In this document: positions 1 through 24,897 of the stretch, one piece after another | Layout of the letters: the number at the start of each line of letters is the position of its first letter | Numbering within the stretch: the stretch's first letter is position 1 | Source of the DNA: a virus | Strand: one strand, 5' to 3' | Length of the DNA stretch: 24,897 nucleotides | Virus genome (UHGV): UHGV-0147584 | Program-made: the position numbers and the translations under genes | Notes under the pieces: model-generated | The model's database searches: none | What the model saw: the letters and a program-made list of their open reading frames with translations, nothing else | What the model was told of the DNA's origin: nothing

Positions 1-16
1 ATGGCAGAATTATTTA

Positions 17-60
17 GATAAAAATAATCCCGCCTAATTACAAAGTATTAAGCCGGATTT
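17..60 (-). terminator. possible weak intrinsic terminator downstream of the J-like fibre gene
   Basis: Imperfect hairpin (aatcc/ggatt arms, 26-59) followed on the minus strand by AUUUUUAUC; lies just 3-prime of the J-like stop at 78-80. Confidence 0.3.
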
Positions 61-77
61 ATTATTAAAATTAAATT

Positions 78-3000
78 TTAAGAAACAGGAATACCAGTAG
101 TGGCTTTTTTAGTTACCATTACCGTTAAATCACTGATCCATGTGCTAGGCGTCCAGTTATTGATTGCGCTTGATTGCACTTCAAAGGTCAAGGTCACAGC
201 ACCCTTACCCGCTGGCATATCAATAACACCTGAGTAAAGACCAGTATTACCGCCATACGCCCTATTATACAACTCTGACCCATTCTTACGAACAATAAGG
301 CGACAGGTGTCGTAAAACGTATTATTGTTCGACCCTTCACGCGCTCGCAATCCACCAAAACTAACAGCCGGAATAACGATTTGACGATCGAACTTGTGAT
401 CATCTTCAACGCGAACAGTGACCGTACCCTGTGGATAACCAGCATAACCATTATCAACGTTAACATCACGATGCGGGAACTTACGTCCAATCACCTTAAC
501 GAAATCACCCTTAACCTGAGTAGCTTCAAGCATACCCTTAATAACACAGCTAGAGTTAATCGTGACGTTGTTCAGAGTACCAGAATCGGCAGTGATATTA
601 CCTTTAACGGTTGCATTCATGAACGTAGCGGACCCGTTCTTGTTGATATGCCATCCGGTCGATCCGTTCCAGTTGGAAGACTGGATATAGTTACCGATTT
701 TAGCGTTATCAATTGCACCGTTTACGATCTTCGCGTTAGTGATTGCCCCGTCCTGAATCTTCGCGCTGTTAATTGCAGCATTGCCGATTTTAGCCGTGGT
801 AATCGCCGCATCATTAATCTGGGCTGTACCAATTGCAGCATTACGAATCATCGCATTATCGAGATAAACCTTGTTACCTTCGATACCAAACGGGCATACT
901 TCCGATCCGTTCTGTGGAGCTACCGCGATTTTATCAGCATTAAAGATGATTCTCGTCGGTTGCGCCGGATCGTTGGTTGCGCTCATGTGAATACCAGCCA
1001 CGCGACCATCTGCATTAACTGCCAGATTATATTTGCTGTTAATGGTTCCTTTCAAAGCATCGATTTTTACATCTGCTTCCTGATTCACGCCAGCAATCTT
1101 GCCATCCATTTCTACCCGAACTTGATCAATCTTGCTTGCGCTTGCTGCCTCACTGGTAGCAATTGCTTGTTTCAGGGTAGTAGCAGATGCGCTGACTTCG
1201 GATTTAATATCGCCTTTCAGTTCAGCTTTAACCTGATCAATCTTAGTGGAGCTAGCTTGCTCGCTGGTAGCAATCAGACTCTTTAAGGTATTGGCTGAGG
1301 CTTGGACCGTCTGCCCTGTTTCGGTAGTGATTTGCTTATGCATTGCATCAATTTTAGCATCGGCATTAGCGCCAGCTTGAGCAATAGCATCCGCGATAGT
1401 TTCATCTAAGCGGTCTTGTAAACCAATCAGGTCTTCCAGTGCTTCTTTGTCCTGATCGTCCCAGCTAATGGTAGATTTCATTTGCATGAAATACGGTTCA
1501 GACCAAACAGCATCATCCATACCGAAAATATCGTAGTGAGCACCACGGATATAATAATCACCGTCTGCCAAATCAAAGGAAGTATGGCTAACACTATTCG
1601 TGCTTACCGCCCTTGCATCGGAGAAAGTGTTATCGGTTGCATACTGGATGATTGACCCTGCATAGTCATGTTCTACGTCATCCGCCCAGCTAACAAACGC
1701 AGTATTAAAGCCACCACGCGCACTAAAACCTTTCATTGGCTTATGTTGTGGGTTGATAGCCACTAAACGCGCTGGGGCGCTCTCTGAGTTGTTATAGCCC
1801 TTAGCCGATACTTCTACCGTCAGTTGACGCGAAAGGCCGTTAAACTGGTTCATGTCAAGCGTATAAGTCCATGATTCAGGATCGCGGGTACGGTACTGAA
1901 TAGACTTACCAGCCTTGTTAGTCACCTTGATAATGTATGCTTCAAACAGGTCACTAAACTTGTTAGTTTCACCGTTGATCTCAACATCTAATTGTTGCTG
2001 GTTTTCCCATTCGATAATCAGATCATTACCTTCGAAAGTTCCTGGCGTGCTACCCTGATTTTTGATTCGAATAACCGGAGTCGGCAATTCATAGGTAACG
2101 GTAGGATTCTGGTTAACCAGTTCTACCCAATCGGATCGCGCGATGATACCGAAAGCACAAACTCGGTAATCGTAGGAACGATCTTTTGCCAGTGCATTGA
2201 CACTGAAAATTTGCTGTGAAGTCTGTCCCAGCTTAATCCAGTTAGGCGATCCGCTTACACGGTAATCAATCTGGAAACCATAACGGTTAAAATCTTCCGG
2301 TGCATCCCATGTCAAAGTAACGTTTTTACCGTAAATCGTCTCACCAGTTGCCTTAATCCTGAAATTAGTAGGCTTCTGTACTGTCATTGAATCCGGTAAA
2401 CCACTTGGTCGGTTATCTGGGTTAGCCGCATAGTTCAGGTCAGTATAAACCTGAGAATTATATTCTGTGGCGGTGATAGTCATCATCCCAGCAATACCAG
2501 AATCAATCGAGCGATCAATTGCAGTAATACGCCATAAGGAATTATTCAGCTTCAATTCATCATAGGTTACGCTGATAACGTCCCAAACTTCGGCAGTGAA
2601 TGCGTCAGTAGTCATAAAGCTGATAACCTGAGTGATACGAGATTTATTTCGCTCAATGCTCGCGAGTTTATCAATCTGATCTTTAGACTTAACAAAACGA
2701 TATTCTACATCCTTAGCAATAATTCGACCATCTGCGCGAACAGTAGCATCGTTTTCAGCATCAGCCGGATAACGTAGCATTTGCTCTGAATAGTCAATTG
2801 ATGGTTCTTGATACATCGCGTTAATGGTATTGAAATAACCGTTAGTGCCACCTGTTTTCAGTGATACTTTCCCCATCATAATATTGTCTTCATTGAATGT
2901 ATGCTTAACAATATCAGGAGCATCCAGTTTCAGCGTAATACGTCCAAAGGATTCGAACATCACCCCGCCGAAAGTCTGCATAAGATTAGTCAAGTTCTCT

Positions 3001-3854
3001 TTAAAGCTGGCGTTCGGATCACATGCACCGTTTGAATGTAGATCCATCTGGCGTACTTGTTTACGTACTTTCAGGAATGAATCAACGTTGATGTTTTCAA
3101 TTGGTACGGATAAGCCATATTTTTCATTTGTTAGGTAGTGGAAAATCTGATCCACGCCGTTAGTGCTAGCCTCAATAGCATTGGTTTCAAGGTTACGAAT
3201 CTTTAACCCGCAAACGTCTACTGCTACCTGGCTATTTGGCTGGAGAATATCAACCCCAGCAGCAAGAGATTTGTCATCACGACGTAACACAATACACATG
3301 GTCGCAATGCCGTTACCCTTGAAAGCGTCGGTCCAGTCTGAGCCTAAATGACGTTTTGCCAGCGACAAAGCGGTGTTAGGATTCTTGCCCGTGCGGAACT
3401 CGACTTCTAATACTTTACGATATTCTTCTTTAATGTTGCCCTTATCGAGAATACCATCACGGATCGTCATGTTCTTACCAACAAGAACATTTTTGTTATC
3501 GATAAACAGTGCTTTGTAATGGTCGATTTCACCCTCGGCTACAGAGAAGATTTGCACTAGCTTATTGTTTTCTTGCTTAGAAACTGCTTTGTAAACACAG
3601 TTTGTGCCAGTGCGGGTAGTACCGAAAACGACTGGTATCACCGCTTTCGGATCGTTTGATGTTCCTAGTGTCACCGCATTATCTGGGCTTTGTACTTTAG
3701 GTGTTTTTGGTGCGCCTACAGTGGAAGCGATCAAGGTCATTGCACCAGCAGCCATACCGATAGCGACTGCGGTCATAACAGAAAATGTTGCAGCAGCAGC
3801 CATCCCAGCAGACGCACCAGCAATAACCGCGCCTACTAATATTTCAAATCCCAT
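78..3854 (-). CDS. central tail fibre / host specificity protein (lambda gpJ-like)
   Basis: 1258-aa ORF. The C-terminal ~150 aa carry motifs I recognise from the lambda gpJ receptor-binding end (DDHxFDRQIV, VDMPAG.G.V.LTF, VMV.KK). Start ATG overlaps the upstream stop (TAATG). Stop TAA. Confidence 0.85.
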   Translation of the reverse strand: MGFEILVGAVIAGASAGMAAAATFSVMTAVAIGMAAGAMTLIASTVGAPKTPKVQSPDNAVTLGTSNDPKAVIPVVFGTTRTGTNCVYKAVSKQENNKLVQIFSVAEGEIDHYKALFIDNKNVLVGKNMTIRDGILDKGNIKEEYRKVLEVEFRTGKNPNTALSLAKRHLGSDWTDAFKGNGIATMCIVLRRDDKSLAAGVDILQPNSQVAVDVCGLKIRNLETNAIEASTNGVDQIFHYLTNEKYGLSVPIENINVDSFLKVRKQVRQMDLHSNGACDPNASFKENLTNLMQTFGGVMFESFGRITLKLDAPDIVKHTFNEDNIMMGKVSLKTGGTNGYFNTINAMYQEPSIDYSEQMLRYPADAENDATVRADGRIIAKDVEYRFVKSKDQIDKLASIERNKSRITQVISFMTTDAFTAEVWDVISVTYDELKLNNSLWRITAIDRSIDSGIAGMMTITATEYNSQVYTDLNYAANPDNRPSGLPDSMTVQKPTNFRIKATGETIYGKNVTLTWDAPEDFNRYGFQIDYRVSGSPNWIKLGQTSQQIFSVNALAKDRSYDYRVCAFGIIARSDWVELVNQNPTVTYELPTPVIRIKNQGSTPGTFEGNDLIIEWENQQQLDVEINGETNKFSDLFEAYIIKVTNKAGKSIQYRTRDPESWTYTLDMNQFNGLSRQLTVEVSAKGYNNSESAPARLVAINPQHKPMKGFSARGGFNTAFVSWADDVEHDYAGSIIQYATDNTFSDARAVSTNSVSHTSFDLADGDYYIRGAHYDIFGMDDAVWSEPYFMQMKSTISWDDQDKEALEDLIGLQDRLDETIADAIAQAGANADAKIDAMHKQITTETGQTVQASANTLKSLIATSEQASSTKIDQVKAELKGDIKSEVSASATTLKQAIATSEAASASKIDQVRVEMDGKIAGVNQEADVKIDALKGTINSKYNLAVNADGRVAGIHMSATNDPAQPTRIIFNADKIAVAPQNGSEVCPFGIEGNKVYLDNAMIRNAAIGTAQINDAAITTAKIGNAAINSAKIQDGAITNAKIVNGAIDNAKIGNYIQSSNWNGSTGWHINKNGSATFMNATVKGNITADSGTLNNVTINSSCVIKGMLEATQVKGDFVKVIGRKFPHRDVNVDNGYAGYPQGTVTVRVEDDHKFDRQIVIPAVSFGGLRAREGSNNNTFYDTCRLIVRKNGSELYNRAYGGNTGLYSGVIDMPAGKGAVTLTFEVQSSAINNWTPSTWISDLTVMVTKKATTGIPVS
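690..865 (-). repeat. about six tandem 30-bp coding repeats inside the J-like gene
   Basis: Visible 30-nt periodicity (e.g. gtcctgaatcttcgcgctgttaattgcagc / atcattaatctgggctgtaccaattgcagc) encoding a 10-aa repeat NAAINSAKIQ / DGAITNAKIV / NGAIDNAKIG. Confidence 0.7.
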
Positions 3855-4273
3855 TATTCACCCCCGAATCTATAAACTTGTTCATAGTCAATGTCTGAAA
3901 CAGGAATGGTCATCCAGATACCATCTTCTTCAACGAGGCCATAACCGGAATAATGAGGAACTACGGAATAATAATTACGGTTTCCTAATTTGTGGGCTGT
4001 GACCAGTAAGTCGCCGTCCTGTAAATCATCAGTGACTAATTTGAAATGTTTCTTAATTGGTTGAAGGATATTTGAATACCCGCTTAATTCTTTGCAGATT
4101 TTCAAACCTTCTTCTTTAGTTGAATATTTTTTATAAAGAGAATTATATAGGTCAGTACCAGCGAGAATATCGATGATCTTACATGCAATGAGATTGCAAT
4201 CATTCTCGCCTTGAACGAACTCCTGACCTATTAAAGAATTGATGTAATCGGTGATAAGCCTAGTTTTTAGCAT
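3854..4273 (-). CDS. tail-tip protein, NlpC/P60-like (lambda gpK position)
   Basis: ORF-track frame 3854..4429, but its 5-prime part overlaps the upstream gene. An internal ATG at 4271-4273 is preceded by GGAGGT at good spacing. A Cys-containing motif ENDCNLIACKII resembles the NlpC/P60 catalytic region. Stop TAA. Confidence 0.55.
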   Translation of the reverse strand: MLKTRLITDYINSLIGQEFVQGENDCNLIACKIIDILAGTDLYNSLYKKYSTKEEGLKICKELSGYSNILQPIKKHFKLVTDDLQDGDLLVTAHKLGNRNYYSVVPHYSGYGLVEEDGIWMTIPVSDIDYEQVYRFGGE

Positions 4274-4319
4274 GTTGAATACCTCCATGCTGTTATTTAC
4301 TAGGCTTAGGGAGAAGGGA

Positions 4320-4973
4320 TTATTTCTTCGATGAATGCCACTTGCTTTCGCTATTCCACTTCCCGGCACGGGAGAAGAATAGATCGTTCTCGTTTCCAAC
4401 ATAGGATCGGTGGATACCATCGGAGGCATGACTACGGGCGTTTTTATCTAGAACTTCCCAGATACTATTAAGCTGAAATTCTGATTCGTTTTTACACTCA
4501 TCATCTTCATGTTCGATGTTAATCCCGATGGAATCGACTACCCCACGGAAAACAGGGTAAGTGGTTTCAACCTTGCCCGTGTTGGGATTCAGGAAAACCA
4601 TCTCGATTTTCACATCAGATTTATCGAATTGCTTGTTACGAATGAGAGTAATGTATTCTTCGCGAACGTTAGAAACAGTTACGTTGATCCCGTTGTTGTT
4701 GATCTCCTTCTCTTCGGTATTCGATGAGATTTGAAGAAAGTCACCCGTTGCGAGATATGTAAAACCGTTATAGTCCAAATCGAAATACCCATCTGTAAGC
4801 CGTAGAACGTCCCCTGACGCGGTAATCACTTCGATAATGTGAAACATCGATCCAGTGGAAAAAAGTTGCGGTAGAGTCAATCTAGACACATTCTGACCTG
4901 TCTGGTCGTTGTATACCTCGATGAAGTCCAGATTAGTGCATAGTTTGCTGAATGATTCCTGAATAGTTGCCAT
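4320..4973 (-). CDS. minor tail protein (lambda gpL position)
   Basis: 217-aa ORF between the M-like and K-like genes; start ATG overlaps the upstream stop (TAATG). Assignment is by position and size only. Confidence 0.5.
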   Translation of the reverse strand: MATIQESFSKLCTNLDFIEVYNDQTGQNVSRLTLPQLFSTGSMFHIIEVITASGDVLRLTDGYFDLDYNGFTYLATGDFLQISSNTEEKEINNNGINVTVSNVREEYITLIRNKQFDKSDVKIEMVFLNPNTGKVETTYPVFRGVVDSIGINIEHEDDECKNESEFQLNSIWEVLDKNARSHASDGIHRSYVGNENDLFFSRAGKWNSESKWHSSKK

Positions 4974-5533
4974 TATACATTCTCCACTAATTCAAATTTC
5001 ATCTTGCCAATCTGGGCGATCTTCCAATCGATATTTTCAGTTTTGAGAACAAATTCACCTTCTACGTTTTGATACTTGATCACCTCACCCGCCAGGACGT
5101 TCTGACGCAAGTTAGGGAAGAGTTTCATTTCACCACCTGATTTCACGTCTTCGGTGATCGTGTAGATTTTCTTGTGGTTCTCAAACTGGATGATAGTTCC
5201 CGCTTTCAGTGTTCCGGTGAAGTTGGAGAGTCTTACCTTACGCCCACCGCGAGCAGTACCAGCAGCAGCCGTAACCATCTGGCGTACATCACCTGTATAT
5301 TTTGAAAAGTAAGACAGTGGCACACTAAAAGGACGACCAAAAAGGTGACGTGCTACAAATTCTTTTACTTCGTTAATATCCTGAGCCATGAAATTAGCTG
5401 TAAATTCTGCTTCATAAAAATGAATGCCAGTAAAGCGACGCTGGAACTTACCAGAAATAGATTGCGCCTTAAAGAAAGGCTGTTTTGATTTAAGAGTAAA
5501 ATCTGTGATTTTAATATTCTTGGATTTGAACAT
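4973..5533 (-). CDS. minor tail / distal tail protein (gpM position)
   Basis: ORF frame is open to 5569 (GTG). The ATG at 5531-5533 is the only candidate with an SD-like GGGGG 8 nt upstream; alternative starts are ATG 5546-5548 or GTG 5567-5569. Stop TAA. Confidence 0.5.
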   Translation of the reverse strand: MFKSKNIKITDFTLKSKQPFFKAQSISGKFQRRFTGIHFYEAEFTANFMAQDINEVKEFVARHLFGRPFSVPLSYFSKYTGDVRQMVTAAAGTARGGRKVRLSNFTGTLKAGTIIQFENHKKIYTITEDVKSGGEMKLFPNLRQNVLAGEVIKYQNVEGEFVLKTENIDWKIAQIGKMKFELVENV

Positions 5534-5536
5534 AGA

Positions 5537-5582
5537 AAAAGCCCCCATAGTTTTATGATTATTTATCACTATGAGGGCTTTT
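5537..5582 (-). promoter_or_regulatory. long intercistronic hairpin between tape measure and the next gene
   Basis: Arms aaaagcccccatag (5537-5550) and ctatgagggctttt (5569-5582), 13 of 14 bp paired, 18-nt loop. Begins 3 nt after the TMP stop; one arm contains the GGGGG SD candidate of the downstream gene. Confidence 0.55.
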
Positions 5583-5584
5583 AA

Positions 5585-7939
5585 TTACATCTTACGGCGC
5601 TGTGCGTCTTCTACCGCCTGAGCAACTAACTTAGCATGACGTTTGATAGCATCCATAACCATCTTGTCTGAGCTATTAACGTTGCCGTTAATGTTCAAAG
5701 GCGCATTAACTTCAATCGGCTGAGAGTTACCACCGCCTGATTTTTGAGCAGATAAGAAGTCTTTCAAATCACCGTTAGTACGCTGATCAACTACTCGTTC
5801 ACCCTTATCAAGCAACCATGTACCCTCACGAGGGATATTATCGATACCATCATGAGCCATACCGCTAACGTTAGTCGATTTGATGTTTGCGATGTTCCCC
5901 ATGTTCTGAGAAACAGCCAATGCAGCAGCCGCGATTTTTTGACCTGTGGTTACGTTGGTCGGATCGTTCCATGCATCGGTAGCAGCCGTCCACATGTTCA
6001 CCGTCGCTTGTCCAATGGAGAATGCCTTATGAGCATTGAAAGCCATCTGCATAGCCTTTGTGTTTTCCTGCCCGAAGAGAGTCATTGCAGCAGCAAAACC
6101 GCCGTACATATCATCGGCTATTGACTGACGAGCATCAGCGTATTTCTTCTCAATTGCAGCCATCCGTTTTTGATGGTTTTCATTGAGTTTTTCTAATGCT
6201 TCCATCCGTTTAGCCGGAACGGTGATCCCATCAATCTTGAGTTTATCGGTTTTATAATCTTGTTCGGCTTCCGATTTCTCTTTATCGATTGCATTAAATT
6301 TAGCAAACGGATTATTTGAGTCTTGATAATCAAATCCACTGGTTAATTGATTGGATTTAAAACCATCCATTCCCTGTAAATGACTATCAATCTGAGAATA
6401 GTTTTGCTCGGTATCATTCACACGACGCATATATTCTTCGTAGGAGATAGCTTTACCATCAAGTAACCGTTTATGGCTTTCTAGCTCGTTGTCCCTGATT
6501 TGTTGCAAAACTGTTAAGGCATTCAGAGCATCAATCGGATCAGCACCCAACATCATTTTATAGATGTTTTCTGCGTTCTGATCTAACAGTTGCTGACGTT
6601 TAGCGGCTGCGTCTTGCTGAGAGATTAAGCCCATATCTAAAGCAGTGTCTAAATCTTTCAAGCTGGCTTCTAACTGCTTGTTTTGAGAAGCAATAGACGC
6701 GGCTGTCTGTCCTTGCAATTTAACATCAAGAGCATTCAGTCGCTTGATTGCATCCTCGCGTGCTTTCTGTGCTTTTTCTGCGGCTTCCTTAGCCTTTTTA
6801 GCTGCCTCTTCCGCTTTCTTCTTGGCTTCTTCTTGTTCTTTTTTCGATGGTCCGGTGACGCCTCCACCTTGACCCGTTGGGGTAAATCCGGTATCCGATT
6901 TATTTCCAGTGATAGTAATTACCGGATCACCGTTTTTATCACGGGTAACGCCTTCACTATCCACCCAACGATCAGGATAATTTGGTTTATTGTTGAAGCT
7001 GGCTTGTCCACCCGCTAGACCAGTAGAACTATAACCATGCTTGTTAATAAAACCACCGTTAGCCATAGCCATATTCTGGCGAGCTTTTTCAAACCTTTCA
7101 TTAAAAGTCTTTAATGCGTTGAATAAAGCGGTCTTTTCCCAATCTTTATCAAACCAGTTGTAAAGATTATTCATCCCTTCAACAACTGGATTTAGTGCAT
7201 TTGCAGCCATACCCTTTAAGTTATCGGTAAGGGTATCCATATTTTTAGAGAATTTATTATATTCTTCGGCTGTGTCATTGGTGATTTTAACAGTTTGCTG
7301 ATTAATGGCGTTTACAGCTTCCTGATAAGATCCGTATTTCTGCAATTCATCAGCCATATGACTTGAATCACTGGCTAACGATTCCATCATAAACTTAACA
7401 TCAGCGATAGACGCACCAGCCTTGCGCATATCATAGAAGACCTTGATCGCCGCTTTCATCCCGCCTTGTGGATCGTTCATAAACTCGGCATAATCTTTAA
7501 TCTTCAAACCTACACTTTCTAGGTCGTCTTCAATACCGCCACCGTTACGCCATGCATCAGCCAGCTTATCTAAGGTGTCTTTGTTAATATCACCAAATTT
7601 CTCAACGGTTAAGCCAGTACCGGAGAATTGCTTCTCTAATTTCTGGAGTGTTTCGACGGTTAAACCAGTTGCTTTTGAAACTTCGCTGTATTCCTTTACA
7701 TAATCACCGATGGCATTTGCAGCAGAAATAGCGCCAGCAGCCAAACCAACAAAACCACCAGCAGCCAAAGCAAGCGATCCACCAGTTCCGCGAAGGGTTC
7801 CACTTAAACTAGATAAACCACCAGACAAATCAAGATTCATTGCCCTTTCTGAAAGGTTATCAAGCATCTCTATCGCCTGATTGGTACTTCTCCTTAGACC
7901 GTCATTATCTCCTTCTATTGTTACTATATGTCTTGTCAT
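5585..7939 (-). CDS. tail tape measure protein
   Basis: 784-aa ORF directly downstream of the G/GT chaperone pair. Coiled-coil-like Ala/Lys/Glu-rich stretches (KKEQEEAKKKAEEAAKKAKEAAEKAQKARE) and Gly-rich N-terminal hydrophobic segments. Stop TAA. Confidence 0.8.
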   Translation of the reverse strand: MTRHIVTIEGDNDGLRRSTNQAIEMLDNLSERAMNLDLSGGLSSLSGTLRGTGGSLALAAGGFVGLAAGAISAANAIGDYVKEYSEVSKATGLTVETLQKLEKQFSGTGLTVEKFGDINKDTLDKLADAWRNGGGIEDDLESVGLKIKDYAEFMNDPQGGMKAAIKVFYDMRKAGASIADVKFMMESLASDSSHMADELQKYGSYQEAVNAINQQTVKITNDTAEEYNKFSKNMDTLTDNLKGMAANALNPVVEGMNNLYNWFDKDWEKTALFNALKTFNERFEKARQNMAMANGGFINKHGYSSTGLAGGQASFNNKPNYPDRWVDSEGVTRDKNGDPVITITGNKSDTGFTPTGQGGGVTGPSKKEQEEAKKKAEEAAKKAKEAAEKAQKAREDAIKRLNALDVKLQGQTAASIASQNKQLEASLKDLDTALDMGLISQQDAAAKRQQLLDQNAENIYKMMLGADPIDALNALTVLQQIRDNELESHKRLLDGKAISYEEYMRRVNDTEQNYSQIDSHLQGMDGFKSNQLTSGFDYQDSNNPFAKFNAIDKEKSEAEQDYKTDKLKIDGITVPAKRMEALEKLNENHQKRMAAIEKKYADARQSIADDMYGGFAAAMTLFGQENTKAMQMAFNAHKAFSIGQATVNMWTAATDAWNDPTNVTTGQKIAAAALAVSQNMGNIANIKSTNVSGMAHDGIDNIPREGTWLLDKGERVVDQRTNGDLKDFLSAQKSGGGNSQPIEVNAPLNINGNVNSSDKMVMDAIKRHAKLVAQAVEDAQRRKM

Positions 7940-7942
7940 AAA

Positions 7943-8317
7943 TTACCCCAATTGTCCGCTCTTGAGCTTTTGTAATAATGAAGCGTCGAAAAAACTATCA
8001 ACCAAAGCAGCGTTACGTTCTTCCTCTTTCTTACGAGCAATTTCTTTTATTTCTTCTTGCGTTTTAAATTGCTTGTCGTCCTTAATCATTCGGAATTGGT
8101 TAACATTGATTTTATTCAACCATTCACGAGTCATGTTAGGAGATGTAACGTGCATGTAATACATCGACTGTGCATGTCGCGCATCTTGAAACAGGGGGCT
8201 TTGTGGTTCAAGATATGTATCGAATATATGCAACGCCCAAAATAGCGTAATTGGCATATTATCCATCTCATCTTTACTCAAGCCCCGACGCATCATTTGC
8301 CGAAAATAAAAATTCAA
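7943..8317 (-). CDS. T-like portion of the tail assembly chaperone GT fusion (reached by -1 frameshift from G)
   Basis: This frame has no ATG start (ORF track begins at TTG) and is open upstream to 8341, overlapping the 3-prime end of the G-like ORF in the -1 frame; immediately precedes the tape measure gene. Confidence 0.6.
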   Translation of the reverse strand: MNFYFRQMMRRGLSKDEMDNMPITLFWALHIFDTYLEPQSPLFQDARHAQSMYYMHVTSPNMTREWLNKINVNQFRMIKDDKQFKTQEEIKEIARKKEEERNAALVDSFFDASLLQKLKSGQLG

Positions 8318-8325
8318 GAGCGGGT

Positions 8326-8634
8326 TTACTTTACCTCGTTTTCAATTACCGCCGCATCTTTCATCAATGATGCTTGAGCAACTAAGCCGATTAATTCGCT
8401 GCGGACGCTAGTATACAATGCCTTAACTTGTTCAATAGATTCAAATACTGGCTTACCGTCTTCATCTTCAATACAACGAAGAATAGAGCGTTCATCACGG
8501 TCTTTTTTATCGGTATTGAAAACATGTTCATTAAATTCTTGTACCGACATAGGGCGAGCATAGAACGTAAATCCGCCGAGGGTTAAAGATTCACGTTTCG
8601 GAGAAAGAGCTTTTAACATTTCATTCAGATTCAT
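8326..8634 (-). CDS. tail assembly chaperone (lambda gpG-like)
   Basis: 102-aa acidic protein directly upstream of the T-like frame and tape measure; classic G-T-TMP arrangement. Stop TAA. Confidence 0.65.
   Translation of the reverse strand: MNLNEMLKALSPKRESLTLGGFTFYARPMSVQEFNEHVFNTDKKDRDERSILRCIEDEDGKPVFESIEQVKALYTSVRSELIGLVAQASLMKDAAVIENEVK
8329..8335 (-). other. candidate -1 slippery heptamer GGUAAAG for G to GT frameshifting
   Basis: mRNA reads G GUA AAG UAA at the last two codons of G. The -1 frame (GGU AAA GUA...) is the open T frame. Lambda uses G GGA AAG at the equivalent place (recalled). Confidence 0.45.
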
Positions 8635-8676
8635 TCTTGTTTCCTCTTAAGTTAATTAGATATGTTTATTTAGAAT

Positions 8677-9183
8677 TTAAGAGATTTTCAAAGTCTGCTT
8701 AGTGCCAGTCTTCTTAATGTTATTGAGGAAAGCTGCCGGAGGATTGCTTAACCAATAGTAATGAAAACCACTTTGCATACTGTTATAAGGAACAGTGACA
8801 GCAGCACCACCCAAATTAACGGTTATATTCCCCGCTCTACCGTTCTGGAGATATACAGCCATAGTAGGAGTACCACCATTGAATTGACCAACGATAACGC
8901 CAATCAGACGGCCTACGCCCACGTTTTCGGGGTTCTCCATAGTTCCTTTACTGCGCATATCAGTTACAGGATAGTTTGAAGCAGTTACACCCCAATTATT
9001 ACCCAATGACGTAGACCACGCAGCAGTAGCTACAACCGTATCCATACCACGACCAGCCATTGCCGACATATTACGCGGAGCCGGAACTTTTAAAGCTGTT
9101 AATGCTTCTTTCATCCATCGCTTACCCGTCACTGATACAGCCGATGACCCGATCCAGCCGGGAACTTTAACGACATTTGCCAT
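8677..9183 (-). CDS. hypothetical virion-associated protein (Gly/Ala/Thr-rich)
   Basis: 168-aa ORF, ATG 9181-9183 preceded by GGAG; sits between a terminator and the G chaperone gene. No family recognised. Confidence 0.45.
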   Translation of the reverse strand: MANVVKVPGWIGSSAVSVTGKRWMKEALTALKVPAPRNMSAMAGRGMDTVVATAAWSTSLGNNWGVTASNYPVTDMRSKGTMENPENVGVGRLIGVIVGQFNGGTPTMAVYLQNGRAGNITVNLGGAAVTVPYNSMQSGFHYYWLSNPPAAFLNNIKKTGTKQTLKIS

Positions 9184-9198
9184 TTTGATTACTCCAAT

Positions 9199-9226
9199 AA
9201 AAAAGCCCCACCATTAAGGCAGGGCT
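9199..9226 (-). terminator. intrinsic terminator after the 158-aa gene and its extension
   Basis: Minus-strand RNA: GC-rich hairpin GCCCUGCC..GGUGGGGC followed by UUUUUU. Nearly identical to the terminator at 15123-15150. Confidence 0.7.
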
Positions 9227-9231
9227 TATAA

Positions 9232-9357
9232 TTAATCTTTAGCCTTGCGGCTTCGTTTAGCTGTGGCTTTCGCCGTAACTTCTTCTACTTCTGGAATCAC
9301 TACCGCTTCATGTTCCGGCTGTGGTTCAGGTTCCGGTAAAGGAAGTTCTTCGTTAGT
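9232..9357 (-). other. in-frame 41-codon extension behind the UGA stop of the 158-aa gene (candidate readthrough segment)
   Basis: Hand translation from 9357 down, in frame with the upstream ORF: TNEELPLPEPEPQPEHEAVVIPEVEEVTAKATAKRSRKAKD, then TAA at 9232-9234. Confidence 0.5.
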
Positions 9358-9834
9358 TCATCCGGCAGTGTTGAAGATTTCCTGTTTCAGCGGAGCACCA
9401 TCAACAGCAAAGGTAAATTCTTTAGTTACCACTTCTTCATCGCCACCGTTCATAGCAACTTTAGAAATAAAGCCGTTGAAAGCGGTGCGAATACCAGTCT
9501 GTTTTGCTGCGTCAACATAGTATTCAATTTTAATCTGAATACGGGTTCCATCTTCGGCAGCCTTAATAAGACGCTCATGCACGGTATCCCCGGGAATATA
9601 ATTAACGGTCAGAGTCAGATCAGGAACGTTCAGTTTACCTACCAGCTTGCGGTTATACTGAGAAGAGAAGGATTTAACTTCTACAGTACCGCGCTCGATA
9701 CCAGTTTCAGGGAAACCAGCACACTCTTTAATTTCTTCATAGCTTTCATGATCGAGAGCGGTGTTAGTGGTATCGGCGTGATAGAACATACTTACCAGAC
9801 CACCAGTAAAAATATCTTTGAATTGTTGAGACAT
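9358..9834 (-). CDS. putative tail tube-fold protein (candidate major tail protein)
   Basis: 158-aa ORF with SD AAGGGG. A segment (GKLNVPDLTLTVNYIPGD...LIKAAEDGT...IEY) is paralogous to the 277-aa protein at 13552-14385. Ends in TGA followed by an in-frame extension and terminator. Confidence 0.5.
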   Translation of the reverse strand: MSQQFKDIFTGGLVSMFYHADTTNTALDHESYEEIKECAGFPETGIERGTVEVKSFSSQYNRKLVGKLNVPDLTLTVNYIPGDTVHERLIKAAEDGTRIQIKIEYYVDAAKQTGIRTAFNGFISKVAMNGGDEEVVTKEFTFAVDGAPLKQEIFNTAG

Positions 9835-9864
9835 ATAATTACCCCTTAATTAAATTTGTTATAA

Positions 9865-9883
9865 CGGGGGAACTAGTCCCCCG
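9865..9883 (-). promoter_or_regulatory. GC hairpin between the fibre gene and the 158-aa gene
   Basis: cgggggA-acuag-Uccccg, 7-bp stem; on the minus strand it follows the fibre stop and precedes the SD of the next gene. Possible weak terminator or mRNA-stability element. Confidence 0.5.
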
Positions 9884-9890
9884 ACTTTTA

Positions 9891-12800
9891 TTATTTAGTT
9901 GCTTTCAGTTCGGCAATCTCTTTATGTAATGCTTCGATCTGCGCTTTATATTTGGCGTCCATTTCCTGCATAGCTTTGATGATTAAAGCATTGACAGCAG
10001 AGTTAGAAATAGTCTTGATTGCTTCTGGATGTTCTGGATCTTCGGTAGATTGAATACCTACTGCTTCCGGCAATACTTTTTCCAGATCCTGAGCAATAAT
10101 ACCTACTTCGCGTTTAATTACCGTGTCATCAGAAAGAGATTTAACTTTATCGTAGGTGTATACTTTCAGGGAGTTTACTTTCTCTAATGCACCGTCCTGT
10201 AATTCTTCCTTGTTAATTTTCAGACGAGAGTCAGAGCGAATGTAAACATCGTTAAAGCTACCGTTACGACCTGCCGTCATGTCACCGGATGCGTTAAAGT
10301 CAAAGACGGCATCATGAACATGGAGACGAACAAGAGCGTTACCGATAGTACCGCTAGGAACGTGTACACCCATTGCGGCGATATGATATTTACCTTGATG
10401 GGTTGCTTTCCAGATGTTATGAGCGGAATCGGTTGATTGCTGGCAGTCGACCTGAATACCGGAAGCACGATCACGCCAGCTAGCCCAACTACCACCAGCA
10501 ACGCTACCACGAATAAGACCATTACCGCCACCGGATACAGTGCCCGTTTCAAGGTGAATCATCTTACCGCCGAATTTCCAGACTTCGGCTTGTTTCTCAC
10601 CGCGCATACGCATAACACCAGCATCATCGCAGTACAACAGACCCAACTCTAAGCCGTTTGGATCTCTAAACCATAAATGCTTGTTACCAGTGCGCTTAAA
10701 CTCAATATCAGCACCATTCAGGGTGATATTGCCTCCAGTGTGGATTGCTTTAGGCTTAACAGTACCGTTAATAGCAAACTCGATTAATTCAGTACCAGGA
10801 CCGCCAGCACGTTGGGTATACCAGTGCCAACCGCTTTCATCAGCACATTCAAACACTTGTTTACGAGCATCAGCGCCCCATGCACGAATATTAAACGTAG
10901 AAGTTGCAGTACCTTTACCCCAGCGAATTTGTCCAGCAGCTTCTAAATCACCGAAGAATTTAGTTTTAATCGCACCAGTTGCTAAAGTACGTTCAGTGGT
11001 GAAGTGTGCACCTTTGCTATCGTCAAGCTGTAAGATATTATCACGAGCGTTATTGCTATCGCCCCAATGGTTAAACCGGAAGTAGTCGCGAGAATTTAAT
11101 CGACCAGCATCAAAGGTTAACATTCCTTTACCGACGTAAATATCACCAGCAAATCGAGCAGCACGGCTATCTCGTTCGAGAACTAATGCACCCTCGTTAC
11201 CATCACCACCTAAAGTAACTTTACCAGTCGTCAAATCGTAAATGAATGGTCGGTTGCCGTTCCAGCCACCAAATTTATCATTTTCGGCAGTTGAAAGAAG
11301 ATAAACTTTACCACCATCATTACGCCAGAATGCACCGTAGTTACCGTAAATCATACGGAATGCATCACTGTTAGCAGCTACATATTGTCCGTTTGAGTAA
11401 ACAATTTTTGTTTTACCAGTGGATAATGAAACTTGACCGTTCTCATCCAGTCTTACAGAGTTATTACCTTCCGTTAATTCATTTACTAACTGTACAGTGT
11501 TAGTAGTACCATCACCATAACCTAGATAACCCTGACGACGATTAGCACCAGAACGATAATCAAAGAATTCGATATAGTTACTTTGCCCGTCGCGGCGTTC
11601 CATTCTAATAGCGTTATTACCCTTAACAAAAAGGCGGTTTACAGTAACACCATTAAAATCAATTTTTAATTGATCCGCTGTATCAGTAACACCAGTAGCT
11701 AAACGATAGACACTACCTTCAACAACTTCATGCCAAATTGTTTCGGCTGATTTGCTACGGAATTTACGAAGATATTTTTTATTTGTATCAGTTGAGTTAT
11801 TCAGACTGATAATATCATATGTTCCTTGACCGTTATTATCGAACATCAACGTTCCGGCTTTGTTTTCGGTGTTGAACATCGTAATAACACGAGCATCAGT
11901 AACACCAACAGAAGGTTTAACGAGAGTTAATTCAGGAACATCATGTACTGTTAACGAAACATCACTAGTTTTACCATATTCGACAATAACGTTATCGGTA
12001 TAACGACCGTAGTTTACGTAAATGTCGTAGTTATCACCGGAAGTATTAACCGCAAATACTTGATGGACATTCAAAGAATTTCGACGATAAGCAGCAATAC
12101 TAACGCCTTTCGGGTTATTGTTACCGGAACGGATAACAATTTCTACAAAATCAACCTGATCATAGGAGTTAACGTTATAGCCGTTACCACCGAAGATACG
12201 AAGCATTACCATTCGACCATTCTGTGGGATCGTGGCGGTTGCAATCTTGAAGTATCCACGAGAAGCATCACCAGACGGAACAGACATTTTCACGTTCTTG
12301 ATGAACATCTGGTCAACTGCGGCCTTGCTATACACACCCAATTCATCAGGAGTCGGCTTATCACCTTCATGGTACATGCGATAGCTGAATCTCTTGTTAC
12401 CGTCCTTATCAAAGCCATAGGTTTTAACCTGAGATGAGCTAGACCCATAATGGAACTCAAAGCCGCGACCGTGTGCTTTACCGCCAGAATGAGGAATGTT
12501 AAGGATTAAGTTACCCCAGCCTTCGGCATTGTTCGGACGAAACGCACCAAAATAATCAAGGTTACGAGCACCAGCATCATCAAAATAGTTAGCGGTCTTG
12601 CTTAACAGATAGCCATGATGATAAGTGTTGGTATTCTTCTTGATGTAAAGAGCATCGTTGCTACCTTCAATACCATCAATTCGACGGTTAGCGGCTGCAA
12701 TCGCTGCATCTGCATCGGTCTTGTTTTTGTCTACCTTCGCGTTAATGGCGGTATGATTGCTATTAACAGTGTTGGTTAAGTTGGTGATCTTCGTATCAGC

Positions 12801-13478
12801 GTCTTTCTTGTTATTCGCTACCGTAGTTTCAATGGCTGATTTGTTAGCCGCAACGGTACTCGTTAAGCTGGAGATCTTAGAATCAGCATCAGACTTGTTA
12901 GCTGTAACGGTTTTGGTCATATTGCTAACATTGGTGTTGGTGGCATCAACACGGCTATTGATCGCGGTGTTATTGTCATTAACCGTAGTGGTTAAAGCTG
13001 AGATTTTATTGTCCGCGTCTCGTTTGTTATTCGCTACGGTAGTTTCAATAGCTGATTTGTTTGCCGCAACAGTGTTAGTTAAAGTGGTATGTTTGCTGTC
13101 AGCGTCGGTTTTATTTGCCGTAACTGTCTGGGTTAAGTTACTAACATTGGTGTTAGTAGCATCAATGCGCTTATTGGTTGCTGTATCTTTCGTGTTAATA
13201 GTGTTATTCAGTTCAGATTTAGCGGTAGCCAGAGCGTTAGCAGCTTCGGTTTTATTTGCCGCAATAACACGATCCGTGTTGGTTTTGTTTGTGTCTACTT
13301 TAGTGTTAAGTTCAGCGTGTTTTTCTGGGGAAACGCTGATTTGAACTACTGCGTTATTTTTGTCTTTCGTGTAAATTACGTGGTCGGCAAGGTTAATAGC
13401 TACCTCACCCTGTGCCAGTTGTTCCGGCGTTGGCTTTTTACCAGCCGTCTGTGTGCGTTTAAATTGGATTGATTGCAT
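9891..13478 (-). CDS. side / L-shaped tail fibre with C-terminal intramolecular chaperone (peptidase S74-like) domain
   Basis: 1195-aa ORF. Conserved fibre N-terminus (MQSIQFKRTQTAGKKPTPEQLAQGEVAINLADHVIYTKD), tandem shaft repeats, and a C-terminal ~114 aa beginning RSDSRLK that resembles the autocleaving chaperone of phage T5 pb1 / K1F endosialidase. Stop TAA. Confidence 0.8.
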   Translation of the reverse strand: MQSIQFKRTQTAGKKPTPEQLAQGEVAINLADHVIYTKDKNNAVVQISVSPEKHAELNTKVDTNKTNTDRVIAANKTEAANALATAKSELNNTINTKDTATNKRIDATNTNVSNLTQTVTANKTDADSKHTTLTNTVAANKSAIETTVANNKRDADNKISALTTTVNDNNTAINSRVDATNTNVSNMTKTVTANKSDADSKISSLTSTVAANKSAIETTVANNKKDADTKITNLTNTVNSNHTAINAKVDKNKTDADAAIAAANRRIDGIEGSNDALYIKKNTNTYHHGYLLSKTANYFDDAGARNLDYFGAFRPNNAEGWGNLILNIPHSGGKAHGRGFEFHYGSSSSQVKTYGFDKDGNKRFSYRMYHEGDKPTPDELGVYSKAAVDQMFIKNVKMSVPSGDASRGYFKIATATIPQNGRMVMLRIFGGNGYNVNSYDQVDFVEIVIRSGNNNPKGVSIAAYRRNSLNVHQVFAVNTSGDNYDIYVNYGRYTDNVIVEYGKTSDVSLTVHDVPELTLVKPSVGVTDARVITMFNTENKAGTLMFDNNGQGTYDIISLNNSTDTNKKYLRKFRSKSAETIWHEVVEGSVYRLATGVTDTADQLKIDFNGVTVNRLFVKGNNAIRMERRDGQSNYIEFFDYRSGANRRQGYLGYGDGTTNTVQLVNELTEGNNSVRLDENGQVSLSTGKTKIVYSNGQYVAANSDAFRMIYGNYGAFWRNDGGKVYLLSTAENDKFGGWNGNRPFIYDLTTGKVTLGGDGNEGALVLERDSRAARFAGDIYVGKGMLTFDAGRLNSRDYFRFNHWGDSNNARDNILQLDDSKGAHFTTERTLATGAIKTKFFGDLEAAGQIRWGKGTATSTFNIRAWGADARKQVFECADESGWHWYTQRAGGPGTELIEFAINGTVKPKAIHTGGNITLNGADIEFKRTGNKHLWFRDPNGLELGLLYCDDAGVMRMRGEKQAEVWKFGGKMIHLETGTVSGGGNGLIRGSVAGGSWASWRDRASGIQVDCQQSTDSAHNIWKATHQGKYHIAAMGVHVPSGTIGNALVRLHVHDAVFDFNASGDMTAGRNGSFNDVYIRSDSRLKINKEELQDGALEKVNSLKVYTYDKVKSLSDDTVIKREVGIIAQDLEKVLPEAVGIQSTEDPEHPEAIKTISNSAVNALIIKAMQEMDAKYKAQIEALHKEIAELKATK
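12735..13170 (-). repeat. two tandem ~216-bp (72-aa) repeats in the fibre shaft
   Basis: Protein repeat RIDATNTNVSNLTQTVTANKTDADSKHTTLTNTVAANKSAIETTVANNKRDADNKISALTTTV versus RVDATNTNVSNMTKTVTANKSDADSKISSLTSTVAANKSAIETTVANNKKDADTKITNLTNTV; DNA copies are near-identical over long stretches. Confidence 0.8.
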
Positions 13479-13506
13479 CTAATCACCTCACATAAAACAG
13501 GAATAA

Positions 13507-13524
13507 GGGAGGCGTTAACCTCCC
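13507..13524 (-). terminator. hairpin with U-rich tail between the 277-aa gene and the fibre gene
   Basis: GGGAGG-uuaacg-CCUCCC followed on the minus strand by UUAUUCCUGUUUUAUG, then the fibre SD GAGGTGA. Confidence 0.5.
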
Positions 13525-13551
13525 CGCGTCATGTTTTATTTAGAGAAGTGA

Positions 13552-14385
13552 TCAGTATTCCCCGAAGTCGATTCGGTCTGTCTTAGCAACCGCATTAATT
13601 TCGGCTGGCGTAGGCTTCTCATTTGTTGTATAGACTTTAATCCATTCAGATTTTCCGTTGTCCTGAATATTTCGTACCCGCAAACGTGGAGCACCGGAAG
13701 TATTACAAGTTAATTGCCATGCGCCATGCTCATTAGCTTGAAGATGAATTAACGATGTATCAGCACCATAAGGATTAGTGCTAGCCGTTCCTTTGTAGGT
13801 TACGAAGCGGTTTCCTGTCAGAGATTCACTATCAATAGGACCACTGAAAGGATTTACACCAGCGCCCAGACCAAAATCACCCTGACGTAAGATACGGCCT
13901 TCGGTAGCAATACCCCTTGCAAGAATCCCGCCATCTGGTTCTAGTTTGAATTCCATAGTTACAGCTTTGTTATCACCACCACGAGTTTTATGGCTAGTGA
14001 CATAAGCATCATAGATGACATAGTAACCAGTGTTAGCAGCACTATAGCCAGAGTTAACGACATAGAACATTCTAAAGCGTAAAGGTGTTTTATCCTCTAC
14101 GGCTTTCATCAACATTGCTTGGTGTTCATCGTCAAGAACACGGTTTACTGTGAGCGTAGTCGGTTCAAGTTTGCGATAGCCAGCCAGCTTACCAGTCGCA
14201 TCATGATCATACTCTTCGTAAGTCTCGATCTCGGTTGATTCTGTTAGCGTAGGAAAGGCTGCGATGTTCTCCATACCACTAAAGCTAGGATCGAAAAAGT
14301 CGACCTGATTGTCTAGCTGGTTAGAGATCGACACTTCAACATGCGATCCCGTAAAAATATCTAAGTTATCATGCGTAATATTCAT
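13552..14385 (-). CDS. tube-fold tail protein (candidate major tail protein, lambda gpV position)
   Basis: 277-aa ORF with SD AAGGGGTAAT. About 34% identity over an ungapped 41-residue stretch with the 158-aa protein (TLTVN..D....L.KA.ED.T......Y). Ends TGA, then 3 sense codons and TAA. Confidence 0.5.
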   Translation of the reverse strand: MNITHDNLDIFTGSHVEVSISNQLDNQVDFFDPSFSGMENIAAFPTLTESTEIETYEEYDHDATGKLAGYRKLEPTTLTVNRVLDDEHQAMLMKAVEDKTPLRFRMFYVVNSGYSAANTGYYVIYDAYVTSHKTRGGDNKAVTMEFKLEPDGGILARGIATEGRILRQGDFGLGAGVNPFSGPIDSESLTGNRFVTYKGTASTNPYGADTSLIHLQANEHGAWQLTCNTSGAPRLRVRNIQDNGKSEWIKVYTTNEKPTPAEINAVAKTDRIDFGEY

Positions 14386-14394
14386 TATTACCCC

Positions 14395-14796
14395 TTAAAA
14401 ACGCGCTAGATAAGAAAATTTAAGGCTAAGTGTCCCAACGATACCCCCATCACTAGAATCATCGTCATAATCGGTATTAGAAGCGACTGGAGTTATATCT
14501 GAAATGGAGAAGCCCAAATCTTTAAAACGTGGGTTATCTGGCTGAATCTGGATTATCTGGCAAATACCCTCATGAATTTTGGTTTCATGAATCTGAGAAT
14601 ATAATTGCATTTCGATAACGCATTCAGCTTGCATTGCATTACCACCACGGACCCTAGTGTAAGTCTCATTCATTCCGGTAATCCAACACACCACGTCATC
14701 GCTAAAACCAGTTTGAGTTTGTTCTACGTTTAAAGCCAGACCTAGATCTTGTTCGATAATATCCTGTAAAGCACGTTTAATCTTAAGACGTGGCAT
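14395..14796 (-). CDS. neck / tail-completion protein (hypothetical)
   Basis: ORF frame extends to 14823, but the ATG at 14794-14796 lies 4 nt after the upstream stop (coupled start). Position corresponds to lambda Z/U. Confidence 0.45.
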   Translation of the reverse strand: MPRLKIKRALQDIIEQDLGLALNVEQTQTGFSDDVVCWITGMNETYTRVRGGNAMQAECVIEMQLYSQIHETKIHEGICQIIQIQPDNPRFKDLGFSISDITPVASNTDYDDDSSDGGIVGTLSLKFSYLARF

Positions 14797-14800
14797 ATTA

Positions 14801-15091
14801 TTAACGGTAGCGAGCATGAGCACCCCCTGCTAAAGTGATAAAGCAATCACTGGTATTGTCACCATTGCGCTTAATGTATTGAACTTTGAAACGCTGATTT
14901 TCTACAATGACAATATCACCTTGCTTTAAATCTCCCTCACGACAGAATAAGAATTCTGATTCTGTCCATACCCCTTGCTCGTCGGTAGTGGTAATTTCAT
15001 GGTAAGCACGAATTGATTTACCACCTTCCACGACAAAAACAGGAGCACTTCGGAACATTCTTGATAATTGTGATTCGGTTAATTTGAACAT
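14801..15091 (-). CDS. head-tail joining / head completion protein (hypothetical)
   Basis: 96-aa ORF immediately after the capsid gene terminator, SD AAGGGGG; size and position match the FII-like head completion slot. Confidence 0.45.
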   Translation of the reverse strand: MFKLTESQLSRMFRSAPVFVVEGGKSIRAYHEITTTDEQGVWTESEFLFCREGDLKQGDIVIVENQRFKVQYIKRNGDNTSDCFITLAGGAHARYR

Positions 15092-15122
15092 AGTTACCCC
15101 CTTTTATGGAGTATTTACATAC

Positions 15123-15150
15123 AAAAAAGCCCCACCGTTAGGCAGGGCTA
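15123..15150 (-). terminator. intrinsic terminator after the capsid gene and its extension
   Basis: Minus-strand RNA: AGCCCUGCCUAACGGUGGGGC hairpin followed by UUUUUUGUAUGU. Confidence 0.7.
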
Positions 15151-15154
15151 ATTA

Positions 15155-15241
15155 TTATTTTGCTTTCGGTGGACGTCCCACCTTTTTAGCTGTGGCTTTC
15201 GCCGTAACTACCGGAATTTCTTCCGGCAATTCTTCGTTATT
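15155..15241 (-). other. in-frame 28-codon extension behind the UGA stop of the capsid gene (candidate readthrough segment)
   Basis: Hand translation from 15241 down, same frame as the capsid ORF: NNEELPEEIPVVTAKATAKKVGRPPKAK, then TAA at 15155-15157. Confidence 0.5.
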
Positions 15242-17242
15242 TCATTCAGCGGAGATGTGAAGAACTTTCAGAGCTTCCGGCTGTGCTACAACGTAGTCCA
15301 AATCTACAAAGATACGAGGCACTACCGCACCACGATCCCTATATGTAGTTAGATCCATGTCGAGTTCCAGACCTCCCCACTCACCGATAGTAATACCGGA
15401 GAAGTCACCCAGAACGATGTGGTCTGCCGGGATAACGCCAGAAGTAACTACTTCGTAACCAGCCAGTTTGCCGTTTTCGATGATATAACCGGAAACGCCG
15501 TTATCTTTCAGGGTAGATTCCAGTTCAGCAGCAGTTGCACCGCTCATCGCAAACTTGATCGCCTGAGCAGGAACGCCAGCGTCGGTCAGTGCTGCAATTT
15601 CTTTCAGGAAGTCTTTGTAAGAGAAAGCAGCTTTCTTGGTAACGCGGCTAGCGTCTACCAGTTGCTTAACCAGACCAGCCGGACCACGGTCGTTAGCTTT
15701 ATCAGACAGAATCAGTTGTTCCAGTTTGATGCGAACAGCTTTGTTAATGTGATCAGTGATCAGGGAAGCGATGCCGGGTACGGTTTTCAGCGACTGACGG
15801 CTGATCGGGTTGCCACCAGCAAAAGTTTTCGGAGACAGTTTCACGTTCGCAAATTCAGCTTTGCTTTCCGGTGCAGCACCGTTTTCATCAACGAAGCCGA
15901 AAGCGTCAACGCTGGATTTAGTCATTTTTGGAATAGCGGTCGGGGAGTTCAAGCCACTGTAAACAGTCACACCCAGACGACCCAGAACAGATTCCGGCAT
16001 CAGCATTTCGATGTAGGATTCAGTCATCAGTTTTTCGTCAGTGATAGCGGTCAGGTCGGCTTTGGTGTTACCAGCAGAAGCAGCACGCATAGCAGCAGCC
16101 GGAACGAATACAGAGCCACCGCGAGCAGCACGACCACGCTGCATTGCAGCACCAGCAGCCATAGCGGAATATTCAGCTTCGTTAGCACCCAGAGCAGCAC
16201 CATCTACCAGAGAGCGAATTACGTTGTTCAGGTCAAAAGTTTTTTCCATTTTAGAGTCCTTAATTTGTTCGTTATTACGTTGAGCATTGACGAGATTATT
16301 TAGTGCCTTAGTGCGGAATGCTTCCGGCGTCATGTCTTTAATTGCCAATGCGCGTTTCAATTCTTCGTCGTCAATATTTAGTTCCCGCGCGATTGCTCGG
16401 ATTTCTTCTTCGTCTTCTTCGGAACGTTCAGCCACTTCTTCGGTTTTTTCTTCTTCAACCGGAGCGGCTTCACGTTCTTCTTTTACTTCTTCTTCCCGAA
16501 CAGTTGAACTATCATCATCAACACTTTCAGGATGTTTAGCGTCTTTTCCGTCTTCGAGATTTTCATCTTCTTTATTCTCTTCAACTTGGCGCTCTTGAGT
16601 TTCTTCAACTTTCGGTTCTTTATTTTCTTCTACCGGAGTTTCTTCAACCTGAGCGGGTTCTTGTTCTTCTTTGATTTCTTCGATTTGTTCTTTAGTCATA
16701 TCGCGTTTAGCCCCCAAATTAACTGTGATAGTATTTAGAGAGCGATTTAAACCGACCGAATCATCGGCAGGGACCGTGACCCACGAAATTTCGTGAGGAA
16801 TCCATTTAGAAACAATGAGTTGCGATTTAGCGTAGTCGATGTGATATTCTTTAATGTCATAACCGACAGAAATTTTTTCCATCGTACCTTCAATGACTTT
16901 ATTACGAATATCATTAGCCAAAGTCCCATGCTTAGAGAATTTAACCAGAGCACGGCCTACGTTATCCGCATCGATTCGAGCGTTACAAACGACACCAATG
17001 TGATTATCGAAATTATGATTGAACAGCAACGGAGCGTTATTATTCAGACGAGACAGATCAACCGCTTCCGGTGTATGTACCAGAATTTCATCTAATACCA
17101 CCATTTCTTGATTTTGCTCATCCCAAAATTGGCGCTGATAAGGCTGTGTACTTGAGAAAGCAATTTCAAACTCGTATTGATCGTTATGCCCTTCGTTAAT
17201 AACTCCACCGTAACCGTTAAGATCGCGGCGAAATTTAAGCAT
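15242..17242 (-). CDS. prohead protease - acidic scaffold - major capsid protein (HK97 fold) encoded as one ORF
   Basis: 666 aa. N-terminal ~180 aa carry HK97-family prohead protease signatures (LLFNHNFDNHIG; KISVGY...HEISWVTVPADDSVG). Residues ~180-330 are an extremely acidic low-complexity linker. The C-terminal ~330 aa look like an HK97-fold capsid protein. SD AAGGTGA. Stop TGA. Confidence 0.75.
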   Translation of the reverse strand: MLKFRRDLNGYGGVINEGHNDQYEFEIAFSSTQPYQRQFWDEQNQEMVVLDEILVHTPEAVDLSRLNNNAPLLFNHNFDNHIGVVCNARIDADNVGRALVKFSKHGTLANDIRNKVIEGTMEKISVGYDIKEYHIDYAKSQLIVSKWIPHEISWVTVPADDSVGLNRSLNTITVNLGAKRDMTKEQIEEIKEEQEPAQVEETPVEENKEPKVEETQERQVEENKEDENLEDGKDAKHPESVDDDSSTVREEEVKEEREAAPVEEEKTEEVAERSEEDEEEIRAIARELNIDDEELKRALAIKDMTPEAFRTKALNNLVNAQRNNEQIKDSKMEKTFDLNNVIRSLVDGAALGANEAEYSAMAAGAAMQRGRAARGGSVFVPAAAMRAASAGNTKADLTAITDEKLMTESYIEMLMPESVLGRLGVTVYSGLNSPTAIPKMTKSSVDAFGFVDENGAAPESKAEFANVKLSPKTFAGGNPISRQSLKTVPGIASLITDHINKAVRIKLEQLILSDKANDRGPAGLVKQLVDASRVTKKAAFSYKDFLKEIAALTDAGVPAQAIKFAMSGATAAELESTLKDNGVSGYIIENGKLAGYEVVTSGVIPADHIVLGDFSGITIGEWGGLELDMDLTTYRDRGAVVPRIFVDLDYVVAQPEALKVLHISAE

Positions 17243-17262
17243 TTAATCACCTTTAATTAATT

Positions 17263-17279
17263 GGGGGCATTGCGCCCCC
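17263..17279 (-). promoter_or_regulatory. GC hairpin between portal stop and capsid-gene SD
   Basis: GGGGGC-auugc-GCCCCC, 6-bp all-GC stem, located between the portal stop (17288-17290) and the capsid SD. Confidence 0.5.
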
Positions 17280-17287
17280 GTTGGTTA

Positions 17288-18799
17288 TTAGGGATCGGTT
17301 TGAGAAGGGTTATCCTTGCTCTCACCATCAACGATAATATTTAGTGCGCTCTTTTCGGCTTGAATCTCTGAGAATACTTTTTCAGGATCATCACCACGTT
17401 CAAGAATAACAGCAGTACGTGATTTAAGACCATTTTGAATTAAAGCAATCTCGGCGTTTACGTCTTTAATAGGATCGACGGATTCAAAACGCGGACGAAT
17501 AATAGTAGTGTTATCGATAATATGAGGAATTGCAGTAATACGAATCGGAACAATACCACGCGCGGAATAATGGCGTAGATATGCTTCGAAAATTGGCAAT
17601 ACCACTGTTTCAATTAATTTGTTTTGCAGTGCTTTAATGCGGTTACGCTGAGTTAATTCACCAAAACGTGCGGCTGAGTAGTTGATCTGTGAACAATCTC
17701 CTGTTAAGCCCTGTTTGAACACGCCTAAGCCCATTGATACGCTAGTGAACATCGCATCATTGAAGCTGTTAAAGTCATCGCCATTTTGCGATGATTGAAT
17801 GCTCTTGATTGTTGCCCCTTCCGGCAATTCCTGAATAGTACCCGGTGCAAAGTCCTGTACTACTTCCGGCGCTTGATATTGTTCATCCTCTTCACCAGTA
17901 TCAAAATCGTCACCAGAATCTTTAGGACGTTCGATAAAGCCCATAGAACTAGCCGCAATACGTTTCTGGACGATCGCGGTTTCGCGGAACGCTTCTTGAT
18001 GCGCAATATCCTTAATCACTGGCAGGAAGTCAGTCACACCACGTAAACTTTCCGCGCACAGTGGCTGGTAGTAGTGGCACACCTGAGAAGCATCTACGCG
18101 ATAATTTTCGCCAGTGTAGGTCTGAGTCAGTAGATTGATTTTTCTAAACCAGTATGCTACAGGGCGCATTGTGTCTACGTCATACTCAATCCCCTGATAG
18201 ATCGCACGTTCTTTGCTTATTTCACGACTAAGCGACCAGTCGCACCTATCAGCAGACAGAATAGAAACTTGTAACTCATTGTTCTCTTTGGTTAAAACGA
18301 TGAAGCATTCTCCACCCTGAACACGTTCAGATTCTGCCATTGCCAGCATTTCACGGAAGTTAAAGCGACCGTTGCGAGAGAAGCGTTTAGCACTCTGCGC
18401 CCACTTCCAGAAAGCATTCTCGATCTGCTTATTCAGTGCGGTGTCAAGTTTGCCATTTGATTTAACGATTGATGGTTTCGGATCAAGCCCCGTACCAACA
18501 ACTTGGTCAACGATATACTGCTTGTATCGCTTACCTACAGCATTGTTTATAGCCAGAGTACGACCCTGATCATAAAGGCGCTTACCGTTCGATTTGAGAG
18601 CCTTATTGAAGGTTCCTGTAATGGTGTCTTGTTGAAGCTGTCCATCAATGCGATCACCGACTAAGCCCAAAGAACGCTTAGACAAATCTTTCTGGAATTT
18701 TTCTACTTGTTTGTCGATAAAGATTTTTTGTTGTTGCTGGCGGTGATTAGTTTTAACTGGAGTTTCTACCGCCTTTTTGCGTCGAAAAAGATTAAACAT
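17288..18799 (-). CDS. portal protein (lambda gpB-like position)
   Basis: 503-aa ORF between the gpW-position gene and the capsid gene; SD AAGGGGTAAATC; size and position typical of a portal. Stop TAA. Confidence 0.8.
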   Translation of the reverse strand: MFNLFRRKKAVETPVKTNHRQQQQKIFIDKQVEKFQKDLSKRSLGLVGDRIDGQLQQDTITGTFNKALKSNGKRLYDQGRTLAINNAVGKRYKQYIVDQVVGTGLDPKPSIVKSNGKLDTALNKQIENAFWKWAQSAKRFSRNGRFNFREMLAMAESERVQGGECFIVLTKENNELQVSILSADRCDWSLSREISKERAIYQGIEYDVDTMRPVAYWFRKINLLTQTYTGENYRVDASQVCHYYQPLCAESLRGVTDFLPVIKDIAHQEAFRETAIVQKRIAASSMGFIERPKDSGDDFDTGEEDEQYQAPEVVQDFAPGTIQELPEGATIKSIQSSQNGDDFNSFNDAMFTSVSMGLGVFKQGLTGDCSQINYSAARFGELTQRNRIKALQNKLIETVVLPIFEAYLRHYSARGIVPIRITAIPHIIDNTTIIRPRFESVDPIKDVNAEIALIQNGLKSRTAVILERGDDPEKVFSEIQAEKSALNIIVDGESKDNPSQTDP

Positions 18800-18809
18800 G
18801 ATTTACCCC

Positions 18810-19307
18810 TTATCGCGTAAGACGTAATTTGATATTTTTAATAGGGCTAATTCCCTGTTTACGTCGTTCGGCTTGAATTACTTTAGATAACTGACGTTCA
18901 TAATCGACTTTTAGAGTCTGGAGAACACCCAATGACTCATAGGCGAAAGTATTCCCTTTCACGGTCATTGCAGATAATGCGGCTTCGTCCCCAGATAAAC
19001 GGGCGAAAATAACTTGCTCGATTAAGGCGATAGTTTCCCGCAGATACTGTTTTTTGGATTGTTTGGCAAAGACTGGTAAAACAGTTAATTCCTGCATTGA
19101 TACCAGTTCTTCATCAAAAGTTATTACGATGGTATATTTACCCTCGGCAAAATCTAAGGTTTTAATCTCGTGATTAGCCGGAGAATCATCAACCTGATAA
19201 ATGATACCTTTATTATTATTTCCTACCTGAATTGTTACACCCTCTTCATTCGCCAGCGTGATTTTTTCGCCTTTACGAATTACTAAGGGAATTAGTTCTA
19301 AACTCAT
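18810..19307 (-). CDS. hypothetical protein at the lambda gpW position (possible head-tail joining function)
   Basis: 165-aa ORF between terminase and portal, SD AAGGGGTAATT. Only weak resemblance of its C-terminus to gpW-like proteins. Confidence 0.4.
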   Translation of the reverse strand: MSLELIPLVIRKGEKITLANEEGVTIQVGNNNKGIIYQVDDSPANHEIKTLDFAEGKYTIVITFDEELVSMQELTVLPVFAKQSKKQYLRETIALIEQVIFARLSGDEAALSAMTVKGNTFAYESLGVLQTLKVDYERQLSKVIQAERRKQGISPIKNIKLRLTR

Positions 19308-19355
19308 AATTACCCCTTATTTAATTGTTATTGGATTAACAATATTTAGGAGTAA

Positions 19356-19374
19356 GCCGCCCCGAAGGACGGCG
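19356..19374 (-). promoter_or_regulatory. UUCG-tetraloop hairpin between terminase stop and the next gene
   Basis: Minus-strand RNA GCCGUCC-UUCG-GGGCGGC (7 bp including one G-U). No U-run follows, so more likely a stability or processing element than a terminator. Confidence 0.5.
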
Positions 19375-19379
19375 AGTTA

Positions 19380-21284
19380 TTAGAACGATGTTACCCAGCT
19401 ACGGCCTCTATTTGGGCGTCTGGCGATGTTTTTACGTTGTGGTCGTGTGATTGGCTTATTTTCTTCGATTTGCTCGTCAGATTGCGATTTAGGAGCTTTT
19501 ACGGGTTCTTCGACAACACGGTTTAAGCTGTCTTTCATTGCGATGAGTTTATCCCATGACATTTTTGAAAGGACGTAGCGAGAAGCCGCTGTAGCATACA
19601 CGGCGCAGTCGAGCGCCTCGTTCCTAACGCCTGGGTTCTTTACCCATCTCACGCCAGTAGTAGTACGCTTGACAGATTCACTTAAAAGCTGATCGAGATA
19701 ATCATCAGGAACGGTGTCTGATATTTCTAAGCCAATATGAGGATTATCTTTCAGGTTCCTAGCCAACATTTCACGAAATGCAGTTTTACCCACATTAACA
19801 CCCAACATAAGCAATTCATGACCACCTGTGCGGGTAGGTTTAACCGGAATGATCGGAGCGTTACCAGCAGAACTACCTTTGATAGCGTGTAAGTTCTTCC
19901 ACTTGCCGCAAATACGGTATCCAGCTTGAGTGAATCGACCGTTCGATGTATCAAGGAAGCTGGCGAGCATAGGAACACGATCACCCGATACAGTAGTAAA
20001 TCTGGTTTTATGGAAGTTGATTAATCTATCCCATACAGGGGATTCATATCGTTCACAGTTATGATCGTAAAAGCTGCGGTGATCCAGAATATAAATCTTA
20101 TCCTTTGCCACGCCCATGATTGTAGTTTCTGCGCGATCTAATTGCTGGTCAGTACCCGCACACAAGAAAATCACGTCATCAGGGATATTCTCGATAGAAA
20201 CATCTGTTTTGAGTTGTTCCAGTTCATTTGCTTCTACTGCCGTGTCCTGATCGTCGTATACCTTGCCTAACACGGTGTTATAAAATGATTGTAAATCAAA
20301 GGATTGCCACGCATGACTAAAATCAACCACACAAGCGCGGATCGTGCTGAAAGGTGAATACAGACGGCTGATCCAGAATCCTGCTACTTCACTTTCACGG
20401 GTTGCTCTCCACTCGCCTTGTGCTACTGCCCTGATTCGTTCCCCTTCGGTCCATGCGTTCTTACAGTGGGGGCAAATATAACGAGCGGTATCAGGATCGG
20501 GTAAGTTCTTACCATCGATGTTACGCCATTCAAACTGTACGTTTTCCCACTCGATCACCTGGTGTCTACCGCAATGAGGACACGGAACAAAAAACATACG
20601 CATATCACTTGATAACCATTGCTGGTTAATGCTTCCGAGCTTACTGGTCGGGGTACTGGATACGACTAATCGGCCTTCATCGCCAAAGGTAGTTAAACGG
20701 TTAGCAGCCAGTGCCACCGGATCACCTTCTTCTGAGGCTGTAGCAGCATCGATTTCGTCAAGCAATCCAACCTTTGCGGTCTTACCGCGTAGGGTTGATG
20801 GACTAGTAAGCGATACCATATAAAGGAAGTGGTTTGATTTGAGCTGGAGCTGATTGTTGTTATTAACAGAATTGCGATCATTCTTGTCTGTAACCACGTC
20901 TTTTAATGCATCACATGCTTCGATAGACGGTCGGATCTTACCCGCGAGATATTGAGACATTTCTTTAGCGGTTGATTGTCCGATAATCATATTGCATGGA
21001 TCGTTAGCCATCTGGTTAAACAGGATGCCGTTCAAGATGGTAGTCTTTCCGATCTGCGCACTGGTCATCAGAACATACTTTTTCTTGTTCTCAAGGAAAG
21101 GAGCATCAATCATACCTTTCTGGAATGACAGCAATTTAACTTTATCCCCAGCTTGAGGACCATCTACCAGCACCATATTCGCTTCGCACCATTCAGAAGG
21201 AAGGAGCTTAGGCGGTGGCGTAATATATTTGGCTGCATTTTTGAGAATCTTTTTTAATTTGGCCTTATTTGAAATCAGTTTCAT
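19380..21284 (-). CDS. terminase large subunit, lambda gpA family
   Basis: 634-aa ORF. Walker A-like TSAQIGKTT, paired CPHCG...CPHC motifs, [11 protein letters not shown] and [11 protein letters not shown] segments closely resembling lambda gpA as recalled. SD GAGGGT. Stop TAA. Confidence 0.9.
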
Positions 21285-21369
21285 GTAATTACCCTCATTA
21301 CGAAATATGAAGGTATTTATTAAATTGTTGATATTTTGATAAATACGGGTATTAATTAAAGGGGGTTGT
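21285..21369. promoter_or_regulatory. divergent promoter region between terminase and the plus-strand HTH gene
   Basis: 85-bp AT-rich spacer with direct TTGATA repeats, near-palindrome AATACGGGTATT, and TATTAAT upstream of the plus-strand SD AAAGGGGG. No strong consensus promoter toward terminase. Confidence 0.4.
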
Positions 21370-21972
21370 ATGCTAATTAATCAACAACAAAGAGATGAAT
21401 TAGAATTAGCCTTGTCTTGTACCGATCATGAATATCGTTTGCCAGTTAAGCATAAGCATTTAAAAACCGACTACACTACATCTGGCTTTAGTCGTGAGGA
21501 AGCGAAAGAGATTTTAATAGAGTTTTACCGCGATAATGGTTATACAGACGTTCACAACTTCTTTAAGAAGCATAGAACATCACATACAGAGTTTCGGAGA
21601 GTCCGAGATTGGTTTGATTTTGATATCAAGCGTTATTATCGAGTGGATGACGGTCCTATCTATCGGTTGCAGTGGACACCGATCAGGGAAGTGTTGAAAC
21701 AGAAGAGATTGAATCACGCCATTACACGCTATCGTAACGAGGCTTTCAAGAAAGGCTATGGTGATACAAGGGAACTATTCGTTGAACTCGCTAACGTGAA
21801 ATATAGCCACTATTACAACGATCCTACAGGGTTCTTCGAAGTGCTTCGCAAGGTTGATATTAGTCGGGGTACATATTATTCACGGCTGAGGAAGTACGGG
21901 ATTAAGGTAGAGTTCTTTATGTCGGTTGACGACTCACCCATGTTCAAGATAAAATCTAAGTCCTCTAAATAA
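21370..21972 (+). CDS. hypothetical DNA-binding protein with C-terminal HTH-like motif
   Basis: 200-aa ORF with SD AAAGGGGG. C-terminal [20 protein letters not shown] looks like a helix-turn-helix; paralogous to the following small gene. Stop TAA. Confidence 0.5.
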
Positions 21973-22007
21973 TATTGAGAAATCACTATTGTTTGGAGGA
22001 AACTACT

Positions 22008-22235
22008 ATGACTACTAAAGCTACTCGCGGTCGCCCTGCCCGTTTTAACGCTGAACAGATGGCTGATATTGCCTACGCTTACTATACAGCGGATCGTGGT
22101 AAGGAAGCGAAAGAACAGATTCTTAGTGAACATGGGATCTCAATCGCCCAATTCTATAAGAATATGAAGAAGTTAGACATTAAATTCTATGTTCAGATCG
22201 GTGATGGTCAGATCGTAGAAGCAACAGGTTTTTGA
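22008..22235 (+). CDS. small DNA-binding protein (RGRP motif plus HTH-like C-terminus)
   Basis: ATG 22008 is preceded by GGAGGA at 7 nt (the ORF track begins at an upstream TTG). Sequence MTTKATRGRPARF...HGISIAQFYKNMKKLDIKF. Stop TGA. Confidence 0.5.
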   Translation: MTTKATRGRPARFNAEQMADIAYAYYTADRGKEAKEQILSEHGISIAQFYKNMKKLDIKFYVQIGDGQIVEATGF

Positions 22236-22250
22236 GTTTTGATTCTCTTT

Positions 22251-22280
22251 GCCACTCTTCGGAGTGGCTTTTTTGTATGT
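22251..22280 (+). terminator. intrinsic terminator (plus strand)
   Basis: GCCACUC-uucg-GAGUGGC followed by UUUUUUGUAUGU, 15 nt after the stop of the small plus-strand gene. Confidence 0.75.
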
Positions 22281-22395
22281 AAAACAATCGGCGCAAAACT
22301 GCGCTCATTTCTAAGTTGAGTCCAAATCTGGACTGATCTATAGATGCATCCAAATCTGGAGGGATGCGCTTAAAGTTCAGCGCATCTACAGATAC

Positions 22396-22420
22396 AAAAA
22401 AGCCCCTGAAATTCAGGGGC
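22396..22420 (-). terminator. intrinsic terminator (minus strand) after the Rha-like gene
   Basis: Minus-strand RNA GCCCCUGAA-u-UUCAGGGGC followed by UUUUUUGUAUCU. Confidence 0.7.
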
Positions 22421-22428
22421 AAAAATTA

Positions 22429-23256
22429 TTACAGTCCGAAGACTTCCAGAGAGCCAGCATTCTGACGAATCAGCAAAGCAGTGTTATTAATGATTGCTCG
22501 TGAGTTGTTCGGCTGTGGCAATTTCAAAGTTGCGGCCTTTTCTTCTTCAAGCAATCCGAGTTTTACGAGATGCGGGATAGCATCAGCAGTGAACTCGATC
22601 TGACCGTGTGCCGACATACGAGCGAACATATAGCCAGGAGGAAGCAGATCATAGCCTTTAGGCTTACCAGAAGCATCCAGACGACGCTCAAGAACACCAG
22701 CAGCACATAAACCTTTCAGAATCATTTGTACCGTCGTAGAGCCTCGTTTTTCGCCTAATAAGCGGCTAAGACTGTGTGTGTCGATAGCTTTACGAACATG
22801 CAATTCAACCAGTTGTTTCTTTTCTTGAATCAGTTGTTCGTTTGCGGCTTCCAATTCCATTGCCTCACGAATCCAGTCGAGCTTAGTCATGTTTGCGTAA
22901 GGGTTGATTTGCTGAGAACGCAGTTTTTCATTTTCTTCTTTCAGTCGCTTCCATTCCTGAATAACAACCATTCGACGCTTAACATCGTAACCAGTGACAA
23001 GAGTCAGCGTCATTTCTTCGTCTAAGTGATATTCGGTTTGTTCACGTCCACACTGATCAAGATAGGTGCGCTCAAAACTGAGCACATCTAATTCCAGAGC
23101 ATCGAGCATGGATTTAATATCACGTTTAACGTTTTTGTGTTCTTTTCCGGTAAATTCAGCGATCTGACGAGAAGACATGGTCAGCGGTTTGGTGTTATCA
23201 ACAACCAGAGACACGGAAGCAGTTTTAGCAGTATTCATAACGGTAACAGTATTCAT
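22429..23256 (-). CDS. phage regulatory protein Rha / antirepressor
   Basis: N-terminal SSRQIAEFTGKEHKNVKRDIKSML...TLVTGYDVKRRMVVIQEWKRL matches the Rha-family signature as recalled; coiled-coil middle and a C-terminal domain of unknown function. SD AAGGGGAA. Stop TAA. Confidence 0.75.
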   Translation of the reverse strand: MNTVTVMNTAKTASVSLVVDNTKPLTMSSRQIAEFTGKEHKNVKRDIKSMLDALELDVLSFERTYLDQCGREQTEYHLDEEMTLTLVTGYDVKRRMVVIQEWKRLKEENEKLRSQQINPYANMTKLDWIREAMELEAANEQLIQEKKQLVELHVRKAIDTHSLSRLLGEKRGSTTVQMILKGLCAAGVLERRLDASGKPKGYDLLPPGYMFARMSAHGQIEFTADAIPHLVKLGLLEEEKAATLKLPQPNNSRAIINNTALLIRQNAGSLEVFGL

Positions 23257-23299
23257 AGTATTAATTCCCCTTAAACGGTTTAATGATTTGGTCCTCCTA

Positions 23300-23321
23300 G
23301 TTCCGGCAGCATCACCGGAAC
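23300..23321. promoter_or_regulatory. intergenic hairpin between the 110-aa gene and the Rha gene
   Basis: GTTCCGG-cagcatca-CCGGAAC, 7-bp stem. A T-rich run follows on the plus strand only, so orientation and role are ambiguous. Confidence 0.4.
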
Positions 23322-23345
23322 AATTTTATTTATAATAGAAATTTA

Positions 23346-23678
23346 TTACCAATCGATTTCTACTTGGTCTTCTTCATAATAAGGAATCGCATATTCATAA
23401 CGCCAGTTTTCGATGATTTCACGTTCTTCATTAGTAAGAAGGTGATTGCTAACTGGAGTCGCATTGTGATTACCAGCTTCGAATTGTTCGCGAACTTCCA
23501 GCATTGCATGAATACCAGTTAAGGACATCAGATCAAACGGAACATGCATACTACGGGAGATTGTTTCACGGGATACGCCCCAATCATTTTCTACATGGCT
23601 AGGGCTTACAGAAACGGTTTTGCCGGAGATTTTAACAGTCCAGTCATACAGGGATTTAGTGATGGTAAATTCTTTCAT
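23346..23678 (-). CDS. hypothetical protein
   Basis: 110-aa ORF, ATG preceded by AGAGGA; no family recognised. Confidence 0.5.
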   Translation of the reverse strand: MKEFTITKSLYDWTVKISGKTVSVSPSHVENDWGVSRETISRSMHVPFDLMSLTGIHAMLEVREQFEAGNHNATPVSNHLLTNEEREIIENWRYEYAIPYYEEDQVEIDW

Positions 23679-23798
23679 GTTACATCCTCTTTACAAATCT
23701 AGGTCAAATAGGTTCAAAATTGTCAAGTGCAATAATCATAAAAAAGTCAGAAAATTTTGTCAACACCCCTTGACAAGACGCCAAAGGGTTGACCTAAC
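23679..23798. promoter_or_regulatory. promoter/operator region with repeated TTGACA-like hexamers and a 20-bp palindrome
   Basis: TTGTCAA at 23720-23726 and 23757-23763, TTGACAA at 23770-23776, TTGACC at 23789-23794. TTGTCAAcaccccTTGACAA is a perfect 7-bp inverted repeat with 6-bp spacer. Lies between the 150-aa and 110-aa genes. Confidence 0.5.
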
Positions 23799-24251
23799 TT
23801 ACAGCATATCTAAGCCTTCATCGTAACCGTAGAAGCCATTCTGAGAAGAGAAACAGATTGGCGCGTAGTCGTCGTCATCTTCGTCTTGTTCATCTCGTTC
23901 TGGGGCTTCCTGAGCGGGTTGTTTACCATAATCAGCCATAATCTGGTCAAGATCGGCGATCCCATAGTAAGAGCCTAAATCAACGTCATATTCACGAACA
24001 TCAAACGGCAGGTCATCACGAACAATAATTGCCGGAATGTTGTTGTATTGTTCACGACCTTCATCAGTAAAGCAGTCTACGATCACCGTAGGGCGACCAT
24101 TACGTTTAAGAGCATAGAAAGCAGTTGAGAAATTGGAGTCTTCGGAATGACGAATGATGTTATAACCACGATTAGCGAAAACATGCATCATAGCCAGATT
24201 ATCATCATGGTTCAGACCCAGAAGAATGAAAGGAGTTTTAGTATTGATCAT
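23799..24251 (-). CDS. hypothetical protein with strongly acidic C-terminal tail
   Basis: 150-aa ORF, SD AGAGGA. Alternating hydrophobic strands (FILLGL, YNIIRH, TVIVDCF, AIIVRD) suggest an alpha/beta fold; C-terminal ERDEQDEDDDDY. No family recognised. Confidence 0.5.
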   Translation of the reverse strand: MINTKTPFILLGLNHDDNLAMMHVFANRGYNIIRHSEDSNFSTAFYALKRNGRPTVIVDCFTDEGREQYNNIPAIIVRDDLPFDVREYDVDLGSYYGIADLDQIMADYGKQPAQEAPERDEQDEDDDDYAPICFSSQNGFYGYDEGLDML

Positions 24252-24502
24252 AGTGGAAATCCTCTAAAAAAGTGAATCAAAGTAAGTTCACTATTATTTA
24301 TAACGAGAAATTTTTGTCTAATTTGAAAGGAATTGGTATTCAGTCGGCTTCGCCTCCTTCATAGATTTTGATTAAATCATCATCAAAACGAAGAAGTATC
24401 TTTAGAATATAAGAATCTTTCTTTTGGAGAAATAATAATCAGGAAGCAATTTAGCAACCGAAGGTTGCAATCCCGAAGGGATACCAATACCTTTCATGAT
24501 CA

Positions 24503-24750
24503 TTAAAGTGATCTAGAATCATCTAGTAACCAGTTAACTACTATTATCTTCAAAGTGATTATTACTATCTTTCTAGAATCAGTTAGTAACTAATTTAAAA
24601 TCCCTTTCAAGAAAATCCTTTCAGAAGTGATTCTCGATGCCACGCAGTGGCGTCGCAGACGTTTGAGAGTGAGCGAAGCGAGCGAGCAAACTAGTTAATT
24701 CCTTCTAAGACCATCTAGTATCATCTAGTTTAAATTAGTGTTACTAGAAG
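24503..24750. repeat. iteron-like direct and inverted repeats built on CTAG cores in noncoding DNA
   Basis: aaagtgatctagaatcatctagtaac (24505-24530), aaagtgatt...tctagaatcagttagtaac (24552-24590), atctagtatcatctagtt..gttactag (24713-24746), plus palindromes GTTAAC and AACTAGTT. No ORF in the track covers this region. Confidence 0.6.
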
Positions 24751-24897
24751 TAATTGGTTAGCGCTTCGCGCAGTCGGGCTACGCCCTCCTAATATCTTTT
24801 TGGTTATTTGTTGTTTTTGGTTTTACACATGAGCGTAGCGAATGTGTTATATAATATCTATGCACGCCCGATCCCCCGTTTTTGCCCCTCACTAAGT

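Follow-up and report, generated by a model that had tools for sequence, protein, structure and literature searches.

Results

Gene content of the locus

The window, by which we mean the whole 24,897-nt stretch of the virus genome UHGV-0147584 analysed here, represents most of a siphovirus-type prophage and carries one long structural operon on the minus strand. The first gene of this leftward operon is terL, encoding a gpA-type large terminase (19380-21284, minus strand; Pfam GpA_ATPase, E = 2.1e-56, and GpA_nuclease, E = 7.3e-46; phrog_15, E = 5e-140). Genes for a 165-aa head-tail-joining-like protein (18810-19307), a lambda-family portal (17288-18799) and a protease-capsid fusion (15242-17242) belong to the same minus-strand operon, together with the tail genes. 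In E. coli EC416, accession NZ_AP027404, where the whole prophage of ~36 kb was annotated, the insertion site is hicB and a 559-aa serine integrase (phrog_95, E = 3.1e-58) is encoded at the far end.

An intergenic region of 85 bp (21285-21369), containing two back-to-back -10-like elements, separates terL from two plus-strand genes, ORF200 (200 aa, 21370-21972; ATG start, RBS AGGGGG) and ORF75 (75 aa, 22008-22235; ATG start, RBS GGAGG). For ORF75 we chose the ATG at 22008, the mechanically called open reading frame beginning at TTG 21975. The coordinates and orientation given for this pair in the first-pass annotation, which described two adjacent helix-turn-helix (HTH) genes divergent from the terminase, proved correct. 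The ORF200-ORF75 operon is closed by an intrinsic terminator (22251-22278, plus strand), in which GCCACTC-TTCG-GAGTGGC is followed by a T run. Further to the right are a variable non-coding insert with small hairpins (22272-22400; GCGCAAAACTGCGC, two copies of TCCAAATCTGGA, and GATGCGC...GCGCATC) and an inverted pair of the window lineage's iteron (22397-22428; AAAAAAGCCCCTGAA / ATTCAGGGGCAAAAAT), which doubles as the terminator of a Rha/Ant-like gene convergent to ORF75 (22429-23256, minus strand; phrog_63, E = 2.5e-20). A large non-coding region with repeats in iteron arrays extends from 24252 to the end of the window and beyond. In a Proteus relative the Ant/Rha gene is missing and the ORF200-ORF75 pair is retained.

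ORF200, ORF75 and a third paralog share one domain

ORF200 and ORF75 had been described as paralogs in the first-pass annotation, and their relationship turned out to be stronger than first noted. The motif on which attention had been drawn sits at ORF200 residues ~160-185, in the C-terminal half, and BLASTP aligns ORF75 to residues 40-97, in the N-terminal half (E = 3e-4). Using profiles built from alignments of 24 ORF200 homologs and 14 ORF75 homologs, profile-profile comparison with hhalign matched ORF75 to the N-terminal half of ORF200 at 95.4% (E = 1.8e-8) and to the C-terminal half at 95.0% (E = 3.8e-8), and the two halves to each other at 75.9% (E = 2.3e-5). These three-way matches indicate that ORF200 contains the ORF75 unit twice in tandem, as an internal duplication.

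In the AlphaFold2 models of ORF200 and ORF75 (pLDDT 76.4 and 75.4), each unit consists of three helices followed by a beta-hairpin. ORF200 contains a conserved N-terminal helix (aa 5-16, DELELALSC) and two such units, at aa ~39-99 (nt 21484-21666) and aa ~131-193 (nt 21760-21948). In ORF75 an RGRP arm precedes helices at residues 15-27, 32-41 and 46-55 and a hairpin at 60-72. Helix 3 of ORF75 (46-55, ISIAQFYK), the putative recognition helix, is invariant across homologs, with S45, I46, A47, Q48, Y50 and K51 unchanged in all 14. Equally invariant in these 14 sequences are R7, G8, R9, P10 and R12 at the N-terminus, where an AT-hook-like RGRP had been pointed out earlier. Like an AT-hook, ORF75 has an R-G-R-P core (TRGRPAR) within a basic, disordered stretch, and residues 1-8 are modelled with pLDDT below 50; the model presents the RGRP as the predicted N-terminal arm of the HTH rather than as a free AT-hook.

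A third, single-domain paralog of 59-61 aa, ORF60 (MARPVKFTRE...GID.S.F.KL.KKY), is encoded just beyond the window, where it heads the rightward operon past the large non-coding region. Its family matches those of ORF200 and ORF75 at 95% each (hhalign), and its N-terminus, MARP(V)KF, is related to the RGRP arm of ORF75. Each phage therefore carries four copies of the domain, two in ORF200 and one each in ORF75 and ORF60. All three paralogs are basic, with pI values of 9.0-9.5 (9.5 for ORF200 and 9.0 for ORF75).

The family matches no curated model

No above-threshold match was found for ORF200 or ORF75 in Pfam, PHROGs or NCBIfam. When the family members were scanned one by one, the Pfam families that recurred below threshold came solely from the homeodomain-like HTH clan (HTH_Tnp_1, HTH_23, HTH_28, HTH_7), with best E-values of 0.003-0.03, below the gathering scores. 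Weak fold similarity to homeodomain-like tri-helical HTH domains was also seen, and hhalign gave 59% for the N-terminal domain of AcrR and 26% for the DNA-binding domain of Hin. A scan of 185,579 species genomes added one weak match to a TetR-like N-terminus, and a PDB sequence search with the ORF75 profile returned spurious matches only. The label HTH given in the first-pass annotation is correct for the modelled three-helix fold, with no curated family matched above threshold. For the same reason the two proteins could not be assigned to an unrelated family, an outcome that the annotation had set against its own proposal. The Mor/C profile had no match to ORF200 or ORF75 in Pfam or PHROGs, and the architecture of the two proteins differs as well from that of Mor/C activators, which combine an N-terminal dimerisation domain with a C-terminal HTH. 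Neither was there sequence similarity to excisionases of the Xis, AlpA or MerR type in Pfam or PHROGs.

In a word-indexed search, ORF200 had 42 protein clusters and ORF75 had 20; every cluster came from E. coli, Shigella, Salmonella or Proteus and bore the name 'hypothetical'. An exhaustive search of 1.84 billion protein representatives with the ORF75 profile gave 4 matches. Among 50,697 records of cultured phages there was no DNA or protein match to the region, ORF200, ORF75 or ORF60; a metagenome scan had no match to the family, and a literature search on this prophage type returned nothing relevant. The locus is present in 54 of 5426 complete E. coli genomes.

A Nu1-like small terminase is encoded past the window

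The first-pass annotation had reported no obvious small terminase (TerS) gene. This is true of the window, in which no ORF matches a TerS profile, but does not hold for the whole phage, since there is a Nu1-like gene, co-oriented with terL, to the right of the window. One of the possibilities raised there, that the small subunit is encoded elsewhere, is thereby borne out, and a canonical small terminase gene, also named there as a finding that would count against a special role of the pair, does exist. In related prophages the gene lies 5-8 kb from terL on the same strand, and tblastn detected it in every fetched locus that extends far enough. In the locus L015, which is 96% identical to the window over 22386-24897, it is found ~5.4 kb to the right of ORF75, ~3.2 kb past the window end, as the final phage gene before a host gene.

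Several lines of evidence bear on the identity of this gene. In the EC416 prophage it encodes 184 aa on the minus strand, 7.7 kb from terL, and matches phrog_57 'terminase small subunit' at E = 2.6e-11, the same value that is given for the TerS protein of locus L001; the ortholog in the remote locus L048 matches phrog_57 at 1e-23 and a second TerS family, phrog_141, at 2.5e-11. Of 17 family members, 10 have a sub-threshold match to Pfam Phage_Nu1 (best E = 3.7e-5). The family profile also hits the TerS chains 6hn7_B, 1j9i_A (the DNA-binding domain of lambda Nu1) and 7lw0_A in the PDB, at E = 0.08-0.63, ranking under unrelated epimerase chains (E ~0.008). Direct comparison of lambda Nu1 with the 184-aa family gave 93% and E = 3.3e-7 over Nu1 residues 2-125 (hhalign). 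At its N-terminus the 184-aa protein (pI 4.4) carries a wHTH like that of Nu1, and it also has a coiled segment, EKLRRE, and an acidic tail; some members of its family are already named 'terminase small subunit' in NCBI and UniRef. Together, these similarities identify the 184-aa gene as encoding a Nu1-like small terminase. A conserved block upstream of it includes the GC-rich, partly symmetric GTGCAGCCCACCAGCGCGGTCGCTACGCGAC and is a plausible candidate for cos, which in lambda has the same position upstream of the small terminase gene.

ORF200 and ORF75 themselves had no TerS match in Pfam, PHROGs or NCBIfam at E<=0.1. Their AlphaFold models comprise HTH-plus-hairpin units alone, with no long coiled coil, oligomerisation segment or acidic TerL-binding tail. 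Their position is also not that of a TerS gene, as they are divergent from terL and the cos-like block lies beside the 184-aa gene instead.

Repeats and iterons

Two repeat regions, at 22281-22395 and 24503-24750, had been put forward as binding targets of the pair, and neither now appears likely. The repeats at 22281-22395 belong to the insert at 22272-22400, of which 12 of 5426 E. coli genomes contain one copy each, compared with 54 genomes that carry the locus. The insert is missing from many relatives; in L004, L007, L008 and L019 the distance from ORF75 to the next gene is ~80-100 bp. An Rfam scan of 21000-24897 gave nothing meaningful, the insert included. These repeats were ruled out as a binding target, because they are part of a variable insert present in 12 of the 54 carrier genomes.

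The repeats at 24503-24750 belong to iteron arrays that are lineage-specific, with TTCAGGGGCAAAA in the lineage of the window and AGTGTAGGT, GCTAGGGAT or ACTAGAAAA elsewhere; L015 has about 9 copies of the 13-mer TTCAGGGGCAAAA in its non-coding sequence just past the window end. The iteron classes co-vary perfectly with a protein of 313-338 aa encoded after ORF60, which is at least 57% identical within an iteron class and at most 28% identical between classes. No such co-variation is seen for ORF200, ORF75 and ORF60: ORF200 is 93% identical between L015 and L001, whose iterons differ. We therefore rejected the paralogs as iteron binders, as the iterons track the 313-338-aa protein.

Conserved elements between terL and ORF200

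No consensus sigma-70 promoter was detected in the 85-bp region, a scan giving no match of at least 9/12. Two -10-like elements are found there instead, GTATTTA at 21313-21319, which reads TAAATAC toward terL, and TAAATAC at 21340-21346, toward ORF200, both of them invariant in 6 diverged relatives. Among 27 distinct intergenic sequences, GTATTTA occurs in 26, at 26-29 nt from the terL ATG, and TAAATAC in 23, at 16-26 nt from that of ORF200. Whereas each element keeps a fixed distance to its own gene, the two are separated from each other by anything between 0 and 36 nt, which makes them two independent -10-like promoter elements. The alternative that the inverted repeat forms one dimer operator was rejected on the same grounds, each half being tied to its own gene. 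In L048, where terL and the ORF200-like gene are non-adjacent, a TAAATAC-type element is retained upstream of each.

A related element, GATAAATAAT, is located ~30 nt upstream of the TerS start. In the non-structural region, the single 11-mer common to all seven diverged relatives is CGTTATAAATA, which occurs upstream of a 150-aa gene, ORF60 and a 94-aa gene, and in part upstream of the TerS gene.

Gene order in related prophages

In the lineage of the window, about 45 of 45 loci have ORF200 divergent from terL with ORF75 next in line, a conserved order seen in E. coli, Salmonella and Proteus alike and at identities as low as 40%. Alleles of ORF200 that are 86-98% identical adjoin TerL alleles that are either >93% or ~58% identical to the TerL of the window, a free combination that argues against a specific partnership with TerL.

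A different order is observed in the remote lineage of L048, whose identities to the window lineage are 55% for TerL, 23% for the ORF200-like protein, 29% for the ORF75-like protein, 75% for ORF60 and 53% for TerS. There, minus-strand genes for TerL, Rha and a 205-aa protein are followed by the non-coding region with its iterons, then by plus-strand genes for the ORF200-like and ORF75-like proteins, a 66-aa ORF60 and a 377-aa protein, and finally by the minus-strand TerS gene. The cassette in L048 is not beside terL; it lies 3 kb away, after the iteron array, in one operon with ORF60, and heads the early rightward operon. That ORF200 and ORF75 adjoin terL is due to a lineage-specific rearrangement. 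In DCP80, the nearest cultured relative by TerL (44% identity), 22 kb likewise lie between terL and the Nu1-like gene, and homologs of ORF200 and ORF75 are absent. Because of the relocation in L048, the lack of co-variation with TerL and the absence of the pair from DCP80, the cassette most likely belongs to the regulatory (early) module and not to the packaging machinery.

Discussion

ORF200 and ORF75 represent a lineage-restricted family of putative DNA-binding HTH proteins that is described in no database. The closest likeness, judged from sequence and models, is to homeodomain-like HTH proteins such as the Hin/resolvase HTH_7, HTH_Tnp_1/HTH_23 and TetR_N families, with which they share three short helices, the third being the likely recognition helix. 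Hin has a GRPR arm and many TetR proteins have GRPR N-termini, resembling the basic (R)GRP arm that precedes the HTH in ORF75. In Tc3, CENP-B and Myb R2R3, two tri-helical units occur in tandem in one chain, as do the HTH units of ORF200. Unlike the homeodomain-like families, however, the units of ORF200 and ORF75 carry an additional conserved C-terminal beta-hairpin and are stand-alone, with no catalytic or ligand-binding domain.

An analogy, although no more than that, may be drawn with the immI region of P22, in which the paralogous small DNA-binding regulators Arc and Mnt are encoded beside an antirepressor gene. ORF200 and ORF75 are likewise small paralogs next to an Ant/Rha-type gene (22429-23256) in a temperate enterobacterial phage. 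Arc and Mnt, however, are ribbon-helix-helix proteins rather than HTH proteins, and ORF200 and ORF75 run convergent to the Ant-like gene, in contrast to the arrangement in P22.

We consider it somewhat better than even odds (a probability of about 55%) that ORF200 and ORF75 are sequence-specific phage regulators with candidate targets at TAAATAC promoters. DNA binding, the regulatory function and the target sites are inferred, the regulatory function from the fold class and the gene context, there being no homolog of known function among the matches. According to this proposal, each unit would use helix 3 and the arm to read a short DNA site, and ORF200, as a covalent, built-in pseudo-dimer, would read a bipartite site. 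The pair would control phage promoters, the best candidates being the -35-less TAAATAC-type promoters of terL, of its own operon and of the TerS gene, and would act as late-gene or switch regulators. Since the recognition helix of ORF75 is invariant, its target would be expected to be a site conserved throughout the lineage, and the TAAATAC/TTATAAATA-type promoters may be such targets. The TAAATAC elements could also be core promoter elements recognised by factors of the host or others. Should ORF200 itself have a 'late' promoter of the TAAATAC type, its product and ORF75 may be late proteins and not late-gene activators.

The first-pass annotation had left two roles for these proteins, packaging recognition or late regulation, and a late or general regulator is now favoured over packaging recognition, since neither protein matches a TerS, Mor or Xis profile, contains a coiled-coil or oligomerisation region or co-varies with TerL, and in L048 the cassette is apart from terL. 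In its strongest form, the packaging role would make ORF200 or ORF75 the small terminase subunit itself, replacing a Nu1-type protein. Like lambda gpNu1 (PF07471), they are HTH proteins encoded near a gpA-type terminase gene, and the window holds no TerS gene; unlike gpNu1, they show no Nu1/TerS similarity, have neither a self-assembly region nor an acidic TerL-binding tail, and are transcribed divergently. With a Nu1-like TerS gene conserved in the same genomes and the cassette relocated in L048, this possibility is largely refuted. A milder form, in which one or both proteins assist in assembling the Nu1-like TerS/gpA holoenzyme and bind or bend DNA at cos, much as IHF acts at lambda cosB, is unlikely, although it ranks ahead of the other alternatives. 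An accessory role of this kind is compatible with the strictly conserved position beside terL in the window lineage and with the DNA-binding type of the modelled proteins, and a promoter element shared in type with terL and TerS points to co-expression. These points have to be set against the L048 cassette, which is apart from terL in an early operon, the free association with different TerL alleles, the lack of a homolog in DCP80, the closest cultured relative of the TerL/TerS pair, and the location of the conserved cos-like block beside TerS, about 5 kb away.

Other functions would leave the pair outside packaging altogether. One may think of a recombination directionality factor or excision cofactor for the large serine recombinase, as the prophage encodes a 559-aa serine integrase (phrog_95) without an annotated directionality factor, and the paralogs are small, basic and, in ORF75, equipped with a Hin-like GRP arm. 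We regard this as improbable: the known directionality factors of large serine integrases form no single family and bind the integrase rather than DNA, the ORF200 and ORF75 genes are far from int and att, no similarity to Xis or AlpA-type excisionases was found, and three paralogs exceed what the role needs. Still harder to sustain is a function as iteron-binding replication or partition proteins acting on the repeats of the large non-coding region. Repeat arrays do lie close by, with an inverted iteron pair downstream of ORF75 and, in L010 and L048, an array directly preceding the ORF200-like gene, but the iteron classes follow the 313-338-aa protein and not ORF200, ORF75 or ORF60. A more speculative variant of regulation, to which we give little credence, is that ORF200, with or without ORF75, is a promoter-specificity factor, either sigma-like or sigma-appropriating, for -35-less promoters. 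It would direct RNA polymerase to promoters defined solely by the conserved (A/G/T)ATAAATAC element, which precedes the start codons of terL, ORF200 and TerS by 16-30 nt and is similar to the late promoter of T4, TATAAATA.

The result has consequences mainly for annotation, and it also offers an experimental lead. The apparent anomaly of a gpA-type phage that lacks a small terminase is removed, as the phage does have a Nu1-like one; its regulatory and replication region in its entirety lies between TerS and terL, an arrangement uncommon among lambda-type packaging genes. ORF200, ORF75 and ORF60 constitute an HTH family so far unannotated, with no Pfam, PHROG or NCBIfam model. The family is a marker of a coherent group of uncultured prophages in E. 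coli, Salmonella and Proteus whose integrase is of the serine type. A simple handle on late-gene control in this prophage group would follow if the -35-less TAAATAC promoters are under its control. Were the promoter-specificity variant to be true, a temperate enterobacterial siphovirus would have a late-transcription factor of a new, minimal kind, built of two tandem HTH units.

Separation of the terminase genes

The Nu1-like small terminase gene of this prophage lies outside the window, on the minus strand (16306-16860 of the related locus L015, and 27785-28339 of L001, the prophage in E. coli EC416), and is set apart from the gpA terminase gene by a 5-8 kb stretch of genes for regulation and replication. 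Among lambda-type packaging genes such a distance between terS and terL is an unusual layout. The same split is found in DCP80, the nearest cultured relative by TerL. Upstream of the small terminase gene, within L015:16876-17200, there is a GC-rich, partly symmetric conserved block, GTGCAGCCCACCAGCGCGGTCGCTACGCGAC, which is a candidate for the cos site. In the remote lineage L048 a plus-strand reverse-transcriptase-like gene adjoins terS (L048:14624-16333; phrog_2825, 2.5e-85).

The Escherichia phage DCP80 record (L013, PQ671644.1) is 141 kb long and is classified as Straboviridae (Gaprivervirus), and its first ~26 kb are a lambda-like head-tail-lysis module related to the window prophage; this record may be a chimeric assembly.

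Repeats and a putative initiator

A ~1.3-kb non-coding region (window 24252-24897 and beyond; L015:13015-14397) carries lineage-specific iteron arrays. In the window lineage it holds about nine copies of TTCAGGGGCAAAA, while GTGTAGG, GCTAGGGAT and ACTAGAAAA are the iterons of other lineages. Window-lineage sites also occur inside the window at 24879-24889 and, as an inverted pair that forms the Rha terminator, at 22397-22428. ORF60 (59-61 aa), the third paralog with the ORF75 domain, is encoded outside the window on the plus strand (L015:14398-14580; L001:24166-24345) as the first gene of a rightward operon, followed directly by the gene for a 313-338-aa coiled-coil protein. Iteron class and this protein co-vary perfectly, and the protein is likely a replication initiator or specificity protein.

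The non-coding region contains further repeats. Four TCTAGAATCATCTAGTA-like copies at 24512-24737, corresponding to the second repeat region of the first-pass annotation, recur in the related loci L015 and L018 and partly in L001. The motif AATCC(C)TTTC (window 24600-24625; also the non-coding regions of L001, L003, L004, L008 and L011) is present in most lineages regardless of iteron type, at 3-6 copies per non-coding region and mostly in the same orientation; the non-coding region of L007 has none. The element CGTTATAAATA (24295-24305, and with one mismatch at 23232-23242 and 23392-23402) is the only 11-mer that all seven diverged relatives conserve in their non-structural region. Several operons have it in their upstream sequence, and at the 150-aa gene it overlaps a good sigma-70-like promoter (TAGACA-16-AATAAT); it could be a promoter or operator element.

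Prophage gene content and mosaicism

The prophage (L001/L002, NZ_AP027404.1 3144060-3180005; see also L015:17204-17629) integrates via a 559-aa large serine recombinase, into hicB in EC416 and into a PHP-domain gene (ycdX-like) in other hosts. No cI-type repressor can be recognised in it, nor any replication gene or excision factor. In the tail region, a minus-strand gene for a 1195-aa fibre-like protein (9891-13478; Peptidase_S74 and Gp34_trimer in relatives) is flanked on both sides by minus-strand matches to the major-tail-protein family phrog_158 (13552-14385 and 9358-9834); for a fibre gene, a position within the tail-tube region is odd.

The ORF200-like gene of L048 (10001-10513) has an in-frame TGA, CGA in the remote contig L010, and is thus either a pseudogene or affected by a sequencing error. 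In L010 the ORF75-like gene is followed by two paralogous ~200-aa proteins (1096-1692 and 1858-2481) that, judged by eye, look AP2/HNH-like.

TerL occurs as two allelic types, with >93% or ~58% identity to that of the window (19380-21284 versus L015:8011-9915), and both recombine freely with the alleles of ORF200, ORF75, Rha, ORF60 and TerS. Mosaicism is strong in the window lineage, and a junction falls at or close to the intergenic region between terL and ORF200.

Follow-up and report, generated by a model that had tools for sequence, protein, structure and literature searches.

Proteins of the Rha family (PF09669) are very common phage regulators which are poorly understood and are mostly annotated as 'antirepressor'. 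Among the systems with which such a regulator may be compared, Roi of phage HK022 reportedly has its binding site in the roi gene itself, where it adjoins an IHF site. In phage lambda, dyad iterons are located inside gene O, and four of them in tandem act as the replication origin. The 434-type helix-turn-helix (HTH) repressors of lambdoid immunity systems utilize 14-bp operators which are located at promoters and match the resident repressor.

The locus analyzed here belongs to a stretch of 24,897 nucleotides of virus genome UHGV-0147584 (the window), in which a palindrome-dense island of 115 nt lies between two convergent terminators, one of them that of a Rha-family gene. It is similar to HK022 in that an HTH regulator gene of the Roi/Rha/Ant group contains an internal palindrome and that some modules of the island in relatives share the HK022 IHF layout. 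The key differences are that HK022 has one intragenic site, whereas here extra copies are found outside the gene, past the terminator, in variable number and of foreign types, and that the island of the window is without the IHF-site modules, which have been lost. As with lambda ori, binding repeats are embedded in the gene of their presumed binder, and site and N-terminal domain change together among relatives; unlike lambda ori, the Rha gene contains a single site, the array in tandem lies between genes and mixes several types, and Rha has no link to replication. The sites share with 434-type operators the 5+4+5 palindrome with a conserved inner part and an A/T-rich central 4 bp, which in those operators is uncontacted, as well as the pairing of half-site changes with recognition-helix changes that defines specificity groups, while the array here, unlike 434-type operators, is placed between two terminators and matches other alleles. 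What is new is thus the gathering of apparent foreign-type operator copies outside the gene, operator-type sites themselves being known. Neither the intragenic palindrome nor arrays of this kind were found described in the searchable literature, outside of which key work of the 1990s falls.

The window, a piece of a tailed-phage genome, comes from an E. coli prophage about 36 kb in size which is inserted in hicB and was detected in 54 of 5,426 complete E. coli genomes; it encodes a large serine recombinase and has one Rha gene only. No record in the phage collection, searched by DNA, shares prophage DNA. In E. coli UTME-9 (L197; NZ_CP157110.1 2773290-2809515) the prophage splits hicB, and its replication genes and a CI-type repressor are not recognisable, which makes an odd gene set for a temperate phage. 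Besides the terminase, the minus strand of the window encodes a head-tail joining protein, a lambda-family portal and structural genes. The features surrounding the island are as follows.

19380-21284, minus strand: gene for a lambda-type (GpA-type) large terminase
21370-21972, plus strand: gene for a 200-aa protein
22008-22235, plus strand: gene for a 75-aa protein
22251-22278, plus strand: intrinsic terminator of the 75-aa gene, stem 22251-22268 GCCACTC-TTCG-GAGTGGC, then TTTTTTGTAT
22281-22395: palindrome-dense island
22386-22395: constant junction CTACAGATAC, adjoining the right terminator
22396-22420, minus strand: intrinsic terminator of the Rha gene, stem 22420-22402 GCCCCTGAA-T-TTCAGGGGC, then TTTTTTGTAT
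22429-23256, minus strand: gene for a Rha-family regulator or 'antirepressor' of 275 aa (Pfam PF09669, E 8.8e-14; PHROG anti-repressor families)

Both convergent terminators described in a first-pass annotation of the sequence are real, each being a stem followed by a T run; in relatives another stem, GGCCAATCC-TTCG-GGGTTGGCC, is found at the place of the left terminator. The 200-aa and 75-aa proteins, for which no Pfam or PHROG family was matched, have a short repeated motif in common, and small terminase or regulator are possible roles for them; about 2,900 assembly blocks encode the 75-aa protein without any sequence difference. Within the phage collection, the large terminase nearest to that of the window (lambda gpA type, 44% identity) is encoded by L001 (GenBank PQ671644.1, 'Escherichia phage DCP80'), a 141-kb record filed under Straboviridae which may be chimeric or misclassified.

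The palindromes that the first-pass annotation had named are all present where it placed them.

22291-22304: palindromic element GCGCAAAACTGCGC
22321-22332 and 22349-22360: two copies of TCCAAATCTGGA
22336-22345: palindrome ATCTATAGAT
22343-22350: palindrome GATGCATC
22363-22386: inverted repeat GATGCGC-ttaaagttca-GCGCATC

Perfect stems of at least 5 bp cover 81 of the 115 nt of the island in comparison to 14.1±13.5 nt in shuffled sequences, with none of 500 dinucleotide shuffles reaching the island value, and the island ranks top in palindrome cover among the 115-nt stretches of the 24.9-kb window. The folding z-score was -5.25 for the plus strand RNA, -5.02 for the minus strand RNA and -5.25 for the plus strand as DNA, and this near-equal folding of both strands is what plain DNA palindromes produce. 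A small independently transcribed RNA, as the first-pass annotation had offered, or a REP-like 3'-UTR stabiliser of several hairpins, would agree with the strong folding (z about -5), with a weak terminator-like hairpin inside the island (minus strand, 22304-22291) and with the fact that read-through from either flanking gene would take in the island. Against both, the stems are Watson-Crick palindromes and fold equally well on both strands, no promoter-like site was found within the island, no Rfam family was found at gathering score and the sub-threshold hits of a permissive search cover the terminators only, a third of the relatives are without the island, and HK022-type units have a 1-nt centre (CTGCA-T-TGCAG), as suits duplex DNA but not a hairpin. 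With neither promoter, strand asymmetry, Rfam family nor conservation, the transcribed RNA was abandoned, and we consider any RNA reading of the island very improbable. The island contains no tRNA, and the two mechanical ORFs that cross it (22180-22422, minus strand; 22364-22465, plus strand) cannot be conserved genes because many relatives lack the island.

The island was compared across 45 loci, i.e., the window, 33 IMG/VR contigs, 10 NCBI genomes and 1 E. coli record which duplicates one of the other loci, and the spacer was measured from the T run of the left terminator to the A run of the right terminator. The results showed 25 versions of the spacer, ranging from 14 to 247 nt. Thirteen of the 45 loci were 'empty', with just a ATACCTACAGATAC-like 14-15-mer in either orientation, and these empty relatives share terminase, portal and flanking genes with the island carriers. 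What they retain is solely the junction beside the right terminator, as ATACCTACAGATAC or its exact reverse complement, so that the 14-mer has flipped between the inverted T6/A6 tails. The non-empty islands are assembled from interchangeable modules of about 20-45 nt bounded by CTAYAG/TA-like junctions, and close relatives differ by entire modules, by inserts (that between L031 and L032 is flanked by the short direct repeat TGTAGG) and by spacers that have been turned around (AGTCC-AAATCT-GGACT in place of AGTCC-AGATTT-GGACT, or the reverse). The island is dispensable and hypervariable. The spacer flips, with arms unchanged, are similar to the hairpin-loop inversions of chloroplast spacers and to the quasi-palindrome template switching of E. 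coli mutagenesis, and the inversion of the 14-mer also resembles small hairpin-loop inversions; such a process accounts for the variation of the island, but not for its content, which consists exclusively of operator-type copies.

This variation bears directly on the suggestion, made in the first-pass annotation, of a packaging, recombination or partition site. A cos, pac or partition site for the lambda-type terminase, or another essential cis machine, might be suspected because the GpA-type terminase gene is located 1 kb off, with no small-subunit gene adjoining on its own strand, and because the quasi-symmetric centre ATCTATAGAT resembles cosN. The island is, however, wholly absent from relatives which share terminase, portal and flanking genes and is therefore not a cos, pac, par or other essential site; 13 of the 45 close relatives keep only 14-15 nt and the rest are hypervariable. 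Absence or lack of conservation in close relatives had been named beforehand as the outcome that would count against the proposal, and as far as an essential cis site is concerned this outcome was observed. We leave this reading almost no probability, and for a cos site in particular the relatives lacking the island rule it out. The divergent intergenic region between the terminase gene and the 200-aa gene (21241-21375), directly upstream of the terminase gene, is a better candidate than the island for cos or late-promoter functions. It is second in the window for palindrome density and contains, at 21321-21333 on the minus strand, one of only two IHF-consensus matches of the window.

A miniature mobile palindromic element of the REP/BIME, MITE or RPE kind, spread through the host and inserted in frame in the Rha gene, would explain the modular array, the varying copy number, the CTAYAG/TA-like junctions and the presence of one copy in coding sequence. 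Like the REP/BIME elements of enterobacteria, the island is a cluster of short palindromes between convergent genes whose copy number varies among strains, but REP/BIME elements are GC-rich and have hundreds of dispersed copies, whereas the units here occur once per genome and derive from a phage gene. The 247-nt island, searched against the E. coli genomes, matched a median of one place per genome, at the prophage locus, and any match at E up to 1 was obtained in 101 of 5426 genomes; many dispersed copies, as expected of REP/BIME or MITE-like families, were not found in the host genomes. In addition, the intragenic copy belongs to the Rha domain of unrelated phages, where it is ancient and fixed in position, and is not an insertion. 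A host REP-like family is ruled out by the E. coli-wide search, and the mobile element as a whole is highly improbable.

The origin of the units was indicated by the Rha gene itself, which holds the same kind of palindrome once (GCTCAAAACTGAGC, 23070-23083). The corresponding features are as follows.

23064-23089: intragenic palindrome, core GCTCA-AAAC-TGAGC at 23070-23083, encoding residues 57-63 (D-V-L-S-F-E-R)
23098-23139, minus strand: predicted recognition helix H40-K-N-V-K-R-D-I-K-S-M-L-D-A53 (AlphaFold2 model)

Five alleles have five different perfect palindromes at this gene position, which encode different residues (VLSFER, ESKFGR, RNFA, ALKSQR and HAKFRV). When 22-24-mers of the Rha gene were slid against all islands, the palindrome segment was the only part of the gene to match, with 20-22 identities of 24 (z 5-6) against a background of 13.9±1.3 identities of 24, and the match holds for 9 alleles, including those whose segment has an IHF consensus in place of a simple hairpin. 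The confinement of the match to the palindrome segment shows the island to be a head-to-tail row of short gene-segment copies of about 25-45 nt, and the view that its units are sequence copies of the Rha palindrome segment is well supported. The copies are mostly gene-oriented and have the flanks AGATG and CATCT (Asp and Ile codons), in which they are homologous to the intragenic segment. Fourteen of the 20 distinct island units are perfect palindromes, and the units have the form of an operator, that is, a 5+4+5 dyad whose inner bases are CA..TG or GA..TC and whose central 4 bp are A/T-rich. The island of the window has four such units.

22285-22310: Op1, CAATCG-GCGCA-AAAC-TGCGC-TCATTT, perfect 5+4+5 core
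22314-22339: Op2, AGTTG-AGTCCA-AATC-TGGACT-GATCT, perfect core
22342-22367: Op3, AGATG-CATCCA-AATC-TGGAGG-GATGC, right arm shortened and fused to Op4
22362-22387: Op4, GGATG-CGCTTA-AAGT-TCAGCG-CATCT, one inner mismatch

The centres of Op1 to Op4 are spaced by 29, 28 and 20 bp. The half-site GCGCA of Op1 is the type of 'H-K-D-V' helices (RNFA sister alleles), and Op1 and the ant segment of L038 agree in 22 of 24 nt. Op2, with half-site GTCCA, has the type of 'H-K/Q-H-V' helices (SKFG sister alleles), and its spacer is flipped (GATT) in L039, L056 and L058. In Op3 the half-site is ATCCA (F-H type), 4 of 5 positions pair, and the left arm is identical to the operator arm GATGCATCCA of the 'H-F-H-V' type (L176, L189). 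Op4, in which 4 of 5 positions also pair, is a copy of the LKSQ-allele operator GATGCGCTGA-AATC-TCAGCGCATCT, and its half-site GCTGA is of the type of K-N helices with V-K-A-D. All four half-site types have cognate helices in the Rha survey described below, and the types of Op1, Op2 and Op4 are operator types of sister alleles at the same locus in other E. coli strains. No island unit of the window is of the resident gene's own type, GCTCA, for which the intragenic site is the only one in the window, and across loci the resident Rha allele shows no relation to island content, with own-allele units not enriched.

Units that partially copy the most variable segment of the gene, are gene-oriented, lie downstream of it and comprise several allelic types could also be silent donor cassettes from which the variable Rha patch would be altered by segmental gene conversion, as in tprK, pilS or vls. 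The recognition helix, however, is located 60 nt upstream of the palindrome and is not in the units, and conversion would therefore uncouple the protein from its site, which makes donors unlikely; moreover, the shared flanks are just 5-7 nt, own-allele units are not enriched, and the units differ from live alleles at 2-4 of 24 nt. With no helix, flanks of 5-7 nt and no own-allele pattern, donor cassettes were rejected and keep very little probability. Antisense immunity in the manner of P1 c4/ant was ruled out as well, there being no promoter and the unit types being unrelated to the own allele.

The intragenic palindrome is not restricted to this prophage. It is also present in the Rha genes of Vibrio, Salmonella, Klebsiella, Pseudomonas, Iodobacter and Oceanospirillum phages and in those from 80 IMG/VR contigs. 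A family survey of 72 distinct Rha genes from many phages, in which perfect stems of at least 5 bp with a 4-nt centre were collected, showed a pile-up of 42 stems in two adjacent 10-nt bins in comparison to 0-7 in any other, located about 61 nt past the His codon that opens the helix H-x1-x2-V-x-R-D-I. The palindrome was perfect in 41 of the 72 genes, and nearly all of the others pair at 4 of 5 positions. The paired codons are reverse-complementary (CTC/GAG, CCC/GGG, TCC/GGA, CGC/GCG) and the phase of the reading frame varies in some genes, which places the constraint on the nucleic acid and not on the protein.

The grammar of the site is (AGATG)-NNNCA-N4-TGNNN-(CATCT), and its variable positions follow the protein. 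Helix residue x2 fully predicts palindrome position 3 in both arms (N→T, H→C, D→G), the mutual information being 1.38 of 1.38 bits over 62 sequences in comparison to 0.01-0.43 bits for the other variable columns within ±40 nt; one gene outside this set has T→A. Residue x1 tracks half-site positions 4-5, and where the helix Arg is lost, CA..TG always becomes GA..TC. In the AlphaFold2 model (mean pLDDT 90.7), a helix and a turn precede a second helix, which starts exactly at this His and is followed by a beta-hairpin wing; the hits of fold searches were weak and fell mostly on winged-helix, MerR-like and APSES-type DNA-binding domains. The covariation of the palindrome with the predicted recognition helix of Rha-family proteins is well supported, and its completeness leads us to read the palindrome as the Rha protein's own operator, most likely an autogenous operator for a winged helix-turn-helix dimer. 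No operators of the own type were found within ±400 nt in 42 other phages, and the other phages sampled have the single intragenic site only. Three of the IMG/VR Rha genes (L123, L170, L173) have a second palindrome of operator grammar in the gene (GCGCAAAACTGCGC or GCGCAGCAATGCGC), exactly 98 nt downstream of the intragenic one.

The comparison with HK022 can be carried to the level of layout. In HK022 roi, CTGCATTGCAG occupies the corresponding place in the gene (nt 130) and is followed, after 11 nt, by a perfect IHF consensus; the island of L052 is arranged in the same way, with CTGCAATACAG, 11 nt and AATCAATAGGTTA. The islands of L052 and L056 contain three IHF consensus sites each, all gene-oriented, where about 0.004 would be expected by chance, the three falling within 247 nt of island; one to three copies are found across the islands of L039, L052, L053, L056 and L057, and Roi-type N-domains occur among the alleles at this locus. 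The IHF consensus WATCAANNNNTTR was also sought in the island of the window and is absent there, its units having no adjacent IHF site.

We favor, with moderate confidence, the explanation that the island is an array of foreign-type Rha operator copies which Rha proteins would bind. The array consists of four dyad units of about 26 bp, head-to-tail, each copied from the palindrome inside Rha-family genes, where the site about 61 nt past the start of the recognition helix would serve as an autogenous operator bound by a dimer, with a 5+4+5 architecture whose A/T-rich centre would be uncontacted as in 434-type operators. Rha-type proteins of matching specificity, supplied by sibling or co-resident phages, may bind the array, the phage's own Rha binding it at most weakly through the common CA-N4-TG core, and binding between the convergent terminators could act as a decoy, a sensor or a roadblock. 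The array changes fast, as modules are gained or lost between short repeats and palindrome spacers are flipped. The protein-binding site proposed in the first-pass annotation thus stands in kind, its units following a grammar that covaries with the Rha helix, while binding by the HTH proteins encoded on the left, or by the terminase, is not supported; the likely binder family is that of the Rha regulator encoded on the right (22429-23256).

The main rival is that the island is functionless debris, i.e., patches of the Rha genes of different phages dropped at the terminator junction by illegitimate or template-switch recombination, the palindromes being the pieces most prone to such copying and nothing binding there with effect. 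It is the main rival because of the signs of relaxed constraint: the island is dispensable and hypervariable, it is without a unit of the own type, and defects are inherited uncorrected, the inner mismatch of Op4 being present in every relative having the unit and a change of TGGAC→TTGAC occurring in Op2 of five loci. The spacer flips (AAATCT versus AGATTT), the 14-mer ATACCTACAGATAC versus its reverse complement and the repeat-bounded indels likewise speak for palindrome instability at the DNA level. On the other hand, the islands contain solely the operator part of the gene (with or without the IHF site) and never other gene parts, most units retain a perfect core and the palindrome-11 nt-IHF layout, and no known process carries 30-nt patches 650 bp downstream in fixed orientation. 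We consider debris possible but rather unlikely.

A more specific form of the operator-array explanation, which we hold to be doubtful and clearly below debris in probability, is that the prophage has in the island a panel of operators directed at Rha regulators which rival phages encode. If this were true, the island, situated between the regulatory genes and the packaging/late operon, would bind the incoming Rha of a sibling as a decoy or sensor, and the prophage would practice inter-phage interference or eavesdropping through collected foreign binding sites. In general, the analysis suggests a rule in which each Rha gene bears a probable operator within its own coding sequence and the half-site may be read from two or three helix residues (position 3: N→T, H→C, D→G; position 2: Arg→C), which would make it possible to predict, for thousands of phages, where these regulators bind and into which specificity groups they fall. 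The retention of sites copied from other alleles points to cross-talk among related prophages or to a new copying route for short functional DNA sites.

Several other features of the window were observed. A tRNA-Gln gene (anticodon ttg) is located on the plus strand at 14540-14630, amid structural-gene ORFs of the minus strand, and a perfect 20-nt palindrome, TACTAACATTGGTGTTAGTA, is found at 13139-13158 within a large tail-fibre ORF (9891-13478, minus strand). At the end of the window, 24251-24897 is part of a long gene-free stretch which continues as 36561-38055 of L197, about 1.5 kb being unannotated in E. coli UTME-9, and which could be a regulatory region, an origin or a long non-coding RNA. 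It contains repeated motifs of the CATCTAG/CTAGTAAC type and GC-rich hairpins, and its palindrome CTAGAATCATCTAG at 24513 is conserved across many relatives.

Follow-up and report, generated by a model that had tools for sequence, protein, structure and literature searches.

A small acidic prophage protein with a conserved C-terminal tail as a candidate docking protein, beside a slot for exchangeable genes

Two small genes in an uncultured phage encode proteins of 150 and 110 amino acids (p150 and p110). Our tentative reading is that p150 docks via its C-terminal tail onto a conserved partner, which probably belongs to the host, and that p110 is an accessory gene. We give this reading as a whole a probability of roughly one in three (about 0.35). 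p150 is built as a small alpha/beta domain (probably non-enzymatic), an acidic flexible spacer and a 22-residue C-terminal peptide. Acting as a short linear motif, the peptide would anchor p150 to a partner that is itself highly conserved, most probably a hub protein of the host, and the fast-evolving core would act on or block something other than that partner. If this is true, p150 is a compact handle on a conserved host or phage protein which this prophage lineage needs or subverts. Coordinates refer to the window, i.e., the whole stretch of DNA that was analysed (24,897 nucleotides), unless a locus is named.

Together with a Rha-family gene, p150 and p110 look like one unit with two promoters, judging from the gene layout and the lack of a minus-strand terminator before the Rha gene (the gap between p110 and that gene holds none, and a hairpin at 23300-23321 has a T run on the plus strand only). 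The unit would run leftward, with a promoter P1 serving p150 and a second promoter P2, set in TTGAC(A/C) dyads, serving the gene in the second position (slot 2, here p110) and then the Rha-family regulator, up to a terminator. Its genes and its end are as follows:

23799-24251, minus strand: p150 coding sequence (150 aa), an open reading frame; gene 1 of the cassette, in every related prophage examined
23346-23678, minus strand: p110 coding sequence (110 aa), an open reading frame; one of several alternative slot 2 occupants
22429-23256, minus strand: Rha/Ant-like regulator (275 aa), final gene of the unit (Pfam Phage_pRha, 8.8e-14; phrog_63 anti-repressor, 2.5e-20)
22402-22420, minus strand: strong intrinsic terminator ending the unit, GCCCCTGAATTTCAGGGGC followed by a T run

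Both reading frames lie on the minus strand where the preliminary description of this DNA had placed them, and the antirepressor that it put next to them is indeed a Rha/Ant-like gene according to both Pfam and PHROGs. Each of the two small genes has a Shine-Dalgarno sequence 7-8 nt 5' of its start (AGAGGA at 24260-24265 for p150, GAGGA at 23685-23689 for p110). The order p150, slot 2, Rha is held in all E. coli/Shigella and Salmonella-type loci examined, and in Proteus-type loci a short pRha fragment directly follows p150. The Proteus-type loci L037/L038 also have an insertion in the non-coding DNA immediately ahead of p150, at 7236-7892: a gene for a 218-aa CapR/MUG113 (T5orf172-like) endonuclease.

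The carrier is an uncultured temperate phage without a cultured relative, integrated as a prophage in ycdX via a serine recombinase. A survey of 5,426 complete E. coli genomes located the region in 58 (~1%), in every case on the chromosome, and the lineage is also found in Salmonella and Proteus. In strain ES2, the region is part of a ~36-kb prophage that splits ycdX, and this insertion site is common to all lineage members examined. The ES2 prophage encodes a large serine recombinase, a UvsW-like helicase, a GpA-type terminase and lysis, tail and head genes, and the majority of its non-structural genes have no family assignment. A comparison of the window with 50,697 cultured-phage records (DNA, near and distant modes) gave zero matches, a genome-representative scan found no relatives, and the large terminase has at most 44% identity to any cultured-phage counterpart. 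Literature searches on RefSeq accessions and on ycdX prophages found nothing relevant.

The packaging genes of this phage have an unusual layout. The small terminase gene (184 aa; phrog_57, E = 2.8e-15) lies outside the window at L001 26262-26816, ~5 kb upstream of the large terminase gene (window 19380-21284) and on the same strand, and between them are the p150-slot 2-Rha cassette, a non-coding region and two divergent small operons. Two plus-strand proteins of 200 aa (21370-21972) and 75/86 aa (21975-22235) and a 60-aa protein past the end of the window (L001 24362-24544), none with a family, have a common GRPxKF...HTH-like signature and may be paralogous DNA-binding proteins. ARAGORN also reported a 91-nt tRNA-Gln at 14540-14630 (plus strand) inside a minus-strand ORF; this is probably a false positive, because nothing in Rfam, not even its tRNA family, passes the gathering threshold anywhere in the window.

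p150 is an orphan family among small acidic phage proteins encoded beside a regulator. Its homologues in a 5.8-billion-protein collection fall into 75 clusters, every one 'hypothetical' and from E. coli or Shigella, and an exhaustive HMM search found 11 matches in 1.8 billion cluster representatives, the additions being Salmonella enterica and Proteus (36-38% overall identity). The gene is intact in 32/32 loci analysed (30 from IMG/VR, the Salmonella-type L002 and the window) and is also found in all further Salmonella/Proteus-type loci; the copy in IMG/VR locus L026 is truncated or frameshifted, and that in locus L009 is cut by a contig end. Neither p150 nor p110 matched anything in Pfam, PHROGs, NCBIfam or PADLOC, and profile searches of the PDB with them returned only noise at E > 0.2 (CheY, TCR, calmodulin). 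For p150, tblastn against phages and plasmids gave zero matches. A per-member Pfam scan, distant homologues included, gave noise only. No result assigned either protein to a housekeeping family, and the lack of a recognisable family, noted for p110 in the preliminary description, holds for p150 as well across these family databases and PDB sequences. Both are nonetheless genuine genes under purifying selection, with dN/dS values of 0.26-0.38 in the p150 core (dS ~1) and 0.10-0.14 in p110.

Slot 2 is where loci of this lineage differ: at least four unrelated small genes occur there as alternatives, and p150 is in every locus. Across 32 IMG/VR loci, p110 occupies the slot in 17, an unrelated 48-51-aa basic protein (MNTTKKIDGRKNPNRKPW...) in 14 and a 61-aa protein in one, and Salmonella-type loci have a 107-aa p110 homologue, a 57-aa protein or an empty slot. 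None of the alternative occupants has a family match. p110 itself has nine homologue clusters only (E. coli and Salmonella), a net charge of -10 and an AlphaFold2 model with a small sheet and two helices (pLDDT 72). Given this exchange of genes, p110 is best read as an accessory gene, one of several that replace each other here, and it would be aimed at the host or at competing elements. With its invariant promoter, slot 2 is a natural gene-exchange site and could be searched for small proteins with anti-host or anti-defence functions.

The preliminary description proposed p150 as a candidate factor in host takeover or anti-defence. An accessory role is plausible for p110, whose gene-swapping slot is typical of accessory or anti-host genes. 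For p150, presence in every relative is unusual for an anti-defence accessory gene and agrees with a function in the life cycle no less than with one in host takeover.

The 150 residues of p150 divide into three parts:

23922-24251, minus strand: residues 1-110, alpha/beta core with P-loop-kinase-like topology, Walker A absent
23868-23921, minus strand: residues 111-128, acidic disordered spacer including ERDEQDEDDDD (pLDDT <50)
23802-23867, minus strand: residues 129-150, conserved C-terminal peptide Y-A-P-I-C-F-S-S-Q-N-G-F-Y-G-Y-D-E-G-L-D-M-L-COOH

AlphaFold2 (with a 25-sequence alignment) modelled residues 1-110 as an alpha/beta core (pLDDT 71-88), as the preliminary description had predicted, and residues 111-150 as disordered (pLDDT <50). 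The core model has a three-layer alpha/beta fold with kinase strand order, and its likeness to P-loop nucleotide/nucleoside kinases (e.g., gluconate kinase 1knq) is one of topology. Unlike those kinases, the p150 core has no Walker A motif and no lid or substrate domain, and it is limited to 110 residues and has 8-16% identity. Where GxxxxGK[ST] is expected after strand 1, the sequence is LLGLNHDDN or G[LF][DN]..., and 72/72 homologues have no K or S/T in this loop; the core is therefore not a conventional NTPase and, lacking a nucleotide-binding loop, is probably non-enzymatic. Foldseek of p150 against BFVD gave no significant match, and fold searching found no significant structural neighbour for p150 or p110. 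The core could still have a surface that binds a ligand or a protein, made up of its invariant residues (R28, N31, N51, T55, D63, R66, Y69 and the IPAI strand). A CheY receiver domain was considered for p150 and rejected, because other homologues have N or G where the phospho-acceptor Asp would be.

The end of p150 is as previously described, an acidic stretch followed by an aromatic-rich tail: E118-RDEQDEDDDD-Y129, then APICFSSQNGFYGYDEGLDML-COOH. The spacer has a net charge of -9 over 18 residues, and in 72 homologues it is 14-21 residues long with a median of 11 D+E and 0 K+R, so its charge is conserved rather than its sequence. The tail is conserved in sequence, with the consensus D128-Y-x-P-[IV]-x-F-S-S-x-x-[GS]-[FY]-Y-G-Y-x-[ED]-G-L-x-M-L150-COOH. 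Y129, P131 and L150 of the tail and D128 of the spacer are invariant in the 72 sequences, and ~12 of the 22 tail positions show little or no variation across three genera, the tail being retained in the Salmonella and Proteus homologues.

Mean pairwise identity is 0.82 in the tail vs 0.66 in the core. Against L036, dN/dS is 0.064 in the tail (where dS is 0.93) and 0.36 in the core; against Salmonella L002, where synonymous sites are saturated, dN is 0.25 in the tail and 0.63 in the core. The Salmonella comparison establishes that the constraint on the tail acts at the protein level. Tail dS is also low (0.08) in several E. coli pairs, and conservation of the tail within E. coli is partly due to a recombination block common to the tail and the conserved intergenic region downstream of it, so the evidence for protein-level selection is clean only in deep comparisons.

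A disordered and strongly conserved C-terminal peptide behind a charge-conserved spacer points to a short linear docking motif. An exhaustive profile search did not find the tail on another domain, except in P0075, a probable frameshift variant, and searching the PDB with the tail peptide gave chance ankyrin matches only. The p110 homologue of Salmonella does not conserve a 'YA[IP][PI]' motif that had seemed common to the p150 and p110 tails, and the idea was therefore abandoned.

The preliminary description compared the tail with the partner-binding tails of SSB-like proteins, and the comparison stands as far as behaviour goes: the p150 tail is disordered, follows an acidic spacer and is constrained, as expected of a partner-binding peptide. 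SSB-like proteins end in an acidic run followed by I-P-F-COOH (DDDIPF) or by a terminal aromatic residue. Tails of the SSB and T7 gp2.5 types likewise follow a folded domain and consist of a flexible segment, an acidic stretch and an aromatic/hydrophobic C-terminus, with a tip more conserved than the linker. However, p150 has no OB fold, and its conserved peptide has 22 residues rather than 6-9. It also ends in GLDML (...YDEGLDML) instead of DDDIPF-COOH or DF-COOH, the DDDDYAPICF stretch being internal, so that the acidic run is followed by 22 residues. The tail is not an SSB tip.

A host partner is more likely than a phage partner, since the neighbouring phage genes compared are all mosaics showing no co-variation with p150, in contrast to the invariant tail. 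In one specific version, p150 would be an adaptor docked on the beta sliding clamp of the host via G-L-[D/E/Q]-M-L-COOH, possibly with Y-x-P-[IV]-x-F as a second contact, and would so couple or redirect host replication at prophage induction in the way of the terminal clamp-binding motifs of Mu MuC/Mor. The clamp-binding consensus is QL[SD]LF, and the phage Mu MuC/Mor termini are Qx[D/E][L/M]F and QPDLF (PMC12867686). The p150 C-terminus fits the L, acidic and L/M positions and is disordered, as in Pol IV, Pol II and MuC. On the other hand, G146-L-D-M-L150 fits 3/5 positions by residue class, with G or A in place of Q and L rather than F as the last residue, and the conserved region of p150 is four times longer than a clamp motif. 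We treat the likeness as a lead of low probability. In a more general form of this reading, the tail would be a docking motif of 22 residues, new in kind, for some hub protein that enterobacteria conserve.

If the partner of the tail is instead a phage protein, p150 may have a phage-internal role in the life cycle, e.g., as a replication/recombination accessory. It might work with the serine integrase as its directionality factor, with Rha as a co-factor, or with the UvsW-like helicase or a 313-aa protein as a partner. We rate this group of explanations somewhat below the docking reading. p150 is in every member of a lineage whose examined members all use ycdX, it is always co-located with Rha, and no gene of the prophage is assigned as a directionality factor, a replication initiator or a repressor. 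The 313-aa protein, encoded across the non-coding region, has a similar acidic-aromatic end. However, ~6 kb separate the genes for p150 and the integrase when the genome is circularised, and Rha modules vary widely while the p150 tail is invariant. In addition, p150 allele type shows no co-variation with alleles of Rha, TerL, p86, p200, slot 2 or upstream genes. The gene of the 313-aa protein (L001 24659-25600, outside the window) is divergent to the cassette, and the protein echoes p150 in having an aromatic-rich C-terminus (EDEEEEQKRNAAMLHDEMYGTNFSYCQ) behind an acidic run.

The acidity of p150 allows another reading, in which it is a DNA mimic that acts against restriction or other defences in the manner of Ocr or ArdA, with p110 as a second anti-defence protein. 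The charges would suit a mimic: -19 for p150 as a whole (pI 4.12), -16 to -22 for its homologues, and a further negative protein in p110. Like p150, Ocr and ArdA are small and very acidic (pI ~4), and their genes follow strong sigma-70 promoters on a mobile element; such promoters plus the variability of slot 2 resemble anti-defence islands (for the principle, PMC7648647). The fold and the location of the charge speak against it: p150 has an alpha/beta sandwich where Ocr is all-alpha, its charge is concentrated in the disordered spacer rather than laid out as a rigid DNA-like array, and there is no sequence or structural match to Ocr or ArdA and no mimic fold. The DNA-mimic role raised in the preliminary description therefore finds no support in the fold of p150, and we give it little credence.

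It is similarly doubtful that the tail is a degradation signal (for Lon, ClpXP or FtsH) which limits the lifetime of an early regulator. Temperate phages often have early regulators that are unstable, and the p150 tail is disordered, hydrophobic/aromatic and C-terminal. But degradation signals usually tolerate substitutions, and the conservation of this tail is too strict for one. Finally, the idea that p150 and p110 are chance reading frames or decayed genes of a defective prophage, for which one could cite the lack of family matches and the mere 11 matches in 1.8 billion representatives, is refuted by the selection analysis and has next to no probability: both genes remain in frame and intact at up to 60% protein divergence, with dN/dS of 0.1-0.4, good ribosome-binding sites and synteny across three genera.

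The features relevant to control of the unit are these:

24293-24320, minus strand: P1, promoter-like site TAGACA-16-AATAAT ahead of p150 (10/12 match)
24271-24292, minus strand: inverted repeat AGTGAA-N10-TTCACT between P1 and the p150 ribosome-binding site, not conserved
23735-23763, minus strand: P2, near-consensus sigma-70 promoter TTGACA-17-TATGAT ahead of slot 2 (11/12 match)
23700-23796, no strand assigned: cluster of TTGAC(A/C) half-sites around P2, a candidate operator set
23700-23707 and 23789-23796: outer dyad at P2, TAGGTCAA / TTGACCTA
23757-23776: inner perfect dyad TTGTCAA-N6-TTGACAA at P2, overlapping the -35 hexamer
23720-23726: further TTGACAA copy past the P2 -10 hexamer

Promoter-like sites are not in excess in this region (4 found vs 6.4 expected from shuffled controls). 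At P1, the -10 block TTATAAATAATA is conserved among loci and the -35 is variable, and the left arm of the inverted repeat is replaced or deleted in about one third of related loci. At P2, both hexamers are conserved in the aligned E. coli-type loci, except for one locus with TTGGCA at -35. The 120-nt intergenic region between p150 and slot 2 has 89-97% identity among E. coli loci whose p150 cores have dS ~1. In Salmonella, the inner dyad and P2 hexamers are kept at 63% overall identity; the L002 promoter retains TTGACA and has TATCAT as its -10.

The inner and outer dyads each occur once in the 36-kb prophage, both at P2, and 3/7 of its TTGACAA/TTGTCAA copies are within this ~60-bp region. 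This confinement and conservation of the P2 dyads supports a regulated promoter. The preliminary description had put both genes under operator-controlled promoters; this is plausible for P2 only, whose dyad is kept even in Salmonella, and not for P1, whose dyad is not conserved. Repression at P2, and an early timing of expression for the unit, may be supposed. LexA/SOS control was set aside, as reading the two promoter regions found no CTG-N10-CAG box, and a regulatory RNA, whether of the c4 type of phage P1 or another known one, was rejected for want of an Rfam match.

Rha is unlikely to be the protein that binds the P2 dyads, because its modules diverge (22-100% identity) while the dyads stay fixed. 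The arrangement resembles anti-CRISPR/Aca operons, which also have a strong promoter with inverted repeats, then small, variable and often acidic genes, then a DNA-binding regulator. It differs in its downstream regulator, a Rha-family mosaic of 275 aa; the modules of this protein vary and the dyads do not, making autoregulation unlikely. Slot 2 is variable but p150 is not, and there is no match to an Acr or Aca family. Across 34 loci, the Rha-family gene is a mosaic of two modules, with the N-terminal (1-110) and C-terminal (150-275) halves reassorting independently; for example, one locus has 22% identity in the N module and 92% in the C module, and another has 97% and 55%.

The non-coding DNA upstream of p150 has several features of its own. 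Small hairpins whose loops read TTCG (CCCTTCGGG, CAACCTTCGGTTG) are conserved at positions 24340-24500; one stem shows a compensatory change or indel (GGC-GAAG-CC vs GGGC-TTTA-GCCC), and the changes in length would not keep a reading frame intact. These features point to a structured element of RNA or DNA, for which there is no Rfam match. A direct repeat of 17-24 nt, TCTAGAATCATCTAGTAACCAGTT, recurs between 24512 and 24737, also non-coding, in three to four copies at spacings of 60, 132 and 10 nt. The 1.4-kb non-coding region upstream of p150 also has about ten direct copies of TTCAGGGGCAAAA, mostly outside the window. Copies are found at 22412-22424 and 24880-24892 of the window and at L001 23657-23850, just past its right end, and the Rha terminator at 22402-22420 is a palindrome of the same motif. 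These repeats could be iterons, or binding sites for a small terminase or an HTH protein.

Follow-up and report, generated by a model that had tools for sequence, protein, structure and literature searches.

A probable conserved promoter with an overlapping stem-loop and putative protein-binding words, ahead of a swappable small gene and a Rha-family gene in an E. coli prophage

Our analysis of a 24,897-nucleotide stretch of viral DNA (UHGV virus genome UHGV-0147584, hereafter the window) leads us to favour, on balance, an account in which the gap at 23679-23798 holds a conserved promoter for a unit made of a swappable small gene and a Rha gene, together with a stem-loop that overlaps this promoter and a set of putative binding words. 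The elements of this account are held with different degrees of confidence. We consider it very likely that the minus strand of the gap carries a real sigma-70 promoter. The reading of the sequence that we find most likely, at about an even chance, has a DNA-binding protein controlling the promoter from TTGACAA-type words beside the -35 element and at the start site. The control region is of an ordinary kind for a phage, found here in an unstudied phage family, and it involves no new mechanism.

The window is part of a prophage of ~37.5-37.6 kb that is integrated in ycdX of E. coli and is carried, as a chromosomal segment, by 56-58 of 5,426 complete E. coli genomes (~1%). Among the prophage genes are those for a large serine recombinase, a lambda-type large terminase, a lambda-family portal and a protease-capsid fusion. 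A megablast search of the segment against 50,697 phage records returned zero matches, and phage DCP80, the isolate that comes nearest, matches the prophage at just 43-44% identity in its terminase and capsid proteins. The prophage belongs to an uncharacterised family of temperate phages that has E. coli, Shigella and Salmonella as hosts and no close isolated phage. A search of the literature on the locus, its proteins and related terms yielded nothing on this promoter element; species-representative genomes searched by protein and by motif pattern gave zero matches; and an Rfam search of 7.5 kb around the promoter region gave no credible known RNA family.

Results

The gap at 23679-23798 is non-coding and lies between two minus-strand genes, one for a 150-aa protein upstream (23799..24251) and one for a 110-aa protein downstream (23346..23678). 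Read along the minus strand, its order is TAA-GTTAGGTCAAC-CCTTTGGCGTC-TTGTCAA-GGGGTG-TTGACAA-AATTTTCTGACTTTTT-TATGAT-TATTGCAC-TTGACAA-TTTTGAACCTAT-TTGACCTAGATT-TGTAAAGAGGATGTAAC-ATG. A promoter scan places a -35 hexamer TTGACA at 23758..23763 and a -10 hexamer TATGAT at 23735..23740 on the minus strand with a 17-nt spacer between them, and TTGACA/17/TATGAT (23763-23735) is an 11/12 match to sigma-70. A T-tract at 23741-23745 precedes the -10 on the same strand. From the geometry of the promoter, transcription is predicted to start at an A at 23728 (minus strand), 7 nt past the -10, which would give a leader of ~50 nt. Taken alone, the sigma-70 match is no excess over chance: matches of at least 11/12 number 2 in the window, against a mean of 0.74 in 200 dinucleotide shuffles of it.

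The promoter that the sequence-only reading had proposed here is supported by several features taken together, namely its near-consensus hexamers, its strand and distance from the ATG (it lies on the minus strand between the stop codon at 23799-23801 and the ATG at 23678), and the pattern of change among its relatives, in which hexamers and spacing hold while the spacer drifts. We gathered ~50 related loci, drawing on viral contigs as well as on genomes and assemblies of E. coli. Between the stop codon and the -10 they show 28 distinct sequences, and over the 285 nt around this segment they show 36. In ~40 relatives the hexamers and TTGAC motifs are constant, and the spacer, the flanking genes and the downstream gene are not. 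Across the 28 distinct E. coli-family sequences, the -35 TTGACA is invariant in 27, the exception being TTGGCA; the -10 hexamer and the T-tract are invariant, the spacing is 16-17 nt, and the sequence of the spacer varies at 10 or more positions. The same reading had seen candidate -35 elements on both strands. This stands for the minus strand, where a usable -10 is present, and fails for the plus strand, on which the scan calls no promoter in the gap, TTGACAA (or TTGACA) and TTGACC are without an acceptable -10, and no antisense promoter is conserved by eye in the relatives.

Judged from sequence, the promoter serves the 110-aa gene and the gene of a Rha-family regulator (22429..23256, minus strand; Pfam PF09669, 8.8e-14; PHROG anti-repressor families), up to a strong intrinsic terminator found by scan at 22402..22420 on the minus strand (GCCCCTGAATTTCAGGGGC followed by T6), which closes the Rha unit. 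The Rha-type gene that had earlier been noticed nearby is the conserved downstream gene of the promoter's transcription unit. That reading had placed two small genes under the promoter. The assignment is right for the 110-aa gene, the first gene of the unit and a replaceable cassette, and wrong for the 150-aa gene, whose position upstream of the promoter puts it outside the promoter's control. The 150-aa gene has a promoter-like site of its own, TAGACA/16/AATAAT at 24293..24320 on the minus strand, holding a conserved TTATAAATA at 24295-24303. The -35 region of this site is unconserved among relatives; the longer string TTATAAATA[AC]TAGTG is kept in the E. coli and Salmonella relatives and appears as one-base variants in Proteus and in the distant relative L060. 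Family searches gave no assignment for the 110-aa and 150-aa proteins, whose matches are confined to E. coli or Shigella, and no defence or anti-defence families were found among the cassette genes.

The small genes had also been ascribed to a separate regulatory class on the strength of their Shine-Dalgarno sequence. The difference in sequence exists: AGAGGA precedes both the 110-aa gene (23685..23690, minus strand) and the 150-aa gene, and AAGGGGTAAT-like sites precede many late genes. The class does not, because Rha, though co-directional with the 110-aa gene and downstream of the promoter in the same unit, has the 'late-type' Shine-Dalgarno sequence AAGGGGAAT, and Shine-Dalgarno type therefore defines no regulatory class. 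The stretch surrounding the AGAGGA of the 110-aa gene, GTAAAGAGGATGT, is kept even where the gene downstream has been replaced.

Among relatives the identity of the 150-aa protein goes down to 42%, the downstream gene is of at least three unrelated types (110 aa, 48-50 aa and 59 aa), and the N- and C-terminal halves of Rha are independently mosaic, each being 44-100% identical. The promoter block of ~215 bp remains near-constant while the genes on either side of it are exchanged, and it is therefore a fixed junction of a mosaic genome. Many E. coli megablast matches span only ~23674-23929, that is, the gap and the 3' end of the 150-aa gene, which lies inside the conserved block. In the E. coli family all five TTGAC-type motifs described below and the Shine-Dalgarno region are (almost) never changed, and the variable patches are the promoter spacer, the stretch between motifs D and E, and the centre of the palindrome. 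Conservation about as strong as that of the gap extends over the final ~95 nt of the 150-aa gene, silent sites included, so that part of the conservation may be hitch-hiking in a recently exchanged block; the variable patches within the gap argue that time for change was available.

The sequence-only reading had centred on an operator-like palindrome with further TTGAC-like copies close by, and all of these are present. The palindrome TTGTCAAcaccccTTGACAA, TTGTCAA-N6-TTGACAA at 23757-23776, is a 20-bp site whose perfect 7-bp arms are inverted around a 6-nt centre; the extra copies are TTGTCAA at 23720-23726 and TTGACC at 23789-23794, and a fifth motif, GGTCAA at 23702-23707, had gone unlisted. 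We denote the five motifs A to E. Site A is TTAGGTCAA on the minus strand (TTGACCTAA on the plus strand) at 23789..23797 and includes the TTGACC. On the minus strand the inverted heptamer at 23770-23776, site B, comes before site C. Site C, the minus-strand TTGACAA at 23757-23763, contains the -35: this promoter-proximal arm of the palindrome coincides with the -35 of the scan, and it is therefore the -35 hexamer. Site D, CACTTGACAA at 23720..23729 on the minus strand, covers about -1 to +9 around the predicted start and accounts for the plus-strand TTGTCAA, and site E, TTTGACCTAGATT at 23696..23708 on the minus strand, is the inverted partner of site A and holds the GGTCAA.

The three TTGACAA heptamers of the window (24.9 kb) all lie within 23720-23776. 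Five TTGAC/GTCAA motifs in 120 bp were seen in 0 of 200 dinucleotide shuffles, in which the maximum was 4 (reached in 12 of 200), and this is the only stretch in the whole 37.6-kb prophage with at least three such motifs per 120 bp. Moreover, the 8-mer TAGGTCAA has just 2 occurrences in the prophage, both in this gap and inverted relative to each other, and a two-part inverted repeat surrounds the core promoter, TAGGTCAA-N12-TTGTCAA at 23700-23726 mirroring TTGACAA-N12-TTGACCTA at 23770-23796. The N12 stretches of the A-B and D-E units are unrelated to each other in sequence; the one between A and B does not change in length among the E. coli relatives, nor in the two Salmonella relatives with a site A.

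Two other roles for site D were considered and rejected. A second promoter with D as its -35 would need a 19-nt spacer to TAGATT, a hexamer that is unconserved (TGGATT, TAGGTT, TAGAAC) and absent in Salmonella, and a lambda-Q-type sigma-dependent pause site at D would lack its -10-like element, which is missing after D. The leader RNA 3' of the predicted start is unstructured in prediction, its fold being weaker than that of shuffles (z = +1.4).

Homologues of the neighbouring 200-aa protein led us to syntenic prophages in Salmonella and Proteus. In five Salmonella relatives (L054, L056, L057, L059 and L061) the gap is 62-70% identical overall and the 150-aa protein is only ~40% identical, and still the promoter is retained. 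The -35 remains TTGACA-type (TTGCAA in L061), and the -10 in four of the five is TGaTAGCAT or TGaTAACAT, of the extended -10 type, L061 keeping TATGAT. Site D persists in all five, its TTGACAA starting 7-8 nt past the -10 despite differing flanks. Four of the five have site B before the -35, and B, C and D are found together in four. The outer TAGGTCAA words are less constant: L054 and L057 have the upstream one, site A, which L056, L059 and L061 lack, and the downstream one, site E, is found among the Salmonella relatives in L054 only. The most distant relative, L060, has the promoter only, with B and D both missing, and the Proteus relative is without the Rha unit.

Could the palindrome by itself be the operator? 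In the literal form of the repressor idea, a dimeric repressor would block the -35 from one operator, the 20-bp palindrome, and the other hexamers would be incidental. There is indeed a perfect dyad overlapping the -35, both the E. coli family and four of the five Salmonella relatives conserve its arms, and a 21-nt block, TTGTCAAGGGGTGTTGACAAA, is identical between the window and Salmonella L054. However, a 7-bp palindrome by itself is commonplace and no excess over chance, perfect 7-bp inverted repeats with a 3-9 nt spacer being not rare in shuffles (12 +/- 4 in 200 dinucleotide shuffles, against 26 in the window), and the 37.6-kb prophage has no second copy of this one. Its centre is 6 nt long in most of the 28 distinct E. 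coli-family sequences and 7 nt in 5 of them, by two independent insertions that left the arms conserved, and it is 7 nt in three Salmonella relatives. Such a 6- or 7-nt spacing of half-sites is unusual for a rigid dimer operator and departs from the fixed spacing expected of an operator of the lambda, P22 or 434 type. The arms show no significant covariation in the E. coli set, L061 has a broken palindrome (AGTCAA / TTGCAA), the role of one arm as the -35 constrains that arm in any case, and the equally invariant D, A and E are left unexplained. We therefore regard the single-operator model as quite improbable, and a palindrome acting as a rigid dimer operator as the less likely form of the repressor idea.

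Control by a protein that reads the separate words fits better with what is seen at a second, divergent promoter, that of a 60-aa HTH gene, which lies ~1.3 kb away past an iteron-rich non-coding region. In many relatives this promoter reads TTAGGTCAA-G-TGTA-TTGACAA-C-TGTCAAGGA-TTATTT-TATACT. The words TTAGGTCAA, TTGACAA and TGTCAAGG are thus common to both promoters in a different order, and across all loci no other place has TTGACA and TGTCAA 25 bp or less apart. In an everted TTGACA-NN-TGTCAA at the divergent promoter, present in 25 loci that include two Salmonella relatives, the arms are fixed and the central dinucleotide is variable. The word TGTCAAG sits in the spacer of the divergent promoter, where it is unable to form a hairpin, and sigma-70 places little sequence constraint on a promoter spacer. 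A word in this position that cannot be explained by a hairpin is our best argument for regarding the words as putative protein-binding sites. In the window prophage's own divergent promoter the shared words are degenerate, though CACTTGACAATT is common to both promoters. The shared words suggest that one factor may control both.

The RNA that would be read through from the 150-aa gene contains a predicted stem-loop at 23759..23793 (minus strand), which begins 5 nt past the stop codon and whose 3' strand enters the -35. In its stem GUCA pairs with UGAC and ACCCUUUGGC with GUCAAGGGGU, the first GUCA pairing to the -35 and the C-run to the G-run of the palindrome centre. The predicted fold has an energy of -22.1 kcal/mol, an outer unconserved helix included; its z is -3.2 to -3.9, and 0 of 200 shuffles reached that stability; fold prediction for the read-through RNA favours this longer stem-loop over the 7-bp pairing of the palindrome. 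Comparable hairpins are formed from different sequences in Salmonella L054, L056, L057 and L061, for example GCCCCCU-GUCA-AGGGGGU and CACCCUUUGAU/GUCAAGGGGUG, and hairpins in the same place with a different build argue that a stem-loop after the stop codon is under selection. Covariation in the E. coli set is not significant, amounting to one double change (L001) beside several uncompensated ones, with 99 of 500 shuffles scoring as high, and L075, found later, has the C-to-A change of L001 without the compensating change. The conserved stem is followed by AAAAUUUU, with no U-tract adjoining it; a U6 run lies at a distance of ~18 nt and would be drawn up to the stem by the outer helix, which is unconserved. 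The terminator scan calls no terminator at this stem-loop, and a stem without a direct U-tract is not a textbook intrinsic terminator.

A composite of stem-loop and promoter, conserved at the boundary of unrelated swappable ORFs, resembles the PeSLs of T4-like phages, which combine a stem-loop with an early sigma-70-type promoter at the borders of variable ORFs (PMC4122927; PMC2839356). This likeness brings in an alternative in which the region is an unregulated promoter-terminator cassette of the moron or T4 PeSL type, that is, a constitutive promoter fused to the stem-loop of the upstream gene and conserved as an insulator and as a junction for homologous recombination, the extra words being by-products of the hairpin and of promoter duplication. 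Several observations agree with it: the unit has its own promoter and a strong terminator, its downstream genes are highly variable cassettes, a stable stem-loop directly after the upstream stop codon recurs in Salmonella in a different sequence, the block forms the limits of megablast matches in many genomes, composite terminator/promoter motifs through which modules are swapped are described for T4-like phages (PMC4122927), and family searches yield no repressor. What the alternative does not explain is the conservation of the words. Site D and the spacer TGTCAAG are unpairable in their own transcripts, and sigma-70 has no need of either. Site B remains TGTCAA even in L056 and L059, where it lies largely in the hairpin loop, so that pairing alone fails to explain its conservation. 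PeSLs, furthermore, are repeated in many copies per genome in lytic myoviruses, whereas this temperate siphovirus-like prophage has a single copy and, at most, part of a second. In temperate phages a consensus-strength promoter before a Rha/antirepressor-type gene would normally need silencing in the lysogen. We judge the unregulated cassette to be possible but rather unlikely.

Control by a repressor, which the sequence-only reading had proposed, thus appears plausible. It is favoured by the conservation of TTGACAA words where sigma-70 needs none, before the -35, at +1 and in the divergent spacer, and disfavoured by the uniqueness of the palindrome in the prophage, by its variable half-site spacing and its break in L061, and by family searches that identified no cognate repressor. 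Which protein might bind? Family searches of the prophage gave no match to the CI, Cro, Arc or Mnt families. Our best guess, put forward strictly as a candidate, is that the TTGACAA words may be read by the 200-aa protein, which has two HTH-like repeats (21370..21972, plus strand). With the 60-aa protein and a 75-aa protein (22008-22235) it forms a small paralogous HTH family, of which it alone is uniformly conserved (86-98%), and its transcription runs against that of the structural genes. Its structural model (pLDDT 75) consists of two units of three helices and a beta-hairpin, with no significant structural or family match.

Among the other proteins of the phage, the 110-aa protein was rejected as an HTH autoregulator, its model (pLDDT 72) being a beta-sheet with two helices and neither an HTH nor a ribbon-helix-helix; moreover, its gene is swapped for unrelated genes before identical sites, which also argues against such a role. 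Rha autoregulation was likewise rejected, the N-terminal (putative DNA-binding) domain being 44-100% identical among phages whose sites are identical.

A host transcription factor that binds TTGACAA-type sites, for example at a weak TyrR-like box, would agree with the presence of identical sites in phages whose own regulators differ. The TyrR box, of consensus TGTAAA-N6-TTTACA, resembles TGTCAA-N6-TTGACA, which differs from it by one symmetric position per arm and keeps G-N14-C. The change of spacing between 6 and 7 nt speaks against a host factor, and so does the outcome for other known sites: LexA control was rejected since CTGT-N8-ACAG is absent in or near the region, and by-eye comparison found no IHF, CRP, FNR or PhoB site that fitted in sequence or position. 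A P2 Ogr-type TGT-N12-ACA does fit in sequence, but its centre is at ~-41 and not -55, a consensus -35 is present, and some relatives have N13. A host factor is in our estimation very improbable.

Discussion

How would such a control region operate? Transcription would start near 23728, cover the swappable small gene and Rha, and stop at 22420-22402. The stem-loop, the 3' strand of which is made up of the G-run and the -35, would probably damp read-through from the 150-aa gene or insulate the unit from it. The TTGACAA words for which RNA polymerase has no need, that is, B upstream of the -35, D at the start and the TAGGTCAA words flanking both, would most likely be bound by a phage-encoded DNA-binding protein, and a protein bound over the -35 and the start site would hold this strong promoter shut in the lysogen.

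The design recalls several known systems. In the immI region of P22, the promoter Pant, with its Arc and Mnt operators, serves the arc-ant operon and is silenced in the lysogen. Here too a strong sigma-70 promoter leads into a small gene and then an antirepressor-type gene, and operator-like dyads lie over the promoter. However, the two regions have no sequence relationship; here the small gene is a variable cassette without a family match and not an Arc-like repressor gene, there is no adjacent divergent mnt-like gene, the downstream protein is of the Rha family where P22 has Ant, and the operators are predicted from sequence. As at lambda OL/OR, a control region lies between two divergent near-consensus promoters, and these have in common short repeated words overlapping the -35. 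The region here differs in that its promoters are ~1.3 kb apart with iteron-rich DNA between them, in having one site per promoter where lambda has tripartite operators, in the unfixed spacing of the palindrome, and in that no CI- or Cro-like gene was detected. The promoters of acr genes are strong, have inverted repeats over the -35, precede small variable genes that are followed by a gene for a DNA-binding-type protein, and are repressed by Aca. The layout here is similar, with no match to an Acr or Aca family or in PADLOC; Rha is itself variable and therefore does not match the invariance of the sites.

If our reading is right, the region shows where a prophage family found in Salmonella and in ~1% of complete E. 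coli genomes has its main early or regulatory promoter, and it narrows the search for what silences the Rha unit to ~120 bp and five short motifs. A constant promoter followed by swappable genes would also be a landmark for accessory or anti-host genes in these prophages. As the design is a familiar one, its value lies in annotation and as an experimental entry point, with no new principle involved.

A more specific conjecture, which we put forward as a long shot, is that the region is a temperate counterpart of the T4 PeSL that would be silenced by the tandem-HTH, Myb-like 200-aa protein, acting as a repressor that reads a single TTGACAA in any orientation and at any spacing. If this were true, the repressor would in effect share its sequence specificity with sigma-70 region 4 and contend with sigma for the -35, the start site and the second promoter, and the block would be a junction for swapping early accessory (possibly anti-host) cassettes and Rha modules.

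As a minor observation on the sequence of such -35 regions, the exact 19-mer TGTCAAGGGGTNTTGACAA occurs in 4 unrelated viral contigs, always in a promoter-like -35 region, which is roughly the chance level for a collection of this size.

A possible second promoter class

The nonamer TATAAATA is over-represented in the 31.6-kb locus L044, which holds the right part of the prophage and its flank: we find six copies where 1.55 are expected, a count reached in none of 100 shuffles. Of these copies, five lie upstream of genes of the regulatory region, namely those for Rha, the 150-aa protein, the 60-aa helix-turn-helix (HTH) protein, which has two, and a 94-aa protein, and the copies closest to these gene starts stand 43-87 nt upstream. 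Copies are found on the minus strand of the window at 23327-23335 and 24295-24303, and in L044 at 17211, 17269 and 19229. The upstream regions of the 150-aa and 60-aa genes moreover have the 15-mer TATAAATAATAGTGA in common. Relatives from both E. coli and Salmonella keep the form TTATAAATA[AC]TAGTG, and variants that differ by a single base occur in Proteus and in the most distant relative, L060; no conserved -35 element accompanies it. We propose that the TATAAATA/TTATAAATA[AC]TAGTG sites may represent a second promoter class.

The 60-aa protein (L044 17339-17521, plus strand) belongs to a set of paralogous small HTH-like modules, together with a 75-aa protein (window 22008-22235, plus strand) and a 200-aa protein that carries two tandem copies (window 21370-21972, plus strand). 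All three genes are opposite in strand to the structural genes, and none of the three proteins has a Pfam or PHROG family.

Conservation and exchange around the promoter block

The 150-aa protein ends in an acidic tail (…DDDDYAPICFSSQNGFYGYDEGLDML; 3' end of the gene, window 23799-23929) that is kept among relatives whose N-terminal domain is only ~40% identical, and the conservation of this tail extends to silent sites. This pattern suggests either a conserved interaction motif or a nucleotide-level constraint continuous with the promoter block.

The window and E. coli strain 14EC007 are 99.5% identical across 23300-24897, but the Rha protein (22429-23256) is only 48% identical to that of 14EC007 (L044 14127-14957), which places a sharp recombination boundary directly downstream of the 110-aa gene.

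Exact copies of the 19-mer TGTCAAGGGGTNTTGACAA are also present in four unrelated viral contigs from metagenomes (L069, L078, L084 and L085), and each copy is followed by a -10-like hexamer at ~16-17 nt, a plausible promoter spacing. Given the size of the collection, this recurrence is roughly at chance level, but it could reflect a recurrent hairpin-plus-promoter design.

Repeats and gene order of the control region

In the large non-coding region, about ten direct repeats of TTTCAGGGGCAAAAAT form an array (L044 16620-16830) that starts ~25 bp past the right end of the window and possibly represents replication-origin or packaging-site iterons. A single inverted copy lies at the extreme end of the window (24873-24890), and the Rha terminator hairpin, GCCCCTGAAATTCAGGGGC-AAAAAT (22402-22425), itself consists of two copies of the repeat core in palindromic arrangement. 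Four TCTAGAATCATCTAGTA-like direct repeats occupy A+T-rich non-coding DNA at 24510-24740, a stretch that also holds several short G+C-rich islands; the island TTAGCGCTTCGCGCA (~24757-24775) is present in the Proteus relative L055 as well.

A small-terminase-like gene (L044 19244-19798, minus strand, outside the window; PHROG 57, 2.8e-15) lies at the extreme right of the prophage, ~6 kb from the large-terminase gene (window 19380-21284). Since the two stand on either side of the control region, the integrated prophage order splits the terminase pair.

Follow-up and report, generated by a model that had tools for sequence, protein, structure and literature searches.

A cluster of C(GNA)G mini-hairpins in a noncoding, possibly origin-like control region of an Escherichia coli prophage

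The window, the whole 24,897-nt stretch of DNA that was analysed, belongs to a temperate E. coli prophage of ~37.6 kb that is integrated in ycdX; this bears out the word "phage" used in a preliminary description made from the sequence alone. The two largest ORFs of the window (~1250 and ~1195 aa) are annotated as a tail-tip and a tail-fibre protein in the best-matching E. coli genome, and the large terminase of the phage is of the GpA family. The hairpins that are our subject lie in a ~1.4-kb gene-free region that is flanked by divergent predicted promoters and bordered by two operons, ORF150-Rha reading leftward and HTH/313-aa reading rightward. The ORFs in this region are only 30–37 aa long and the hairpin variants of relatives differ by 2–3 nt in length, in keeping with the earlier claim that the DNA is noncoding. 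The region was matched in 58 of 5426 complete E. coli genomes, and in 16 of these over at least 80% of its length.

The leftward predicted promoter (Table 1) marks the left edge of an untranscribed spacer, and strong predicted rightward promoters are located beyond the iteron array, outside the window end. Our promoter scan found no sigma-70 site reading across 24340–24800, with the flanking promoters facing outward, and no plus-strand site in 24320–24860. No informative family, structure or named homologue was obtained for ORF150, ORF110, ORF200, ORF86, the 60-aa HTH protein or the 313-aa protein (the listed homologues of neighbouring proteins were all 99–100% identical); the neighbouring proteins are ORFans, and no initiator gene was identified near the region. 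The prophage encodes a UvsW-type helicase but no recognisable replicase, and must therefore recruit host priming. No primase-like protein was found among the scanned non-structural prophage genes. An RNA polymerase was not found either, be it a giant virion enzyme like that of N4, which reads hairpin promoters, or any other.

Nine mini-hairpins were detected in 24346–24847, and all nine carry a C(GNA)G triloop when either strand is counted. Every hairpin listed in the preliminary description was present, at coordinates that had been correct within 1–2 nt, and two (24346–24354 and 24825–24847) are additional to that list. The words GCGAAGC, GCGTAGC and, twice, CCGAAGG are all found among them. 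Specifically, in GTGAGCGAAGCGAGC the GCGAAGC hairpin is flanked by tandem G.A (GA/GA) with G-C and T.G as closing pairs; the motif at 24669–24683 takes the form GA-xy-GNA-y'x'-GA. The GNA loops are on the plus strand across 24454–24683 and on the minus strand across 24761–24786, with exceptions at 24346 (minus) and 24831 (plus). In 2000 dinucleotide shuffles of 24252–24897, C(GNA)G hairpins with stems of at least 4 bp averaged 0.0115 and never exceeded 1, compared with six observed. Across the whole window, 6/6 triloop hairpins inside the region were of the C(GNA)G type vs. 0/12 outside it, and the remainder of the 37.6-kb prophage contained a single additional one. The hairpin cluster is far above chance and is limited to noncoding control DNA. 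The ViennaRNA DNA and RNA tables gave equal energies for both strands and hold no GNA bonus; because nearest-neighbour tables lack a GNA term, energies neither capture the special stability of GNA loops nor distinguish a role in DNA from one in RNA.

Table 1 Features of the control region, in positions of the window
Feature	Position	Strand	Remarks
Sigma-70-like promoter TAGACA-16-AATAAT	24293–24320	-	Predicted; reads into ORF150 (23799–24251), then ORF110 and a Rha-family gene
Long imperfect palindrome	24324–24496		37-nt arms (24324–24360 / 24460–24496), 76% complementary
15-bp box array, GAAAGKRATTGGTAT-like	24325–24761	both	Eight candidate protein-binding boxes, starting at 24325(+), 24481(-), 24505(+), 24552(+), 24596(-), 24612(-), 24624(+), 24747(+)
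Hairpin GGC-TTC-GCC	24346–24354	-	GAA loop on minus strand
AT-rich palindromic cassette GATTAA...TAATC	24370–24440	+	71 bp
Hairpin GCAACC-GAA-GGTTGC	24454–24468	+	Contains CCGAAGG
Hairpin ATCCC-GAA-GGGAT	24470–24482	+	Contains CCGAAGG; in tandem with 24454–24468
ATCTAG-type direct repeats, TCTAGAATCATCTAGTA family	24511–24737	+	10-bp phased; copies at 24512, 24572, 24704, 24714
Hairpin GCCAC-GCA-GTGGC	24639–24651	+	Abuts the next hairpin
Hairpin CGTC-GCA-GACG	24651–24661	+	Abuts the preceding hairpin
Hairpin GCGAAGC	24673–24679	+	Core of GTGAGCGAAGCGAGC (24669–24683)
Hairpin GCGC-TTC-GCGC	24761–24771	-	GAA loop on minus strand
Hairpin GGGC-TAC-GCCC	24776–24786	-	GTA loop on minus strand
TTTACA-hairpin-TATAAT unit	TTTACA 24822–24827; TATAAT 24850–24855	+	22-nt spacer
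Hairpin ACACAT-GAGCGTAGCGA-ATGTGT	24825–24847	+	
Iteron AGGGGCAAAAA, first copy	24874–24889	-	Inverted

The hairpins share the region with several kinds of repeats. The 24.9-kb window has nine exact RAAGKRATT matches, six of them within the box array, and in L020 an inverted pair of boxes forms a perfect 21-bp palindrome that looks like an operator. Directly past the window end, the iteron TTTCAGGGGCAAAAAT occurs in ~11 direct copies at irregular spacing (L026 15632–15833), and the repeat type of the iteron differs between related phages. The 17-mer CATGAGCGTAGCGAATG (24828–24844) overlaps TTTTACACA (24820–24828), which was the one strict DnaA box in a scan of the region for DnaA and IHF sites; the IHF consensus had zero matches. 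The TTTACA hexamer also stands 17 nt from an alternative -10-like hexamer, TGTTAT, a pair that matches a promoter at 9/12 by eye with no A at position 2. A XerCD (dif/cer) site considered near 24845–24875 was dropped, as by eye its XerC arm fitted at 8/11 and its XerD arm did not fit. ARAGORN predicted no tRNA or tmRNA in the region.

Lack of conservation in relatives, which the preliminary description had named as evidence against it, was not what we observed. Relatives retain hairpins in corresponding slots; their stems differ, and most of their loops are of the GNA type. In total, the family contains 13 distinct triloop hairpins, and 10 of the 13 have GNA/TNC loops vs. ~1/8 expected by chance (our own estimate). 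The slot at 24346–24354 is occupied in relatives by GGGC-AAA-GCCC, GGGC-TAAA-GCCC or GGGC-ATA-GCCC; that at 24454–24482 has a GCA loop in L022/L025 and different hairpins (GACGCTC-CCT-GAGCGTC and TGC-GAA-GCA) in L016. Alternative alleles carry ACGCC-GTA-GGCGT at 24639–24661, GTGAGCGAAGCGAAC at 24669–24683 (with T.G changed to T-A) and GCGC-TTC/TAC-GCGC plus ACGGC-TAC-GCCGT, in kept orientation, at 24761–24786. The + + + ... - - pattern of orientations is identical in two sequence-unrelated alleles. The region is highly mosaic among relatives, with stems that vary freely, cassette indels or replacements in L023, L011 and L022, and the whole palindromic unit 24324–24496 absent from L023; between diverged alleles the hairpins stand out as islands of identity. 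The hairpin structure and the GNA loop are demonstrably under selection.

With varying outer stems, the hairpin motif CATGAGCGNAGCGAATG is also carried by a distant relative and by unrelated viral contigs. The 17-mer CATGAGCGTAGCGAATG is present in two copies in phage DCP80 and also in unrelated viral contigs. Among contigs of the latter kind, L062 and L070 show a similar layout of short repeats with the same hairpin motif, and the metagenomic contigs L083 and L071 matched nothing in the phage collection. In L067, L068, L094 and L106 the motif is directly downstream of strong promoters. Its neighbours in other viral contigs had no gene in common (endonuclease VII-like, gp55-like sigma factor, UvsW-like helicase, invertase, terminase), and with 8 sense and 6 antisense cases in other phages there is no rule for its strand relative to nearby promoters. 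Searching the literature by sequence strings returned primer matches only. Megablast of the region against phage records gave zero matches, and the distant mode recovered only an 81-nt cassette core.

The preliminary description had also raised a structured RNA, and an 8-bp inverted repeat that could close it, ATTGGTAT (24332–24339) / ATACCAAT (24481–24488), does exist inside the 37-nt repeat of the long palindrome. We consider a ~160–175-nt structured noncoding RNA (24324–24496), closed by this repeat and with the GAA hairpins as internal stems, to be very unlikely. The segment folds far better than its shuffles (-54.1 and -54.9 kcal/mol on the two strands; z -5.8 and -5.3), and a few double changes occur in the core helix in the L011 and L006 alleles. 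However, the opposite strand is equally stable, as is also the case for the cassette core copies, and the outer arms turn out to be the repeated 15-bp box in inverted copies. Covariation, for which the preliminary description had called, was checked on the outer helix, and the variation was one-sided with broken pairs and few compensations; 7 of the 23 pairs deviate solely through broken cells. The segment is also upstream of the sole nearby predicted promoter, which faces away, so that no promoter reads into it, and L023 lacks the entire unit. The best match in Rfam 15 was a eukaryotic snoRNA model (E = 0.17; 22.6 bits vs. a gathering score of 44).

Among the possible functions, we tentatively favour an origin-like site: the hairpins may belong to a site of nucleoprotein assembly and act on single-stranded DNA. 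Function on DNA is favoured since no sigma-70 promoter reads across 24340–24800 and the flanking ones point outward. The AT-rich DNA would be melted by proteins that occupy the boxes and iterons and by negative supercoiling from both divergent promoters. As stems of 3–6 bp are unable to extrude from the duplex, the hairpins would fold only after strand separation. Once folded, they would be very stable knobs and poor SSB binders that keep the bubble open, and may flag loading sites for primosome or helicase, as proposed for the single-strand initiation signals of G4 and RSF1010. We infer origin function and priming from this arrangement. In its favour, the palindromic units show no strand preference, the iteron array and three repeat families adjoin the hairpins, and the hairpin loops are of exactly the C-GNA-G / GCGNAGC class. 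We also count for it the excess of hairpins over chance, their retention in relatives, the similar layout in L062 and L070 and the UvsW-type helicase without a recognisable replicase. The earlier suggestion of an initiation or priming zone is partly supported: the gene-free DNA, the divergent promoters and the adjoining iterons are compatible with it, but neither an initiator gene nor a DnaA/IHF cluster was found. Against an origin are the missing initiator gene, the single strict DnaA box, with no IHF consensus and no phage primase found, and the GNA orientation, which has no single-centre switch across the whole region and is mixed in the RB49 copies. In addition, the box closest to the ORF150 promoter suggests plain transcriptional control, and the motif just downstream of strong promoters in some unrelated phages indicates a role in RNA.

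In a close rival reading, nearly as favoured as the origin-like site and in our view possible, with some doubt, the hairpins would belong to PeSL-like promoter/stem-loop "punctuation" cassettes. Such cassettes would act as a weak promoter and an attenuator and would supply hairpins that protect RNA ends, and their conserved sequence would serve as recombination linkers that give rise to mosaic alleles and T4-type exchange. This would be consistent with the cassette left half (CAAAACGAAGAAGTATCTTTAGAATA), which is 77–80% identical to intergenic DNA of Krischvirus (RB49-like). RB49 has four cassette copies, each located after a terminator and before a gene of the same orientation, and followed by mini-hairpins of mixed GNA orientation. 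The left half is conserved and carries TAGAAT (a -10-like hexamer), and the right half varies like a transcribed leader. Further points in favour are the hairpin between the -35-like and -10-like hexamers at 24822–24855, behind a T-rich tract, the presence/absence and core replacement seen among relatives, the hairpins as identity islands, and the motif behind strong promoters in the four contigs named above. On the other hand, the best cassette promoter (TCATCA-17-TAGAAT) matches at only 8/12 by eye, the scan showed no plus-strand promoter, and TATAAT is 22 nt from TTTACA. The published PeSL stems are GGGG...CCCC rather than GNA triloops, the prophage holds just one cassette, and nearby promoters of other phages read the motif either way. 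As no U-tracts follow them, the hairpins are not intrinsic terminators. With the consensus promoter missing and the stem type different, we rejected membership of PeSL itself. A small peptide in the cassette was likewise discarded: an 8-codon ORF is present in two RB49 copies, and by eye the window and the other copies have no start codon.

Packaging offers another reading, in which the region would be a cos or cosB-like recognition site, with repeats that bind the small terminase subunit and hairpins in the terminase recognition site. It draws on DCP80, whose record starts with a 1.29-kb gene-free stretch with similar mini-hairpins, followed by two small ORFs and then TerL; its two CATGAGCGAAGCGAATG copies are in the same orientation relative to TerL, and the morphogenetic module is the only shared part found between the two phages. 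We nonetheless judge this unlikely. In the prophage, ~3 kb separate the region from TerL and ~3.3 kb separate it from the TerS-like gene, with unrelated genes in between, and the motif is also found in unrelated phages, beside diverse genes. TerL of L023 is 59% identical yet its noncoding region is 96% identical, so the region is uncoupled from the TerL type. The DCP80 record looks like a chimeric assembly, and its start is therefore little guide to a genome end. We hold it to be just as improbable that the hairpins have no dedicated function and are by-products of quasi-palindrome (template-switch) mutation and mosaic recombination, with GNA enriched because stable hairpins would favour perfecting template-switching. 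The hairpins do occur in gene-free DNA only, their stems are free to vary and the region is strongly mosaic; but slots and orientation are shared by sequence-unrelated alleles, identical hairpin words recur in DCP80 despite a TerL only 44% identical to that of the prophage, and the other intergenic DNA of the prophage has no such hairpins, with one exception. In RB49, moreover, the hairpins are tied to the cassette: that genome has 11 C(GNA)G hairpins, and 6 of them adjoin it.

A handful of single-strand initiation sites are already known to have stable GNA mini-hairpins. Here the same GNA chemistry forms a dense, conserved cluster in a prophage control region, and RB49-type T4 phages and unrelated viral contigs have it too. 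Were the hairpins to mark replication or priming sites, they would be an origin signpost that can be read from sequence in phages without recognisable replication proteins, which are a common annotation gap. If they are instead transcription or recombination cassettes, the PeSL idea of mobile linkers would reach temperate phages and T4-type/temperate exchange would be documented. With either reading, the region offers a compact system in which to study the in vivo use of very short DNA hairpins. More broadly, and with considerable doubt, C(GNA)G mini-hairpins, often above tandem G.A pairs (GA-xy-GNA-y'x'-GA, e.g., CATGAGCGNAGCGAATG), might be widespread and so far unnamed cis-acting single-strand signals in dsDNA phage control regions. 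They would travel between lytic T4-type phages and temperate prophages with AT-rich palindromic cassettes, and would flag the places at which opened DNA is engaged by the host primosome, helicase or RNA polymerase.

Several known systems share some of these features. The injection-stop-signal region of T5 (9140–10149 of NC_005859) is likewise of kilobase scale and gene-free, and contains direct and inverted repeats of several families; however, it has few C(GNA)G mini-hairpins, is located within a terminal repeat in a lytic phage genome and shows no sequence similarity, and we did not retain it as a homologue. Lambda-type cos (cosQ-cosN-cosB) is comparable in its GpA-family terminase and in the hairpin region just upstream of the terminase genes in DCP80, but the prophage region adjoins neither terminase gene and does not follow the TerL type. 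The PeSL cassettes of RB49/phi1 (PMC2839356, PMC4122927) are also short intergenic composites of an AT-rich part and a stem-loop; they are repeated and linked to indels or mosaic joints. A hairpin between -35-like and -10-like hexamers behind a T-rich tract is an arrangement described for them (PMC2839356), and is matched by the stable stem-loop within or next to promoter-like hexamers at 24825–24847; mini-hairpins also come after the 71-bp cassette. Unlike PeSL, the prophage has no consensus sigma-70 promoter and combines C(GNA)G triloops with a 71-bp AT-rich palindrome rather than GGGG-loop-CCCC. PeSLs come in many dispersed copies per genome; RB49 has four cassettes and the prophage one.

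Iteron origins (RSF1010 oriV, P4 ori/crr, lambda ori) are similar in that the prophage likewise has ~11 short direct repeats, AT-rich DNA and a strong promoter, and its iteron repeat type switches between related phages as a specificity determinant might. Unlike these origins, the prophage region has no recognised initiator gene and no DnaA/IHF cluster. The d(GCGNAGC) / C-GNA-G DNA hairpins are extraordinarily stable to heat, nuclease-resistant and poor SSB substrates, and GNA mini-hairpins are known at the G4 complementary-strand origin, RSF1010 ssiA (CCGAAGG) and the N4 virion-RNAP promoter (PMC13037366). The unusual stability of GCGAAGC-type hairpins and their occurrence at initiation sites, as claimed in the preliminary description, are thus documented (PMC13037366). 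In contrast to G4, RSF1010 and N4, the prophage is a dsDNA temperate phage without a RepB'-type primase or an N4-type RNA polymerase, and it has nine hairpins over 500 bp on both strands where the known sites have one or two defined signals; the G4-type DnaG-dependent layout of three hairpins (~130 nt) was not recognised in the region. Nonetheless, the loop and closing-pair chemistry of the single-strand initiation sites is identical to that of the prophage hairpins, and just as ssiA/ssiB are found within oriV of RSF1010, the prophage hairpins are clustered in noncoding DNA beside iterons.

All of the hairpins listed in the preliminary description were recovered within 1–2 nt of their positions in the gene-free zone near the window end, and the set was extended by two: GGC-TTC-GCC (24346–24354) and ACACAT-GAGCGTAGCGA-ATGTGT (24825–24847). 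Each of the nine carries a C(GNA)G triloop (a three-base G-N-A loop closed by C-G); six read GNA on the plus strand and three on the minus strand. In six hairpins the stem reaches 4 bp or more, compared with a mean of 0.0115 and a maximum of 1 in 2000 dinucleotide shuffles of 24252–24897. Among the 18 triloop hairpins of the 24.9-kb window, C(GNA)G was present in 6/6 in the zone and 0/12 elsewhere. Outside the zone, the prophage contains a single further C(GNA)G hairpin, GTCGC-GTA-GCGAC (18923–18935 of L026, a record of the prophage that extends beyond the window end). It lies upstream of the TerS-like gene, within the 360 bp that separate this gene from attR; this gap might be the other spot where a packaging or recombination site is expected. 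The zone is indeed noncoding, as had been proposed, with ORFs of only 30–37 aa and hairpin variants that differ by 2–3 nt in length between relatives.

Comparison of slots and alleles across the forty-odd related loci recovered indicated that stems vary freely but that hairpin presence, loop type, and strand are maintained, so that the lack of conservation that would have spoken against the hairpins was not observed. Slots 24639–24786 are occupied by two unrelated alleles of equal layout and equal strand pattern. Of the distinct triloop hairpins in the prophage family, 10/13 have GNA/TNC loops vs. ~1/8 by chance (our estimate).

Features of the hairpin zone and of the prophage (window positions unless a record is named; L027 is a further record of the prophage, including its left arm).
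Feature	Position	Strand	Details
Leftward promoter	24320..24293	minus	Drives ORF150, ORF110, and Rha-family gene; left border of gene-free stretch
Hairpin slot	24346		Alleles GGC-TTC-GCC, GGGC-AAA-GCCC, GGGC-TAAA-GCCC, GGGC-ATA-GCCC
Hairpin slot	24454		Stem kept, loop GAA or GCA; in relative L016, GACGCTC-CCT-GAGCGTC and TGC-GAA-GCA instead
Hairpin slots, allele one	24639–24786		GCCAC-GCA-GTGGC, CGTC-GCA-GACG, GAGCGAAGCGA, GCGC-TTC-GCGC, GGGC-TAC-GCCC
Hairpin slots, allele two	24639–24786		ACGCC-GTA-GGCGT, GAGCGAAGCGA, CCTG-CTTG-CAGG, GCGC-TTC/TAC-GCGC, ACGGC-TAC-GCCGT
Inverted first iteron copy	24874–24889		At window end
Iterons TTTCAGGGGCAAAAAT (also given as GGGGCAAAA)	L026 15632–15833		About 11 copies; beyond window end
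UvsW-type helicase (UvsW_N domain) and two CapR-domain proteins, one with GIY-YIG/T5orf172 domain	L027 12307–15697		Prophage left arm, outside window
Large serine recombinase	Prophage left end
TerS-like gene (phrog_57)	Prophage far right end

Matches to the final 1.6 kb of the window were found in 58 of 5426 complete E. coli genomes, all of them chromosomal and with a top identity of 99.5%. Strain 14EC007 carries the element as a ~37.6-kb prophage interrupting ycdX, with an IS1A insertion directly downstream of the tail-tip gene (L027 17808–18505). A large terminase of lambda-GpA type (19380–21284, minus strand) is followed by portal, capsid, and tail genes on the same strand, and no replicase, primase, or CI-type repressor was recognisable among the non-structural prophage genes scanned. 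Isolated phages of the collection had no DNA-level match outside the tail-fibre gene and a single short noncoding stretch. The 1195-aa tail-fibre gene (9891–13478) shares ~80% DNA identity with the Krischvirus gp37 distal tail fibre, and the best-matching E. coli genome lists the 168-aa ORF downstream of it (8677–9183) as receptor-recognising protein Gp38; T4-type adhesin genes thus occur in a temperate phage whose terminase is of lambda type. ARAGORN called a 91-nt tRNA-Gln (anticodon TTG; 14540–14630, +) opposite ORF 14395–14823 within the structural gene block, probably a false positive.

In the complete prophage, the gene-free stretch spans 1386 bp, from 24252 to ~740 bp past the window end. 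Two rightward promoters lie past the iterons, one of them a perfect consensus (TTGACA-18-TATAAT with TG). The hairpin zone is thus flanked by promoters that point away from it, and none of the predicted sigma-70 promoters reads across 24340–24800. GTGTAGG also occurs inside the spacer of a rightward promoter (L026 15860–15888). Some 375 nt after the perfect promoter lies a small terminator (GAGCGGTTAACGCTC with T6), just ahead of a 60-aa HTH gene (L026 15888–16303); the intervening stretch may serve as a leader or encode a noncoding RNA. The zone holds eight copies of a 15-bp GAAAGKRATTGGTAT-like box (6/9 of the exact core matches in the window cluster within 430 bp), as well as 10-bp phased ATCTAG repeats. 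Relative L020 carries a perfect 21-bp palindrome made of two boxes in inverted orientation, which resembles a dimeric operator. The iteron array is wholly different among related prophages (GGGGCAAAA ~11× in L026; GTGTAGGTTT ~8× or ACGGGGA ~18× in relatives L020 and L016) within conserved flanking sequence, as would be expected of a swappable specificity determinant. Taken with the boxes and the phased repeats, the iterons suggest a site of protein assembly on DNA. The 60-aa protein (L026 16339–16521, +; weak, sub-threshold HTH_Tnp_1 match) and an 86-aa protein with no family match (21975–22235, +) have a common N-terminal RPxKF/RF...-type motif; they resemble paralogues and are candidates for the proteins that bind the repeats.

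Related hairpins were also found in other phages. The window word CATGAGCGTAGCGAATG (24828–24844) has two copies, in the form CATGAGCGAAGCGAATG, in the opening 1.29 kb of phage DCP80, a gene-free stretch. The TerL of DCP80 is 44% identical, and relative to TerL the motif points the same way as in the prophage. Five other C(GNA)G hairpins with stems of at least 4 bp lie in the first 1.03 kb of DCP80 and none in the next ~22 kb. The DCP80 record (PQ671644, 141 kb) joins a ~22 kb lambda-type-terminase morphogenetic module to T4-like genes, carries rIIA twice in opposite orientations, and looks chimeric. Scanning viral contigs for the motif yielded 87 loci, part of which must be chance matches; the stem was extended by at least three contiguous pairs, with differing sequences, in 27% of 55 distinct non-family contexts vs. 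4.3% in a flank-swap control. The general form (stem, tandem G.A, two pairs, GNA loop) also fits ACGAACGAAGTGAG, a word common to DCP80, prophage relatives, and viral contig L113. Short tandem repeats adjoin the hairpins in several motif contigs (L062, L070), and in the T4-like L070 the 1.4 kb separating a gp55-like from a UvsW-like gene contain eight mini-hairpins. Strong promoters near the motif in other phages are sense in eight cases and antisense in six. In a giant-virus MAG contig (L066 103–690), CATGAGCGAAGCGAATG occurs four times in a tandem repeat of ~190-nt period, each copy preceded by another G+C-rich hairpin.

The inverted repeat that had been suggested to close a ~160-nt structured RNA is real and longer than first described (37-nt arms, 24324–24360/24460–24496), but the RNA reading was not upheld. 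Both strands of this segment fold alike (−54.1 kcal/mol, z −5.8; opposite strand −54.9, z −5.3). Covariation, proposed as a check, was limited in an alignment of 16 distinct relatives: both-sided changes affect just 5 pairs (9 cells) of the whole structure, mostly in the inner core, and the outer helix is 85% paired, with 7 of its 23 pairs departing through broken cells alone. The arms are inverted copies of the 15-bp box, relative L023 is without the entire unit (breakpoint between two box copies), and Rfam gave no family match for the segment. We therefore rejected it as a structured RNA and consider a ~170-nt transcript from it very unlikely. At the palindrome centre lies a 71-bp AT-rich unit (24370–24440, GATTAA...TAATC), the left half of which is 77–80% identical to intergenic DNA of 59 phage records. 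With few exceptions these are named phages of E. coli or Shigella, and those examined were Krischvirus (RB49-like). The four RB49 copies occupy three loci: one precedes gene 3, one precedes gene 36, and a pair precedes a DprA-like gene. Each is ~70 bp, in the orientation of the downstream gene, and followed by mini-hairpins (e.g., CTCC-GTA-GGAG, TCGC-GAA-GCGA, GTGCC-TAC-GGCAC). C(GNA)G accounts for 11/92 RB49 triloop hairpins, 6/11 being beside cassettes. In an exact-pattern scan of viral contigs, with hits partly inspected, the core was found mainly in RB49-like and prophage groups. Cassette copies fold without consistent strand preference; relatives L011 and L022 have other sequence of near-equal length in place of the core, and in L011 this sequence forms a perfect 13-bp stem (ACATCAAAAGAGA...).

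This homology to gene-co-oriented RB49 cassettes raises the possibility, which we regard as a close rival of the origin-like reading below, that the zone consists of promoter/stem-loop cassettes like the PeSLs of RB49/phi1 T4-type phages, doubling as recombination linkers. The conserved left half with its TAGAAT hexamer, a hairpin between TTTACA and TATAAT (24822–24855), and the mosaic alleles agree with such cassettes, but a consensus promoter was not found and the stems of published PeSLs are unlike those in the zone. A packaging site, suggested by the DCP80 layout, appears improbable given that the zone is far from both terminase genes and that the noncoding region of L023 is 96% identical, yet its TerL only 59%. 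That the hairpins are non-functional mutational by-products is similarly unlikely, fitting less well with conserved slots and strand pattern.

We tentatively favour an origin-like initiation and control region, in which hairpins would fold on AT-rich opening, hold the DNA open, and mark loading or priming sites. To our knowledge, stems of 3–6 bp cannot extrude from duplex DNA, so the hairpins would form only in single strands, DNA or RNA. A role in DNA is favoured by the loop class, the lack of a predicted promoter across most hairpins, and the absence of a strand rule (palindromic units; promoters in other phages). Twin-domain supercoiling between divergent promoters is established behaviour; applied to the zone, the spacer would be loaded with negative supercoiling, AT-rich DNA would open, and hairpins could then fold in the single strands, keep them open, and mark loading or priming sites. 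The origin reading is weakened in that no initiator was identified, that the neighbouring proteins are ORFans, and that a single DnaA box and no IHF site were detected. Hairpins of this chemistry, and their association with initiation sites, have been described before, but we found no description of a dense conserved hairpin cluster in the control region of a temperate dsDNA phage, of the GA-underlaid motif variant recurring in unrelated viral contigs, or of a 71-bp cassette common to lytic phages of RB49 type and a prophage of E. coli. The C-GNA-G/GCGNAGC class is extraordinarily stable in DNA, is a poor SSB substrate, and is present in the G4 origin, RSF1010 ssiA (CCGAAGG), and the N4 promoter (PMC13037366). 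The loops of the zone are of exactly this class, as in all three systems, and the CCGAAGG of RSF1010 ssiA occurs twice among them.

Follow-up and report, generated by a model that had tools for sequence, protein, structure and literature searches.

What is the function of a cluster of CTAG-rich repeats lying between two divergent operons of an E. coli prophage? The cluster occupies positions 24503-24750 of the window, by which we mean the whole 24,897-nt stretch of virus genome UHGV-0147584 that was analysed, and the original prediction took it for an iteron-like array bound by an initiator, a small terminase subunit or a partition protein. The window derives from a temperate E. coli siphophage of ~38 kb, whose genes include a large serine integrase and a terminase of the lambda GpA type. 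No close relatives of this prophage family were found among deposited phage genomes, and the prophage has no annotated replication or immunity genes. Members of the family are frequent in E. coli and Shigella; among 5426 complete genomes, 57 carry the region, in E. coli at 60 matching places that are all chromosomal, with none on plasmids.

These CTAG-rich repeats proved to be genuine non-coding DNA elements of an E. coli prophage that is itself uncharacterised. Seven CTAG cores were indeed found within 248 bp (at 24513, 24523, 24573, 24691, 24715, 24725 and 24744), and the repeat copies include the predicted inverted one (GTTACTAGA at 24740-24748), alongside TCTAGAATCA at 24512 and 24572, TCTAGTAAC at 24522 and GTTAGTAAC at 24582. 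The whole 24.9-kb window contains 45 CTAG sites, or 1.8 per kb, and if these were scattered randomly, seven or more would fall in a 248-bp window with P = 0.00025. Under a first-order Markov model of the local 648 bp, 2.5 sites are expected (P = 0.013). The local cluster stands out as claimed. CTAG is not strongly avoided in the phage itself (45 observed vs. 54 expected). The 10-mer WTCTAGWAWC has five matches in the window, all inside 24511-24749, against 0.44 expected, and none of 100 shuffles reached five; the motifs of the CTAG region are absent from the rest of the 38-kb prophage. Non-coding status held on fuller annotation, with no open reading frame of at least 30 aa overlapping 24504-24778 and no CDS in the RefSeq annotation of the CTAG region. 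The region described as 650 bp long is gene-free, but its true length is 1.39 kb in complete prophage copies, of which the window holds the first 650 bp. Lysogens include E. coli ETEC1703 (NZ_CP122923, where the gap spans 3174745-3176131) and 14EC007 (CP024131).

Across all relatives this gap between the divergent operons measures 1.2-1.6 kb. It contains three tandem modules, A, B and C, each an AT-rich core ending in a GC mini-hairpin pair with GNA or TNC triloops; in B and C the core is a CTAG cluster. The modules are followed by one inverted and at least ten direct iterons, two near-consensus sigma70 promoters, a gene for a 60-aa HTH protein and the gene for a 313-aa protein. Four iteron types occur among relatives (GGGGCAAAA, GTGTAGG, CGGGGA and TTGTACA arrays), and loci are named below by these types. 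From left to right, the features in the window are:

24288-24302, minus strand: promoter-like box TATAAATAATAGTGA (15 nt), then a hairpin and a T-run, upstream of the leftward 150-aa operon; left border of the gene-free region.
24323-24496, no strand: module A, a 174-nt imperfect palindrome with its core at 24361-24442.
24454-24482, plus strand: hairpin pair A, GCAACC-GAA-GGTTGC and ATCCC-GAA-GGGAT, both with CCGAAGG; GNA loops on the plus strand.
24496-24633, plus strand: module B, the left CTAG cluster, GC 23-27%.
24500-24512, 24547-24559 and 24619-24631: direct repeats of module B, core TCWTYAAAGTGAT.
24511, 24521 and 24571: 10-mers of module B, ATCTAGAATC, ATCTAGTAAC and TTCTAGAATC.
Within module B: dyads TGAT-N5-ATCA and TTAGTAACTAA.
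24639-24679, plus strand: hairpin group B, GCCAC-GCA-GTGGC, CGTC-GCA-GACG and the mini-hairpin GCGAAGC (24673-24679); GNA loops on the plus strand.
24686-24757, no strand: module C, the right CTAG cluster, with four CTAG, AACTAGTT, the tandem 10-mers ATCTAGTATC and ATCTAGTTTA, and the inverted TTCTAGTAAC.
24761-24786, minus strand: hairpin pair C, GCGC-TTC-GCGC and GGGC-TAC-GCCC, which place GNA loops on the minus strand.
24788-24862, plus strand: T-rich tract, then the palindrome ACACAT-GAGCGTAGCGA-ATGTGT, then TATAAT; contains the DnaA-box-like TTTTACACA; type-1-specific.
24880-24890, minus strand: first iteron copy, inverted, GAGGGGCAAAA; ten direct copies lie past the window end (20687-20872 of locus L013).

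The TATAAATAATAGTGA box is present in three perfect copies in the prophage, one before each of three operons, and is overlapped by a sigma70-like site, TAGACA-16-AATAAT. On the other side of the gap, the strong rightward promoters (L013 20912-20968) are directed away from the modules and are separated from the 313-aa gene by a 420-nt leader and the 60-aa gene. Small HTH-like paralogues (60, 86 and 200 aa) are encoded on both sides. None of the four flanking genes (150-aa, 110-aa, 60-aa and 313-aa) matched Pfam or PHROGs, and a scan of genome contigs returned no relatives of the 150-aa protein. Downstream, the minus strand carries a gene of the Rha/anti-repressor type. The prophage yielded neither a primase nor a helicase-loader gene, its sole helicase being UvsW-like, and no CI-like repressor could be recognised elsewhere in it. 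Two other possible markers were discarded: IMG/VR contig ends are not physical genome ends, as these contigs stop at prophage-prediction cuts or repeat-induced assembly breaks, and cumulative GC skew tracks gene orientation and is uninformative on the origin.

The mini-hairpins are far from random. Six GC triloop hairpins form three pairs, with GNA or TNC loops in all six, compared with 0.22 hairpins in shuffled sequences and 0.03 with such loops. Their stems survive both sequence replacement and covariation among alleles. In type-2 loci, hairpin group B is replaced by CGCC-GTA-GGCG, a changed sequence with the structure kept, and the outer stem of hairpin pair C covaries, being GGGC/GCCC in type 1, CGGC/GCCG in type 2 and CCGC/GCGG in RB49. 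As DNA, hairpin pair A folds at -8.5 kcal/mol (z = -4.6). Module A folds equally on both strands (z = -5.4 on each) because it is a palindrome. The plus strand of 24496-24790 has a folding z of -3.4 and shows long-range complementarity of 24589-24599 with 24729-24739 and of 24522-24530 with 24740-24748. The CTAG cores have a GC content of 23-28% and a duplex stability of -41 to -43 kcal per 40 bp (mean -50.3, sd 4.1), which puts them among the weakest segments; the leader right of the rightward promoters is less stable still.

How much of this is kept among relatives? Of the 25 IMG/VR relatives that include the upstream region, 24 have CTAG ~250-500 nt away from the first leftward gene, even at 60-65% product identity; only L033 departs from this, with CTAG at about 150 and 306. 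The number of CTAG per allele ranges from 2 to 8 among related prophages and is not conserved, and the best-conserved repeat core is TATCTTCAAAGTGATY plus CTAGAATCAGTT rather than CTAG. The cores TATCTTCAAAGTGATY, CTAGAATCAGTT and AAATCCCTTTC are kept across alleles while the flanking protein genes fell to 60-65% identity. Module B has at least three alleles, with the AAAGTGAT unit in two to four copies, and module C is restricted to loci with type-1 iterons, types 2-4 having no module C CTAG cluster. With four iteron types and hybrid loci such as L011, mosaicism is strong, and its breakpoints lie at or near hairpin blocks.

Our next question was which of these arrays looks like the target of a cognate protein. 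The CTAG-repeat units are irregular. Direct repeats are spaced 47 and 72 nt apart at this locus and 24-36 nt apart in other alleles, spacing is out of helical phase, copy number varies between two and four, and one 10-mer is inverted, unlike the constant 17-22-bp tandem unit in a single orientation that characterises iterons. The GGGGCAAAA array has such a constant unit in one orientation. It comprises one inverted TTCAGGGGCAAAAAT copy at the last bases of the window and at least ten direct copies past its end, giving 11 copies within 250 bp, 130 bp from the CTAG repeats. At all 14 loci compared, the iteron type matches the N-terminal domain type of the downstream 313-371-aa orphan protein; the 60-aa protein does not co-vary with iteron type. 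Module B alleles co-vary with none of the three neighbours compared (the 150-aa, 60-aa and big proteins), and therefore no binder was identified for them. The main candidate protein-binding array, as read from sequence, is thus the TTCAGGGGCAAAAAT iterons, flanked by the CTAG repeats. The CTAG repeats, read as an accessory flank beside the TTCAGGGGCAAAAAT array, are therefore not themselves the initiator's iterons, and alone they are a modest cis element. What survives of the predicted initiator, terminase or partition target is a plausible location in an origin or control region; the signature of a cognate binder belongs to the TTCAGGGGCAAAAAT run.

The 313-aa protein has a beta-rich N-domain and a long coiled coil, although a single-sequence AlphaFold model was poor (pLDDT 46). 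Pfam, PHROGs, a PDB sequence search and tblastn against phages and plasmids gave no homologue of known function, and no relative was found in 72,556 plasmids. The protein had only 12 matches among 1.8 billion representatives, two large homology searches gave only near-identical E. coli copies, and it occurs on more than 1000 contigs. A terminator palindrome, GCCCCTGAAATTCAGGGGC (window 22398-22424), was considered as an extra type-1 site and rejected, since it is also found in type-2 and type-3 loci with no co-variation. Host-factor sites were also considered. TTTTACACA at 24822-24830 matches TTWTNCACA, but type-2 loci have a different palindrome around the same G-GTAG-G core at this position, and the pairing of TTTTACACA with the inverted TGTGTTATA as DnaA boxes was therefore rejected as type-1-specific. 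No DnaA box or other host-factor site is conserved across iteron types. AAAGTGATCTAGAATCA resembles an ideal CRP site by eye; its right half is off by 1 nt and the other units have no match, so it was also set aside.

We tentatively read the CTAG modules as protein-binding DNA that melts easily and plays an accessory part in an origin or control region of the iteron type. The whole gap would then be the phage replication-origin and control region, in which the 313-aa protein would bind the iterons as initiator and the CTAG clusters, the cores of modules B and C, would form an accessory flank on the side opposite the initiator gene. In F, P1, pSC101 and R6K, an AT-rich unwinding and host-factor region lies on the side away from the initiator gene. 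A low-stability segment is similarly found here 130-380 bp left of the iterons, away from the 313-aa gene, though other unstable segments exist. The CTAG cores may serve as low-stability DNA in which short direct and dyad sites (TATCTTCAAAGTGATY, WTCTAGWAWC and TGAT-N5-ATCA) are bound by a conserved accessory protein of the phage or the host. After opening of the duplex, the mini-hairpins on either side could fold on one or the other strand, like the single-strand initiation signals of G4 and RSF1010. Mini-hairpins GCGNAGC and CCGAAGG have been reported at replication-initiation sites of G4, St-1, alpha3 and RSF1010 ssiA (PMC13037366). Against an origin stand the lack of a known-function homologue for the 313-aa protein, a DnaA-box-like site that is type-1-specific, the missing primase and helicase-loader genes, the even lower stability of the leader, the out-of-phase spacing and variable copy number of the repeats, the restriction of module C's CTAG cluster to type 1, and the lack of co-variation of module B with any of the proteins compared. 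The replication origin named in the original prediction is in this sense plausible for the region, with the CTAG repeats as its putative accessory flank and the iteron run lying beyond the window.

Compared with the iteron-type theta origins F oriS, P1 oriR, pSC101 and R6K gamma, the gap shares an AT-rich repeat-bearing flank, a direct iteron array (here ten direct and one inverted), a promoter, and the gene of a protein that co-varies with the iterons. In contrast to these origins, the putative initiator is an orphan with no homology to Rep_3, RepA or TrfA, DnaA boxes are not conserved, the promoter is set apart from the gene by a 420-nt leader and a 60-aa gene, and the AT-rich flank is split into hairpin-bounded modules. 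RSF1010 oriV and the G4-type complementary-strand origins likewise combine iterons with an adjacent AT-rich stretch and with short hairpins of high stability on both strands. As in RSF1010 ssiA, CCGAAGG occurs, in both module A hairpins, and GCGAAGC and GCGTAGC are also present (PMC13037366). However, no RepB'-type primase or RepA-type helicase is encoded here, and the hairpins are paired and 11-15 nt long, unlike the 40-nt ssi elements. A priming role for the mini-hairpins would be pure inference from this analogy.

The core of module A (24361-24442) is 75-82% identical to a four-copy intergenic element of Krischvirus (RB49/phi1, T4-type), which has the same layout of an AT-rich, dyad-rich core followed by two GC triloop hairpins. 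Exact-core matches in IMG/VR were limited to this prophage group and Krischvirus. Modules B and C were rejected as homologues of the RB49 element, as nhmmer detects module A only; they share with one RB49 copy only TTACTAGAAGT and the GCTACGC hairpin. We found no description of the four-copy element in the paper on PeSL, the cassettes of RB49-type phages that consist of a consensus sigma70 early promoter plus a GGGG...CCCC terminator stem-loop and for which shuffling of hairpin-bounded modules between phages was proposed (PMC2839356). The CTAG modules are similarly intergenic, hairpin-bearing and tied to mosaic exchange, but 24496-24790 has neither a sigma70 promoter nor a polyG/polyC stem, its hairpins being 4-6-bp stems with triloops, so identity with PeSL was rejected. 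One doubtful extension is that the module type, an AT-rich dyad core plus a GNA mini-hairpin pair, is a portable cis DNA element moving between unrelated coliphages (temperate siphophages and T4-like Krischviruses), of which the CTAG modules would be diverged members. It might act as a replication-initiation or recombination site, protein-independent or linked to the host or UvsW, or as a prophage decoy against superinfecting Krischviruses.

Two of the protein targets originally suggested fare poorly. The lambda GpA type of the large terminase could argue for a packaging site, cos or pac, recognised by the small terminase. The absence of a small terminase gene, true of the window, does not extend to the prophage, where a Nu1-like TerS gene (phrog_57, E = 1e-14, with a wHTH-like N-terminus) lies at L013 23290-23844 on the minus strand, about 2.6-3.2 kb right of the window end. 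Lambda-type cosB and cosN canonically lie upstream of the Nu1-type small terminase gene. Upstream of this TerS gene is a GC-rich stretch of 300 bp that contains GGGAAAG repeats and a GC-rich dyad. The CTAG region, which is AT-rich, is separated from terS by 3.3 kb and from terL by 3.2 kb, and so does not sit directly upstream of terS, where a lambda-type cos has its GC-rich cosN and repeated R sites. A packaging site at the CTAG repeats is very unlikely on these grounds, and cos is better placed beside the Nu1-like TerS gene. A partition centromere of the parS/parC kind, serving a plasmid-like prophage state, would suit short-repeat arrays in a gene-free region, but the prophage has no ParA-, ParM- or ParB-like gene, every one of the 60 matching places is chromosomal and the plasmids searched hold no relative of the 313-aa protein, which leaves this idea with next to no credit.

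Three further explanations compete for the CTAG modules. The CTAG dyads and AAAGTGAT repeats could be an operator or enhancer-like array for a small phage protein (the 60-aa, 86-aa or 200-aa HTH paralogues, Rha, or the 110-aa protein) that sets the divergent early operons in a lysis-lysogeny or anti-repressor switch, with the iterons and 313-aa protein as immunity operators and repressor. The site lies between divergent operons of a temperate phage, it combines several short dyads (TGAT-N5-ATCA, TTAGTAACTAA, AACTAGTT) with 10-bp tandem repeats, HTH-like paralogues are encoded on both sides, no CI-like repressor was recognised, and four specificity types are typical of immunity regions. An iteron array in front of strong promoters that drive its own binder's gene fits an immunity repressor with operators equally. 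Short CTAG-centred dyads such as AACTAGTTAA show a tentative resemblance to the trp operator and other CTAG-core operators, with different flanking bases and a different spacing (10 bp tandem). We nevertheless consider an operator array somewhat unlikely: the leftward promoter is 190-450 bp and the rightward ones are 400-650 bp away from the repeats, none of which overlaps a promoter, the repeat motifs are confined to this region of the prophage, module B alleles do not follow the proteins compared, and the GNA hairpin pairs are left unexplained. The mosaicism and its hairpin-associated breakpoints, the sharing of module A with unrelated T4-type phages and the PeSL precedent (PMC2839356) would suit a recombination hot spot that swaps hairpin-bounded modules, leaving CTAG repeats as duplicated filler with no sequence-specific function. 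This is unlikely given that the TATCTTCAAAGTGATY, CTAGAATCAGTT and AAATCCCTTTC cores persist beside such diverged genes, that the gap is held at 1.2-1.6 kb, and that the hairpins are not PeSL-type.

The low folding energies, the long-range complementarity, one A-U to G-U change between alleles that fits plus-strand pairing, and the Rha/anti-repressor-type gene could also be explained by a structured non-coding RNA. The hairpin pairs would then be 3' stabilisers or processing sites, for instance of an immunity or antisense RNA upstream of a Rha/Ant-like operon, or of an RNA decoy. P1 c4, P4 CI and N15 CA are examples of such immunity RNAs. The CTAG region is probably untranscribed, though, with no sigma70-like site predicted on either strand of the modules (L013 20100-20900) and no Rfam match at gathering score; relaxing the threshold to E <= 5 brought up eukaryotic snoRNA and unrelated models at chance level only. 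The module A palindrome folds as well on one strand as on the other, and the strand carrying the GNA loops switches from plus in A and B to minus in C, a pattern that suits DNA better than one RNA strand. Despite some motif resemblance, a ToxI-like antitoxin element was rejected since unit lengths are irregular, unlike type III antitoxin repeats, and neither a promoter nor a ToxN/AbiQ-type toxin was found (the four flanking genes having no Pfam or PHROGs match). We regard a non-coding RNA as improbable.

As a putative origin or control region, with iterons in four specificity types, a matching putative DNA-binding orphan, and CTAG and hairpin modules, the gap is an entry point to the replication of this prophage and to how its variants avoid interference. 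An 80-nt element shared with T4-like phages represents a rare exchange of non-coding DNA between temperate and virulent lineages, and the module A-like element may point to unmapped origins in Krischviruses. If true, the portable element together with the four-type pair of iterons and orphan protein would define a new kind of phage replicon.

The CTAG repeats at 24503-24750 agreed in sequence with their first description. CTAG starts at 24513, 24523, 24573, 24691, 24715, 24725 and 24744, seven occurrences in 248 bp vs. 45 across the 24,897-bp window. With 45 sites placed randomly, the probability of at least seven falling in some 248-bp window is 0.00025, and under a first-order Markov model fitted to the local 648 bp, 2.5 sites are expected and P = 0.013. 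Under-representation of CTAG in the phage is only mild (45 observed vs. 54 expected). A repeat finder returned a 24-nt unit in four copies (67–100% identity) and two pairs of exactly matching inverted sequences, TCTAGTAAC/GTTACTAGA and ACTAATTTAAA/TTTAAATTAGT. The 10-mer WTCTAGWAWC has five matches in the window, every one within 24511-24749, against 0.44 expected; shuffles never reached five. Motifs of the CTAG modules were not found elsewhere in the prophage.

That the repeats are non-coding was borne out: no ORF of at least 30 aa lies in 24504-24778. The surrounding region, put at 650 bp, is indeed gene-free but really spans 1.39 kb in complete copies (20002-21389 in L013, a related prophage locus extending past the window end); the window stops 650 bp into this gap. 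On the left the gap is bordered by a leftward operon of 150-aa, 110-aa and Rha genes. From left to right follow three tandem modules, A, B and C, each with an AT-rich core and ending in GC mini-hairpins, then a T-rich tract with a palindrome, then iterons. Right of the iterons lie three GTGTAGG sites and two rightward sigma70 promoters, leading through a conserved 420-nt leader to a 60-aa HTH-like gene and a 313-aa gene.

Modules, hairpins and promoters of the gene-free gap
24323-24496: module A
24454-24482: hairpin pair A, loops GAA and GAA on the + strand
24496-24665: module B
24639-24661: hairpin pair B, plus GCGAAGC at 24673-24679, loops GCA, GCA and GAA on the + strand
24686-24790: module C
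24761-24786: hairpin pair C, loops TTC and TAC on the + strand
TTGACA-17-TATACT, rightward: near-consensus sigma70 promoter with TG
TTGAAA-17-TATAAT, rightward: near-consensus sigma70 promoter with TG

The promoters and the untranslated leader occupy L013 20912-21353. Within the leader are a direct repeat of 26 nt (TGCTCaCCGCTTTAGCAA...), runs of TAACA and a hairpin that resembles a terminator; the leader could be a non-coding RNA. A 15-nt box, TATAAATAATAGTGA, which includes the T4 late-promoter consensus TATAAATA, occurs in three perfect copies, each preceding a hairpin and a T-run. They lie 55–85 nt upstream of start codons in three operons, those of the 150-aa, 60-aa and 94-aa genes.

Perfect copies of the 15-nt box
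window 24288-24302, minus strand
L013 21320-21334, + strand
L013 23268-23282, minus strand

Six GC-rich hairpins (stem of at least 4 bp, loop of 3 nt) occur in the first 650 bp of the gap, where shuffles give 0.22, or 0.03 with GNA/TNC loops. All six have GNA loops or the complement TNC; the TTC and TAC loops of pair C are therefore GNA on the minus strand. The stems outlast sequence change, both between iteron-array types of related prophages (the window is type 1) and in the T4-type phage RB49: GCCAC-GCA-GTGGC in type 1 becomes CGCC-GTA-GGCG in type 2, and for the outer stem type 1 has GGGC/GCCC, type 2 CGGC/GCCG and RB49 CCGC/GCGG. Because GNA loops occur on either strand, the hairpin structure probably matters as DNA, not in one RNA strand. 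The two CTAG clusters form the AT-rich cores of modules B and C (23–28% GC), with a duplex stability of -41 to -43 kcal per 40 bp (mean -50.3, sd 4.1).

The iteron array comprises ten direct copies and one inverted copy of TTCAGGGGCAAAAAT; the inverted copy is at 24880-24890, and the array continues past the window end (L013 20687-20872).

Iteron types among 10 chromosomal and 26 IMG/VR loci
Type 1: TTCAGGGGCAAAAAT
Type 2: TAGTGTAGGTTT
Type 3: ACGGGGA-type
Type 4: CCTTGTACATC

About 0.8 kb downstream of the array lies the gene for a 313-371-aa protein, and in 14 of 14 loci examined the iteron type equals the type of this protein's first ~170 residues. No such correspondence holds for the 60-aa protein. 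The larger protein has no match in Pfam, PHROGs or PDB, no relative in plasmids or phages, and just 12 hits among 1.8 billion representative proteins. In its single-sequence model, which is poor (pLDDT 46), a beta-rich N-domain seems to lead into a long coiled coil. This protein and the small proteins following it end in ...NYSAYAYAA, ...LLDFAA, ...TLRIVA and ...GLRLVA (loci L003, L024 and L039), tails that resemble ssrA-type (LAA/LVA) degradation tags and suggest that they may be unstable regulators.

Small HTH-like paralogues of 200, 86 and 60 aa (window 21370-21972 and 21975-22235; L013 21389-21571; all + strand) carry two, one and one repeats, share the motif G-I-x-x-S/A-x-F/Y-x-K/R-L/M-x-K-Y/L-x-I-K, and have no match in Pfam or PHROGs. 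Between the 86-aa gene and Rha, 22290-22424 holds an array of short hairpin units, GAGTCCAAATCTGGACT, GATGCATCCAAATCTGGAGGGATGC and GCGCTTAAAGTTCAGCGC, whose copy number depends on the locus. A terminator palindrome in this stretch, GCCCCTGAAATTCAGGGGC, agrees with the core of the type-1 iteron but does not co-vary with iteron type, and was rejected as an extra type-1 site.

Across related loci an allele carries 2 to 8 CTAG. At least three alleles of module B exist, with a direct-repeat consensus TATCTTCAAAGTGATY in 2–4 copies; CTAGAATCAGTT and AAATCCCTTTC blocks are likewise kept. No co-variation links these alleles to the 150-aa, 60-aa or 313-371-aa proteins. Four of the seven CTAG are in module C, which is confined to type-1 loci among those compared and is therefore part of the type-1 block.

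Iteron-type origins (F oriS, P1 oriR, pSC101, R6K) consist of an AT-rich repeat flank, iterons, a promoter and an initiator gene. The gap has the same order, from AT-rich repeat-bearing flank through iterons and promoter to the gene of the co-varying protein. GNA mini-hairpins of very high stability, CCGAAGG and GCGNAGC among them, are reported at replication-initiation sites of G4, St-1, alpha3 and RSF1010 ssiA (PMC13037366). Because of this layout and these hairpins, we tentatively favour reading the CTAG modules as an accessory flank that opens easily and binds protein, part of an iteron-type origin or control region, with the orphan protein as putative initiator. The interpretation first proposed, with a replication origin as one possibility, is partly supported, but the CTAG repeats would not be the initiator's own sites; the true iterons lie to their right. 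We hold this reading no more firmly because the orphan protein's role is only putative, because no binder was identified for the CTAG or AAAGTGAT motifs, and because an immunity repressor with its operators would yield the same iteron/protein co-variation. A transcriptional operator array is the first-ranked rival, somewhat less probable than an accessory flank. Recombination scars come second and are unlikely, and a non-coding RNA made from the modules is slightly less likely again. An A-U to G-U change between alleles is compatible with + strand pairing, albeit as weak evidence, and 24496-24790 folds with z = -3.4 (+ strand) and -2.4 (minus strand). Against an RNA, no sigma70-like site is predicted on either strand of L013 20100-20900, no Rfam family matches, and module A, being a palindrome, folds equally well on both strands.

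A packaging site at the repeats had also been proposed, but the small-terminase gene lies elsewhere with its own GC-rich upstream stretch. A 184-aa protein (L013 23290-23844, minus strand) matches small-terminase family phrog_57 (E = 1e-14), and we take its N-terminus to resemble the Nu1 winged helix. The 300 bp upstream of its gene are GC-rich and non-coding, with repeated GGGAAAG and a dyad that is also rich in GC. The cos site of lambda-type phages immediately precedes the Nu1 gene, so this stretch points away from the CTAG region, where a cos site is very improbable; a centromere is more improbable still. L013 23290-24140 covers the gene together with the 300-bp region, which also has a hairpin, GTCGC-GTA-GCGAC, and is a candidate cos site. 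The Nu1-like gene is ~6.7 kb from the large terminase gene, with opposing operons between.

Genes of the window include a lambda-family portal, a protease-capsid fusion, a Rha/Ant-type protein and the following terminase.

19380-21284, minus strand: lambda-type GpA large terminase

No close relative of the window was found among 50,697 deposited phages, the nearest large-terminase match having 44% identity. ARAGORN calls a 91-nt tRNA-Gln (anticodon TTG) at 14540-14630 (+ strand), within the structural gene block, where neighbouring ORFs are on the opposite strand. The element resides as a prophage in E. coli and Shigella: many chromosomal contigs carry the 150-aa protein adjoining the CTAG repeats, and of 5426 complete E. 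coli genomes 57 have the region, every time in the chromosome. In NZ_CP122923 the prophage is ~38 kb and inserted in ycdX; its far end carries a large serine recombinase, a UvsW-like helicase, GIY-YIG/CapR nucleases and a NUMOD3 protein. Further copies occupy codB or a site near yncJ, and such varied insertion genes (loci L003-L012 and L013/L014) fit a large serine integrase with variant specificities. Locus L014 shows T4-like cargo in a temperate siphophage (28973-32361 and 38643-39413): a UvsW-type helicase (UvsW_N, E = 2e-34), and two CapR/GIY-YIG-type nucleases and a NUMOD3 protein inserted among tail genes.

The core of module A (24361-24442, left of the CTAG repeats) has 75–82% identity to an intergenic element present 3–4 times in every genome of Krischvirus, the RB49-like T4-type phages.

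Copies in RB49
97689-97763
97540-97612
62809-62889
150000-150074

The genes that follow these copies are ORF164c, a neighbour of gene 24; gene 3; and a tail fibre gene, RB49p250, which is downstream of gene 34 and which we take to be gene 36. Each copy has the orientation of its downstream gene and is closed by a pair of GC triloop hairpins. Exact-core matches in IMG/VR were only to this prophage family and Krischvirus-sized contigs, and a profile of the Krischvirus copies did not detect modules B and C. The element was rejected as one of the promoter-stem-loop (PeSL) cassettes of RB49-type phages, and we found no mention of a four-copy Krischvirus element in the paper on these cassettes (PMC2839356). 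In T4, oriE, oriF and oriG are situated in late-gene regions, close to where transcription diverges (PMC3016281). Comparable regions hold the RB49 copies, and we infer that these may be origins.

The CTAG repeats belong to a known kind of cis-acting region. More notable than the repeats are the neighbouring pair of four-type iterons and orphan protein, and a non-coding module common to the prophage and T4-like phages.
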